The position numbers were made by a program, and so were the translations under genes. 64,000 nucleotides of DNA from Paraspadella gotoi (lineage: Eukaryota; Animalia; Chaetognatha). The DNA lies in assembly GCA_051294375.1 (NCBI GenBank), contig CM119269.1, positions 17,346,265-17,410,264 of the forward strand. Direction: 5' to 3'. The notes beneath the pieces were generated by a model, which made no database searches, had not been told where the DNA came from, and saw only the letters and a list, made by a program, of their open reading frames with translations. Below are positions 1-64,000 of the stretch, piece by piece (within the stretch, counting starts at the first letter, position 1; the number at the start of each line of letters is the position of its first letter).

Positions 1-820
1 GGTGTGACTAAAACAAAAGTCAAAATGTAAACGGACTAAATCCTCCGTAAAACTAAAAGAAGCTAAACTGAAGTGAAGTGAAGATTAAGAATGAGAAATT
101 GGGTAACTTTAGTTTAGTAGTCTTTACTTAGATTCCTCCATAAATTTTTAAATTTGTCAGAACGTTTTTCTCTTTTTTTTCCATATTTTTTTGACAAGCT
201 AAACGTTTCTCTGATTACGCAAAATTTCATGAAAGAAATAAAAAAATAATTGTGTTATGACTTACGTCTCGAATAGATGGAAAAGAAACCTCGTTTAAAA
301 ATTCGATCAGGAAGTGGGGTAACTAAGGCTTACCAATGACATCCTCCACGCCGATCGTTCTCTTAAATAATATTATATATATATATAATATTTATATATA
401 TATTATATTTTATATATATTATATATATTTTATATATAATATTTTTAATACATTTGAAAAGGAATAAAAGAAAATTCGGAATGCAGGTTGCAGAAAGGGT
501 ACAGCTAATCTGGACAAACTGACATAATAATCATCACCTATTTGTCTTGTAAAATGGGGGTTTACTATTCGACATCTGTAACAACCTTAGCTACTACCAG
601 TCGGTGCTTTAATCCATTGAAATTCAATTTGAATTTTGTTTTCCCTCTACTCTAGCGTCGAGTCTCAGTTTACGAAATAATAATATTATAATAATAATAT
701 TATTAGTATACATTTTTTTGTTCAGTAATATGAATTTTATAATAAATAATAATTGTTTTAAATTGATTTTAACTGCTATTTTTTATGTTTGAGGTAGAAA
801 ATGAAAATGTTTATGTACGA

Positions 821-1014
821 GTTTTATAAAGAAACATAAATTTCAGCTTCAATGTAAGCTTTCATCAGCGAAAAAACAGATTTGTGAAACAAATATTTCT
901 CTCTTCAAACTACAAAATGTGTGAAAATATTTGTTTCACAAATCAATTTATGAGCTGATGAAGGTTTACAATGAAGCCGAAACAAGTCCGAAATTTATGT
1001 TTCTTAATAAAAAC
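821..1014. repeat. Imperfect inverted repeat (Penelope-like pseudo-LTR fold-back) containing hammerhead motifs
   Basis: Arms ~821-898 and ~924-1014 are imperfect reverse complements (gaaacataaatttc/gaaatttatgtttc; gatttgtgaaacaaatattt/aaatatttgtttcacaaatc). Confidence 0.75.
955..988 (+). ncRNA. Minimal type I hammerhead ribozyme core
   Basis: CTGATGA-A-[GGTTT acaatg AAGCC]-GAAA-C-AA-G-TC; very short stem III, as in Penelope-associated minimal hammerheads. Confidence 0.65.
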
Positions 1015-1291
1015 GGTTACCAATTGGGTTCAGGTTAGGGATTAAGGGTAGTTAGGATTAAGGGTGGTTAGGGATTGGTAATAAAAAGTTTTTTTATCCT
1101 TACAATATCCTTTTTTTATTTTTGCGTAGCGAGATTTATATAAATTGCTCATAAGAAGCGAAAAAAAAAAAACCGACCGCAAAATCCCGGTCGGCGAATG
1201 TAAAAGTGAGCCGAAAAATTAATAATGCTGTGCATATTAGTATTATTACAATTTAATGCTAAGAGAGTTTTTGATTTTTTTTAAATTAAAT

Positions 1292-1469
1292 ATTTAACAA
1301 AGTTTGGAAATGTTTTCGTCAACGATTTTTTATTAGTATACGGACATGTTTCGACTCTTCATTTCGAGTCTTCATCAGCAGTAATAAGAAGACTCGAAAT
1401 GAAGAGTCGAAACATGTCCGTATACTAATAAAAAATCGTTGACGAAAACATTTCCAAACTTTGTTAAAT
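1292..1469. repeat. Perfect 82-bp inverted repeat with 14-bp spacer
   Basis: 1292-1373 is the reverse complement of 1388-1469. Confidence 0.9.
1338..1384 (-). ncRNA. Minimal type I hammerhead ribozyme
   Basis: Minus strand reads tactg-CTGATGA-A-[GACTC gaaatgaa GAGTC]-GAAACATGTC-cgta; stem III is the palindrome ACATGT. Confidence 0.75.
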
Positions 1470-3443
1470 CTCTATACTCAACGAAGCCGAAAGGATTAAC
1501 ACAATGGTTAAATTAAATAAAAATAAATAAATAAATAAATTTTTTTTATTCAATTAAATCAAAATATTAATAATTTTAAAAATATGATTAATATTTGATT
1601 ATTATAATACTTTTAATAGAGTTAACAGTTTTAAATGTAAAATGTATAATAACTTTTCTATCATCTTATATTATAAGTTGTGAACTATGTAATTTAAGGT
1701 TTGTTTCTCTGCAACTAAATCTTTTCTACTTGTTGATCTGCATTACCCTAAGGTTATGTGACAAACAGCCTCGGGTTCTCGTGTCGAGAAGTTGACTCCA
1801 AAAACAGAGTGGCAACCCTGAAGGCCAATTGGACTTCGTGCATCCTCAAGCTCCACACGATTCATGCCCCGAAGGCGCCCCCTCTGTTAGACTATCAATG
1901 ACATCAAGAGTCTTAGTTAAAAAGTGTGAAGGCATTTCGGAATTGACATTTTTATGCATTATACATTTTTTCAAAAATATAGAAAATATCCGCACTGAGA
2001 ACTTTTTACCGAGGTAACCGTCTAATAATTTAATATGTAATGTTGAATTACAAGTTTAACTAAGGATTTTTTTTTAAAGTTAGGTTCAAAACGTCTTAGC
2101 GAAGTTATAGAATGCACTTTTAGTGCTCTGTCATGTTATGAAATCGCGTGCAGTCTGTCAAGGAACGTAGGCTTGAAAGCTTGACAATGTCTGCCTGTGT
2201 CTCTTTCGCCTTCCCCCTCTACTATATTAATTTTCAACAGGTCATTATGCTATCCACTGATTCCGGCCAGTCGGTTTCCTCATGAAATCTTTCTTCCGCC
2301 CGATCTTCCTTAATCCTCCCTCTTCCTTTTCTCGTTGAAAAAGGCTGGCCTTTTCCTCCGGTGGTTTTAGGGGTTCGATAGGAAATGACCCTTGCATTGC
2401 CCCTGGATCCGGCGAGGGGGAAGGGCCGGGCACGCGAGGATGGAGAAATCGACATCAAAGGCATGTTCCTCACCCCAATTATCAATTCTCTTTATTCGTT
2501 TATTTTTTGCATTTTTTTATATTTTGTGACGGCAGGAACCGTTTCGAGACTGCCTGTCGCCAATTGCTCTCATTCCGAAATGATGTCTTTTACCAAATTC
2601 TTTACGAATTGGATTGACTTGAATTGACTGTTTAAAAGATGGCTTTTTACCCAGAGTTCAGAACCATGACTAACAGGGCACGCGATAAAACGTCCGGCCG
2701 TGTTCATTCAGGCTTAACAATATTTTTCAAAGAATCGGAATTTTTAAAAGTATGCAGCGAAGCATCTTTCTATAATTTTTTTAAAACACTTTCAAAATTA
2801 AAAATTTTACTAATATAAATTATTATTAACATGAATTATGAAATTAATCCTACTTTTACGAACTTTTGAAATCGTTCAAATTACAAGAAATTATTTGTTT
2901 GCTCTGTTTTCTTTTCAGAAAAAAAAATTGCAAGAAAAGAACCTGAACTAAACGGCTGAAAATCCGATTTTAACTGACGCGTTAGGGTACAACGCGTTTT
3001 CTCGGAGTTTCTTCATTTCATGACGCCGAGGATCTTTTTCTATTAAAATCCCCCATTTCATTTTTTTTTTATCCAAATTTCCATTCAAATTCCTTTTTCT
3101 TTCTTTTCACCAAATATTTAAAAAAAATTATCCCTAGATTCAAGGAACTCAGACTGTGTTCGCGTCACGCGATGTCTCAATCAGGTCAAGCGCAAAGCCG
3201 GAATACCGTTATCGACAATGTCCATTGTCCAAATCTTGCCCGGAATTACTTACGTTTTTCGATTGATCCTGATACAACTAATTTGGCAATTTCCATACAA
3301 TTTGTAAGGATATTCCCAAATTAATTTAGTTATACAAGAAATCCCGTTTTTTAAGTCGCTTATTGAAATTAGCATGTTATTTTCTCGGCCGCTTAAAACT
3401 AAATCGCTTTGTTGCTGATCGCTTTTGTAATCCGGCATTTTGA

Positions 3444-3488
<45 letters not shown>

Positions 3489-3617
3489 CTTCGAGACTCT
3501 TGAAAAAAAAAGTCGAGAGTGAGTAAAGAAATATAGAGAGAGTCGAGAGAGTAAAGAAGTAATTTCCTTTTTGAATAAAGATAAGTTCCCAATGGAGAGA
3601 AGTGGGCGAGAGAAGTG

Positions 3618-3627
3618 GGCACGTGCC
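3618..3627. promoter_or_regulatory. Palindromic HES/Hairy-type bHLH repressor site GGCACGTGCC
   Basis: Fits GGCACGYGHY, 1.6 kb 3' of the achaete-scute gene; further matches at 2677-2686 and 6296-6305. Confidence 0.4.
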
Positions 3628-5266
3628 GAACATTTAAGCTTCAATTTTTTATCAGTGATATTTGTCTCATCGTGGACAGAATCACGCATCTTCACCTGCG
3701 TTCGGCGGAAGTATAAAGAGCTAGGAAAAGATCCTTTTTTTTTTGGGGGGGGGGTAAAAGACCTCGGCCTCGGGATGGTCTCAAAGAAGATAGAATTCCT
3801 CATTTCGTGTAAAATGTTAAATAAAAAATAAAAAATATTAAAATATTAAAATAGAAAAATAAAAAATAGTGAAACAAGTAATTTGCAAATTTTCATAAAA
3901 TACAGTTAAGCGGTGTTTGTTTACTACAAACTTTGTTACAAGTGAAATTATCTCAATGAATCAATTGACTTCTTTGCTTTTTTTATAAGGTCCAACAAAT
4001 TGTCTAATATCTATTTCGATAAACATTATAAATTAGACTTAAGTACTAAAAACCTGCTATATTTTTTTTATGTCCACGTGCCCTTCAGTCTTCAAAATTA
4101 AAAAAAAAACTGTCCGATCACTTCAGAGTTAAGAGAGCAGGTGATCTAGTATTTATGGACATAATTATTTTTTTTTTAGAAAATAGGGAAGTAAAAAACT
4201 CCGTTCTCTCCGTTTTCGAAAAAAAAATCATACGCTGATACTTAAGAAAGGATTTTTATGAAAATTAGTCTAGCAATTGCCAACCCGGTTGCATGCTGAG
4301 CTAAGTAAAATCGATGATGCAATTCATTCATCGACGTCTTGGCCGAGCTCGGCTTAGGATTATTGAAGAATGAAGATGCTGACCTCTGAAGACAATGCAA
4401 TCTCCTCACTTCTTGTTTTGTTTTTTGTTTTTTTTTTTTATATTATTTTTTTTTCTTTCTTTATTTCTTTCTTGTTTCTTTTCTTCCCTCCGGCGAAAAC
4501 CGATGATTCGATTTTTATTCCATTTTAGTTGTCTCTTTCGCTTTTCTCTATAGATAATCATGATAGCAATAGTTTGTTAAGAAAGATATATTATTAATTG
4601 TACAAAAGATAATCAACAAACATAGACACCATCAAAACTTGTACAACAAATAACTTCAACGTGGTAAAAACTAACGAATTCATTTTATTATTAGTGGCAT
4701 TTTAAAATTTTATATCGAAAATAAATAAATAATAATCATTAATTTGTAAAAACGTTCAAAATTTCAGGGATGTTTATAAGATTGTAACATTAAAATGTGC
4801 TAGTCGTTGTTGGTTGTCTGAATTTAATGTCTCATTTTGTAAGCGTAGATATATTCGCTTCTTCGAATCTCGAATATAAATTCATATTAATTATTATTTA
4901 GTAACTATTAACCTCGTCGTGCCTCGAAAATTACATTAAAAAATATTACTAGTTAGAACTAAGTGGACATCTACTGTAGGACAGTAAGATTTACAACGTC
5001 ACTGTTACCAAACTTCCATACCTAGGTTCAGTTGTCATTCAAATGGAAAATCCTTTGTTTGTTATAATTTTTTTCTATTAGACGAGTTTCGAATTTAATA
5101 TTAAAAATGAAATAAAATACAAAATTCGTACTTTATTCTCCAATAAATTAGTGTTCACATAATTCTTTCCAATTGGCATTCGTTAATAAAAGAAAATTGG
5201 GGAAAAATAAAAATTGTCATCACATATATGCAGGGCGTAAGGCGTAACAGCGTAACCACTAACTGT

Positions 5267-6307
5267 TCATTGAAACCAAGAAGTGAAATCGAGTAGCTCT
5301 TCCATGTTTCCGTTTTGCCAGGGCGCCATTTCTTCCATTTCGTTGTCCTCGAGCTGGAGAGAGTTCTCTTCTAAGTCTGAGGCGGTCGAGGAGAGCTGCG
5401 ACGGCGACGTCGACACCGTCGTCGATTCCGTCGACGCCATCGGAGTCTCCATCACCGCGACGGCCCCGTTTTCCGGCGCCATGCTCAGTCCTTCGGCCAG
5501 AGGAGGGAGATAGAAGGAATGCGGCGTCGTGCTGACGGGCGAGCTTGCCTGCGTCGGGATTTCGTCGACGTCCGGATCAGCCGCTTCGGACGAAGCGTCG
5601 ACGCGTTCGGCTTCCTCCGGCGCACCGAAGACGCGATCGTGATCCGCGATGATCTCTTTTAGGCGTTGAATGTATTCGACGGCGCAGCGGAGAGTGTCAA
5701 CCTGGGAGAAAAGTATATTTTATGTATATTTATATTTCATTTCTTGTTGCGTGTGTCTTTAACTCAATAGTGAATACTGAAAAGTGCAATTTAACAATTT
5801 TTCTGACTTTTGGTATCAACGAAGATTTCCATCATCTTCGCCCTCATCTCAAAACCCTTCGTAAAGACCCCGCCCAATCCACCCACCGGGGGCCCCAAGG
5901 GGAGTTCTTTCACCTCGCCACGAACGACAAAAAGTTATTCACTCCTTTTTAGTGTACAATGTGGTTCCGACGGTGCGACGAAACCAGTTTTGGAGAAATT
6001 TACGAATTCTGCGGGTACCTTCTTTATCTCTCTCTCTCTCTCTCTCTTTCTATATCAGGAATTCGGAATTAAAAAAACGGTTTTAATCCGTTTTCTCGTC
6101 TCGCGTTAAATGAAAAGGATTATCTCCGCTCCATCGATCTTGTCAACGCTCGTCACCTTTGCGATCGAACGGGGGAATTTCTTTTTCTGTCTCGATCTTT
6201 TGCGCCAAACGATTAAATTTGAAAAATTTTTATTTTGATTTCGAGTGAATAAAACTGGAATCGAGTTTGAACCGTTCGATAATAAAAATAATCGTGGCAC
6301 GCGCTAC

Positions 6308-6353
<46 letters not shown>

Positions 6354-7680
6354 CTCTCTCTTTCTCTCTCTCTCTTTCTAACTCACCTTACTCATTTTCT
6401 TTCCCGCTCTCCCGATGTGCGGGACTCGCTCTCTCAGCGTCGTGAATCCCAAGTTGACGAGTTTGACTCGATTTCTCTCTCGTTCGTTGCGACGCGAGAC
6501 GGCGGGGCGGGCGGCGGTCGCCGAGTGACGTCCCGGTGACGTCGAGGACGACGGATGACTCCCGACGTCGGACGGAACGCGACGTTTGCATCTGCGGATG
6601 AGAAGAATTGAGGGTTGACGAAAAAAGTTGGATAACCAAGTTGAATGACCAAACGAGTCCCGTTGCTTTTTTGTTTTACTAAGAAAGGGGGAGGAACTAT
6701 GTGGGAAGTCGAATGTACATTATTTTACATTATAAGTTTATTATATTAACTTAATTCTATTTCTAGAAATTCCTTTCAAATTCTCTTTATCTCTCTTTCT
6801 CTTTTCCTTCTTTCATATTTCACCTCAAAATCGTCGGCTTCTCTTCCATCTCTTCACCCTTTTCCCTCTTTGCGTCGATGAGGGCGCGACGAACGGTCTT
6901 GACGGCGCCCGACTTTCGATCGGTCATTTCCGGCGTCGACGACGACTCTTCTTCCTCGTTGTTGTTGTTATTGTTTTTATTGTTGTTGTAGTTGTCGATG
7001 CTGGAAGAGTCGATCGGCATCAAGAGTCCGAAGGTAGTTGGCGCAGTCGTCGCCGTCGTCTCCTGACGCGGAGTAAAGTCGAAACCGGCGTCCATGAGTC
7101 CCGATGCCGACGCCGGCGGCGAGATGGGCGTCGTCGTCGGGAGATAAAATGGTCCGAGGGTGTCGCCGAAGGACGCCGGTTCCTCGACCCCGCCAGAAAT
7201 TCGCGGCATTGGGTCGCTTGGGTGGCGCATGGGCGGAGGCGACGACGCCGGAGGGGTTATCGGCGTCGTCGGCACTGTCGACGCCCGCCGGGGATTCGGC
7301 GGCGTCGTTGGTGGATCGGGAAAGATTTGTCGCCGATTCGAAACGGCGGGAGGGCGAAAAGGAACTTGGTATGAAGAGGAGGATAGTGAGGACAAGGGGA
7401 AAAACGCCGCTGATGCTTGGAGATGCATTGGAGTGAGTTTAAAGTGTTGTTGCGGCGAAGAGGGTTGCGGGAGAGAATGCTGCAGGGGCAATAGTTTGAA
7501 GCGATGCTGCGGCGAAGAGGGTTGTTGCGGCGAATGCTGCAAGGGAGGAAGCCTTAAAGGCCTCTGGGGTGAAGAGAGTTGCTGCGAGGACTGATGGCGA
7601 AGCAGTTCGTCCTCGGAATTGTAGCAAAGTCCCGAGTAATCGAGAAAAGGGGGAGGGAGGGTTGGCATCGTTGTCGTCAT
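5267..7680 (-). CDS. ASCL: Proneural achaete-scute family (ASCa) bHLH transcription factor; exons 7680-6824, 6591-6387, 5701-5267 (~498 aa)
   Basis: Spliced translation with GT-AG, phase-consistent introns gives ILRCKRR...[28 protein letters not shown]...KKMSK|[14 protein letters not shown] and C-terminal [10 protein letters not shown], matching ASCL1-type motifs; AATAAA at 5137-5132. Confidence 0.95.
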
Positions 7681-8194
7681 TGTAGGTATGGAACTGAGGG
7701 AACGATTGAAAGAGAGAAGGGAGAGAGAAATTCAGAAAAGATGAGGGGAAACGTTTCCTTTTTTTTTTTCTTTTTCAACTGAAAGAAAAGTTTTTGTCTT
7801 TTTTTTTAGCGAGATCCGCACGAACCTTTTTTTTTCTCTATTCAATATTTGTGGATGTTTTTATTGTTTTTTTTTCCATTTTCGGATTTTGGTTCCGTCG
7901 GGATGCTGTATCTTGGTCTCGTGCCGTGTCGCGAACTCTGTCTCTGTCCGTCCCCCGGCTCGCTCTCCCCCTCGCTTTTAAAGGCCTCGGCGGAGCTTTC
8001 CGTCTCACCCCCGCCCGATCGGGAGGGGAAGACCCAAGGCCGACGGGGGATGACGACGACGACGACGACGACCAAAATGACGACGAAGGGTACGTCGTCG
8101 ATTCCAGATCCTCTTCTTTCTCTCCCCGCTCTTCCTCCTCCGGTTGACAGGAGCGCGCGTGGCATCGAGACGGACGAAGACGAGTGTCTACGTG

Positions 8195-8277
<83 letters not shown>

Positions 8278-8494
8278 ATATTTTCAAACTTGTTCTATCT
8301 TTTTCTTAATTTTTTCGATTCATTGTTCCTGGTTTCTATTCAATATTTTTTTCCTTTTTATTCTTGATATTTTTCTTTCTTTCTTTCTTTCTCGATCACT
8401 CGCAAGATGTGTCCTGATATCTCAGTACGGATTTTTAGATTTTTTGCTCCATTCGAATTTCTGTCCTTATCATATTTTGATGCGTGCGTCTGAT

Positions 8495-8532
<38 letters not shown>

Positions 8533-11500
8533 AGAACTCTCCGATTTACCTCCTTTGGTCGGCAGCCCCATTTTTTCTCCTTTTTCTCCCCACCACAATT
8601 CCAGAAAAGTGTTATCAATTCCCCCCAACACTTCACCACCTCGCATCCATTTTACCCCCAATTCATTCTACACGGGAGAGTCGTCGATCGGACAGTTTTA
8701 CGAGGTTCGAAAACGCAACCGGAAAGAAAAAATGGAAAAGAGTAAAAAAAAAAATGAGAAAGGAAAATTTTGAGATGAGATTAGATAGTAATTCGATTTT
8801 GACACGATGGAGGAGGAAGGAAAGAACGAAGGAAATAAAAGATTGAAAGAAGAAGCGAAAAACTTTTATTCGATCATTTCTCTCGCGTAGCTCCAACGCT
8901 GTCAGAAGAATGACGGTAGTAACGAGAACACCAGAGAATTTAAATACGTACTTCTTCAGGGCTTGTCTTTCGTAGGTCACGTGACTGCGACATGCGCAAC
9001 GGCGGGTCCAACCTCTCCAGGTTTTTGGCCGTCGCGCGCGACTCGATACTCCATTTTACGAGGTTTGTCTTTCGAATCGAGTCGTCTTTATCTCATTCTA
9101 TCACTTTTTATAGCTATCACTTTGATTGCGATCGATCGCTTATCGCTTTTTATCACTTTCATCAATTTTATAATGTTGCTTTTAAACAATAATAAATATT
9201 AGTTGAATATTAAATTTTATAAATACCGTATTTATATTTTTTTCCAACTCGAGTTATGTTTTATTGTTAGATTATCAATTATGGTAGTTATTTCCTTATT
9301 TACTACACTATGCAAATGCATTTTATGACTTTTATGTTTTTTATGACCTGAAATCAGTTGACGTGATATCACATCTTCAGTGATTTTTTACGATTGCCCT
9401 GAACGTGCGTGATTTGGATGAGCTGACACGTCCCTCTTTCGCGTCATCCCGTCATCGAGGACGTCATCGTCGATATTATCGTCATTATTGACGTCGTCGA
9501 CATCGAAATCTTTGAGTTCGTTTCAGTCGCCGTTGAAGTCTTCTTAGTTTGTTTTTTTTCTCTACATTTTAACCGTCACTGTTGTAATACTTGGTCTAAG
9601 TAGAATGTTGGTACTTTTAAACTTAAAAGCTGTCATAAAATCCATCAAATTTGTCGTCTTCGTTGTCGTCTTAATCAAACTCGTCAAAATCGTCGTCGCC
9701 ATTCGTCGTCGTTCTCATCGTCGTCGCTTCCTTTGTTCCACTCGGAGGAGGATTCCAGTTTTCCGTTTTTTTTTTCTTTGGCTCGCGATCGATTTCTTTT
9801 GAGAATCAAGTCTGTGACGTCGAAGTTTCAACGAGCTTTCATATTTATTATCGTAAACGATAAATTTCCTTTCACTGACTCACATTTATCGTTTTTCCAA
9901 GCGTAAGAGATGGTTATTTCATTTACATATTGCAGTATTAAATCTAAATGTGTCTATTTTCATTTTCATTCTGGTTAGGAATCTGAATAGAGAACTCAGC
10001 GGATTAAGGTATTTATCAAAGACTTTAAGGATGTTCGATACAGATTTGCCATTTATACGTATTATTTCAAAGCGTCTTTAAATTCTTTAGTTTATAAAAC
10101 ATAAAGAAAAACGCCTAACTTCAGGAGGTAAATAAGTAGACGAAAGACGTAAATTCGAATTTTGATATTCAAATTTACACCGTACATGTTCAGATACTTT
10201 CTAGAAAATTGTAGAAAAAAGGCTGCAAGAAATTATTACTTGTTAAAATATGATTTCAGGGATAACTAAGAATAGAACGTGACTGCTGACTGATTCCGGG
10301 ACGAAGTGAAAAAAACCGAGAGACAAACTCAATTGAAATAAGACGAGGTTCGTTTCGAAAAAAACTATTTGGCCTCGCCAGTGACGTGATCAGAGTCACG
10401 CCTCTGGACAAAGGCTCACTCTCTCTCTCTGTCTCTATCCCTAAGAGAGAGAGTTTCTATTATTTTTTTCAGGGGTGGGGGGGGGGAGTGTTGAACGAGG
10501 CGTAACTCAGCGTTTCTCGGGTTTTTTCTCTATTTCAATTCGATTTTTCTTCTTTAAAGAAAAAGAATCTAAGAAAAAAAAGAAAAAGAGGATCGAGACT
10601 TAATTCGAAGAGGGACGTTCCCTTTCCGCCCTTTCCTATTGTGACTAAGGGTTGTCCTGGATGTTGGACTCCGAATCGGGTCGCCCAGGATGCCCGCACC
10701 CTTGGCAACGTGGACGCCCGAAATCTTGGCGAAGTTGATTGCCCGTTGCTTAAGCCCTCGGAATAGAATACGACATATAGTATAATCGTTGGCGGATATC
10801 CTTCCCCCCCTCTTCCTCCCTCCCAACGAAACAAGAACGCCCTCGCTTGCGATGTCGTAAAGACTTTTTCGAAAATCGAATTCGGAGTAGATAAAAAAGT
10901 CGCTTCACCTTACCTTTACAACCGGCGCCGATCGGAGGCGGATATAGTCGCCATGGGAACGGCTTTCGAGCGGATTGAAGGTTTGGAGGCAGGATGAAAT
11001 ACATCGGATATTTTATTCGAACTGGAGACCTGAGCTGGGTTTGCGGGGTATGCCCCATATGTAATTATAGTGCCTCGTTCGAGAAAAAAATGTGTCCTTT
11101 GAATCCTCATTTTTTTGGGTCGGGGATTGTTTCGTAATTTGCGACGTGCGAGAGGAAAAAAAGGGGGAAAAAAAGGAGAAAGAGGAAGACTTTCTGAAAA
11201 AAAAAAAAGAAAAACGCGGGAAAATATCGCTGATAAGAAAAAAGTTAACAGGTGTTAATAATTGGACTTACTGAGAGGGATTGGCGATTAGGGGGTTGGA
11301 AAAAGCGGGCAGCCGAAAAGAATAGAATATATGGCGGGAAAAATGACCGCTTTCCTTGCTTTCGACTGACGACTGACAATTGGATATAACATTATCATCA
11401 CACTGCAACTAAATTTTATCGCTGATCTTTCCCGCGATTTACGTACATGCAAATTAGCCTCTCGGTTTCAAATCGGATGCGTTATAACGCGTCTCAAACA

Positions 11501-14500
11501 AAAGACTCGAGTAAGACAAACAAATCCCTGACAGAAAAACAAAATAAAAATCAAACAGAGAAAGAACTGTACACTAAAACCGAACAAATAAATGGAATAA
11601 AGAGAAAACGTCTCCAAATTTAAGCGAATGTCGATCAAATTCCGTCCTCCTGTCGAGAAATTGGATGGAAGTGCAAACATCTGAACAACTTCAACACGAG
11701 ATCATGACTTAATGATCTATAATCGAACGTGACTTCAATATTAACCGACCAAACAGAAAAATAAAGAATTTTTTTTTCTTCTGTCTTGAGTGGATCGATT
11801 TTTGCAATCATTGGGAACCCAGAAAGCGGGAACTTCGTAACACCGACGGACAGAGTAAAAAACGGATTTTTCGGTGACGCTATTCATTTTGGAAGCCACG
11901 GAAAGAGGAGAAGGAAAAAAATATGTCTCGAGAAGTCGTACTTACCCGAAATTTCAAATATTCGTCGTCGTCGTGCTTACTCCTTACCCAAAGAGCGCCG
12001 CGGCAGCCTTCGCTCGCGTGGAGGACCCCGGACCCCCGGCCCGCCGCCGATATATCTTAAGTCACCCAAGCCGGCCGGCGATTGCCACAACTCTTTCACT
12101 TTCCTTTTTCCTTTCTTTCTTTCTTTCTTTCTTTNNNNNNNNNNTTCTTTCTTTCTTTCTTTCTTTTTTTTCTTTCTTTGCTTTATTTTAGTTGGTTTTT
12201 GAGCTTTTCTCATCACAACATTAAAAACAAAGAGCAAGCGTTCCGATCTTCTTGACTAAATGATATACGCATAATGTTGATTACATGAATAATTGAATAT
12301 GATTGGCTGCAAGCTGCTCTTTTTTCCTTTTAATCGAATAAATAACCCTCGAGCCAGCGACGCCCTGTTGTAGTTACCATAGTGATATTAGTGATATGAG
12401 ATATTCGTGGCACAGTTGGGGGCCCCACGATCAGAAGACAAACTAAGCATTGAAAGTTAGATTTTGTTATAAAGTATATATATACAATATATACATATAT
12501 TATACAATAATATACATATTACCGATGCGATAATTCAATATGTCGTAAAAACTAGAGAGTAAAAAACTATATTCGTAATTTTAATCAGCTTAATGAACTT
12601 TGAAGTGGGCATTTTTTCTCGCAGCTGCTTCCCATAGTCTGTTCCCCTTTTTTCATCAAGGATTTCCAGTAATCAGAGATGAGTTTTGATAAAACCTGCG
12701 CCGCTTTGAATCAATAGAAAGTCAATAGATTGCATTGAAAGCTGGTTATTTTTCTGTGATGGGAGTACAAAAAATAAATAATTCTAAAAACCTTTTGACG
12801 CCGCGGGTCGTCAGCTTTCGGATTTGTTTAACACTGTTTCGAAAACTTGATTTACAATAATTTATACTTATTTATAACTAAGCAAGAACGCGTCTCACCA
12901 CCGGCCACGCTGCTCTACGAAAAGCCTTCTTGTCAAGAACAGAAATACATGAACTGCAATCTCCTTATTATTTTCAAATATGAACTGCTAGACATTTTCC
13001 TATACTTTGGACTATATCACAAAAGAGACTTGCGGGCGAACAATGGGTAAACTAACCATTCTTCCCTTATAATTTTGATACAGTAAAACCGGAATAAGTT
13101 ATCTAAGAGAACAAATATTCACTATTTCTGCAAATCTTGCCTTTTGCTTCCATTTTCAGCTCTTTGGGATTAATTTTTTACAAAGTGAAGATCAAAAAAA
13201 GAAAATTTTTCTTTTTTAACTTCCAGTTTCTCAGCCTTGGGTTGGCTTTCATGTTCTTTCTACTGGCGAGATTTAGTGTAGGAAGCATTTCTTGTTTCTT
13301 AAGCATTTCACCGTTTGTCTGCCCAATGAATTTTTAAATGGTTATCTTATGTCAAAAAAATAGGCATTTTTTCATCTTTCAAACTTCATTTTTAAACAAT
13401 CTTGAACCTTTCTTACTTTAAATTAAAATTTGAAACTTACATGCAAAAATATTCCCCACATTGCATAAGCTAATTATATCTTTCTGTAATATAAAGGAAA
13501 TAAGCTTCCATGCGTTTTCTCTTAAAAAAAAAATTTTTAAAGTGTCTCTTTTGAAATTTAGTGATTTTTTAGTGTTTGATTTGTAGTGTATTTTTCATTT
13601 TTCACTTTAGATTTATTTTTTTCCTAGTTATATTAGTTGGACTAAGTTATTATTCTTGCGTTAAATCCTTTAAAAAACCCGCATTCCATCATTCTTTGCC
13701 GTTTTTTTTATTCAGGAACAAGTTTTTTAATTCATTTTCCGCGTGTCGGACACGATTATTGCGGAAAACAAAATTTTCACTTCCGCAAAAATCTGCTCGA
13801 CTTTTTACTCTAAATCTGCTAATGAACCCCAAATCGAAAGAAAAAAACAAAATTAGCCCGATTTTCTACCGAATTATTTGAGCATGTAAACTAAAGAAAA
13901 AAATATGATTCAAAGGCTGAGAAAAGAAAGAAAATGGAGAGAGAGAAGAAAGATGATCGGGCAAACATTGCGATACAGCAGAAGAAAGTAAAGAAAGACC
14001 GTGAGAAAGACAAGAGAGACGCTAGACACTAGCACAGCAACGACCAGAGAGCAAAAACTTGATAAAACCAAAAGAGAGAGGCAAAAAAATAATGAAAAAA
14101 GAAAAACAACCAAGAAGAATGAAGCGACGAGAAAGAGGAGATAAGAAAGATAGAAAAGAGTCGACGAAAGAAAGAAAAAAAAAAAGACCCGAGCAGACAG
14201 AAAGAAAGAAAAAAGAAAGACAAGCTAGATGCGAGAGATGGAGACGAGAGAGAGAGACTGAGAGACACCGAGAGAGGATGATGGAACGACGAGAGAGAGA
14301 AAGGAAAAGAACTCATGAAGCGAGAAAGAACAAAGTTGAAAGATAATAATGCTTTAGCGGCACTGTTAAGAGATCGCCGTTTGCTCATCTGTTTCTTTTG
14401 CCTCCATCATGATTCGTTTTCGATCCATTTTAATTACCTCAAGCCTATCTGTGTGCTACCTATTTCACCGTTTCGACAGACGAGGACCAGTCACAGTGAG

Positions 14501-16104
14501 ACTTCAGCTCGTCCCAAATACGGCCTCTTTACGCGCGAAAAATGAGGCACGTTGTCACCTTCAGTCACCGTCTTTGTCACTCACCAAGCTTGTAGCAGCA
14601 TCTATGACACCGAACTGTCACGGCTGGGGCATACACATGACTTTGTTGGATCAAACTGACGCGAGGCGGTGATCACAAGGCGTGCTGACCACCACTCACC
14701 GACCAAAGGGTCTCGGCGTCACTCGCGCCCATCTTCCGAGCAGGTCTCCCCCAGTAATTGGCCGCCCTACGGGTCATAAGACGGAATACGCCTGGCAAGG
14801 GCATGCTGACTCTACCTAGTTCTCGATACTTAGATTTCACAAGGAAAAATCGCTGATATCTAACTAAGTCGTGAGTGTCTACGCTAGATTCTTCTCGCGA
14901 AAAGCTTTAAAAATTATTTCCTTTTTTTTAAGTTAAAGTTAGATTTTAATAACGCAATAGTTAAAATAGATTCTTTTCTGCCAATTAGTTCAAAAACCTC
15001 TGAAAGAACTTTTGTTCGTCGCCTAGCGAATTTGAAGTCTTAGAATAAAGCCAACAGTGGCGTTGTGCTTAATGACAGAGAGGATAACTATTCCAAACCG
15101 ATTTTTAAGAATCAATGAAGTACCGAAGAATTAAATGGAACACCCCTAGAAAGTTAGTATAATTTTTTAGTTTGAAATCAATAGTTTAAGAAAGGCTTTT
15201 CGTAGACACTGCCCCACCGAAAAGAGGACGAACAAAAAAATAGAGGGAGGCAAAAGAGAGCGAGCGAGAGCGGAGGCGGGCAACGATGGCCATGTGGGAC
15301 CAGTCCAACGCAGTCCGTCGCTGAATGGCAGGAATCGGACGGCAGTCGAACGCTGAATGGCTCGATCCGAGATAAGATCGCGATAAAAATCGGAAGAACA
15401 AAAGCACGAATCAACAAAAGAACAAAAATCCCAGCCTCCGTAATACAATGAGAAAGGAAAGATGAACTTTCCGATTAAAAAAAAAAACCTGAAAAAAGCT
15501 AAAAGGATGAATCTGGCGAGGAAAGAGAGGGGGGGGGTAGGAAAACTGCGCGACGGAGCGCGGTGAGCTCACACACTCTCTCTCTCTCTTTCTCTCTCTC
15601 TCTTCCACAGACCGTCTGCTGTTTTTCCAAAAATAATTAGTTAAATAATTCAAGCTATTAAACTTTAGAGAAATATTCAAAAATAATATTGAATACTTTA
15701 TATTAGATAATTCCATGTAACCTTTAAATTTTTGTACAATAGACGACAAAATAGTTTAAAAATCAATTTGTCTGCTGATGAAGTTTTTTTTGTCGTGCTG
15801 TCGAGAGAGAGAAATTGAAATTGTATTTATGTTAAGATCTTTAGGCTCGTTTTAAAAGAGAGAGACAGAGGGCATATTAACTACGAAAGTGAGAAAATTA
15901 TCGAGTGATGAAGTAAGAAAGTAAGATAAAAGTAAAGCCGATAATTAGTTTGGGAACGGAAGCCATCGATGACAGAATGGCATTGTTGAAAGAAACGGTC
16001 GTCAAATGTTGGTGATGTCGTCGTCGTCGTCGTCGTCGTCGTTATCGATGTAATTGTTACTTAAAAGGATAACTGTCAATGATACCATATTTTTAACCTT
16101 ATCT

Positions 16105-16150
<46 letters not shown>

Positions 16151-18359
16151 TCCATTTTTAGTCAGGGCTGGAGGGGTGACCGACATATTACTTTTCGGTC
16201 TGTCTGTCTATCTGTATGAGTCCAAAGACATTCCAACAAAAAAAATAAAATTTAAAAGTAAAATCCATTTTGGAAAAAGTTTTATGGAACTGAAAACAAC
16301 AGACGATAATAACAACGACAACAACAACAATAATGACAACTTATCGGACAAATCTTTGTTCACTGTTCCGGCCTGTTCTCAAATATTTTCCCCATTTGAA
16401 TTTTACCATTTTACCATTTTTTCATTTATTCTTTATTTTTTAGAAACAATGATTAGTAAAATGAATTAAAAAAAGCAAGGTGAAGAACATAAATGGAAAA
16501 AAAAGTTTAGCGAGCTAAAAGACAACAACAACCTCTTTACAACTCGATCACCAAACAACCACTTAACCTTTTAATGGTCTTTTAACCTGACCAGTGACAA
16601 AGTCACCAGTTAACCTCGTTTACTCGTTCATGATTTTTCTATCTTTTGTAATGTTTGTGACCTTTGTAACCGTTTTACTGTTTTCATTTTATGTTTTCCC
16701 TTTTTGTTGATGATCTTCGATCATTATAATTTTGCCTTTCATGAGTGAAACAACTCACGATATTTTTTACAACAAATCTCCTCGAGTCGGATCGCTACAA
16801 CTTGTTGTTTGCCCGACGAACGAAGTAAATCGCAACCTTCTCAAATATTGAGAATATAATAATATAATAATATAATAATAATAATATAATATAATATAAT
16901 ATAATAATAACCTTCTCAAATATTGAGAATAAGGCTCCATCGAATCGCGGCCGCGGCGTCACCCCAGCCGACCAGTCCATTGTCGGCGCCGCCGCTCAAT
17001 TCCACCACGCCTCGGTCGCGCCTATGAGAGACGCCGTCCTCAAACTTCAAGGAGCGGGAACGCCAACTCGTCGGTTATCTAAGACAAGTTAATGCTCTAA
17101 AGGAATTAACTCAAGCCGTGCCTATGATTCAGAGACTGAAACTTTTTTTCTCGTTTCTTTATTAAATTTTATTTCTTTTTTAATCGATAAAACGACGCAG
17201 TTATGAAATGAAAGGAGGACAAAATAAATCTGGTGTATCTCACTGAACGATCGACAAATTTTCTGGGCCGTCTGCGTGAGAGAGAGACAGACAGACAGAA
17301 AAAGAAAGAGAGAGTGAGCTGAGCATAGAAAAAAGAAAAATAAGACGAACTAAAAATGAGAAATATTGATTAAAAATACTCAATTTGAAAAGGGACAACA
17401 GATTTATAAGAGCAAAAGAGGAAAGCGCGAAAAAACTTTAAAGATGGAACAAAGAAATAAATAAAAAGAAAGACCATTGGCTGCGCCAATAGTCGCCAAT
17501 ACATCTAAATCGCTTTCAAGGGCTTAAACGGAACTGTTACTGCGGCAGTAATAACATTTTGAAAACAATATTTTACAAATCAAAATATTATTTTTACTTT
17601 TTTTAAACTTGCCTCATTTTTTTAACTTGCATCATTTTTTTCAACTTGCATCATTTAGGATTAAAAATGCTTAAAATCTTTTAATATTTTACAATTTAAT
17701 GGGACTGTTCTTTTGTTTCAGAAAATAAAACCAGTGGTGAATGTAGATAAATAAAAATTGATTGCTATTTTTTTAAATGCTCTTTTGTTTGTACAGCCAT
17801 CTGGTTTATTAACACTAAAAGATGCAAAAATTTGTTATTTTGTTTTCAAGGTTTATTTGTTTTATTTGTAGGATCAGGCGGATAGATATCTCGCTGTAGA
17901 TTAAATAGCGGATACTTAGAGATAGGTATTGGTTTATCAGAAGGTTGGATCAGTTCATAGGTGCAGACAGAAAAGCAAATTTTTATGGAAAATAAAGGGA
18001 AAATGCTCATAGTAGAGAAAGTAAGAGACAAATCCTCTTAGTAGGAAAGAAAAAATAAATAAATAGAAAAAAAAAGAAAAAAAAGAAAACAATATTGTAC
18101 AATTTTAGGGGGTAAGTAAATCGATTTACAATAAAGCGATTTACAAAAAAAAAGTAAAAACAAAAAATATATACTATTAAATGGGGAAAAAATGTTGTAC
18201 AACCCAAAAAATTATTTAAAAGATAGAAAAATATAAAAGCTCTTGTGATGAATTAATAGAGAAGGATAAAGAAGGAGCCTTTCTGCAAAAAGGTGCTTCT
18301 TGCGACAGCAGCCCCATCCATTTTAGAGTGTTGTGTCTCCGGCGATAAAGACAAAAGGC

Positions 18360-18429
<70 letters not shown>

Positions 18430-20203
18430 ACGCGAGCGAATTTGTCGATTAATCAATCCAATCATCGTTGATCGACAAACAAAAACCAATTCTCTTGTTT
18501 TCCTTTGTTTTTCGCGCCGTCTTTTGTTTTTAGCGATAAAACGATTTTCGAGCGCGTTCGTCGTCGTCGTCATCGTCGTCGCTGTCTTTTTCCTCGTCGA
18601 ATTTTTAATCATGTCGCCTTGTTCAATCTCGACAATTGTGGATGTCTTTGACCTTGTTTTGCTTATGTTTTAAACTTTGTGATTCGTATAAGAATTGAGA
18701 GATTCTGATTTATCAACATCGACATCGTCGCCGTGTCTCCCAAGGTTCTTAATCAGCCTCATCTGGTAGATCGTTGCAATCCTTGTTACTCTAATCTAAA
18801 TCTGTTTGTAATTGTAATCCTCGTCCCTGGCGCCGTCGTCGTCTTCCCCATCGTCGTCGCCCGACAACCACGATCCATCACCCGATTGACTTCAAAGAAA
18901 CGACGTCTTCAAGAATCAACTCAAAAGTGTTTGACTTCAACTCGTCCTAATCTTGTATTTATTCATTTTTCGTCTCGTTGTAATCACAATGTAATCACAT
19001 TGTAGCGAATTTAATCTTGTTTTTTTAATCAGTCTCCGATTTTCGGCGAGCGTTTGACTTTGCGCCCCCAGGATGCGAGGGGCGAAAACGGGTAATCTAT
19101 AATATACGTTTTCACAATATGCCGTAAATGATAAACGACGAACTACAACGAGAGTTTATGTCCTACATAAATATATATTGTTAAAACTGTTTTTCTAAAT
19201 ATTTATCGGGTTATTTTATGATTGTTAAGTAGTATCGTTGAATTATATTATTATATATATATTGGTTACTTTTAATTTGTGGTGTTCATAAACTTCAAAT
19301 ACATTTAGCCGTAAAAGAATGTAAATCAATATTTATAACATCAATGGATCGCCGCCCCCCTTCTTTAGGAGATTTCACCCCCAATAAAAGATCTCGTTCG
19401 TGTGCTCTAGATCTCTCGAAATCTCAAAAGCGCCTCTTCAATCTATTTTTTAAGGCAAACGGCATCAGCTGCAAAAACAAAAGGTAAATAATAATGGATA
19501 ATGGGACTTGTGAAAGAAATAAAAAAGTTCTAAAAACTTGAAAGAAAAAAAAGATTAAATGAAATAAAAGGGGAAAAAGAGGAAAAGAAAAGAAAATAAA
19601 GAAAACTCGTGCGGAAAATTCGAAGACGCCACCGCCTTTTCTTTTTTTCTTTTTTTCTTCTTTTCTTCTTTTCTTCTTTTCTTTTTTTCTTTTTTTTAAT
19701 TCGGGTCCAACACGAGTCGAGTTTTTTTCTTTAATTTTTTTTTTAATGTTTTTCCTTTTCGATTTTAAAAGTCGAAGTTCATTTTCGACTCTTTCCCGGT
19801 TTATTCGCTACTAAATATACAAAACTTAATCTAAAAAAAATTGTATATTATAAATATAATCAATTACGTATTTTTTTCTAAATAAAAAAAAAGACATGCT
19901 TTTAATTTTTTTTCTTTCCAAGAGATAAATTTGAGAAAGAATGTAGCGAAAAAATTCAAGTTGGCATTTAGGGGCCAACGAACAACTACAAAGAGCAAAC
20001 GTTAAATACGATCGCGTTTCATCTCTGTCACGCCGTCGTTCCATCCGTCCGTCCGTCCGTCCTTCCCTCGATCCATCTCGACCTGGAAAAAATTATCATT
20101 TATTTTCAAAGTAAACAAAATCTCAAATCCGTCCTTTTATTTTGAGTTATTCGGCGAAAAAGTATCTCGACTTACCCAAACTTTCCCTTCTTAGCATCTC
20201 GTC

Positions 20204-20307
<104 letters not shown>

Positions 20308-20426
20308 TCGTTACTGAAATGTTTTCAGCGCAAAGTCTCGAAGTGGACGTCGTCTCGCTTTCTCTCGCATTTTTTGCGAGATGCCTCATTTTCAGATTTT
20401 AATGTCAAAAACTGAAGGAATTTAGT

Positions 20427-20465
<39 letters not shown>

Positions 20466-21472
20466 GAGAGAGAGGAGAGAGAGACTGGAGAGAGAGAGAG
20501 AGAGAGACGATAGACATCGGGCGACGACCAACGCGACGCCGCAATTTGAGACGAAGTCCAGTCGTCGTCTTCGTCGTCTTCGTCGTCGTTGTCATCTTTC
20601 GTGACATCTTTTGTTCGTCGTCGTCTTCGTTCTCACCGCGGTCACTGTGGTCGTCGTCGTCGGCTTTTTTATCGTCGCGGTCATCGGAGCGGCGGCAAAA
20701 TCTCGTCGCCGAATGTTGACGAAGCGATGAGACGTGACTTTCTTCGATGTCGCTGATGTCGCCCGCGTTGTTGTCGTTGTTGTTGCTGCTACAGTCGTTG
20801 ACGAGGCGGCTTGTCGTCGTTAACGTTGAGTCTTATTCACTATTCGTTGTTATCGTCGTTGTCATCTAGTTGTTGTTGTTCTTGTTGTTGTTGTTGTTGT
20901 ACACATTGCTTCTCTTTTCATAGTTCCGTTATCGACCTTCGACTCCGCATCTCTTCCTTCTCATTCTCACTCTCATTCTCCCTCTCATTCTTCCACTCAT
21001 TCTCCCTCTCATTCCGCCCGGTCATTCTTCCACTCATTCTCCCTCTCATTCTTCCACTCATTCTCCCTCTTATTCCGCCCGGTCATTCTCCCTCTCATTC
21101 ATCTCATCTCTCACTGCGTCCCTTTCCGCGCCCCTTTTCCTCTTGAACGTCGCCCCTCGGGACTCCTTTTCCGCGAGGCCAAAATCGGGGCAATCGCTAA
21201 ACAATCATTGCTTGCTCCCAATGGCCCGTGCCCCACCGGCCGCCCCGTTTGACTGCCCAGTCTTCTCCTTTAACAACCACTGTCCCTCGTTCCTCTTTAG
21301 TTCGTCCTCGACCGTGCCTTACCGGCCGCCCCGTCGCCCCTTCGGGCCGACCCCCGCGGTCACCCCCCTCCGACCGCGAGCCCCGATATTAATCCCCATC
21401 GACTCAAAGGTTACGGCGTTTGAAAGTTTGGTTCGCGACAAGACGAGAGTTGTGGAGGCGGGAGAGAGAGGG

Positions 21473-21503
<31 letters not shown>

Positions 21504-21616
21504 GAGAGAGAGAGAGAGTGTAAACGAGATTTTGAAAATTAATGGATGCTACTTTTTTCAAAGGCGCGAAATTTGGAGGCAAATCGAGGACCGACGCCAG
21601 GGATTCTTTCTTTATT

Positions 21617-21664
<48 letters not shown>

Positions 21665-24529
21665 GCTTTCTTTCTTTCTTTCTTTCTTTCTTTTTTTCTT
21701 TCTTTCTCTTTCTTTTTTACTCTCTTTCATTTTTTCTTCTAAGAAAATGAATATGTCGTCTGATTTTATTTGTTATTTCTTTTTTCCGTCTGCCTCTTTC
21801 TCATAACAAACCCGACTCTGGAATTGGTTTAGTTATTAGCGCGACGACGGTTGGGGAGCGGACGCGTCGGCAGGGGTGCGTCCTTTGTTGCAAGAGCGAC
21901 TAAACTTTTTTAAGACTTTTAAAAAACATTGACGTCGACGTGTCAAGAATTCGCAAACGTGTCAATAATTCTAAAAAACGCAAACACGAAAACAAAAGGG
22001 AAAAGGTCGGAACGGCGCGCGCTCCCGTAGCTCTAGCGACTGGTTTTCGTCTAGGCAATCGTTTCAAGTAGAATGTAGAAATAAGAATGACGCTGTATGT
22101 TTATTCAATCTTTAATATCTTTGTATGTATTACAAATAGTTATAAGTATGCTTAATAGTTGCTGTCTTATAAATCTATAAATATACCATGAACCAAATTG
22201 AAAAGGTTTTCACTTCATGCAATACCTTAGCGAAAATACGAAGCATTAAATTAATCGTAGTTTGTAAAAAGATAAACTTTGTTTTCTCTAAGTAAGTCGA
22301 AGTTCAAAAAAAATTTCAAAAAAGTGAAATTAATTTTCAAATTTCGAAATGGCAAAGAGGAACATTAAAAAAAATATCAAAATCAAGAACAAAAATTATA
22401 ATAAATGATAATTTTAACACGATATATAGCACACATCAATTGAACCGAAACGAAATGAAAATAAAAGTGAAACTTCATAAAAAGAACCGAGTTTCTTTTT
22501 CTTTTCTCGATCAAACAAATTTAATCCGGAAAAAACGGTTCGTCCCGCGGATTCGCAAACAAATTAAGCAATTCTAACAATATTGTTTTTATGGTTGAAA
22601 ACCGGAAAAAGGAAATTCTAGAGAGAAAGAAAAGAGAAACAACGGAGATCGGTAAGTCTTTAGATTAAACAGTTTTGAATTAAACAAGAGTGTAATTTCA
22701 AACATTGTCAAGTTTAAGAAAACGAACTTCGATGATTAAATATAATAAAATTAAAAATTGAAAATTGAAAATTAAAGCCAAACTTATCTCCTTTTTATTT
22801 TAATCAGTTTTGGGTTCTCTTTCAGTCTTGACTGAACCCTCATCCCCTGGAACGATCGACTCCCTCCCGTCTACACTCATCCTCATTTTATTGAATCCCA
22901 ATTCTCGAACGTCCTCGAGTCAACAACGGCATAAGTTGGCGCCTAATCCGACGAGGGTTGGCGAGCGGACCGAAAGATTCCGAGTTCGAAACCCGATGCT
23001 GACCGAATAGTTGCCGCGCATGTCAGATATAGTTCGGCGCCAGTCTACTTTTCCTGGGAGCAACAACGAAACGACAACGACGACGCCGATCAGTAAGGCG
23101 TAGTAAAATTCCTAGTTTAACTTAAAATTTAAAAATTCTAAAATGTAGAAACGAAACAACATGATTATACCTTATGACATTTATGTATAAAAAAAATTTA
23201 TAATAAATTTTTACAATTTCGCAGAGTAGGTCCAGTATCTTATAGCTAGTACTAAACCTATAAATGTTAAAATTTCAAAAACGTTTTTTCTAAAAGAATG
23301 TTTTTTTGCCAGACTTGAAGATTCGTCATAAAAAAAGGTTTGATAAAAAGAATATATAACTCCTTTTTGAAAAAATTCCCTTCATTAAGTGGTGTCAAAA
23401 ATTAGAAAAAGCTTATATTTTAAACATGGAATTTAACATTTTTTACATATTAAATATAGTTTTTTTTTTAATTTTTCAACCATACTATATGAAAGAATTT
23501 TAAAAATGAATTATAATTCTTTTATCAAAACCTACTCTCTCGNNNNNNNNNNNNNNNNNNNNNNNNNNNNNNNNNNNNNNNNNNNNNNNNNNNNNNNNNN
23601 NNNNNNNNNNNNNNNNNNNNNNNNNNNNNNNNNNNNNNNNNNNNNNNNNNNNNNNNNNNNNNNNNNNNNNNNNNNNNNNNNNNNNNNNNNNNNNNNNNNN
23701 NNNNNNNNNNNNNNNNNNNNNNNNNNNNNNNNNNNNNNNNNNNNNNNNNNNNNNNNNNNNNNNNNNNNNNNNNNNNNNNNNNNNNNNNNNNNNNNNNNNN
23801 NNNNNNNNNNNNNNNNNNNNNNNNNNNNNNNNNNNNNNNNNNNNNNNNNNNNNNNNNNNNNNNNNNNNNNNNNNNNNNNNNNNNNNNNNNNNNNNNNNNN
23901 NNNNNNNNNNNNNNNNNNNNNNNNNNNNNNNNNNNNNNNNNNNNNNNNNNNNNNGTGTGTTTTCTAGGAAAGACTATCGATACTTAATCAGACTCTCTCT
24001 CCTCTCTCTCTCTTTCTCTTCTCTCTCTCTCTCTCTCCGACCACTGTCTAGTCCAACGATTCCCAAACGTCTTCTTTTCATCTTCGTCCCTCTCCTTTCC
24101 CCTTGTTATGCGACAATGACCTTCGCGTGAAGAAGTTAACCACTAATCCCCATCATCACTTATCCTCCTCCTCCTCCTCCTCCTCCCCCTCCTCCTCATC
24201 ACCACTCACCCTTTTAATGACACCGACTTCGAGATGACGATGACAGGTGAGTTGAAATCGAAGATGCAAATTTCTTTCTTCGATCGAATGTTGAACTTGA
24301 ATCGATTTTCGATCGGTCGTCAGTAAAAATTCAGACTTGATTGGGATTTTTCATTTCTACCGCTGATTCTGACAGAAAAGATTTTTTTTTATATATATAT
24401 TTTTTTAAACGAAGAACCGGTGTCAAAAGAGGGGGGGGTCCTCGTACTTTATTCTCCTATTTATTACCATTTTACTAAGATATAATGATCTGTTTGGTAT
24501 TTTTTCGCTTGGAAGCCTCTGACAAACTT

Positions 24530-24850
24530 AACTTTTTCAACCTGTGTATAAAAGTGATTAAGCCTTCTGCCTGCAAACTTATAATTTTTTCTGTTCCCAT
24601 CCCTTGGACAATTGATTGAGCCACTGCCAATACTTACATTTTTGCCTCTCTCACCTTGGGGTAAGTGATATTAAAGACACTTGCCTCAAACTAACATTTC
24701 TCTCTTTCAACCTGCCGGATAGTGATTAAGTATCTCTGCCAAAAACTTAACCTTTCCCATCTTCAACGTTGGGGTATGTGATTGAGCCTCTGCCACAAAC
24801 CTAACATTTCCCTCTTTCAAGCCTGGGTAGTGATTGAGCCTCTGCCAGGG
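24530..24850. repeat. Degenerate ~55-60 bp tandem repeat
   Basis: Recurring gtgatt(g/a)agcctctgcc...aaac(c/t)taac...tttc unit, about 6 copies. Confidence 0.65.
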
Positions 24851-27800
24851 CATAATCTCGTTGTAACTACGACAATCCTGAACCCGAGAACGTCCTCCCA
24901 CCAAAATTCCAGTCTGGTTTCTCTAGTGGATTGCGTCGTCGAGCCATTCGCGGATCCGTCGCTGTCGTATTTCCTGCCAGCCTCGCCTCCAACTAGAACC
25001 TGAAGCGGGTTTAAATTTAATTTAAATTTAATTCAGGGGTAAATTTTCAATTGTTTAATGTTTTAGTTTGCGATTTTAATTTGCTTGCGTATTGTTTTGT
25101 TCCACAGTAAAATTACCTTAGGTCTTATATCACGACGTGCTATATCCGTGCTATTCTATATAACTGCCCCTTTCCCATTAGCTTCTTATTTGAATATCTT
25201 CTGTACTCTTACGTCTTCCCTATATCCTCCAATCCCAACTCAGCGGGCTCGAGTACCTGCCGAAGGAGTTCTGGTCGCTGACCCTGCTCGGATTCGTTGC
25301 ACCCTGAACACTGTAGCGGCCTTTGTTGCAACGTTGATCATACGTCCGTTGCTCTGATTTGGCGCGAATGCGAGTTGGAATCGGGAAAATGGTCGAATCA
25401 ATTTGTCCATCTCTCGAGAGATTTTTTTGATGGATGAGTCTACTGTTTTTTTTCATGCTCGCTTTCAAGGCCCTTTTATTAGTTTGTTTCCTCTTTTCGG
25501 TCTATTCGTTTCTGTTTCTAGTTTTTTTCCGTATATAAATGCGCAACAATTATATCTTTTTTTTTTTTATTCTAAAAAAACCTTACATAAACTAGATTAC
25601 CCGATTCATATTTTTTAAATACACGTGGCCGAGGGGCTTACCAACATGGCCCTTATTTACAAAAACTTTCCCTCTCTCATTCCCCCTCGGTGGTTAGCCC
25701 TTCCCACTTCTTTTCATCGATAATAGGTGTGTAATCTTTAGTGACTATGTTCTTTATTTGCCATATAATTTTTCAAAATTCTTTGTTTCACTATTTTTTA
25801 TTTTTATTTTTATATTTATGAAAGATTTAACCTTTTTATATCTATATTCCTTAAATATATACTTTATATTTTTGCTTTTCTTAATTAATTTTTTTTAACT
25901 TTATCATATATCTTATATTATATCTCATTCTTTGTGGACTATTGCTCGCCGAATCTAGTGTTGTCTTTGGAAATTGATATTACTACGCAGATATAGCTTT
26001 TGAGAAGAAAGAGGGAAACTAATCGATTTAATATCCGCGCAATTTGGTACAGAGCTCCGGTAGCAGAAGAAATTAAAATATGAAGAATTACTTAAGATTT
26101 TTCGAGACTTTTTACACAGACACCAAATCAGCGGTTATGAGGTCTCCTCAACAATGCACTGCAGCTTCCTCGTCTCTCTCTTCTCTTCCTTCTGTTCTTC
26201 TTTTTCCTTCTCTCTTTATTTCGGGATCGTATTGGTGGTCCGTTGAAAATTTTCACATGGTGAATCGCTCAACCGGAAAAGTTTTCATTTTTAGGATACA
26301 TTAATCAAATCGCGAAGAAAAAATAAAGTGTTTTAAAATTAATAAGAAAAAATATGACAATTGTCGTTAAGTAAGATTAGGATACCTTTGAGTGCGATCC
26401 AATCCACAATAGCGAACGAGCGGCTCGTTTACCCTAAGAGAAGAGTGTGTTCTCTAACCAATCTGTCAAGATCTCATCGGAGTCGACCATCACAGCGCTG
26501 CGTCTCTCAGACTATCTGTGTAATACCCTCGCGATTAATATTGTAATTGATGGATTTACATTATTTTTCCGCTTCTATTTGCGCGCGATATTTCAGTTTA
26601 TATTTGTGGGGTGATATTTCAATTGTTTCGGTATGTCGCGCTCAAGAACTATCCTAGAATTATAATAAGGTTTATTTATTTTTTTTTCTTTTCAATCAAC
26701 AACTGTGCGGACTTGCGCAGTTAGAGGTTCTGGTCTCTTTCAGAATCATTGGAAGAGGCAAATGTACTTCTCTGAGAGAGGGCAAAGTTGGTTGATAGTT
26801 GTCGGTCGTCGTCCTTGTGTTGTTGTTTTTCTTCTTCTTCGTTTTATGTTGAGGTTTTCACCATAGAGGAAATCGTAGTGTGCGAACCTGAGGAGCGGTA
26901 TTGTTGTTCCGCGGTAGTGTTAGTCCTTCTAATTAAGAGTAAAAGCAGTCGCTAATAAAGTTTATCTGTATTGATCGTTAAAATAAGAAAAGTACAACTT
27001 GACATTTTTTTAATGTTCAGATATTGACATTACACTAGCATCTTTAGTGTGATTTTTAGCACGTATGTAGACACTTTACTCGTTAATTCTGTCGATCTGT
27101 CTGACTCTCTTTCTGTCCGCGTGCTATTCTGATTTATCGATTTTAGTTTTAAATCCTTTGTTCAGGCATCTCAATTCATCATTTTTCTCCATGGAAGTTA
27201 ACTACCTAAAAGAAGACTTTCACGAGGTCCTGAAATCAATGCGATCGTTCTTCTTTTTCTCGCATGCTGTAGACGTTTAAAAGCCAATACCATAAGCGGA
27301 TTATGTGAAATTGGTGAAATTTTTTAAGGGCAAATGTAATGTTCGTTTATCTTTGTAAATTTCAAGCATTCCCTTTCTTCATTCTTCATAATCACTTATG
27401 GTGATGTCGTGTATAATCACTTTACTGCGCCGATACGTTCTGATCACGAGCAATTGATGCCAACGTCATCCTCGGACGATCGTGAGTTAAGAAAACTATA
27501 CATTAAAGAAATCGAGATTGAGTTCCCGATGACGTTAAAAATTCACCGTTTAATAGCAAAAAATGCATTGTATTCGTAACCAGGAATCTTCATCTGTGCC
27601 GACAGTCTTCTTGCCCGCCTTAACCTTTGGATTCGGTCTTCTAATCCTATGATCCCAGGAATCATAACCGTAACTTCTTTCCTCCAAAAAAGAATAATAA
27701 TATTATTAATCCCAATAAGTAAGAGCAACTATTTCTCGGAGTTTGCGTTAAACCTTCGAGCATAACTATGGGCCAGAACCAAAAATAACGTAACCAAAAC

Positions 27801-30800
27801 TTCCTGATTAAAATTCGATCCAAATTAGTAATAATCGAACCGAACCAGTCCCGTTCTCTCTCACACTCTCTATTTGCCTATTCTCTATACATTCATTTGA
27901 TAAGTCCTAACTGGAAATAAACCCACAGCTTGAATACGGATTCTCCCGCGGTGTCTCTTTCAAATTTCCTGACGGCAAAAAGTCATCTCTTCTTCATACT
28001 CGTGTCGACGGAGGAACGTGCAGTCATGATCTCTCCAAACGATCGCGACCCTATGAGTTTCATTGACGACCTAGAGACGCGAACGGCGCTCGAGCGTCAT
28101 CAACCTGAGTGAATAAAGTAATGGACGCGTCTTCAAAACCGACTTCTCCTCTCCTGAAATACACGTCGTGTCTGCGGAAATAATTTGTCTGCCGTATGGT
28201 CTTCACTGATGATAGTTGAGCGCGTAGTAGCGAATGATCTCTCGTGATTATAATCTTTATTATATATCCAGTATAATCTGACAACAGCATCAATTTCTAT
28301 TATTATTACCATTCTGCTACTCGAATAGTTAACAGTATATAGAAATTATCGAGTCATTCATTTCTCGAAATAGACTAGCTGGAAGTCAAACCCGCAATAG
28401 GATCTCCTGCGCCGCAAAATCAACCCTTCTAACTCTTTTGTACCCCCACAAACAAAACTGTCATAAACAAAAAAAATTATTACGTTTCTCCCTCACAAAT
28501 AAATAAACAAAATAAATAAATTAATCAATATAAATATATATACACTTAAACTATACTACTATTAAATGAACACCAAGTCAGTCTAATCAATGAATAAATA
28601 AATAAGTAAGAAACTTCATGAGAGAGAAGCGGGGAGAGTCTATTCGCGCTGCATCCATAAAGTCTTTCGCGTTCACTTGCCACCGTCATGGCCTCAATGC
28701 CTCTTAGACGCTCCACCCTATCTGCGACTTCCGTACCTCATTCCAATTCCCACTCCTTAACCCGCTCCTCCATGCCTCATTCCCTCATTCCAATTCCCAC
28801 TCCTTACTCGCCCTCCATGACTTGAGCGTCATACCCCTATCTAGATTGCCCCGTCATGTTTCCCTAAAACAAACCAAAATACCGCAATGCGGGTTACAGA
28901 TACGAACGCGATCTCTCTCCGCGGCCCGGGGATTATGAGGGAGGACTCATTCCCTTCATTGTACGGCAAGAGGCAGAGTCCACGATAAACAAAAAGATCA
29001 TGGAAGCGAGAGAGGAGAGAGAAGAGAGAGAACGAATAGGTAATAGAAAAGAAGCCGAGAGAGAAGAAGAGAAGGAGCCCGGTATGTAGATGAGAAGGAT
29101 TGTAGAGAGAGAAAGAGAGAAGAGACTAGACTCTACGGCCATTAAGACGCAACTGGACTTCCCAAATACCCTTTCTCTCCGCTGCCCAGGGCGAAAGCCC
29201 CTTGAAAGGGTTTTACGATAGTTGGAATAATCACAAATCAGCGCGCAGAGAGGGATCAACCACACGAAGTGTTTAGTCCGTACCTAACCGCGTTTTGTAT
29301 GTTTCCTCTATTTTAAAAACATTTGTATTTATATTTAATCTTTGATTAATAGCGTCACTCTTATATAGGATTTATAATATATTTGTGGTTTGAATGCGAA
29401 AATATGGTGAAATAGACTTACAAAGGGCTAGTGAGATCAGCACAGAACGGTTGATGTTTGGCTGAATGTCGCCGGCTCACTTCTCTTGATTATAACAACC
29501 GAACGAGTTCCCACCTATCATTCGCGCTTTGCACCCATGTTTAATATCTGACCTGTGATTTTGCGGCCGTGAAAGGGAGAGTAGAGCAGAGGGGAGGGTG
29601 GAGAGATAACTTTAAGGGGGTGGACGTGGTTCATTTCAATAATAATTAATAATGTCCGAGAGTTTATAGAGAGATTCAAATCTCCCCTACTTAAAATTAT
29701 TATTCTGTCACGAAACTTATTTTAAACATAGAAAAAGAGAGTACTGGAGAACTCTCTCTAACAATCTTTGCGAGTGATATATAAATAACGGGGCTGAGAA
29801 ATACGTCAAACATACTGAGGAAGAAAAGAATGGGAGGCTATGTTCAGAGATGACGAGAGCCTGCCTTCAACCCGCGGACAATAGCCTGTGCAATCAGTGT
29901 CATCGATGAACTTCAGTCATAAGATCTATTTCTCAATGAGGAATTCTACACCACAGTACTTTTTAATGTCCTCTCGCAAGCTGTGTACTATTTCGTCTCT
30001 CGTTAAACCCACAGCTGTGGTACTTCTCTCATCGGATCCTGGGCGTCATAACTCAAATCCCTTCCCATCCTCAATCATACCAATCAAGAGCGTCTCGATA
30101 GAATCTCCTAATGAGACTCGTAATCACAACCAGAGTCCTTCGAAAAGTTCTTTCCCCTCCTCCAAAGTCAGCCCATGCCCGATCTCTCCCTTCGCACACA
30201 CTTTCCCACTTCTCTCTCTCTCACATCTTGCGCGGCCCTCGTCGTGGGTCCCTAGCGCCCCATCTCGAGGCTCTGTGTGGCACTCCCTGTCAGAGCTACG
30301 AGAGTAACAGGTCGCCAATCACAAGATCCGCTGAATAATTGCAGTTAGAATGACGAGGAGGGGGAGGAGAGGGAGGATGGAAGAGTGATACAGAAGAACG
30401 AAAAGCCCCAGAAAAAAACGCGGGGGAACGAAAAAAAGGAGTTGTTGTGCTCCGCGGCGCAGAGTCGTCGGCGCTATGGTCGAGGTCATTCGTTCCGGTT
30501 CCGTCCATCGGCCACCAGGTCTGCGAGTCGCAGCGATTTGGCGAAACACCAACAGGAGTTCAGACGCGACGAGGGCTAAGGTTTGAGGAGGGCGCTTTGT
30601 TTTTCATCAGAAGGTGCATATCGTGGCATTTTTGGTGGCGGACTGGCTATGGATAAATTAGTAGTGGATTTCTTCCCTATCGCAAGGAGAGATATTCCAA
30701 TCGTGCGTGATTCCAGCATTTCTCTCCATCTGCTGTAACTCCGTCTCGCTCCATTTGTCGGCGGCGCGCGTCGCTTGTCGTACTGACACGATTCTCGGAA

Positions 30801-32693
30801 CCCTCGAGCGAATGAGTAGGGGGGGGCGAAGGGGAAAGGAAGTATGCATGCGGGACAATAGAACTCAACTTCGGATGCGGGAGGTAAAAAGGAAAGGCAG
30901 GAAGGTAAGAAGAAGAAAAAACGAGAGGAGTCACAGTGAGGTGAAAGTCGATGAGAAGTTTTACGAAGAGACGTGATAGTCAAGACCGGCGTAACATATA
31001 ACATCAGAGAGAGATGCACTTAAAGTGCGTGAGTGGAAACGATAGGATAGAGAATTAGATATGGAAAATATCAAGCGGGTCTCTCTGCTCATCTCTCTGC
31101 TCTTCTCTGATCATCTGAATTCATATCCTCTACGATTACAACTCGATCACTTTCCCTATCACTCGCTTCTCTCCGCGTGCGCTCTCTTCCTAATTTTTCA
31201 CTTTAAGACTGTTCCGCGTGAAGGATAACTTGCCGATGTTGAGAATCCTTAGTCGTTGGAGAACGTTTTAGTAAAGTGAGTGAACACTTCGGAGATTGAC
31301 TGAGTACTATACAAGTCTTATAACTTATTATGAGTTCTAAAAAAATCTGATTGATTAGTACAGTAAAAGAGATTAAGAAAAAATCATAACTAATTTTTCT
31401 CCTTTTCTTTTCTTTGTCTGATTGAATGATATTAACTTTCTTTTTTGGTATATTTTGAAAACAATACATTACATTGGATGACATCAGGAAAAGGAGAAAG
31501 TTATTCTAAAAAAATTCTATATAGTAGGCTATCGGCTATGAAATCTTGAGCAACGAGCTTTCAATCGGCCTATTGTGCAAATCCGAGAGTAATACCATTC
31601 GCGTGTTTTCTCTCTCTCTAGGTCCTTAACCATCTCCTTATCTTCTCTCATCTTCTCTCGGTCCGTTCGTCATCGAATAACTCTCTCAAACACCAGTTCT
31701 GGATACTTATCTATCTATACGTAGATTCCGAATCTCGACTTACGGAAACACTTTTGTTCTTTGGACTTCAGGGAGAGAAAAAAAAAGAAGAAAAAAAAGA
31801 AAGAAAGAATTACTCGAAAATCGATACAAGAGGAGGAAACGAAAACATCAGGAAGGGAAAATCGTCAATGAAACGGAAATCGCGGAGCGGAAGTTTCCAG
31901 TATTCCCAAATCTCTTCCATTCTCCATCACTTCTTCCCCGCGCGCGTGACTGTGTTACCTCACTCTTTCATCTACAAAAAATTATTCAGTTTTGATCATC
32001 CGATACTGGTCTATCTTCTTGTAAATAAATCATTTTTGAGACCAACTCTATGTCTATCCAATAACTGTCCGGTTTTTCTTGTTAAACCTAGTAATTGGGG
32101 ACATTATAATTGAGGTTGTTGGTAATTACTTATGTCCGTCTTTACTTCTCTAATACGAATATTTTATACAATCAGTATCAGATGGAAAACGTTGTTCACG
32201 AACAGCGAGAAGAAGGAAAATAAAATCTTAAAACAACAATCTCGGTTAGCATGAATTTTTAAATTGTCTTTGATCCTTTTAACTTAAGTTTCCCTCATTT
32301 AATAATCTCGCACCGTGGATCTGCGTTCGCGCAGTATAAGTGTGGCCGTCAGGAGCCGCCGAATTATGCTTCTCGTCTGCATACTGAACTCTCTCTCAAT
32401 CTCTCTCCTCATCTCTCTCTCGTTTTCTTCTCTCTTCTCTCTTCCTCTCTCTCTCAAGAGAGATCGCATTTAAAAGCACTCTACCCCCGGCGCACCTGCC
32501 CTCCGCCAAGTTACTTCCCGTTTCTTTGGAAAAAAGGTCACGTGAGCGCTCGCCCCCGGCCAATCGCGAGTCGGGCGAAGAAACGCCGGCGCGCAGGGCC
32601 CTTTTGAAAAAATCCATTCGACAATCTTATGAATGACTAAGAGGGCGCGAAAGGGGAAATAGAAAGAGAGAGAGAGATGAGAGGAAGAGAGAG

Positions 32694-32724
<31 letters not shown>

Positions 32725-33266
32725 GAGGAAGAAAGGAGAGTGAAGAAGAGAAGAGAGAAGAGGTCAAGGATTTAAGGGAGAAGCGGAGGCGCGGAAATCG
32801 CGATTTTCCACTCAAAAACGAAATCAGCAGTCATGCGAACAATCAAAATTATTAATCGAAGATTTATCGAGATGTTTTTTCAAAATTATTTTAATTATAA
32901 ATATTATATTTATTTCTATCATAGACATAGTGCTTTATTATTGTTGTAAAGTTTTCGCGGGCGATTTCACCCCCCCCTCTNNNNNNNNNNNNNNNNNNNN
33001 NNNNNCTTTCTGCACAGTGATTCTAGCCGATTCCGCGATTCCAGTTCCATCGTCGCCGCCGTCGGGTTTTCCACTTGGATCTCTCCTTTCTTATTAACGA
33101 AAAAAGAAAGAAAAAAAAAGCGTCGCGATTCTTTGGTTTCGCCAAAGCGACGACGACGACGACGACGGTGAAAATGTTGATTTGCACTCCTGTATTGAAC
33201 TTGCAACAGAGCCACGACGAGGCAGGGAGAGACCACCGAAGAAGCGGCAGAGAGTGAGAGAGAGAT

Positions 33267-34399
<1,133 letters not shown>

Positions 34400-36131
34400 A
34401 TTCTTTACTATCGCTTTCAATTCGACCAGTCATATACCCGAATCACCCCCCTCCGTCCAACCGCCTCAAATTCTCTCCACCAATCAGAACCCCCACTTTT
34501 GCACCCCAGTCATCACCTCGAGACCGCCCGCTGTTGTTTTTGTGGAACCAACGAGATTCTTTGAAATAGATTAATCCTTTTCTCCTCCCCAGGGGGTGAC
34601 GGACGGGGTTGACGGACGGGGCTGACGGATGGGGTAAGGAGAGGGTGAGGCAACTAGAAAATAAAGGGGGAGTAAGAGTTGTAGGTGAGAGAAGAGTCGT
34701 GCAAAAACCCGGGTTTGACTTGTTGACAAGCAGACGCTAATTCAACACCGATCCTCTCTTCGCTTGTAAACAAGGGGAAGGGAAAAGCTGTCCGTGTTCG
34801 GCGAGATGGCGGAGGAATTCAGTTACCTCGGCTCGCACTTTCTGAGTGAGATGTATAAGCGTTTTTAAAGATATGATAGGGTGAATATTAATCAGTGAGG
34901 TTTATTGATAAAAATAAAGAAAGAAAGAAAGAAAGAAAGAAAGAAAAGAAAGGAAAGAAAGATGGAATAGAAAGAAAATAATGGAATAAAAGAAATCACT
35001 ACAAAAAAGAAGAATAGCAAAAAGAAAGAGAAAAGAAAAGAAAGTGACAAAGAAAAAAAAAAGCAATAAAACAGGAAAAGTAATTTGAAAGGGGAGAAAA
35101 AAAAAGAGGAAAGTGAAATTGTTTCGGAAGAAAAGATTTTAACAAACGAATTTGGCCTCGAAAGAAAGAAAACCCGGGAGGCTCGAGCCTCGAATTCCAA
35201 GAGCCGTCGTTGGGGCCCGACAATTCTACTGATTACTCGTTTGCTTGGAAATTGCATTCACGGATTATCAAGCAAATTAAATTGCAAGTTTTATGTTTTT
35301 AATACACATAATATTTGGATTTAGGATTATCTGAGAGATTGAGACGCTTATCTAACCTAAATTTATATGATACTAAAAGCTTTGTAATGAAGTTTTTTTA
35401 ATTCTATTAAAAATATTTTTGTATTACTTAAATCGACATTCGACAAAATTTTGTCGCAAAACGTTTTTTTCATTTCACGAACAAATGTCGAAGATGTAAT
35501 TGACAATTGTTAAAATTCGACATTTCCCGAACAAACGAGGAGGGATGTAATAGACGACTCGTTCACGACTAGGGATGTAATCGGAGAATCTCTCTCCCGA
35601 GTTCGCGACCTTTTGTTTGACTTGGTAATATTTTCGTTTCTCTCGCTGTTATAGAGAGAGAAAAAAAGGAGAAAGAGAAATATAGAGTGTTTCGAAATCA
35701 GCAGGGCGCCCGTCACAGGGGAAACACATTAACCTCCAACCTGCCTCGACTATCGACATCTTCTGGGTGGCGAATGACATGGCACTCTTAGCAAATCCTA
35801 ATTTTGAGTAATCCACAGTATTTCTATTACGTAAAAAAAAGGTAAAATCGCCAATCGATTTCTTTTCAAAATTCCAGTGCCTGCTGAGATATTCTTTTGC
35901 TCCCTCAGTTCAAACGCCGGCCGCAAAACTTGGCCTTAATTCTTACCCTTTTCCAGTAAAGTTTTTTTTACGAAAGTGAAACAAAAGCTTTTTTTTCTCC
36001 ATCCCTGTTAAAATGAATGGCCTATTGCAATATTTAATAATTAGCCTATTCGATTTCATTCGTTTTTGAATAAATTGCTTCTTCTCATTTTATTTGCCAA
36101 TTTCATCTGGACCACATCCACTACCATGCGT

Positions 36132-36361
36132 TCAAATTGATGACCAAGGAAACACGTCGGCTAATTTGTTCCTTTCTTAGATTCTTTCGCTCAAAACATT
36201 CAATTTCTCAAATTGATGACCAAGGAAACACGTCGGCTAATTTGTTCCTTTCTTCGATTCTTTCGCTCAAAACATTCAATTTCTCAAATTGATGACCAAG
36301 GAAACACGTCGGCTAATTTGTTCCTTTCTTCGATTCTTTCGCTCAAAACATTCAATTTCTC
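36132..36361. repeat. 3 x 76-bp near-perfect tandem repeat
   Basis: Unit tcaaattgatgaccaaggaaacacgtcggc...caatttc starts at 36132, 36208 and 36284. Confidence 0.92.
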
Positions 36362-36554
36362 CGATTTTTTTTCCCTTTTTTTTACTCTACACCCTTTTTA
36401 TTTTTCTCTTTCCACTGTTTAACCTTATCTTGACGTCTTCCATCCCTTTCGCTCTCTCTTTGAAAGAGAATAACGAAGAGACAAAAAATGTCCTTCACGC
36501 CACACGTTTTCTTGTTTTCAGAGCGAAAGAGATGGGGCATGCTCTCTTTAAAAA

Positions 36555-36653
<99 letters not shown>

Positions 36654-37755
36654 CTCAGAAGAGTCCGCATGAATGAACGACGGCCCGACAATGGAACGAA
36701 CGTGGGCCAACGACCGGGATCTTCGGTCCGTATTTCCCCTTCGATAGGGGCTTCCATCCAATTGAAGAGGCGGGCGTCGAGCGGGGCGTGGCGCGTCAAA
36801 GTATCCATCCGGGGTCTTTTCTTCTTCAAGCCGGTGGGTGGTTCGGGTGGGGCCTCTATCCGCGGTCGCCTTTGGTTCCAAGACGATGGGCGTTGACGGG
36901 GGATAGTCGGGGGAGAGGAAAGGGGCGTGGCGAGAAAGGAGCGAGAGATGGAGGGGGGAGAGCAGATAAGACTGAAGGGATAAAGGGGCGAGTTGAAAGA
37001 GCGAAAGGAAGTAAGAGAAAAAAGAAGAAAGGGGGAGAAAAGGAAGAAAAAGAGGTTGGAAAGGAAGAAGAGAAAATACAAATAAACAATAACTGAATAA
37101 GAAATAAAAAATCTGAGGATGCGATTCTTGAATCACGTTCGCAGTTTTAGTTCTCTTGTTCGCCCGCCTCGTCTCGAGAATTTGGAGGAATCATAACAAC
37201 GACGTCTTCTTCGTGCTTTGAATGAATCTCGATTTTGTCATTTATTTCCTCTCTTTTTCTTCTTCACTGATTAACCTATTACCCGTATATTTTAATGATT
37301 TATGTTTTATCACTTTTTTCATCTTTCCTTTCATCAATTACTTTTCATCCTTACTTACATGTATATACAATTATACAAGTATACCTACATGTATCTCTTC
37401 TATATCTCTCCAATATCATCCTCACAGATTGTCCCGACCGGATAGGACCGGATTGTCCCATCTCCCGACCCGATCGGCCTTCTCCGTCTTCCGCCAAAGA
37501 TCCGCCCATCGCACGACCCCAAATTATTGTCACAACAATACTCCCTCAGCTTTTCTCACTGCTTTTCTCACACCCTCAAGATTCCCCCGTCATTTGAGTC
37601 CCCACGTTTCGAATTCGTTCACTTTGTTCCAGATGTGAATCGAAGATATCATGTTTTAACTTAGAACTTATAACCTAATAAAACTCTGTTATTCGTGTCA
37701 ATTGTATTTCTCGGAAAGAATTTTATTCCCTGATTGAGAAAATTAGAGACGGAAA

Positions 37756-39091
37756 TCAAATGCACTGGTAGTGATTGCAGAGGCACAATTCATCCGCGCC
37801 GCACCAACGCGCTGTGAAAATTGAACATTGCTGATGAGCGGGGTTTGTGTCCAACATTGCAAATATTAATGACAAGTTTAATAGTAATGCATGTTCAACA
37901 GTATTTTAATAATATTTTAAAGAAGGGCCGAAACGATCATCAAAAGACGCAACCTGCAAACTTTCATACGTTATTACATAATTTTCCGCAAAACATTAAG
38001 CTTACCGCATTGATAAAATATCACGTAGCTCGCCCACATGACTGCCATTTGCGCCAAGCTGTGACCCATGAGGCTCATGGTGAAGATGGCGCCGTGGGAG
38101 TCGTCGACGAGGTAGACCATGATGAAGGACGCCGTTGAGAAGTGGAGCGCGAAGAATTCAGGGATGAAGTACAACCAGCAACAGCATTGACTGGTGATTG
38201 GGTGAATGGAGAAATTATGGTTTTTTATTTAAAAAAAAAATGACGAATCATCAAAACGCGTTAATTATACATAGAATTGAGGAATTCAGAGCTAGACAAG
38301 CCTGATTGTATTGCATGAATTCGTACAACTAACCTAAAAATTATCCATTCTTTCAATAAACAACTAATATTTTTAGTTAGTAATAAGCTATCTTGCCCTT
38401 GACATTAAATGGACAGGCTATGGTGGGTTTAGGCCTCCATCCATCCTACCAGATAATAATATAAAAGGGCGCTGCCAGATCGTAATCAAGACTCTTCCCG
38501 TATAGTTAATTAAATATCAAGAAAGTTGTATTGAGGCGAATCCTAAATTCGCCTCCCTTATATGTACGTTGAAACTAAGCTCGTCTGTTGTCTTGGACAG
38601 CTAAGTACTCACCAACTGTCTGTTCAGGTTTCAATCCCCTCACAGACACGCTGTTTATGTGTGATGGTGTCGCCATAAACACGCCAGTGACATGGGGTAG
38701 TCACTGCAGATCCAAAGCCCTGATCGCCAGCTGTCGGGAGACTAATACCAGTATTTTTCTTTTAGTGACATAGCCAATATCACAAATCATGCAAAGTATT
38801 AGAGTCCCAGGGACATCGTTTGACATCCAACCAAAATGTATCCTTTCTCTCGACTCCGGGGACTAACATGGCGGCGAAGATGCAAAAGAGGAATGAGACG
38901 ACGGAGAGAGCGAAGGCGGACAACGCCATCACGCGGGAAGTTTTCGAGTCGATGCATTTCTTTTCCTTGGGTTTCGGCACAGTTCGAATGCTCGTGCCGC
39001 GCGACAACCTTCGTGATACATGTCGAGGACGGCCCGCCGTCTCCACGTCGTCGTCAAGGTCGTCGTCGTCTTCGCTCTGGTCTCGTCTCAT
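37756..39091 (-). CDS. Small multi-pass membrane protein of unknown family; exons 39091-38784, 38190-38006, 37811-37756 (~182 aa)
   Basis: Phase-consistent GT-AG splicing; acidic/basic N-terminus, hydrophobic segments (ALSAFALSVVSFLFCIFAAML; FALHFSTASFIMVYLV; LAQMAVMWASYVIFY), Cys-rich loop and C-terminus. First donor GTGATA is weak. Confidence 0.6.
38645..38735 (+). ncRNA. Diverged type-P5 twister ribozyme preceded by degenerate tRNA-like B box
   Basis: GTGT-GATGG-tgtcgcca-TAA-ACAC-GC-[CAGTGAC..GTCACTG]-CAGATCCAAAGCCCTG, closed by gaca.gctg/cagctgtc; ggtttcaatccc just upstream. Confidence 0.75.
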
Positions 39092-41047
39092 AATAGTATA
39101 TTTTAAGTACAATGAAGAAATAATTAAATAAATATAAAAAATACGTTTATCTTTCGCTACTCTGCTTCTTTACATGCATGTTTAAACTCCCTAAGCCCAA
39201 ATCCTAACTTAATCTTTATCCCTAACCCTAAACCTTTATCCCTAATTTCTAATCCTAACCCCTAACTTTAAACCCTCGCCCTGAAGTCAGACATTGTAAT
39301 AAATTTACTCCTTATATAAGCATTAAGCATAGCTCATTGAGTAATTGTAATACATCAGCTCATGATCGTCAGGTACTTGGATAAATCCCCAATGTACCAT
39401 TACCTTACCTTACCATAAGTACCTTACCCTGCTGGAAGCGGGAGGACCAGTTCCATGGCTGCAAGAAGCGGTTAAAGAAGTTACAGATAGCAATCTTCAG
39501 CTCACTTAACGCCTTATCCGCAGCCCTCACCAGTAACCATCATTCTTAACCCTAATCACTTACCTCATCCCTAAGCCTAATGAATAACCATTAACCATGT
39601 CCCTACAATTAAAAAAAATTAACCTATTTCCAAATTTAATATAAATTGGGCGTTCAGGGAGTAAAGTAAAAAGTAAAGGAAATTGTGGGGTAAAATGAAT
39701 ATTTAATTTTATTTTTATTTAATTTAATTTTAAATCACTCGTACGAGGGTAGAGAGAATCGACAATACACTGTTTTTTTTTAACCATGCAGTCGAAAAAT
39801 TTTCACAATCCTGTACAGTTTCTAGTATAATTTTAAGTGCTTAAAACGATTAACAAGGTGTCGTCAATCAGATTTTGCGTTAGACCTACGCACAATTGAC
39901 CGGAAGTTGACGTTGACTACAACATAGAATTTTTCTCTTTTCTTTAATTGCAAGATAAGAAAATAGTTTTATAAAAATAATAATCGCTAAATTTTAAGTT
40001 ACTCTCATTATTTAATAAGTTTTACTTTAAAATATTTTAAAAAAAAAGGTTCTTACCCATAGTGGGCGTGTCCAAAACCGGAAATGTCGCTCAAAAACTG
40101 ATAAAATACGCAATATTAATAGTTTTTGATCAACTATAAATATAATGGTTTTTTATTTTCATATTATAGTTGTATCACAAAGAATTATCATATATATCAT
40201 AAAAAACTATCATAGCTCTAAATAGATAAAATAAATATCAGTTACAAAAGTAACTGTTAAAATTCAGAATTAATATTATTTCTTTATTCGTTGTTGAAGA
40301 GACATCATATGCACAGTAGATAATGATTTAGTATTAAGCATATAAACTTTTTTTGACAAGGAAATAAAAAATATTTAGTATTAAGCAATTCGTGGTAGGA
40401 TTTATAAGTATAATTTTCTTACTTTTTTGCAAACATTTTGATTCTTATGAACTAATCATTTTTAAAGGCAGTCCAGAGTAAAAGTAAATTGTTCCAGAAA
40501 AAGTAGGTAGAGAGAGAGAGAGAGTAAGAAGGAGAAGCAAATACAAAAGAACTGCCTTGAAAAATGATTTGTTCATAAGAATCAAAATATTAGCATGAAA
40601 GTAATAAAAATGAACTTGTAAATTCTACTATGAACCTATCAACCTTTAATTAAAGTCTTCATCCGCATTTATGAATTGTCAACAGTTTTTTACTTCACAA
40701 GAAATATTTGGGAGAGAGAGGAGAGAAAGGAAGAGAGAGTGAGAATTAGGTGAGAGTAAGGGAAGAGAGAGAGAGAGAAAGAGAGAGAGAAAAATTTTAA
40801 ACAAAGATTTGAGAAAAGGATAGAGGTCGAGGTGAAGACAGGTTAGGTTTAGGCCAGAGAGAGAGAGAATAGATATTGAAGAAAAAAAACATTTTCACTG
40901 TTTAAAGAAAAATCGTTGCTTGAACTACTTCAAACTCTCTCTAATTCAAAAACGCGACGAAAGAAAGGATTTCACTTAATGGTATAAATGATAGTTTTTT
41001 TATTGCTGGATTAAAGGTTTTTTAAGGAAAAAATGTATCATATTACT

Positions 41048-41091
<44 letters not shown>

Positions 41092-41254
41092 GTTTGACCA
41101 TTTCACTTCTTTTCAAAAAACTCACTCAATCTGTCCTTGCCTTCATCTGTCCTCACCTCTGACCACTATTCTGTCTCACCACTTTGTTAGAAATTTAACT
41201 CTCTCTCTCTCTCTCTCACATTTACTTTTGCAAAAAATTTTTATAGTCTGTCAA

Positions 41255-41298
41255 AAACATTGATGAAGACTTGATCAAGAGTCGAAACATGTCTGTTT
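41255..41298 (+). ncRNA. Minimal hammerhead ribozyme variant (core TTGATGA)
   Basis: aaaca-TTGATGA-A-[GACTT gatcaa GAGTC]-GAAACATGTC-tgttt; same family as the 1338-1384 motif. Confidence 0.6.
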
Positions 41299-41394
41299 CT
41301 ATTAAATAAAATTGTTGTAGTACAAATCTAAATGCTAACTACTGAAGAGACAGTAATTATTGATAAGTGTTAATGACAGAACCGTTCAATATAA

Positions 41395-41468
41395 GCAGTC
41401 CCTGAGCTTCGGATCAGGCTGTTACACCATGCTACAGGCGGGTTAAGCGCCCCGTCCCTCTTAACTGC
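41395..41468 (-). ncRNA. Type-P5 twister ribozyme (third family)
   Basis: Minus strand: GCAGT-taagagg-GACGG-ggcgct-TAA-CCC-GC-[CTGT..ACAG]-c-CTGATCCGAAGCTCAG-gg-ACTGC; P2 is short and imperfect. Confidence 0.7.
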
Positions 41469-41472
41469 CAGT

Positions 41473-41542
41473 CGACCACCGGGCTAGAACCCTGGACCTT
41501 TGGGTTGGGAGGCAAATGACTTGCCTCCGGCACCAATGGCCG
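41473..41542 (-). ncRNA. tRNA-derived head (Pol III promoter) directly upstream of the twister motif
   Basis: Acceptor-like CGGCCAT/GTGGTCG pairing, A-box-like TGGTGCCGGAGG and B-box GGTTCTAGCCC; arms are degenerate, so not a functional tRNA. Confidence 0.65.
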
Positions 41543-42582
41543 CTGATGAACGGTTGGTGGATTTTAGTCCACCATAATGCCAAAAACACAACGAAACGAA
41601 AGGAATACCACAATAAGGAAAAAAAGAAAATTATAAATCTGATTAACTTTTTGAGCATGGATATTGTTTCTCTTCTCCTTCACCTGGAAAAACTTAAAAA
41701 TAGGGTATTCCCTCTAAAGATTTACATAAAACTTTATGAAAAAAGGGTCTAACTTCCGACTATAGTTTTTGAGCAAAAAAATGGTATGCCAGTAAAAAAA
41801 TTACTGATGAAAAAAATTAAATTTGTAAAGGGTATTAAAAATTAAAACTAGGAATTGTTAAAATTAGCAAAGTCTCATTAATTGAATAAAATTGAAATGA
41901 AATTTTGAATATTTACAGTTAAAGTTAAAGTCCTTTGGCTATTAAAAAACAATTTTTTTTAAGATGTAATAATTGATAAATATGATAGGATTTTTTTATG
42001 ATATGGATGATAATCCTTTGTGATAAAGCTGTCATATAACAGTAAAAAACCATTAGCAGTCTGAATAGATCAAAAACTTTTAATAATACATATTTAATTG
42101 ATTTTCGAGCACTATTTCCGGTTTGGGACACGCCCACTATTGATGAAAACCCTTTTTTGAACATTTTTTGTCTCAGTACTACTTATTAAATAATTATACT
42201 AATTGCAGGATAAGTAAATAACAACTGCCTAACTTTTCATTTGTAGTAAAAGAAAAAATTCCATAATGTAGTCCACGCCAACTTCCGGTAAATTGTGCGC
42301 AGGTCAAATGCAAAATCTGATTGACGACACCTTGTTAATCGTTTTAAGCTCTTAAAATTATACTAGAACTGTACAGGATTGTGAAAATTTTCGATTGCAT
42401 GGTTAAAAAAAAAACAGTGTAATCGACAAGCATATTATCAATTTAAATATCTCATTGAGAGCCCGAGACAGATCAGGTTTCATTGACTGCTGTTACACTT
42501 GTGTGGGCTTAGGTCATAAACAAAGCTTATTACGCAGAAATATGTATTAATCATCTTTTATAATGTCAGGGTGAAAATAATT

Positions 42583-43004
42583 TTATCCACTTTCGGGGTA
42601 AACACAATACCAGTTTAGACATTTAAGCAGTTGACAACATCTGTAAAAATCGCAGGACTGATACAATCCGGCGCAGAATTTTCGTTGACGCTGCGTTGTC
42701 CTCGCTTGACTTCGTGTTGCTCGCGGCCCTCTCTTCGAAAATATTTTGACGGACGCCACCTCCGTTTCTTTACCATCTTTCTTCGTTTCGGACTTCATCT
42801 TCGACCAGGAGAAGACTTGGTCTGTCTGAAATCTGTCCTCGTTTTTCTGACGTATAAGAAAAGGGATATGGAATATTTCTGCACGATGATGATCAATGAT
42901 CAATTTTGATCATGAGCATTGAGCAAGGCTCAAGTGGCTCTTTTACTTACCATGGTTGGCAACGAATACAGGCTAACCGCGATAGCTAACATTGCAATCC
43001 ACAT
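42583..43004 (-). CDS. Secreted inhibitor-cystine-knot (knottin) prepropeptide; exons 43004-42951 and 42846-42583 (105 aa)
   Basis: Signal-like MWIAMLAIAVSLYSLPTM, donor GTAAGT and in-frame CAG acceptor, propeptide, RQRK site, then FCAGLYQSCDFYRCCQLLKCLNWYCVYPESG (C-C-CC-C-C). Confidence 0.75.
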
Positions 43005-43605
43005 TCTCGTGGTTACGACGTTTTTAGTTTAAAACAAAAATAGTTTAATTAGCTTGAAAGACATTTAACGTAATTAACTTCTAAAATACAAGCCTCAATG
43101 TCACAATGACCTGTTATGATCACTGGTCACTTATTACTGATTCATACGGTTGGAAAATTACATTTGTAAATATGGAATTTAACAAACAACTTTTTTTTTT
43201 TTAAATCGGAAATATTAAACATTTTTTTGCAATTCAGGATTATTTTTGATGAGAGACCTTGACTGATTTCTCGTGGGTCGACGATGTCATTTTGTTTTTT
43301 CTCGTTGATCGATGAAGAAGAAGACGATCGGTGGCGGAGCTCTGCCGACCCGCGAGTGAAACACGATCCGGCCGTTGACGGCGGCAAAACTGAAATTTTT
43401 TTCAAAAAAACTTTTTTGAACTTGTTACGGTTGTTACGGTTGTTCGTCGTTGTTACGTCGATAATTTAAAGCGGGTTGAGACGTAAATGTGTGTTAAAAT
43501 CAAACTTGAAAGTGTGTAATTAAAAAAAAAATAATAATTGCAACATAGCGGTGAGTTTTATTTTCCTCGATTCAATTTATTAATGATTTGAATTTTACGC
43601 TAAGA

Positions 43606-45005
43606 ATGACTGAAGAAAATCCAAAAACTTCCAACGGGGGAGACGAAGAACCGCCCCCAGGACTTCTGGAACGGTCGGCCATTCAAGATGGAAAGAGAGA
43701 ACGGAAGAAGACGGAAAGACTCTCCGTCACAGCCACGGACGAACGCGAAAAACGTTTTGAAATTCCGGAAGGCAAGGGAACGAAACTGGGCGATTGCCCG
43801 AGAATAGGTAATGCTTAAGTTTTAATGCTGGTTGACCCAAACTAAGGTATGGATTTATTGTTGGGAGGAGGAGCACTTCTGGGTGTGGACTGGTTTAATC
43901 ATTTTCAAAATAATTTCAATCAATATTTTTTTATATTATTATATTTTTATGTACTAGGCATAAACGGAAATTTCACACAAAATAATAGCGTCGGTGCTTT
44001 CCCTCAGATCACAACTTAACCTCCTACAAGGCGGATGAGCTGAAGGGCCTCCACAAGCTCCTTTTCAAAACTCCTGGTCAAATTCATACTCTCAAGAAAA
44101 ACATTCGAAAGTTCAACGGGTTTGCGTTTGACTCTGGCTCCCCAGAACAGGAAAAGAAAAGTCAACAGCTAAACAAAATGGTAGTATCTTTTTCAATCAT
44201 ACTACGTGAATGGCGATTCAAACTTCCATTTAACCTTTGCCTCTACGCAGATGCTGCCCGAACTGAAGAAGATCTGCCTCGTGCTAGATTTAGAGCGAAG
44301 CGGCGCCAAAGAGACGATCGTCGAGCGCATCCTCCAGTTTCTCCTTCAGCCCAGCGACTCTGGACGAAGCGTTCCAAAGAAGAAGTCAAAAAAGAGGAAG
44401 TCCGAGTCGAAGGGCGCCGCCGACGCCGGGAAGATCAAAAAGACGAAAAAGAAGACGAAAAAGAAAAATACTGACGAGGACCTCGTCGACGACGACGACA
44501 TCAGCGCCTCTTCCGGCGCAGAAGACGACGACGACAAAGAAGAAGAAAAAGAAGAAGAGGATCGAGCGAGCGATGAAGAGAGCGAGCCAGAAAAGAAAAA
44601 GAAAAAGAAATCGGCTCCACCCAAGGCCAACGGCGTGAAAGAGAAGAAAGAAAAGGCAAAGAAAAAAGTCACGCCCGCCAAGAAAGTGACCGATGACGAC
44701 ATCTCGCCGGACGAAAGCGATTCGGACGACGAACCCCTGGCAGCCAAGAAAAAAACTATTCCTACCGACAAAGGTTTGCGACTCCCCCTTTTCCCCCCCC
44801 CTGAGTTTTATTTCCGTGTTATTTCCTATCTTCACTTTTCCCTGCAGAAATAAAACAAACTGTGGAGGAGGTTTTGAAAGACGCGGACCTTGACACCGTC
44901 ACCATGAAGTTGGTCTTCAAGGACGTCGCCGCCAAATACCCCGACTTCGATCTCTCCTCCAAGAAGGACTTCATCAAAGCCACCGTTAAGAAGATCATAT
45001 CTTGA
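43606..45005 (+). CDS. DEK: DEK chromatin protein; exons 43606-43807, 44008-44180, 44251-44773, 44848-45005 (~351 aa)
   Basis: GKRERKKTERL, EGKGTKLGDCPRI, LHKLLF..PG..LKKNIRKFNGF, SAP-like ELKKICLVLDLERSGAKETIVERILQFL, and DEK-C (ADLDTVTMK..YPDFDLSSKKDFIKATVKKII). Confidence 0.93.
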
Positions 45006-45248
45006 TTACGCCCACTCTGAATTTCTCCTGCTCGTTAATGAACTCGCATGGGGGACTCTCTTAATTCGCATCATTGTTACCTTATTTTACTTGAATACAT
45101 TCACTATTCATCCCGCCTCATATATAGAATCTTTGCCTTTTCGAAGGCACTATCCTCAAACTTATAATTATTAAGTTGTATTTTTTATGAAACTTGTTTA
45201 TATTTTTTTAAGCTTGCCAAGCTTGATTCTTAAAAAAACAAAACAAAG

Positions 45249-48200
45249 ATGGCACCCTCGCTGACGGCGGCCGAGATAATGGCGCGTCGACGTAACTACG
45301 CCTCTTCCGTCAAAATCAAGGGAACTGTGAAAATGGATAAAGGGAAACAGATCGCCGTCGTCCAGGAAGGTCCGTTGGGGAGGGGACTGGGAGGGGGGGG
45401 GATTTATAGGTAAGGAGGCGAGAGGGAAAACTGTACATCTACGCAGACCGAATGAAGAATTAGGAAAACGTTAAGGAACCACATTTAAAAAAATATGGCT
45501 TTATGGCAACGGGAGGATAGCCTGTGATACCCGGGGCGCGGGGTATCTCACCAACTGGCGTAGGGGCTGCGGACCCTCAGTGACCGCCTCCTGTCACTGG
45601 CATGTTTATACCGGCACCGTCACATTTAAGCCAGAACCGGGATACCCAGGGATTGAACCCGGGACGCACGGATGGAATGAGATGATTTAGCCTGCTCAGC
45701 CATTGAGACGAGGCTGAGGACGGACAGCAGTGAGGCAGCTTTAAGTCTTGCTGCCACAGGATCCCCCTACCAGACTTCTCCACAGGGGCCTCAATCCTGA
45801 GGAGATGTCTGAGAGAAGGTTTTGATCTCATTGCCATAGTGAGAGCGAGCGGGCGAGCGATTGAGCGAGCGAGTCTGGAGCGTTACCAGAGAAGTAGGGC
45901 ATAGGCGTGATATGCATACCCTAAGCGACGTAAGCGTGGGCGCATGGTGCGCAGCGGTTGCGTGTTCGAGAGTAGGGCTCACCACTTATGGCAACGGAGG
46001 ATAGCCTGTGATACCCGGGGCGCGGGTATCTCACCAACTGGCGTAGGGGCTGCGGACCCTCAGTGACCGCCTCCTGTCACTGGCATGTTTATACCGGCAC
46101 CGTCACATTTAAGCCAGAACCGGGATACCCAGGGATTGAACCCGGGACGCACGGATGGAATGAGATGATTTAGCCTGCTCAGCCATTGAGACGAGGCTGA
46201 GGACGGACAGCAGTGAGGCAGCTGCCACAGCTTTTCAATTATTTTTTGTTTTTATTATCAAATCACATAGTGTCTCGTGACGAAGAAAGAGAAAAGCTGA
46301 GAAAGTGGATGGAGGAGAAGAGGAGGAGAGACATGGAGGCGATGCGCAGAAAAAAGTTGGCGCAAGATCCCGCGCAGGGAAAAAAGGCGCCTGCCGACGT
46401 CAGCGGGAAAAAGAGCGCCGGCGAGCCCGTCAAAAACCCTGCGATGAAAAACAAAGAGAAAATCGCCAAATCCCATTCCATAGCAGAAGTGCGCGGTGAG
46501 TGGTCCTTAATGACGCCCTCCAAATTTTCTGTTTTTAGCGATTGCTTATTTTGATCAACTTCCTGCAGCCGACGCAAGCGTGTCAATCGCAAATGAGACG
46601 ACAAATCCGAAAACTCAGGCGACGAAAAAAGTAACATTCACCGGCGGACCAGGTGACTGTTTGTGAAAATTTGTCTTATAAACGAGCCTTCGCTATCCAT
46701 TGTTCAATAATTTTTTTCACAGTCTCGACTCCGACGGCGGAAAAGTCGAAGCTCGTCCATCGCAAGACCCCCAAGCGTCCTTCTTCCACTCCGAACTTTC
46801 GGCGAATCACAGAGAAATCCAAATCTGCCGCCTTGACCCCAATTTCGATAACGGCGCGCACGACACCGGCCACGGATCGTTCAGCGATTCCGGCGCGACT
46901 TTCCTCCAAAAAATTTGAAAAGCTAAGCCCTCACTCCAAGTTTGACCATTGGCTCCGAGTCAAGGGTAAAACTCCGACGCAAGTCAAACACATCGCGTGC
47001 GTCACTCCAAACCGAAAAAGTTAGTTTAATAGTTACTTTTTTTGAAATTCATGTGTATTGGGTAATAAATAATTTGCAATCCAGGAAGTTGAAGACACTT
47101 AGTTTTTGAGACGTCAATAAAAGTAGTTTTGTCCTGATTGCCAGGCGGCCTCGCGGCCATCATTCGTAATAAACTCGAAACATGAAATTTTTTAGATATG
47201 ATATTTTTACTAGCGTCTTCAGTCAATGTCGGGGTGTACGTATTTGGCATTATTGCTTCCAATAGGTTCTTTAAAGCCAACGCATGGTAAAGATTCTATT
47301 ACCGACGACGACGACGAATTTTTCACACGTCTTGTTGAGTTAAGGCAAAAGCGGAACGTCGAAGAAAACAAAAGCGCAATCGAGGTTGACTGTTGACGTT
47401 GAAACCAATTGCTCTCAGAGCAGAGAGAATTAATGTGTATCGTTGACACTTACAGCTTTCTTCGGTTTCTGGCGCAAATTGCGTCAATCGAGCTTCTTAC
47501 TGGTTGTGCCTATCTCATTTGGCGCTCTTAGACACGAAAAGGGCGCCGTCCGAACGGCGTCGCCGCGCCTTTGATTCTCTAAGCTCCGGCGTCGAACGAA
47601 AGGCGGCGCCGAAGGAACTTCTCGTGGAGGAAGCCGCTCAAATTGTTTCGCGAATGTTCGACCTTGAAGATCAGGTGAAAACTGTAGTTTTGGCGTGAAT
47701 TTATTTTGTTCCTTATTGTCTCCTTGACATATGTCTTGTAAATAATGGCCTTCCCATTCTTAGGTACCGGCAGCCGTTGAAGGCAAGAACAGCACTTTTA
47801 CTCTCGACGAGCAGTTGGAAAAGGAAAACATCGCTGGCTCTCCTAAAGGCCAAGCAGAGGTTTGTGTAATTTTTTTACCACCCTTCATTTTTGGGTCCGC
47901 CATTCTTTCGGAGGAATAACTCAATGAAGAATAAAAAAGCTTGGTTTTTTTTTTCGTTTTTAAATTTTAGGTCGATCCTAATGAGAGTCAGATTTTGACG
48001 CCTCCCGCCTCGCCTTCCGGTTCTCCCACCGCGCTCGGCGCGGTCGGCCCAGACGTCGTCTTGGCATCGACTCCGTCACTGCCCAAGCCTTTCCCCCTCG
48101 ACTTTCAGTCGCTGGTACGTTTGCTTTGTATTTCGAGTCAGAGTTAAATATTAAAAAATCATAAAACAATACTTCGGTCGCAGAACGCTTCGACGGATAC

Positions 48201-49884
48201 TCGGGACTCACTCGCGGAACCGCTCCCGGCCTCCGCCTCTTTGGTTACCACTACCCCGCATTTCATTGGTAAGTTTTTCAGCACTGTCAAAATGAAGCTC
48301 GATATCAAACGCTTAGCTATTTATATTGCTTTTTATTGTTTTTTTCTAACTAAAATTTTTTACTTCGTTTGTATACCAGAATGTGCCGCAGGTACGGACT
48401 ACGGAAGCTGAAATTAGTTTCTAGAAAAAAATCTGGTGTTGCTTTGGGTGACAACGTTATTTTGTAATCACGCCCTATATATAGATAACCCTAAAATGTT
48501 AACCTCTGGTCATTGGTAAAAACTATTTTTATCCGTTGTCCAGGAGTTCGTCATTCCATTCGTATTTCTGGCGTCAGCAGCGGTTGCTCTTCGATGCATG
48601 ACATTACCAATGTGAGTATGTTACAAGTATTATTTCTGAAATTTTAAAGATGAGAAACTTCTAGGATGATATTGTCGCAGCGATGATCCTTAATTGTTTG
48701 AATTTTATTTTTAGTGCCATAAGTGNNNNNNNNNNTGAGAAACTTCTAGGATGATATTGTCGCAGCGAAAAGTAATCAATGAGCCTTTTGTCTATTTATA
48801 CGTCCTTCACCAACCGCTAGGCTTCGACTCGAGCGGCGTGCGACTCTGAAGAATCCGAAGACGACTCGCTTGAGGTTGTCGAATTCGGCGCCGACGGAAA
48901 CTTTGCCGATTCCGCCGCAAACTCCGAAGATTACTATTCGCTCCGCTATCGAGTCGAAGGTGAGTGGGGTACCAAGACGGTGTGAGTTAATATAATAATA
49001 AGTTAATATAATAGTATTAAATCCGTAAACGTGCTCCTTGCAGATGCTGAAGTAGATGCCATCGGCGCGACCGCGAGTCAATTGACCCTCGACGGAGTTG
49101 ACGACGTAGTCGACGACGTCGAAGACGAAGAAAAGGAAAACGTCTCTCCCTTGGGATCGGATGATATTTGCTCAGAGATGTCTCACGAACTAATGGCGTC
49201 GCCGATTTTCGTGAGTCATTCTCAATCGGTTTCGTAAATTAATTCAAAAATACCTATTATTGCATCAATAATCAATTGCCATCACATCAATAATTCGGGG
49301 TTTTTTTCGGATTTTTTCATTAACTTTTTTTTTTTTGATAGTAGCGTCTGGCGATGTCACTATAATTTTAAAATTTGTATTCGCTTCGTTTTTTTCCAGA
49401 TCGAAGAGCGACCTTCACCCTGTAAGGCTATCCAGGACCCCTCAATGATTTCCCCGCCCTTTGCCGCCTCAGCCGTTCGCCTCGCTCTCCGCCCCGGCGC
49501 CGTATCCCCAGATAAAGAGCGGGAGGCCGCGGGGCCGCTCGCGGAAGAGTTGAAAGAGAACATCGGAGAAAACGCGGAGATCGAATCGGGCGCGTTTTAT
49601 ACGCCGCCATCCGCTTTTAAGTCCAAATTCGTTGCCACGCCAGTCCGTCGCTCTATCAGACAAACGCCTAGAGCGAAGGTACACTAAAAAACTAGCTTGA
49701 AAATATTAATATTAAAGTTTAAACATCAGGGATGGCTAAATACGTTGTTTCCTAGGCGACGGAGGAGAAGCGGCGACTGATCGGCGCCCTGAGCGAGCTC
49801 TCTCCCGAATCCCGGGCCAAAACAGTTTTGGTTCCCAATCCGCTCATTCTCAACCAAGACTTCGAACAAAACGAAGACGATTGA
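45249..49884 (+). CDS. CKAP2/CKAP2L-like microtubule-associated protein, multi-exon (45249-45369, 46271-46495, 46569-46652, 46723-~47020 ... last exon 49756-49884)
   Basis: Motifs REKLRKWMEEK, HWLRVKGKTP, ASYWLCLSHL..AAPKELL, FVATPVRRSIR and VPNPL recall the CKAP2 family; some internal exon boundaries are approximate and there is a small N gap near 48726. Confidence 0.6.
45555..45634 (-). ncRNA. Type-P5 twister ribozyme (3' LTR)
   Basis: Reverse complement of the 53641-53720 motif. Confidence 0.85.
46038..46117 (-). ncRNA. Type-P5 twister ribozyme (5' LTR)
   Basis: Reverse complement of the 53641-53720 motif. Confidence 0.85.
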
Positions 49885-50844
49885 TTTTCGAGTTCAACTC
49901 TATTTTTTTTTATATATTATAATACGATATATTATTTCGTCAAGTAGATTTAGTATTGAGTCTTCTGATATTTGATATTTTCAAGGGTGGGACTGCATTA
50001 TATTTTTAACACTATACGCATTACGCATGTTGCTTGTCCAATTAAAAGTTGTTTGTAAAAATTTGATTGTTTTATTAAAGTATTTTACGACCGTAAAACA
50101 CTGTCGAGATAACAAATTTAGCTACGTAGTACCGATGTAAGTGAAGGCCACTTTCTACTTCATTTTTTAGAAATTCCTAATGCCAATAAGATTAGCTATT
50201 TCTTGAAACGATTTTAACCGCCAATTCAGTTATATCGTCAATTTGCTCTCAAAGATCTTTTGTTTTTGCCTCGATGTATTTCCGCTCAAGTTTTCCTTCC
50301 TCTCGTTCGATGGCAATGGCAGAAACCACGATTATTTCTAAATCCTAATGGGTTCGGTTCCACACTGCATGATTTTTTTTATTCCACTGGTTACCTTTTA
50401 AAAATGAGTAAACCTAAAGCCTGTTTCTTACGAGTTTTGTATCGACTAAAATCATTTTCTCCTATTTTTCAGGAATCACTGAAAGATAATTATTGCCAAA
50501 ACTGCCAGAGGATGAACCCCTTTGCACTGAAGGATGAATTTTGCTAAAACTTATCGAAAATCTAGTCAAACAGCTTGCCATTGATCTCATTTTTGCTTCG
50601 CAACTCAATTAATTCTCGATTGACCATGGAACGAGCGTTAACCGCTTTCTGCTCAAAATATAAACCTTAAATTACGCTCAGTAACCTCGCGCGTCCACAT
50701 CAAGAAACCCACTTTTACATCCTAACACCTTTATTATTATTTATATATCTCATTGAAACTTCTTTGTCAACCAAATTCGTGGCGCCATCTTAGAAACCAT
50801 GCACTCTCCAATGAATTTCCCCGTCGCGTTCCCGAAGTGAAATC

Positions 50845-53800
50845 ATGATCTCTTTATACGTTATTTGCGTGGCCATCTTGTTCGCCTCGCTCGCCCATGG
50901 ATTTCCATCGTGGATGGAGAGCCTCCGCGGCGAGGACGCTTCGGCCCTTTCAAGGAGAAGACTCCTGCAGCTCGGAAACGATTCACGGACGGAAGTCGAC
51001 GAGACCAAGCTTCGTAACGACAGCCGAAGCGATCAGGTCTCAACCCCCTCGCCGCGCTCGCCCCATCAAGAGATCTCATTTTTCGCTCTCTCGATTCTCA
51101 ACAACACCTACACGTTGCCGTCCGCCGACTCCGACAGCCCCAACATCCACTCCAACATGAATTTCTTCTTCGAGCTGCCTTCCGGTGAGAACCTTAAGGG
51201 ATCTAGGTTTATAACCTCGCACGCTAAACCAAAGAGTAGTGACATGCTTAAATGTTTTTCAAAATTTCACTCGCATCCCCCACCCTTGCTGATTCTTTAA
51301 TAGACTTCACCAAGTCGGCGATACTTCAACTGGAGACGCGAATTTCGATGGCCTCCTGCGCCGAAGACCCGGAATCGATCGTCCGCAGCCTCGTCACCTC
51401 CGCCAACGGCGTCCGCACCGCCATAACGAGCACCTGCCTTCGCGGACGTCGCCAGGCCAGGGGTCGCGGTAAGTTTTTCTACCAAGGGGCTTTTTACTGA
51501 AATTTAAAAATTTATACCTTTTTTTACTAATTTCTTGAAATTTTTTTTAATCTTTAGTCCACGGATCATTCATGGACGACGGAAGAAAATCTATTGATGA
51601 TGATCAGGACGACGACGAGTCAGACGACAAGTGGGCCAAAGCGGCGTCCGCCGTCGTCTGCCCCATTAACGCGCGGGCCGATCGTTTGTGGATTGACGCC
51701 GTTGGTACCCCCGGCGCAGTGTTTAACATCCACATCGAGGCGAGGTTCAACAACATCAAAGTCGGTCATCCCAAACAGGTTGGAAAATTAAAGAATAAAA
51801 GGTGACTTGTTTATAATTATATAATAACAACACTGATAGGTCGGAAAATAATAATTTTGATTGGAAATTAAATTGCTTGCTGTTTTACATCACACCCACG
51901 ATTTTTTTCAGGTGACCATCTCCGGAGTAGGCCGCGACCACGGCGTTGACGGTGACGACTCTTTCACGGAGATTTTCACCTTCGAATTGGACCACGTGAC
52001 CGCCGGCTCGCAGATCATGCTCGCCTTTTCCTCCTCCATGGAGGACAACGTTCCCGCCGAGTTCACGCTCATGAAGGACTGTTACGACGGCAGCAGTGGA
52101 GCGAAGAACGAAGAGCGGAGGAAGATCAGGGGTGAGATAAACCAGGACAGAGTCCCTCGTTTTCATATTTTTTTTTTTTAAAGTTTAAAATCCGTTTCAC
52201 GCTTCTACCCTTCAAGGATTGCGGTACGCCGCTCGAATGAAGATGACGGCGAGACGTGTTGGGACCATGTTTCTGTCCCCCGCCACGCATCCCCGGATCA
52301 AAGCCGGCAAATGGTACATCGGCGTCACCCTCCTCAACCCCAAAGGATTTTGGCGCAGGTAGTTTTTTTCTTGACCCTGGTAAAGAAATAGAAAAAGGAA
52401 GCGCCAAGGAAATCCTTCTCCCTCAAAGAAATAGAAATAGAAATAGAAAAAGAAATAGAAAAAGGAAGCGCCAAGGAAATCCTTTCTCCCTTAAAGAAAT
52501 AGAAAAAGAAATAGAAAAAGGAAGCGCCAAGGAAATCCTTTCTCCCTAAAGGAAAAAGAAATAGAAAAAGGAAGCGCCAAGGAAAATCCTTTCTCCCTTA
52601 AAGAAATAGAAATAGAAAAGAATAGAAAAAGGAGCGCCAAGGAAATCCTTTCTCCCTTAAAGAAATAGAAAAATTAATAGAAAAAGGAAGCGCTAAGGAA
52701 ATCCTTTCTCCCTTAAAGAAAAAGAAATAGAAAAATAAATAGAAAAAGGAAGCGCCAAGGAAATCCTTTCTCCCTTAAAGAAAAAGAAATGGAAAAAGAA
52801 ATAGAAAAAGGAAGCGCCAAGGAAATCCTTTCTCCCTTAAAGAAATAGAAATATAAAAAGAAATAGAAAAAGGAAGCGCCAAGGAAATCCTTTCTCCCTT
52901 AAAGAAAAAGAAATATAAAAAGAAATAGAAAAAGGAAGCGCCAAGGAAATCCTTTCTCCCTCAAAGAATAAACTCGTCCGACGCGAACGCGACTCTCGCG
53001 CTCAACCGCCAACGACGACAGGGTGTCATCCTGACGAAGTCGTTGACGATCCACATCCGCGACGATTCCGAGGCCTTTCGGATCTGGCCCATTTTCGCCA
53101 TGGCCTCCATCTCCTGCGTGGGAGTCCTCGCTCCACTCCTTTATTATCGACTCCTCACCCAAGTGGAGATCAAGTTGGGCGCCAAACTCGGCCGCGCGTG
53201 GGTGAGTTCTGCGTTGCTCTTTTTCTTATTTCTTCAGGTTTTTAAAATTCACTTTGTCGGTCCGTCGTTCCCTCCTCCAAATCGCTTAGATCGTGACAGA
53301 ACATAGAATTATAATAAATTGCGCAAAGACAACGATGTCTGTTTGCCCGTCCGATCCCCCTTTGAACGCGGATTACTCATGAGTTTAGAGGGCGATTTAC
53401 TTAAAATTTTTTGTGTGATTAAGCTGGAAATAAAGTTTTGATGGAAACGTTTGAGTCGAAATGAGATTAAATAGAAAAAACTGCGAAACTTTTTTTTCCT
53501 TTTTATATTAAGCAGTTGTGGCAGCAAGACTTAAAGCTGCCTCACTGCTGTCCGTCCTCAGCCTCGTCTCAATGGCTGAGCAGGCTAAATCATCTCATTC
53601 CATCCGTGCGTCCCGGGTTCAATCCCTGGGTATCCCGGTTCTGGCTTAAATGTGACGGTGCCGGTATAAACATGCCAGTGACAGGAGGCGGTCACTGAGG
53701 GTCCGCAGCCCCTACGCCAGTTGGTGAGATACCCCACGCCCCGGGTATCACAGGCTATCCTCCTGTTGCCATAAGTGGTGAGCCCTACTCTTGAACACGC

Positions 53801-56800
53801 AACCGCTGCGCACCATGCGCCACGCTTACGTCGCTTAGGGTATGCATATCACGCCTATGCCCTACGTCTCTGGTAACGCTCCAGACTCGCTCGCCCGCTC
53901 GCTCTCACTATGGCAATGAGATCAAAACCTTCTCTCAGACATCTCCTCAGGATTGAGCCCCTGTGGAGAAGTCTGGTGGGGGATCCTGTGGCAGCAAGAC
54001 TTAAAGCTGCCTCACTGCTGTCCGTCCTCAGCCTCGTCTCAATGGCTGAGCAGGCTAAATCATCTCATTCCATCCGTGCGTCCCGGGTTCAATCCCTGGG
54101 TATCCCAGTTCTGGCTTAAATGTGACGGTGCCGGTATAAACATGCCAGTGACAGGAGGCGGTCACTGAGGGTCCGCAGCCCCTACGCCAGTTGGTGAGAT
54201 GCCCCGGGTATCACAGGCTATCCTCCCGTTGCCATACAGTATCATTAAATTATTAATTAAATAATTAATACAATGACTAAAACGACGACGAAGATGGCGT
54301 CGCCAGTCGATTAAAAAAATGTTATTGTTATTAACTAATTAATTAATTATTAAATTATTTAAATATTTAATTAATGCTAATGATCGTGGGCAAATCCGGT
54401 ATTGTTTGCTCAAATTTGTTCGTTTCTATATTCATATTTTAATTTTTATTTTATTAGATCAGCGTGATTTGTAATTGGCTGCTAAAGGGGCACAAAACTT
54501 TCAGCTACACCACAGTTTTGTTCGGTGTCACCCTAGCCATCGGCGCTTTCCAGATGGTGCAGGAGAATTGGTAATATATGCTTGTAGTGGAGCTGAATGT
54601 GAATACGATGAGTCCGGAACGGCATAAATTTACCATCGCCGACTGGGGAAGTTTAGGGTTAAGGGTGGTTTAGGGTTAGGCCGTAGGGGTGATTAGTAGA
54701 GCGTAGTGAAAGTTAAATACGAAAATTCTAAATGTCAATTATGAACAACATACCATCAGTGGACATTAATTTGTAAAAAAAATTAATTTTATGTTCTTCA
54801 ATTTTCGCAGTAGGCTATATTTATATGTTTTGTTTAAAAAAGTAAAAAGAGAGAGAGAGAGAAATGACCTTGGTACTTGGTAGGAATAGGCACTTAGGCA
54901 GTAGTCATTAATAAAAACACCATCAGTGATTTTTGACCACTTTTCTCCATGATGAAAATATATCTTTATATTAAATTATTGGTGCTTGCGATGATGACGT
55001 TAAAAGAATCAATTATCATATAATAATTATCATAATACGTATTTTAAACCCGAAATTCGTAGGTACAAGATGCTCGTTGCTGGCGACAGGGATCTTTGTT
55101 ATTATAACGAACGATGTTATGTAACAAACCTCATTTACGACTATCCTTTTAATCTCATAAGGTAGGAAGAGAGGCGACGTTGTCGTTTTCATTCTCCCAT
55201 AATTGTTTCATAATTTTTTTCCAGTTCAAACATTTGCTACGTTATTCACGGGGTAATCGTCGGTCTGTCTTTGTCCGTTCGCGAAGCTTATTGTTTTTCC
55301 GAAGGTAGACGAACTTTCGAAATTTTATGATAACAGAAGTTCTTTAAATGTTCACTATATCTTATTTAGATAATGTAAAATTTCTGATCAGGCCACGTTC
55401 TATACTATGATTTTTCTTTGGGCTATGCCCTCGCTTGGGCCTTGATCTTCGAGGGCGTTTTTTCTTCCATATATCACCTCTGCCCCACCCGGCTCATTTT
55501 TCAATTTGACACGAACTTCATGTATCTCATTGGCGCCCTTACAATTACCTGCGTTTTTCATGGAAACTCGATTACACAACAAACTCTCCTACTGCTTCAG
55601 CGGTCAGTAATAACACACGGTTCCCTAGACACCCCGAAAAAGAAAATAGAAATAACCCATTTTTGAAACACAAAAAAATGAAAAATATAATGTTTTTACT
55701 ACATCGTAGTGAAGTCGAAAAATACTGATCCAAGCAAGTTTTTTTTTAATTGAATTTTAAAGTTTTGTTATAATTTTTCATTCAAAATGATGAGAAATTA
55801 ATCAACGACTTTGTCATTCTTTGTCAAATTTGACTTTCTTTATATCAATCATTATCTACTGAAAGAGAGCTTTAATTTGAACTCACTCTCATAAGCCTAC
55901 GATTATTTGTTCTCAAGTTATTATTGAAAATAACTCAATTTATTACAAAAATAGTAACCATTTTGTAATTACTACATGAAAGACTTATTCAATTATTATT
56001 TAATAAAAAACTATAGGAATGTAACATACAATTGCTTAGCTTCAAAATTAACCTCATTTTAAATTTTTCTTCAACAAATAAGTACTATGAAATGCTATGT
56101 ATAAAATTTTATAAATTATTCAAAAATATATATATAAAATTTAACAATTTTATACATAGCATTTCATAGTACTTATTTGTTGAAGAAAAATAATAATAAC
56201 TTGAGAACGAATAATCGTAGGCTTGTGAGAGTGAGTTCAAATTAAAGCTCTCTTTCAGTAGATAATGATTGATATAAAGAAAGTCAAATTTGACAAAGAA
56301 TGACAAAGTCGTGGATTAATTTCTCATCATTTTGAATAAAAAATTATAACAAAACTTTAAAATTCAATTAAAAAAAAACTTGCTTGGATCAGAATTTTTC
56401 GACTTCACTACGATGTAGTAAAAACATATTTTTCATTTTCTGTGTTTCAAAAATGGGTTATTTCTATTTTCTTTTTCGGGGTGTCTAGGGAACCGTGAAC
56501 AATCGTAATTAATCTTTTTTCTTTACATTTATTTATTATTTATATGCTTATGTATAATTAAAATTACAGATACTCCCATTTAACTGAAGATGTCAAAAAG
56601 GCTCTTAATTTACTCGCTAGTCAAAAAAGCTTGCATCATACCAAAATTTTCCTGTTTTTCGCCGCCCCCATTCTTACCTTCAATTACTTGGGATCTATTA
56701 AGGAAGTGTCGGGATTCGGACCCGTTCTACAGGTTCGTTTTTGGTTTTCAGTTTCGAAAAACCGTTCTTTTCGGATCCGAGGCGACGTTAAATGCCACAA

Positions 56801-58839
56801 TTGGATATTTCTCCGATTAGTCTTGCAGTTGCCATTTTAAGCGGAGTAATAGATAGTTGTACACTGTTAGTATATCATTCTATTCGTTTTGCCACACTAT
56901 ATTTTTGTTGGTTTTTTAGCTTCCGTGGTCAGTTCTCTCTCGCCCATCAAAAGTCAATTCTCTTCAGGTTTTGTTCGCCCTGTTCGTAATCGGTTGGGCA
57001 GTGATGATCTTGATCTGGTCAGGATGCAAACTCGATATTCTCCCCGATTGTTTCGGGCTTTGGCGACCTAAGATCATCGCCGTAGAACTAAATCAGTACG
57101 GGGTCTTTTACAAAGGTTAACACTAAAAATTAACAATGGTTATTGGTTAATAATCATTATAAATAGTATTATTGATCGCTAAAAAAATTACCTTCTCTTT
57201 CCCCCCTTTTCGTCACATTGCGCAGATGCCGACATTCGTGAGATTTATGAGCCGAGGAAGAGCAAGTTTTCCTTCTTCGTCGTTGGCCTTTACCTCCTTT
57301 ATACCTTCGGCCTGCTTTACTTTCTCCTCGCCCACCTAATGGTCGGTAAGGGAGACATCTCCCAGCTCTTTCTGCTCATTTGCGTCGGTACCGGCTTCAT
57401 TGCCATGGTAACGGGGGAGTACCGAGAATGCTTGACCTACCAAAAGTGGAAGATCTTAAGGTTGGGATCCTTGGTCGCTTATTACCTCGTCATTTTCGCC
57501 TTTTGGTCCGCGGCCTTGTACTTTTTTAAGGTGAGGTTAATCTTTGTTGTTAATCTTTGTGGTTAATCTTTCAATCATTCAATTCTATTGCTTCCCCTTT
57601 TTTCTGCCTAAGGCCAAATCCATGACTCAGAAGAAGAAGAAACCTTACGAGAGTCGGGAATCCAATTTTCCGTGTATCCTCTTCGGCTTTTACGATTACC
57701 ACGACATTTGGCATTTGCTGTCGTCCTTTGCTCTTCTTCTAACATCTTATCGAGTCATTCTCCTCAGCCATCCTTGCAAGATGTGCCAGTTCTCTTACAT
57801 TCGGAGGCGAGTAGGATCCCTCGGATTTTGTCGCTATAGGATTTAGTTTCAAAACCTACTTTCTCTTTTAGTATGATCACGGGAAGCCGGGACATCGAAA
57901 TTAAAGTAGATGTCATCGGTCCGACCCCACAGCCTTCTCCACAGCCAATGAAAAGGTTTGATTTGTGCATTCCGACTGGTACGGTCACTCATTCGTTCAT
58001 TCAATTCCTTATTGATTAACACGGACGTAGGTCGGACACTCTCGAAGACATTCCAGAGACAGACGAGGCGGAGGAGGATGAGGACGAAGAGAACAAATCA
58101 ATTAAGGAGGCGATCGTCTCCAGCAACAACCTCGTCGTTTCTCCCGTGAGCGGAACCAACGGACGAATACCCTGCGAGGTCAACGGAAATGTCGGCGGCG
58201 ACAAATCTCCAAACGGAAAGTGTCAAAAGGGAAAAGATTTAGACGCCAATTTGCTTTCGCCTCCTTGCGTCAACGCCGCGATGATGTTGCCAGGTTAATT
58301 AGCTTACATCTTGAGATAACAAGCTTAATGTCCAGTAATGCCCCCGAATGGGAAAATTGGTGAAATGACCCAAAATTAATCGGAGATAAAAAGTTTTTAT
58401 CGCGTTGTTCCTTTCAGAAAACCGACTTATCTTAGACGAACGACTGAAACATTTGGCCTCCTCCGAAGATATTTCGGACGCCGAATTCGTTGCGGATCAC
58501 GTCAACGCGGAAGTAGAAACATCGAAAACCGTTTCCGAAGACATCTCGAGAAACGACAACAGTACCGGCGGCATCAACATCAGTGTTCCCGCCATCTCCA
58601 CTCCCGCGATTACGACGAACCCGGCCCCCGCAGAGCCGACGACCCTCCTGGTGCCAAAGTTGCTCGAGGTTCCGGCCTCCTCCTCCAAAAACTTTAGGAG
58701 GAAGAGGAAGGAAAAGTATTCGCCGCCGAGTTCCCGTAGCTCTGAAGGCGGAGCGGGAACCAGCGGCTCAGGATCCATAAAACGGCCTGGGTCCGAGCAC
58801 TGCCGACCGCCACTCAAATTTTATATTTTGCGACCTTGA
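50845..58839 (+). CDS. SIDT: SID-1 transmembrane family (SIDT/ChUP) protein, 17 exons (~1134 aa)
   Basis: Exons 50845-51184, 51304-51468, 51558-51778, 51912-52131, 52217-52358, 52967-53201, 54458-54570, 55063-55161, 55225-55304, 55392-55602, 56570-56732, 56968-57115, 57226-57530, 57613-57806, 57872-57955, 58031-58293, 58418-58839 join in frame; signal peptide plus family motifs GDRDLCYYN, SNICY, EGVFSSIYHLCP..FQFDTNFMY and ESRESN.PCIL.GFYDYHDIWHLLSS. Confidence 0.92.
52382..52969 (+). repeat. Intronic minisatellite, ~10 units of ~50-68 bp
   Basis: Unit aaatagaaaaaggaagcgccaaggaaatcctttctcccttaaag fills nearly all of SIDT intron 5. Confidence 0.92.
53573..53629 (+). promoter_or_regulatory. 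tRNA-type Pol III internal promoter in the LTR
   Basis: A box TGGCTGAGCAGG (53573-53584) and B box GGTTCAATCCC (53616-53626) within a T-arm CCGGG/CCTGG. Confidence 0.75.
53641..53720 (+). ncRNA. Type-P5 twister ribozyme (5' LTR)
   Basis: CTGGC(P5)-ttaa-ATGT(P2)-GACGG-tgccggta(P1)-T^AA-ACAT(P2)-GC-[CAGTGAC/GTCACTG](P3)-AGGGTCCGCAGCCCCT(P4)-ac-GCCAG(P5); pseudoknots CGG/CCG and GC/GC. Confidence 0.85.
54111..54190 (+). ncRNA. Type-P5 twister ribozyme (3' LTR)
   Basis: Identical to 53641-53720, 470 nt downstream. Confidence 0.85.
55616..56497. mobile_element. Chapaev-like (CMC) fold-back MITE, 882 bp
   Basis: CACGGTTCCCTAGACACCCCG...CGGGGTGTCTAGGGAACCGTG termini, ~310-bp TIRs, 4-bp TSD AACA; lies in SIDT intron 10. 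Confidence 0.85.
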
Positions 58840-61479
58840 TCTCTGGAACGAAAGTTGTGAGAGACCGCAGCGGAATGTACTTTTTTAAAAAAATCTCTCT
58901 CTATAGATGTCGACGCTATTATTGCACCACTAGCACTTTTTGCCTTCTCTCTCTCGTTTTATTTAGGATGAAAACCCATATGCGTTTTCTGCGGCTTTTG
59001 TAAAGAGAACTGCATTAGTTCTTTTCGCCGTACCTGATCTGTCTCTCTTTGTCCGCTAACAAACTAAAATGCGCCCGTTTTTTAAAATACGTACAGAGGG
59101 AGAAAAGTTAGGAATTTCAGAATAACAATTTTCAAACCACTATCCTCAGTCATATCAGAAACCAGTTCAGCGCTCAAATTATACTTGCGTAATCGTTGAT
59201 CAAATCTTGATGCTGGCGTCATTCGTTCATATGTTTAACTGAAAATACTGAATACAATCGCCCAAAGCTTCTTCAGCATTTATATTTTTGACTCTACAGT
59301 AAGCTGGTTGAAGCGGTGGGCATCTTGTTCAGTTTTTGCTCACGGACGTGCCGTCAGAACTACGGAATTAATTTATTTGGTAGTTGGAAACCAATGAGGT
59401 TTCGAAATCTTTACAGGCTGTCTACCTGTCGAATTTCGATGTCTTGGGCCCTAACCCTTAATTTGCAATATTTGTAGCAATGAGCAAAAACCCAGGAATT
59501 TTACTTACGGATTGAGTTACGACTAATGTGCCAGCAGGTTTTTTTATGCTAGAGGATTGGATCGATAAATGTAATTCGAATTTTCTAATTTGTCTTTTTC
59601 TGTATTGTTTGTTTTCTGCTACTCCTTCGGCCGATCTACTTATTTTTATTTTTTTGATTCCCTGACGCGACCTCATTTACATTTTTTAAAAATTCGTAAT
59701 GGTAGATCTTACTCTTTTTACATCATAAATTTATATTTACAAGCATTTTTTTTATTCGAGCTCTGCGTTTTTTATCGAGTGGCGAATTATTACTTTTTTC
59801 CGCTGCCTTTACTCTGTTACACCCGCATTCCTCTAGTCTAGATCCAAGTCTTTTTCTTTATTCCGAAAAGCTTGTTGATTTGATTTTGTTGTTGAATTTT
59901 TCTGAATCCGCATCGGAATCGGTTTCTTTTGTTTATATTTCACGAATGATATTCGTAAGTATTGCTTGCTAATTAACCGCTTATACAAACTGAATAGAAA
60001 CGTCAATTTCGTCGTTGTCTAACATTTAACCAACCCCAAAATTACACACTATTCCACGATTAAGGATTACGTATAAATTAGTAGTAATTTTTATTAATTA
60101 TGAATAATGAATCTGAAAATACTCTTAAGTTAAACTTAAAGAAACCCTCGCTAATGCAAGGGCTTATTTCTTGTTAGATCCTGACATAGATTTGATTTAA
60201 AACGTATGTGCAATTTGATCATCATGTATACTACAGTTTACTACACCCATGACTTTTAAGAGCTGTGCTACTTATTTTAGTTTTGTCCAAGATTAGTTCA
60301 CCCACTAATTTCCTTGTGCGAATGTACTCTAAATTCGAACTATTGCTATCGGTATACAATTACTGTTGTCTTGTCAACCTTTATAAGATGTCTTGAACGT
60401 TTTACAGAGTTAATTTATTTTTTAGGTCTCTCATTATCGATGAAAAACTAGTTTATTTGATATATTCTTACTCGCAGTGTGAAAAACCATTTCAATGGCA
60501 TTTATTTAATAAGATATATGTTAAAAAAATAAAAAGCAAGCTCTATACTATTTCTTTCCGTCATCCAAGGATCGCGGGAGAAAATAACAGTAACTTGGGA
60601 TTGCTATGTAACGGCAGTTTTTTTTGTTTTTTTTATACCGTAATTTAAAGGTAGGATTTCTATCAGAATTACAAAATATGGTTAAAAAATGTTTGGAAAA
60701 ATCTAAATTTTTGCATTAGTAATATCTATTATGATAAAGATTAATTAATTAATTAATTAATAATAATATCGGTTATCGAGGTTAGCTTAAGATTCTGTAA
60801 TCCTAATGGATTAAAAAATGTAGAATTCCACTTCCTCCACCAACATTTGTCTTTTCTCTTTAATATTAAAAGTTAATATAATCCATATCTAATTGTCTCT
60901 TAAAATATAAAGTCAAGCCTACAATAATAATTAGAAAACGATTGTGTCAAGACCTTGGTATTGCAGACGATTGGTAGATTTAATTTACTCCCTTTTTATT
61001 TGGAAAATTGAGATGCCACATTTCAAGATTGGCTACCTTTGGCGGGAAAAAGTGACGTTCCCATTTTTTGATCTGTTTGTTCCTTAACTTAGGCATTATC
61101 TCAGGCATTATACCACAAACTGACGTTGTTTAATTAATATTTGATGGTTGATTTAATTTTCATAGTTTAATTGCTGTGCTATTGCGGTTTTGTTATTTTG
61201 ACTTCATTTTTGCGTGCTGTGTTTTTCCTTAGTTCAATTTATTGTTTATTTCCAGAGCAATATCCTATGAAAACTAATTCTGATTTGGTCTGCTGACTTC
61301 TTTAAGTTGAACGCCAGAGAACAACGGATTCACAATAAATTTGCAAATGATCCAATTAATGATCAATATTTCCAGAGCAACTGATGGAAATTTAAAAAAA
61401 ACAACACATTAAAAATAATTTAATCCACATTTCAAGTATACGAATTATCTGTAGTTTTCGGTATACGACAATCATTTTT

Positions 61480-61830
61480 ATAATGTTAAAGGGAGCCGTG
61501 AGAGAGTAGCTTGACATCAAATGATAAACATTTTTACAACTTGCAATTTCAATTGCTCTCGTCAATATTCATGTATTCATCCACCACAATTGAAAAAATG
61601 TTTTATAGTCCATCATGAAAGAAATACCCTGAGAGTTAATCAGAACTATTAAGAAAACTTACTACTACCCAATTGCACCATTGATGAAATTCTTGCTAAG
61701 AAATCCTTTAATGGTAAGTTTCATGGAAGAAATGTCTTCAAGAATTCAAATTTTTTCCCCATTTGAATTGATACTGGGAAAAACCCAACAAGAAACTAAT
61801 TTTTAGAACTGATAATGCAAATTGATGTTG
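61480..61830 (+). pseudogene. Possible highly degraded LTR-retrotransposon integrase remnant
   Basis: Short frame-broken motifs IKKTYYYP, PFELILGK and RTDN; many stops, and motif order is not canonical. Confidence 0.2.
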
Positions 61831-63032
61831 GTGACTTACCGACATTTGTGAAGTTCATTTATACTTAGGTCAGAGGTGAACATTAAAAGAATGTTTTTCA
61901 AGAAAATTTCTCTTGTACCAAGGTTGCAAAATAAGTTGAAATTTCAAGGAAGTTTGCTGCTACAACAGAAAATGATGGGCGGTCGTGTAAAACCAAAGTT
62001 TTTGTATTTCGTTTTCTCTTTTTTGAAGCGGCTTATTAAAATAATTTTGCTTTAACGAAGATATTACTGTGTCTCCAATGTTTATCGAAGAATTACGTTT
62101 GTGTCACAAAGCGGTAAAGCCGATCGATGCGAAAATGCTTGACTTGATTGAAGTTCATATTTTTCGTTCCCCACCTCACACTCGGACCAATTATGTGAAC
62201 GATTAAAAAATTACTGTAAATTGAGATCATCTAAAAAAAATGAATATACGAATTCCAACTCTGAATAATTTGTCCAATGATGCACGCTACATTATCAAGT
62301 TGAAGATTTCCTCACAAAAACCATTAGAAATTTCTTCAACACTCTTAGGAGTATCACACTACATCATTCTCAATTTAAAACCGTCCATTCAATTTATAGT
62401 GCCTAACTTCAATTAGGATGTTGAAATATGTACTTATTAATTATTTATTTAGCCTTAACATTTATGATGATCATTGATCAAGGCACGCCTTCAAATTATA
62501 TGTTGCGAAAAAGTTGAAAAAATTCTTTGGTATGCGATTTTCTTGAGAAATTTAAACTTCATAAGTTCATATTTATTAAAACGGCATCATGTTTGTTTCA
62601 TCTCGGGAAAAAATTTATCTCGACACATCAATTTAAATAAGTACGTCCGATTATTTTATTCACTTAGTTCTCATGAAAATTCGTTAAAACCCTCGGAAAA
62701 TATGTTTCTTATGTCGATATTGGTCACTCCGAAAATGTTTAGAATTACAGTTGTGAATGTTGAATTTGTAAAGGAGTCAGCTTACTCATGTTATTGCATC
62801 GCACAAGCCCTTTTAGTCATAAACGATGTCAAACCTCCACAGCTCCCTGTCTAATAATTGATTGGCATTGGCTTCCATTAAAATCCATGGCGTATCGTGT
62901 TAGGATCGGGGATTCATGATTATAAAATATCACTGAGTAAATTTTACATGAAACTTTAATTTTTGTAAGCCAGATTAAATAAGAAAAAAAATCTTTCAAA
63001 TTTATCACACAAGAATTGTTGCACTTTTCGCA

Positions 63033-64000
63033 ATGGCGGAGCAGGACGTTGCTCAGTCGGATACGGAAATGCAAAAGTTTCAACTCCTCCTCGGCTACGT
63101 GAGCGACGTTAACAGCGAAGTGCAGAAATTTAAAGTTCGAAAGATGGACAACCTCGAGGACTTTATATGGGCCGACGCCCTCTCCACCAAGTTGGCCCGC
63201 ATTTCCCAATTGGCCAATCAGCTCAAATGCCCCTCGGCGGCGGAGTCAGGGAAAGAGGAAGAGAGGGAGGAAGAGAGCATTGGGAGGAAGGAGGACTCGG
63301 AAATGAAGATGAAGGAAGAGGAAATCGAGAAACGCCTTAAGGCGAAGAACCGAGAGATGCAGGCGAGACGGAAGAAAGATGGCGAGGGGCCAAAGGCGCG
63401 GCCGCGTCTCGACCGGGGCGTTCCTTCGTCCGACCGTGGTCCGTCGGTCAAACCGGCGCCGCCGCCCGACGTTGACAGGGGTCGAGGACGTTCTCGCAGC
63501 AACAGCGTGTCGGCCGAGCGAGCAAACAGGGGCGGCTTTCGCAACGACCGGAAGTCACGCGAGCGACGCTCCGGTTCGAGCGTAACTGCGACGTCACCGG
63601 AGACGTCACCAAAACGCGTCTCTGCACCGGACGACGCACCCTTCGAAATTTACACCAACGCCGACATCGATGATGAGACGGGTCGTTGGGACGAAAAAGA
63701 GAGCGACGACGTTTTTTACGATCGCAGTGAGGATGCCGGTCGCAACCAACGCCAATCCAAATCTAACAGGGACCAAAGGTCTCGCTCCTCTTCCGGCCAT
63801 CGAAGATCATCCAGTCCCCGGAGATCCACGAGCCGCTCGACTGATGCTAGCCACCGTTCGTCGTCGTGGGATAAATCTCCCCCAAGGAAGCGCGAATCGT
63901 CCAGGGCAACCAAAAGGGGAAAGCGATCGCCATCGGCGTCTCCCGAATTGACCGGGAAAAAGCGACAACCGGTCGGAACTTCCGATGAGGCGCGAGGCGC
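63033..64000 (+). CDS. Uncharacterised protein, 5' part (Glu/Lys-rich then Ser/Arg-rich), truncated by the window end
   Basis: ATG at 63033 opens an uninterrupted GC-rich frame (MAEQDVAQSDTEMQKFQLLLG...RSRSSSGHRRSSSPRRSTSRS...) to base 64000; absent from the ORF track, presumably because it lacks a stop. Confidence 0.75.
   Translation, partial: MAEQDVAQSDTEMQKFQLLLGYVSDVNSEVQKFKVRKMDNLEDFIWADALSTKLARISQLANQLKCPSAAESGKEEEREEESIGRKEDSEMKMKEEEIEKRLKAKNREMQARRKKDGEGPKARPRLDRGVPSSDRGPSVKPAPPPDVDRGRGRSRSNSVSAERANRGGFRNDRKSRERRSGSSVTATSPETSPKRVSAPDDAPFEIYTNADIDDETGRWDEKESDDVFYDRSEDAGRNQRQSKSNRDQRSRSSSGHRRSSSPRRSTSRSTDASHRSSSWDKSPPRKRESSRATKRGKRSPSASPELTGKKRQPVGTSDEARG

What the first reader, a model, noticed from the sequence alone, without database searches (positions are those of the whole stretch)
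53517..54236. Miniature LTR retroelement with a Pol III promoter plus twister ribozyme in each LTR: candidate twister 'retrozyme'
Seen: non-coding LTR-internal-LTR element with 4-bp TSD, PBS and PPT; each LTR has tRNA A/B boxes followed by a motif aligning position by position to the twister core (P2-GA-NGG...U^AA-P2-GC-P3-P4 with loop GGTCCGCAGCCC versus canonical GGUCCCAAGCCC; both pseudoknots intact; P5-type permutation). The sense strand has no TTTT terminator. Known: tRNA-carrying TRIMs with 4-bp TSDs in animals have been described (Helenus/TRIMp3), and plant LTR retrozymes carry hammerheads and yield circular RNAs. I am not aware of twister ribozymes described in such LTRs. Inference: Pol III transcription through both LTRs followed by cleavage at 53667/53668 and 54137/54138 would release a 470-nt unit RNA that could circularise and be mobilised by a Gypsy-type partner.
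Basis: partly seen in the sequence, partly recalled or inferred. Interest (0 to 1): 0.95.

Follow-up and report, generated by a model that had tools for sequence, protein, structure and literature searches.

The report
Twister-ribozyme LTR retroelement in an animal
A small, recently copied jumping element in an animal genome carries in each of its two end repeats a tRNA-type promoter motif and a conserved twister self-cutting-RNA fold, which would likely cut its transcript into a 470-base piece predicted to close into a circle, a design I found in print only for plant elements that use a different (hammerhead) ribozyme.

Summary
53517-54236 is a non-coding LTR-internal-LTR element (257/213/250 nt) with a 4-bp TSD, PBS-like and PPT-like motifs and no sense TTTT. 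A second full copy with its own 4-bp TSD lies at 46229-45502 (-).

Each LTR holds tRNA A/B boxes followed by a complete P5-permuted twister fold that also has P3. They show compensatory changes in P2, P4 and pseudoknot T1. The element's two odd letters are tolerated in published twister mutagenesis.

Against: Rfam does not recognise the motif, a competing hairpin out-folds the ribozyme by 3-13 kcal/mol in nested-fold models, and transcription, cleavage and circles are untested.

Best reading: a Helenus-like TRIM that works like a plant LTR retrozyme, with twister in place of hammerhead (0.55). The main rival is partial cleavage that gives a linear RNA with terminal redundancy (0.28). Nine literature searches found no twister in LTRs and no animal LTR retrozyme. 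New variant of a known kind; interest 0.78.

The parts
53513..53516 (+). Left 4-bp target-site duplication (CAGT)
53517..53773 (+). 5' LTR of element A1 (257 nt, TG...TA); begins with a hairpin
53573..53584 (+). tRNA-type A box (Pol III start inferred near 53566)
53616..53625 (+). tRNA-type B box inside an intact T-arm-like hairpin
53641..53720 (+). P5-permuted twister fold. P5 53641-45/53716-20; P2 53650-53/53670-73; catalytic GA 53654-55; T1 53656-58/53703-05; 2-bp P1 53659-60/53665-66; predicted cut 53667/53668; T2 53674-75/53708-09; P3 53676-82/53691-97; P4 53699-701/53710-12
53774..53986 (+). Internal region, 213 nt (longest Met-ORF in the whole element is 69 codons)
53776..53785 (+). PBS-like motif two bases after the LTR; primer tRNA not identified (9 of the first 10 letters match the tRNA-Trp PBS in Kojima Fig. 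S2)
53978..53983 (+). PPT-like G-rich tract three bases before the 3' LTR
53987..54236 (+). 3' LTR (250 nt): A box 54043, B box 54086, twister 54111-54190, predicted cut 54137/54138
54237..54240 (+). Right TSD (CAGT)
45502..46229 (-). Second full copy A2: LTRs 46229-45987 and 45758-45502, own 4-bp TSD AAGC, predicted cuts after 46091 and 45608 (483-nt unit); 4 substitutions from A1
38532..38741 (+). Family B remnant: 5' hairpin, decayed tRNA head and P5-type twister (predicted cut 38676/38677); this copy appears cut short at its 3' end
41375..41574 (-). Family C single copy (3' limit approximate): 5' hairpin, A box 41535, B box 41492, P5-type twister 41468-41395 (predicted cut 41445/41444); one P2 strand is a base short

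Best explanation
This is a non-coding miniature LTR retroelement whose LTRs each hold tRNA-type promoter boxes followed by a twister fold; RNA polymerase III likely transcribes it through both LTRs, the twisters would cut at 53667/53668 and 54137/54138, and the 470-nt product is predicted to circularise and likely be copied and inserted by an autonomous Gypsy-type partner. Shown: the anatomy, two insertions with different 4-bp TSDs, no Pol III stop signal inside, and conservation of the fold across three families. Inferred: promoter use, cleavage, ligation and the partner. The circle follows from the retrozyme argument: cutting identical LTRs at the same site leaves no repeated R end for strand transfer, so a circular template is needed. 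A hairpin across the rejoined cut site may keep the circle from re-cutting.
For: Anatomy and TSDs in 2 of 2 full copies. A versus B: 16 of 63 core positions differ, yet 20 of 21 pairs hold, with 3 two-sided changes (P2, T1, P4); simulated P=0.0015. At the one broken pair, most B contigs read the pairing letter (78,310 of 83,420 summed depth in X1). Three families: 33 of 36 core cells paired and 4 of 12 pairs with two-sided change. B's P3-P4 part is the top Rfam hit of its stretch (twister-P1, 16.2 bits, E 0.8). The four positions intolerant of any change in the rice twister (G13, G30, A46, G48; PMC5113685) are intact. C27G/G47C scores 0.86 there, and A28C double mutants reach about 1.0. P1 is dispensable (PMC5408937). 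The no-R logic and a blocked ribozyme fold in the unit RNA are described for plant retrozymes (PMC4918200). The circular fold of the unit has z -3.3 (0 of 60 shuffles as stable), with the cut site in a hairpin at p 0.67-0.81.
Against: No Rfam twister match for A or C at E<=10; B is far below the gathering score of 67.2. The twister-compatible nested fold lies 3.4 kcal/mol above the minimum for the isolated motif and 6.6-13.0 in longer contexts, pseudoknot energy not counted. The same hairpin could therefore block cleavage in the precursor too; P2 has pairing probability of 0.01 or less. That hairpin is not fully kept in B. Covariation rests on three sequences. B and C were not shown to be full LTR elements. 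No tandem LTR-internal arrays, RNA ends or autonomous partner could be examined, as no genome is held.
Confidence: 0.55

Rival explanations
1. The twister is active but cuts only part of the time, and the element replicates as a linear RNA. If the 5' ribozyme is skipped and the 3' one cuts, the RNA (about 53566-54137) keeps a ~100-nt repeated end and the ribozyme replaces a terminator. If only the 5' one cuts, a run-on RNA also keeps redundancy.
For: No TTTT inside; the first lies at 54437 for A1. The published Helenus LTRs that I read mostly end soon after the tRNA part in a T-rich stretch (read by eye). The competing hairpin would lower cleavage yield. Ordinary strand transfer needs no ligase.
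Against: Identical ribozymes in both LTRs make doubly cut products unavoidable. The unit folds better than shuffles. Plant precedent shows complete processing and circles (PMC9695139 and PMC4918200 passages).
Confidence: 0.28
2. The twister is a relic of a captured tRNA-headed, ribozyme-bearing SINE-like unit and no longer cuts in family A; the element moves as an ordinary Helenus TRIM.
For: The minimum-energy fold masks the cut site. P1 is only 2 bp and its first base differs in about 13% of X1 depth. Kojima proposes SINE capture as the origin of Helenus.
Against: Compensatory changes across three families. Among the rows listed for X1, the P1 base is the only core change at 5% or more (16 rows not shown). 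The deviant letters are tolerated ones.
Confidence: 0.14
3. The motif only resembles a twister by chance, or is a different structured RNA.
For: No Rfam support for A and C.
Against: 0 of 20,000 LTR shuffles fit the descriptor. T1 covaries. Family C was found by a model trained on A and B only (E 0.017, rough) and carries the canonical loop.
Confidence: 0.03

Closest known systems
Plant LTR retrozymes (Cervera et al. 2016, PMC4918200)
   Same: Non-coding; LTRs each holding a self-cleaving motif; PBS, PPT, 4-bp TSD; the unit between ribozymes lacks R; ribozyme predicted blocked in the unit fold.
   Different: Twister instead of type III hammerhead; animal host; internal tRNA-type promoter; PBS resembles tRNA-Trp rather than tRNA-Met; smaller (720 nt, 470-nt unit); circles not shown here.
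Helenus / TRIMp3 (Kojima 2024, PMC10886601)
   Same: TRIM with tRNA A/B boxes in the LTRs, PBS, PPT, 4-bp TSD in animals; length within 311-1263 bp.
   Different: About 150 nt of structured sequence with a twister follows the B box, and there is no T-run. 'Twister' does not occur in the main text and 'ribozyme' only in a reference. No twister was seen in 4 FASTA parts read by eye or by 11 loop and cut-site strings. TG...TA ends.
Twister ribozymes, type P5 (Rfam RF02684) and type P1 (RF03160)
   Same: P2, P4, T1, T2, U^A site, GA, L4 loop; termini in P5.
   Different: Has both P3 and P5, a 2-bp P1, and C at the A28 position in family A; below Rfam thresholds.
T-variant twisters of Schistosoma Perere-3 (Liu et al. 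2021, PMC8501958)
   Same: Twister processing a retrotransposon RNA in an animal.
   Different: There a single ribozyme sits at the 5' end of an autonomous non-LTR element, with the TSD at the cut site; here two copies sit inside LTRs.
Schistosome Pol III hammerhead SINE repeats and animal non-LTR retrozymes (PMC6765202, PMC7761336)
   Same: Pol III promoter followed by a ribozyme in repeats; unit-length release.
   Different: Those use hammerheads in tandem repeats and lack LTR, PBS and PPT (stated in PMC7761336).

Membership tests
Helenus/TRIMp3 | Two LTRs around a short non-coding interior, 311-1263 bp | tested here: met
   720 and 728 nt; longest Met-ORF 69 codons
Helenus/TRIMp3 | tRNA-like A and B boxes in the LTR | tested here: met
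   TRGCY and GGTTC present; the YGG of box A reads AGG. ARAGORN finds no full tRNA
Helenus/TRIMp3 | 4-bp TSD (animal type) | tested here: met
   2 of 2 full copies
Helenus/TRIMp3 | PBS complementary to a host tRNA 3' end, and PPT | tested here: inconclusive
   TGG motif and G tract in the right places; host tRNAs not available; 9/10 match to the listed Trp PBS
Helenus/TRIMp3 | Pol III transcription; Gypsy partner | not testable with these tools
   No genome held; contigs cannot show RNA starts
Twister ribozyme class | P2, P4 and pseudoknots T1, T2 | tested here: met
   All pairs form; covariation in P2, T1 and P4
Twister ribozyme class | U^A site, catalytic G, mutation-intolerant G13/G30/A46/G48 | tested here: met
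   Present in A, B and C
Twister ribozyme class | Self-cleavage at U^A | not testable with these tools
   Needs a bench assay
Rfam twister-P5 / twister-P1 families | Score above the gathering threshold | tested here: not met
   No hit for A or C; B 16.2 of 67.2 bits. RF02684 has 58 positions against 80 nt here, and rang in no control genome
LTR retrozymes (strict) | Type III hammerhead in each LTR | tested here: not met
   No hammerhead match at E<=10; a twister fold is present instead
LTR retrozymes (strict) | Non-coding, LTR, PBS, PPT, 4-bp TSD | tested here: met
   (primer tRNA not identified)
LTR retrozymes (strict) | Unit-length circular RNA accumulates | not testable with these tools
   Only assembled contigs were served

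The most novel reading that the evidence does not exclude
An old, multi-family lineage of animal LTR retrozymes that arose independently of the plant ones: Pol III-driven, twister-cut circular RNAs of about 470 nt that are copied back by a Gypsy-type element. It would show that the ribozyme class is interchangeable in circular-template LTR retrotransposition, and give a genomic source for twister-bearing viroid-like circles.
Probability: 0.5. Interest if true: 0.88.

Novelty: new variant of a known kind. Interest (0 to 1): 0.78.

Why it matters
Published accounts split retrozymes into LTR forms in plants and non-LTR forms in animals, all with hammerheads (PMC7761336; bioRxiv 10.64898/2026.07.22.740005). 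An animal LTR element with twisters breaks both rules. It gives the twister class a second retrotransposon role besides 5' trimming of an RTE element. It also offers a small, young, multi-copy system in which to test whether LTR reverse transcription runs on a circular template without an R region.

Tried and rejected
Rfam scans: no twister for A or C.

Pattern scans: 0 hits in viral contigs; 3 in metagenome contigs and 3 in prokaryote genomes, none with the full fold by eye. RF02684 found nothing in those 3 genomes or in 14 controls, so no independent twister-P5 set was obtained. No match in phage records.

Expression: no RNA holder listed. X9 and X10 are only guessed to be RNA, and X9 also covers flanking repeats, so they were not used as expression evidence. 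Summed contig depth was not used as a copy number.

I first read family B as a solo LTR ending at 38750 with a GTAT TSD. I dropped this because 37, 14 and 26 contigs in three runs continue past 38741 with other letters.

Host phylum not resolved: the achaete-scute search shows only that it is an animal. Earlier-findings look-ups by sequence, by place and by the full word set returned nothing. Roth et al. 2014 is not held.
Full report
OBSERVATION. The element is as described. The LTRs 53517-53773 and 53987-54236 differ by 2 substitutions and one 7-nt gap, enclose 213 nt, and are flanked by CAGT on both sides. A TGG-led PBS-like motif starts two bases after the 5' LTR and a G-rich tract ends three bases before the 3' LTR. 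It differs from the first by 4 substitutions plus indels, and its two LTRs differ by no substitution. The two copies fix the ends as TG...TA and show recent LTR-type integration. In public run X1, 31 contigs leave the reference just before 53516 with low agreement (0.46), that is, many different flanks. The window encodes an intron-containing achaete-scute gene, so the host is an animal; the phylum was not resolved.

THE TWISTER FOLD. After the A box (53573) and B box (53616), each LTR can form every twister element with its termini in P5 (coordinates under parts). A descriptor with general twister rules, written after I had seen the sequence, found 5 sites in the window. The mean over 100 shuffles was 0.07, and 0 of 20,000 shuffles of the LTR fit. 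The fifth site belongs to a diverged relative, family B (38532-38741), which aligns along the whole LTR. In the 63-nt core A and B differ at 16 positions, yet 20 of 21 pairs hold, three through changes on both sides (P2, pseudoknot T1, P4). Random substitution at the same rate did this with P=0.0015. At the one broken pair, most B contigs in three runs read the pairing letter. These are probably not family A reads, because other A-specific letters are absent from the table (22 rows not shown).

A model built on A and B alone then found family C (41574-~41375, minus strand) as its best other match (15.6 bits, E 0.017, rough). C has the same order of parts: 5' hairpin, A and B boxes, and a twister with the canonical loop; one P2 strand is a base short. 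Over the three families 33 of 36 core cells pair and 4 of 12 pairs show two-sided change. Three sequences are few, and that tool warns that its shuffle counts are not probabilities. A scan for paired A and B boxes found 5 sites in the window, all followed by a twister (B's decayed head was not among them).

DEVIANT LETTERS. Family A differs from the rice twister at C27/G47 (swapped) and at A28 (C). In the supplement of PMC5113685 the double mutant C27G/G47C has relative activity 0.86. A28C reaches about 1.0 in combination with neutral changes; I read the single mutant as 1.00, by counting columns in a partly shown row. The four positions that tolerate no change there are intact. P1 is only 2 bp, but P1 is dispensable (PMC5408937).

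AGAINST. Rfam has no twister hit for A or C at E<=10. B gives a weak top hit to twister-P1 over P3-P4 (16.2 bits against a threshold of 67.2). The P5 model has 58 positions against 80 nt here, which may explain the miss, but no positive control rang, so that is untested. A hairpin across the cut site out-competes P2 by 3.4 kcal/mol in the isolated motif and by 6.6-13.0 in longer RNAs, pseudoknots not counted. B and C are single remnants, and B appears 3'-truncated.

MECHANISM. Shown: the anatomy, repeated insertion, and conservation of the fold. Inferred: Pol III starts near 53566 (from tRNA geometry, recalled) and finds no terminator. Both twisters cut, giving a 470-nt RNA with 5'-OH and cyclic-phosphate ends (established twister chemistry, recalled). 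Such an RNA has no repeated R end, so, as argued for plant retrozymes (PMC4918200 Discussion), it would have to circularise to be reverse transcribed from the PBS. The circular unit folds better than 60 of 60 shuffles (z -3.3), with the rejoined site held in the competing hairpin (p 0.67-0.81). This parallels the blocked hammerhead noted in plant retrozymes. A Gypsy-type partner is inferred from the 4-bp TSD and PBS type, following Kojima. The main rival uses the same hairpin differently: partial cleavage yields a linear RNA that keeps about 100 nt of redundancy, with the ribozyme standing in for a terminator. I put these at 0.55 and 0.28, an inactive relic at 0.14 and chance at 0.03.

COMPARISON. 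It meets the testable Helenus/TRIMp3 features, but those elements were described without ribozymes. The LTRs I read mostly end shortly after the tRNA part (4 FASTA parts read by eye; string searches over the whole file, which can miss motifs broken by line ends). It works like an LTR retrozyme but fails strict membership (no hammerhead). Animal retrozymes are said to lack LTR, PBS and PPT, and a 2026 preprint keeps that split and does not mention twister. The retrotransposon-linked twisters in what I read are 5' ribozymes of RTE-type non-LTR elements. Twister-bearing circular RNAs are known from metatranscriptomes.

NOVELTY. Nine searches found no twister in LTRs. The library lacks most subscription journals; Repbase and Dfam could not be searched; Roth et al. 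2014 and its hit list were not available; bioRxiv supplements are closed. Prior mention cannot be excluded. Unchecked AI notes on other genomes report P5-type twisters in Penelope-like elements that Rfam also misses; these are a different element class and a lead only.

WHAT I SAW OF EACH PAPER. PMC10886601: main-text parts 2-4 of 6, passages, supplement parts 1, 5, 6, 7 and 10 of 11, and two string searches. PMC5113685: whole main text and supplement search hits. PMC4918200: passages and Discussion. Passages only: PMC7761336, PMC6765202, PMC8501958, PMC5408937, PMC6154101, PMC9901934, PMC9695139, PMC13570524, bioRxiv 10.64898/2026.07.22.740005 and 10.1101/2022.07.19.500677. Roth 2014: nothing (recalled).

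VERDICT. A real, young TRIM family with a well-supported twister fold in each LTR and older relatives nearby; activity untested. New variant of a known kind, interest 0.78.

Noticed in passing
window 53766-53782 with ~53903-53916: The LTR end and PBS are predicted to pair with the internal region in a long helix that would cover the PBS.
   Followed up: partly
window 39782-42404: About 2.6-kb element with ~400-nt inverted ends (77% alike), DNA-transposon-like; family C sits inside it.
   Followed up: partly
window 41579-41575 and 41375-41371 (-): Family C is bounded by a short direct repeat (CATTA), a possible TSD, and its two ends are predicted to pair; copy number could not be checked.
   Followed up: partly
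window 55690-56427: 738-nt MITE-like element with 236-nt inverted arms, 98% alike.
   Followed up: no
window 52375-52987 and 36132-36366: Tandem arrays of about 62 nt and 76 nt.
   Followed up: no
window 53378-53494 and 54314-54430: Other multi-copy repeats flank element A1 on both sides.
   Followed up: no
window 53202 onward: A1 lies downstream of a GTGAGT splice-donor-like site on the same strand, so it may sit sense in an intron, where cleavage could affect the host pre-mRNA.
   Followed up: no
window 5267-7731 (-); 43989-44853 (+): Intron-containing achaete-scute bHLH gene; a weak SAP-domain match in a probable DEK-like gene (that label is recalled).
   Followed up: partly
window ~1320-1441: Long palindrome sharing about 60 nt with the flank at ~41260-41317.
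   Followed up: no
window 42277-42371 (-): Second weak model match (14.5 bits, E 0.034) in the inverted-repeat arm; it did not fit the relaxed descriptor.
   Followed up: partly

Follow-up and report, generated by a model that had tools for sequence, protein, structure and literature searches.

Must two ribozymes come together before either of them can cut? A 64-kb stretch of Paraspadella gotoi DNA (64,000 nucleotides, hereafter the window) raises this question, since its LTR elements carry twister-like motifs in which the P1 segment is only a few nucleotides long. An earlier note on this DNA had proposed that P1 is a loop-less palindrome in every family of these motifs, that the two LTRs of one transcript swap strands to build it, and that the twister is likely an obligate dimer, so that host pre-mRNA with one LTR would be spared.

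A structural descriptor search found six type-P5 twister-like motifs in the window, compared with none in 30 composition-matched simulated windows. The descriptor combined the GA-NGG strand, UAA, P2, P4 with an 8-nt L4, and pseudoknots of 3 bp and 2 bp. Four of the six motifs belong to family 1, and families 2 and 3 are represented by one motif each (Table 1). Because the four family-1 LTR ribozymes are identical over all 79 nt, we counted them once, which leaves three families; families 1 and 2 have their P3 stem in common and are therefore not independent of each other. The U-A-A cleavage strand and the GA-NGG strand flank P1 in 6/6 motifs, each with a complete type-P5 descriptor. The earlier note had thus placed P1 correctly between these strands, and its P1 sequences and coordinates were right for all three families.

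The pairing of the motifs is well kept. P2 pairs at 4/4 positions except in family 3, which has three pairs with a bulge, and P4 pairs at 4/4 positions except in family 2 (3/4). The 3-bp pseudoknot T1 reads CGG/CCG or UGG/CCA depending on the family, a compensatory change, and compensatory changes between families also occur in P2, P4 and P5. The 2-bp pseudoknot is GC/GC in all motifs, a constancy that covers only three families. Each motif is closed by a P5 of 4-7 bp, with the termini in P5 and P1 closed by the chain. The bases of the catalytic core and both pseudoknots are all retained across the three divergent families. An automatic three-family alignment put family 3 out of register, and covariation was taken from the descriptor output.

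Rfam gave no match at gathering score in the whole window, and we therefore do not file the motifs under the Rfam twister family. At E values up to 5, positions 38000-55000 gave no twister match and four unrelated weak matches. A covariance model built from 21 phage P5-type motifs placed family 3 at E 0.26 and family 1 at E 5 (partial) and did not list family 2; an unrelated site scored better (E 0.21), and these matches are not significant. Since neither Rfam nor the phage model provides a significant match, it is the descriptor and covariation that carry the twister call. On these grounds we describe the motifs as type-P5 twister-like, with cleavage as a prediction. A seventh descriptor match (type P1, 62300-62221, 3/4 pairs per stem) was rejected as chance, the controls giving 0.13 such matches per window.

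Table 1. Features of the window discussed in the text (positions are those of the 64,000-nucleotide stretch)
Feature	Position	Strand	Remarks
Element E1, non-coding LTR element (TRIM)	53517-54236	+	720 nt; TG...TA ends; TSD CAGT
E1 5' LTR	53517-53773	+	257 nt
A-box-like and B-box-like motifs, tRNA-derived head	53573-53625 (A 53573-53584; B 53616-53625)	+	pattern match
Family-1 twister-like motif, copy 1	53641-53720	+	P2 4/4, P4 4/4, T1 3/3
Family-1 P1 TGCCGGTA	53659-53666, then TAA 53667-53669	+	fully self-complementary with G-U pairs
Predicted cleavage site, family-1 copy 1	between 53667 and 53668	+	from the descriptor
PBS-like sequence	53776-53788	+	starts TGG, 2 nt past the 5' LTR
Short G-rich tract, weak PPT candidate	53975-53983	+	just before the 3' LTR
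E1 3' LTR, with family-1 twister copy 2	53987-54236	+	cut-to-cut unit 470 nt
Family-1 twister, copy 2	54111-54190 (P1 54129-54136)	+	in the E1 3' LTR
Element E2, second copy	45502-46229	-	TSD AAGC; cut-to-cut unit 483 nt
Family-1 twisters of E2	46117-46038 and 45634-45555	-	from the descriptor
Family 2, probable solo LTR	38527-38793	+	267 nt; TG...CA; TSD AAGT
Family-2 twister-like motif	38651-38731	+	P4 A-C mismatch; P1 no full palindrome
Family-2 P1 TGTCGCCA	38668-38675	+	not fully self-complementary
Family 3, probable solo LTR	41368-41612	-	245 nt; TGT...ACA; 5-bp TSD CTTAT
Family-3 twister-like motif	41395-41468	-	P2 3' strand one base short
Family-3 P1 GGCGCT	41451-41446	-	fully self-complementary
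9-bp inverted repeat	41555-41381	-	encloses the family-3 tRNA-like head and twister
Spliced DEK-like gene	43690-45002	+	one relative by protein search
bHLH exon	5267-5719	-	weak Pfam HLH match; presumably achaete-scute-like, from its look
Long inverted repeats	39766-40214 / 42421-41981; 55616-56497; 1292-1469; 822-1012		possibly MITEs or foldback elements
Tandem arrays	52377-52971 and 36132-36366		units of ~62 nt and ~76 nt

The family-1 elements span 720-728 nt and have LTRs of ~250 nt. Within them the LTRs differ by 0-2 substitutions and short indels, and E1 contains no ORF of at least 120 aa; their sequence marks the family-1 copies as young and intact. A- and B-box-like motifs directly precede the twister in each family-1 LTR. 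Families 2 and 3 have a B box only, which in family 2 lies at the family-1 offset. These matches were made with the usual A- and B-box patterns of Pol III. ARAGORN found no tRNA gene in the head of the E1 LTR; the head of family 3 forms a tRNA-like cloverleaf that folds with z = -4.4. The purine tract before the 3' LTR is short and interrupted. No run of four T occurs on the sense strand of the element, where 1.6 are expected, so this absence is not significant alone. The ends of the family-1 LTRs can pair as RNA if G-U pairs are included. E2 lies on the strand opposite the DEK-like gene, at 500 nt beyond the last match to the coding sequence of that gene.

Families 2 and 3 are probably decayed solo LTRs built on the family-1 plan. 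Signs of decay are the P4 mismatch in family 2 and the P2 strand that is one base short in family 3. The TSD of family 2 is weak evidence by itself because a 4-bp duplication is present at 2 of the 48 end pairs considered; for the ends of family 3, a 5-bp duplication is found in 1 of 102 end pairs. Immediately upstream of the 9-bp inverted repeat of family 3 there is another hairpin, and one pair of the long inverted repeats (39766-40214 / 42421-41981) encloses the family-3 solo LTR. Searches for relatives gave three matches to the family-1/2 pattern in metagenome contigs, none of them a twister, and four matches to the short-P1 pattern in prokaryote genomes, none of which passed the pairing filter. 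The element had no match among plasmids.

What kind of element carries these motifs? Its anatomy resembles that of the Helenus / TRIMp3 elements, as described in the accessible parts of Kojima 2024 (PMC10886601). Like these, the window elements are non-coding, shorter than 1000 bp and bounded by two LTRs, occur also as solo LTRs, and have tRNA-like Pol III boxes in the LTR; the PBS-like sequence and the weak PPT candidate may correspond to the PBS and PPT of Helenus. The 4-bp TSDs of the window (CAGT and AAGC) are as in animal Helenus, and the start of the window PBS matches that of Helenus-2_SyJa/SyUm at 11/13 positions by eye. There are also differences. In the window the twister follows the B box, whereas most of the wasp LTRs examined in that source have a T-run there (by eye); family 3 has a 5-bp TSD, and family 1 ends in TA.

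Two of the wasp LTRs, Helenus-2_SyJa-LTR and Helenus-2_SyUm-LTR, have no T-run by eye. Directly behind the B box both appear to have a type III hammerhead instead; its stem III is long, and it seems to include a long loop-loop pseudoknot. From their sequences, these hammerheads appear to occupy the same slot as the window twister. In the main text of PMC10886601 the word "ribozyme" is confined to the reference list, and nine twister L4 words gave four single matches in the accessible supplement, none twister-like by eye. The supplementary sequences also contain a ~45-nt conserved block in wasp Helenus interiors (Helenus-2_MeDo, -1_ToGe, -1/2_TheEle, -2_GasPul, -3_EuAn), possibly a structured RNA signal. 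By its anatomy, the host element of the window is a Helenus-type TRIM with one twister per LTR, and this result is firmer than the dimer.

The element also resembles the plant LTR retrozymes, which give rise to circular unit RNAs (Cervera 2016, PMC4918200). As far as the available text of that work describes them, the two have in common one ribozyme per LTR, a non-coding interior, a PBS or PBS-like sequence, a 4-bp TSD, solo LTRs and a cut-to-cut unit RNA, which is here predicted from sequence alone. The plant elements use a type III hammerhead and have a unit of ~700 nt, whereas the window elements have a twister, a unit of 470-483 nt, an animal host and a tRNA-derived Pol III head. Because the ribozyme is twister-like and not a hammerhead, we do not file the window element as a member of the LTR retrozymes. 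Metazoan retrozymes are described as being without LTRs, PBS and PPT in the accessible part of a 2020 review (PMC7761336). By analogy with the plant elements, the host element likely works as an animal LTR retrozyme.

We next consider the P1 segment itself. In the window it is 6-8 nt long, and the isolated segments have hairpin energies of +3.0 to +5.6 kcal/mol; P1 is therefore too short for a stable hairpin, as had been claimed. The TGCCGGTA segment is also present in the three further LTR copies of family 1. As RNA (UGCCGGUA) it pairs at every in-register position when G-U pairs are used, with a predicted self-duplex energy of -10.9 kcal/mol, and the family-3 segment (GGCGCU) does the same at -8.3 kcal/mol. 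The family-2 segment (UGUCGCCA) has a central U-C mismatch and an unstable self-duplex (-1.5 kcal/mol), and the window contains no second family-2 copy that would back the palindromic form, one change away, on which the earlier note relied. The palindrome said to exist in every family is thus found in families 1 and 3 and not in family 2.

How often would such symmetry arise by chance? The probability of at least two full palindromes among three segments is 0.003 if no pair is assumed, ~0.02 with one closing pair and 0.11-0.13 with two closing pairs. The test hinges on the closing pairs assumed because the two ends of a P1 hairpin always pair with each other. Since the pattern was spotted post hoc, we regard it as suggestive rather than established.

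For an outside control, we used phage P5-type twisters from six viral-contig scans, in one of which 120 of ~200 matches were listed. Filtering 336 viral loci for full P2, P4 and pseudoknot pairing gave 34 distinct motifs among the matches listed. In 33/34 of these listed motifs P1 measures 15-25 nt, and nearly all are long hairpins. The central four bases are self-complementary in 0/24 even-length phage P1 segments among the matches listed, compared with 2/3 window segments (Fisher p ~0.009, by hand), and the central two bases pair in 5/24 and 3/3, respectively, all C-G in the window; this control is imperfect because the phage motifs are predicted and long hairpins need open loops. Set against phage P5-type twisters, the window P1 stands out as both short and symmetric. 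The fifth base of L4 is C in family 1 and A in 34/34 phage motifs listed, an A that most search patterns had fixed.

The phage scans contained two further arrangements. In some cases several P5-arranged motifs lie on one contig (e.g. L021/L263-L264, L017/L287 and L319/L320). Phage contig L019 (100-260; also L026, L204 and L224) carries two tandem type-P1 twister-like motifs. The first uses a non-palindromic 6-nt segment as its 3' P1 strand, and the second is thereby left almost P1-less. Such a tandem pair is a natural test of whether P1 is dispensable.

Could two copies build P1 together? In a strand-swapped dimer, the left half of one copy lies on the right half of the other, and this arrangement is topologically nested. 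For isolated motifs at 1 M, the predicted swap energies are -15.1 kcal/mol for family 1, -11.7 kcal/mol for family 3 and -4.7 kcal/mol for family 2; these values were reached by 1.7%, 5.3% and 17% of P1 shuffles (n=300), respectively. Most of the phage motifs (n=22) have swap energies between -2 and -6.5 kcal/mol, three range from -11.6 to -12.8 kcal/mol, and in one of the 22 in-register swap pairing is impossible. For the two-LTR RNA, the swapped form is predicted to lie 7.5-8 kcal/mol below two monomers. In its unconstrained ensemble the swapped helices have probabilities of 0.18-0.27, and monomer P2 and P5 are at ~0. Swap energies of this kind describe secondary structure without both pseudoknots and under-penalise closure of a loop of ~400 nt; at an effective concentration of 1e-5 M the swap would lose 7 kcal/mol. 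Two copies are thus predicted by folding to be able to pair through P1 in families 1 and 3. The proposal that LTRs swap strands to build P1 is therefore favourable for these two families and not for family 2.

Is a single copy able to cut? Reaching the active-like fold costs the family-1 monomer 4.7 kcal/mol, compared with 1.9-8.2 kcal/mol across 22 phage motifs; with 100-nt flanks the cost is 4.9-8.5 kcal/mol in family 1 and 2.3-9.3 kcal/mol in phage. For families 2 and 3 it is 9-12 kcal/mol. In the best fold of the family-1 monomer the cleavage site lies inside a 5-bp local hairpin, which a P1 duplex would displace. Published work, cited here from the accessible parts of each paper, bears on the same point. 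P1-less twisters cleave at an almost wild-type rate according to a review (PMC5408937), and among 1948 natural twisters cleavage was unrelated to the length, stability or defects of P1 (PMC11662667). The latter study used a type-P1 template to check its new candidates, and ~94% of the natural twisters assayed were active. Schistosoma variants from a search that allowed up to four P1 mismatches were reported as active (PMC8501958). The same source calls P1-less cleavage inefficient, which leaves room for enhancement by P1, and engineered changes or modules on a loop-closed P1 can switch the output of a twister (PMC5052635). With P1 reported as dispensable in published twisters and the family-1 fold cost within the phage range, the word "obligate" finds no support; dimerisation is probably not required for cleavage.

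Comparison with other small ribozymes points to both likeness and difference. The minimal hammerheads of Penelope-like elements and amphibians (PMC6765202 and PMC7229834, in their available text) resemble the window motifs in that a hairpin has shrunk to a short self-complementary segment by the cleavage site and in that the element supplies two copies per transcript. However, a short stem III is described there as crippling the hammerhead monomer; stem III is needed for monomer cleavage, whereas the twister P1 is reported to be dispensable. For obligate-dimer ribozymes of the hammerhead type, a short self-complementary stem by the cleavage site would be expected in all members; it is found in 2/3 window families. 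The type-P5 twisters of phage, a class taken from the accessible text of PMC5408937, have the strand order, core bases and two pseudoknots of the window motifs; their P1 is mostly 15-25 nt, whereas the window motifs have a P1 of 6-8 nt, a P3 hairpin and a P5 of 4-7 bp. The T-variant twisters of Perere-3 in Schistosoma mansoni (PMC8501958, as far as available) likewise occur naturally in a retroelement and have a P1 that is weak or altered, but they are of type P1, and a non-LTR element carries a single one at its 5' end. Neither "dimer" nor "palindrome" occurs as a word in that paper.

The reading that we prefer, with a probability of about 0.55, is that each twister copy cuts alone and that the self-complementary P1 provides an optional swapped dimer, which would stabilise the ribozyme without gating it. 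Pol III would start in the head of the 5' LTR and read through the element, a read-through that we infer from the lack of four consecutive T on the sense strand. If both LTRs were cut, the 470-483-nt unit RNA would be set free and circularised by a host ligase; its reverse transcription and integration would be left to an autonomous LTR element, as for plant LTR retrozymes. Because transcription finishes the first twister 470 nt ahead of the second, a monomer able to cut would do so before its partner exists; misfolded molecules could then be rescued by a strand swap with the second LTR. This optional dimer is supported by the descriptor matches (six against 0/30 controls), the compensatory changes and the published dispensability of P1. 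It is also supported by the lack of a palindrome in family 2, by a family-1 fold cost in the phage range, by a Helenus slot that appears to take a long-stemmed hammerhead with no sign of a dimer need, and by an anatomy that matches Helenus and plant retrozymes. Several results weaken it. If P1 were merely dispensable, perfect dyad symmetry in two divergent families with P1 of unequal length would not be expected. The swapped helices reach 0.18-0.27 while monomer P2 and P5 are near 0, a hairpin buries the site, Rfam gives no match, the phage model is weak, and P1 modules can switch twisters. Furthermore, inhibition of the predicted circle (6.6-9.1 kcal/mol) is not greater than that of the nascent LTR (8.3-9.3 kcal/mol), and a fast monomer would therefore open again the circle to which it had given rise.

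A dimer-gated twister, in families 1 and 3 at least, is a rival that we consider possible though rather unlikely. Monomers would be largely trapped in inactive folds, the LTR copies would swap through the palindrome, and the swap would build one P1 of 6-8 bp, both ends of which carry an active site. Cleavage would be limited to two-LTR RNA, and the ligated circle with its one ribozyme would be stable. The swap energies of families 1 and 3 (-15.1 and -11.7 kcal/mol, against -2 to -6.5 kcal/mol for most phage motifs) argue for such a gate, together with the nested topology, the 7.5-8 kcal/mol advantage over two monomers, and the self-complementary central four bases in 2/3 window segments compared with 0/24 phage segments listed. 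Hammerheads of Penelope elements and axolotl retrozymes, in the published text available, offer a precedent. The dispensability of P1 in the accessible published tests argues against a gate, as does family 2, which is neither palindromic nor favourable to the swap. The fold model lacks pseudoknots and is lenient on the ~400-nt loop, where 1e-5 M would cost 7 kcal/mol, and the sample is three families with shared ancestry, for which p is 0.11-0.13 once two closing pairs are assumed.

The palindrome might instead be kept for the cleaved RNA and not for catalysis: by pairing one RNA with another, it could signal dimerisation or packaging into the particle of a helper element. It stops one base short of the cut, so that the unit RNA carries it at its 3' terminus, a position that follows from the sequence, and its self-duplex energies (-10.9 and -8.3 kcal/mol) agree with such a role. 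Palindromic dimerisation signals occur in retroviral and LTR-retrotransposon RNAs. We nevertheless judge this use improbable, family 2 having no palindrome. We give still less credence to the view that the motifs are poor or inactive ribozymes, RNA structure or decayed relics with chance symmetry. The lack of Rfam or phage-model support would fit it, as would the C at the fifth L4 base of family 1, where 34/34 phage motifs listed have A, and the 9-12 kcal/mol that families 2 and 3 need for an active-like fold. However, core bases and both pseudoknots are kept with compensatory changes in three families, the family-1 copies appear young and intact, and ~94% of assayed natural twisters were active in the available data of PMC11662667.

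In the literature searched, mostly outside subscription papers, we found no natural twister with a palindromic P1 or a dimeric form and no ribozyme-bearing Helenus; word searches of the accessible text of PMC10085705, PMC8782182 and PMC13725137 returned neither. No description of an animal LTR retrozyme was found in the literature searched, and in the accessible literature examined LTR-bearing retrozymes are reported from plants only. Even without the dimer, the element joins the Pol III-headed TRIMs (Helenus) to the ribozyme-bearing LTR retrozymes, which have so far been separate. For type-P5 twisters it would mean a concrete predicted role in an animal genome. Its P1 of 6-8 nt, in a natural twister, also tests whether P1 is dispensable when a short chain closes it. 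That the window holds the first dimer-gated twister from nature, carried by an animal LTR retrozyme, together with a Helenus-type swappable ribozyme slot that replaces the Pol III terminator, is a combination that we think doubtful. If dimer gating were true, it would account for the survival of a circle whose ligation junction restores a fast ribozyme, solo-LTR transcripts and the one-ribozyme circle would escape cleavage, and the element would contain a compact RNA switch that depends on two copies.
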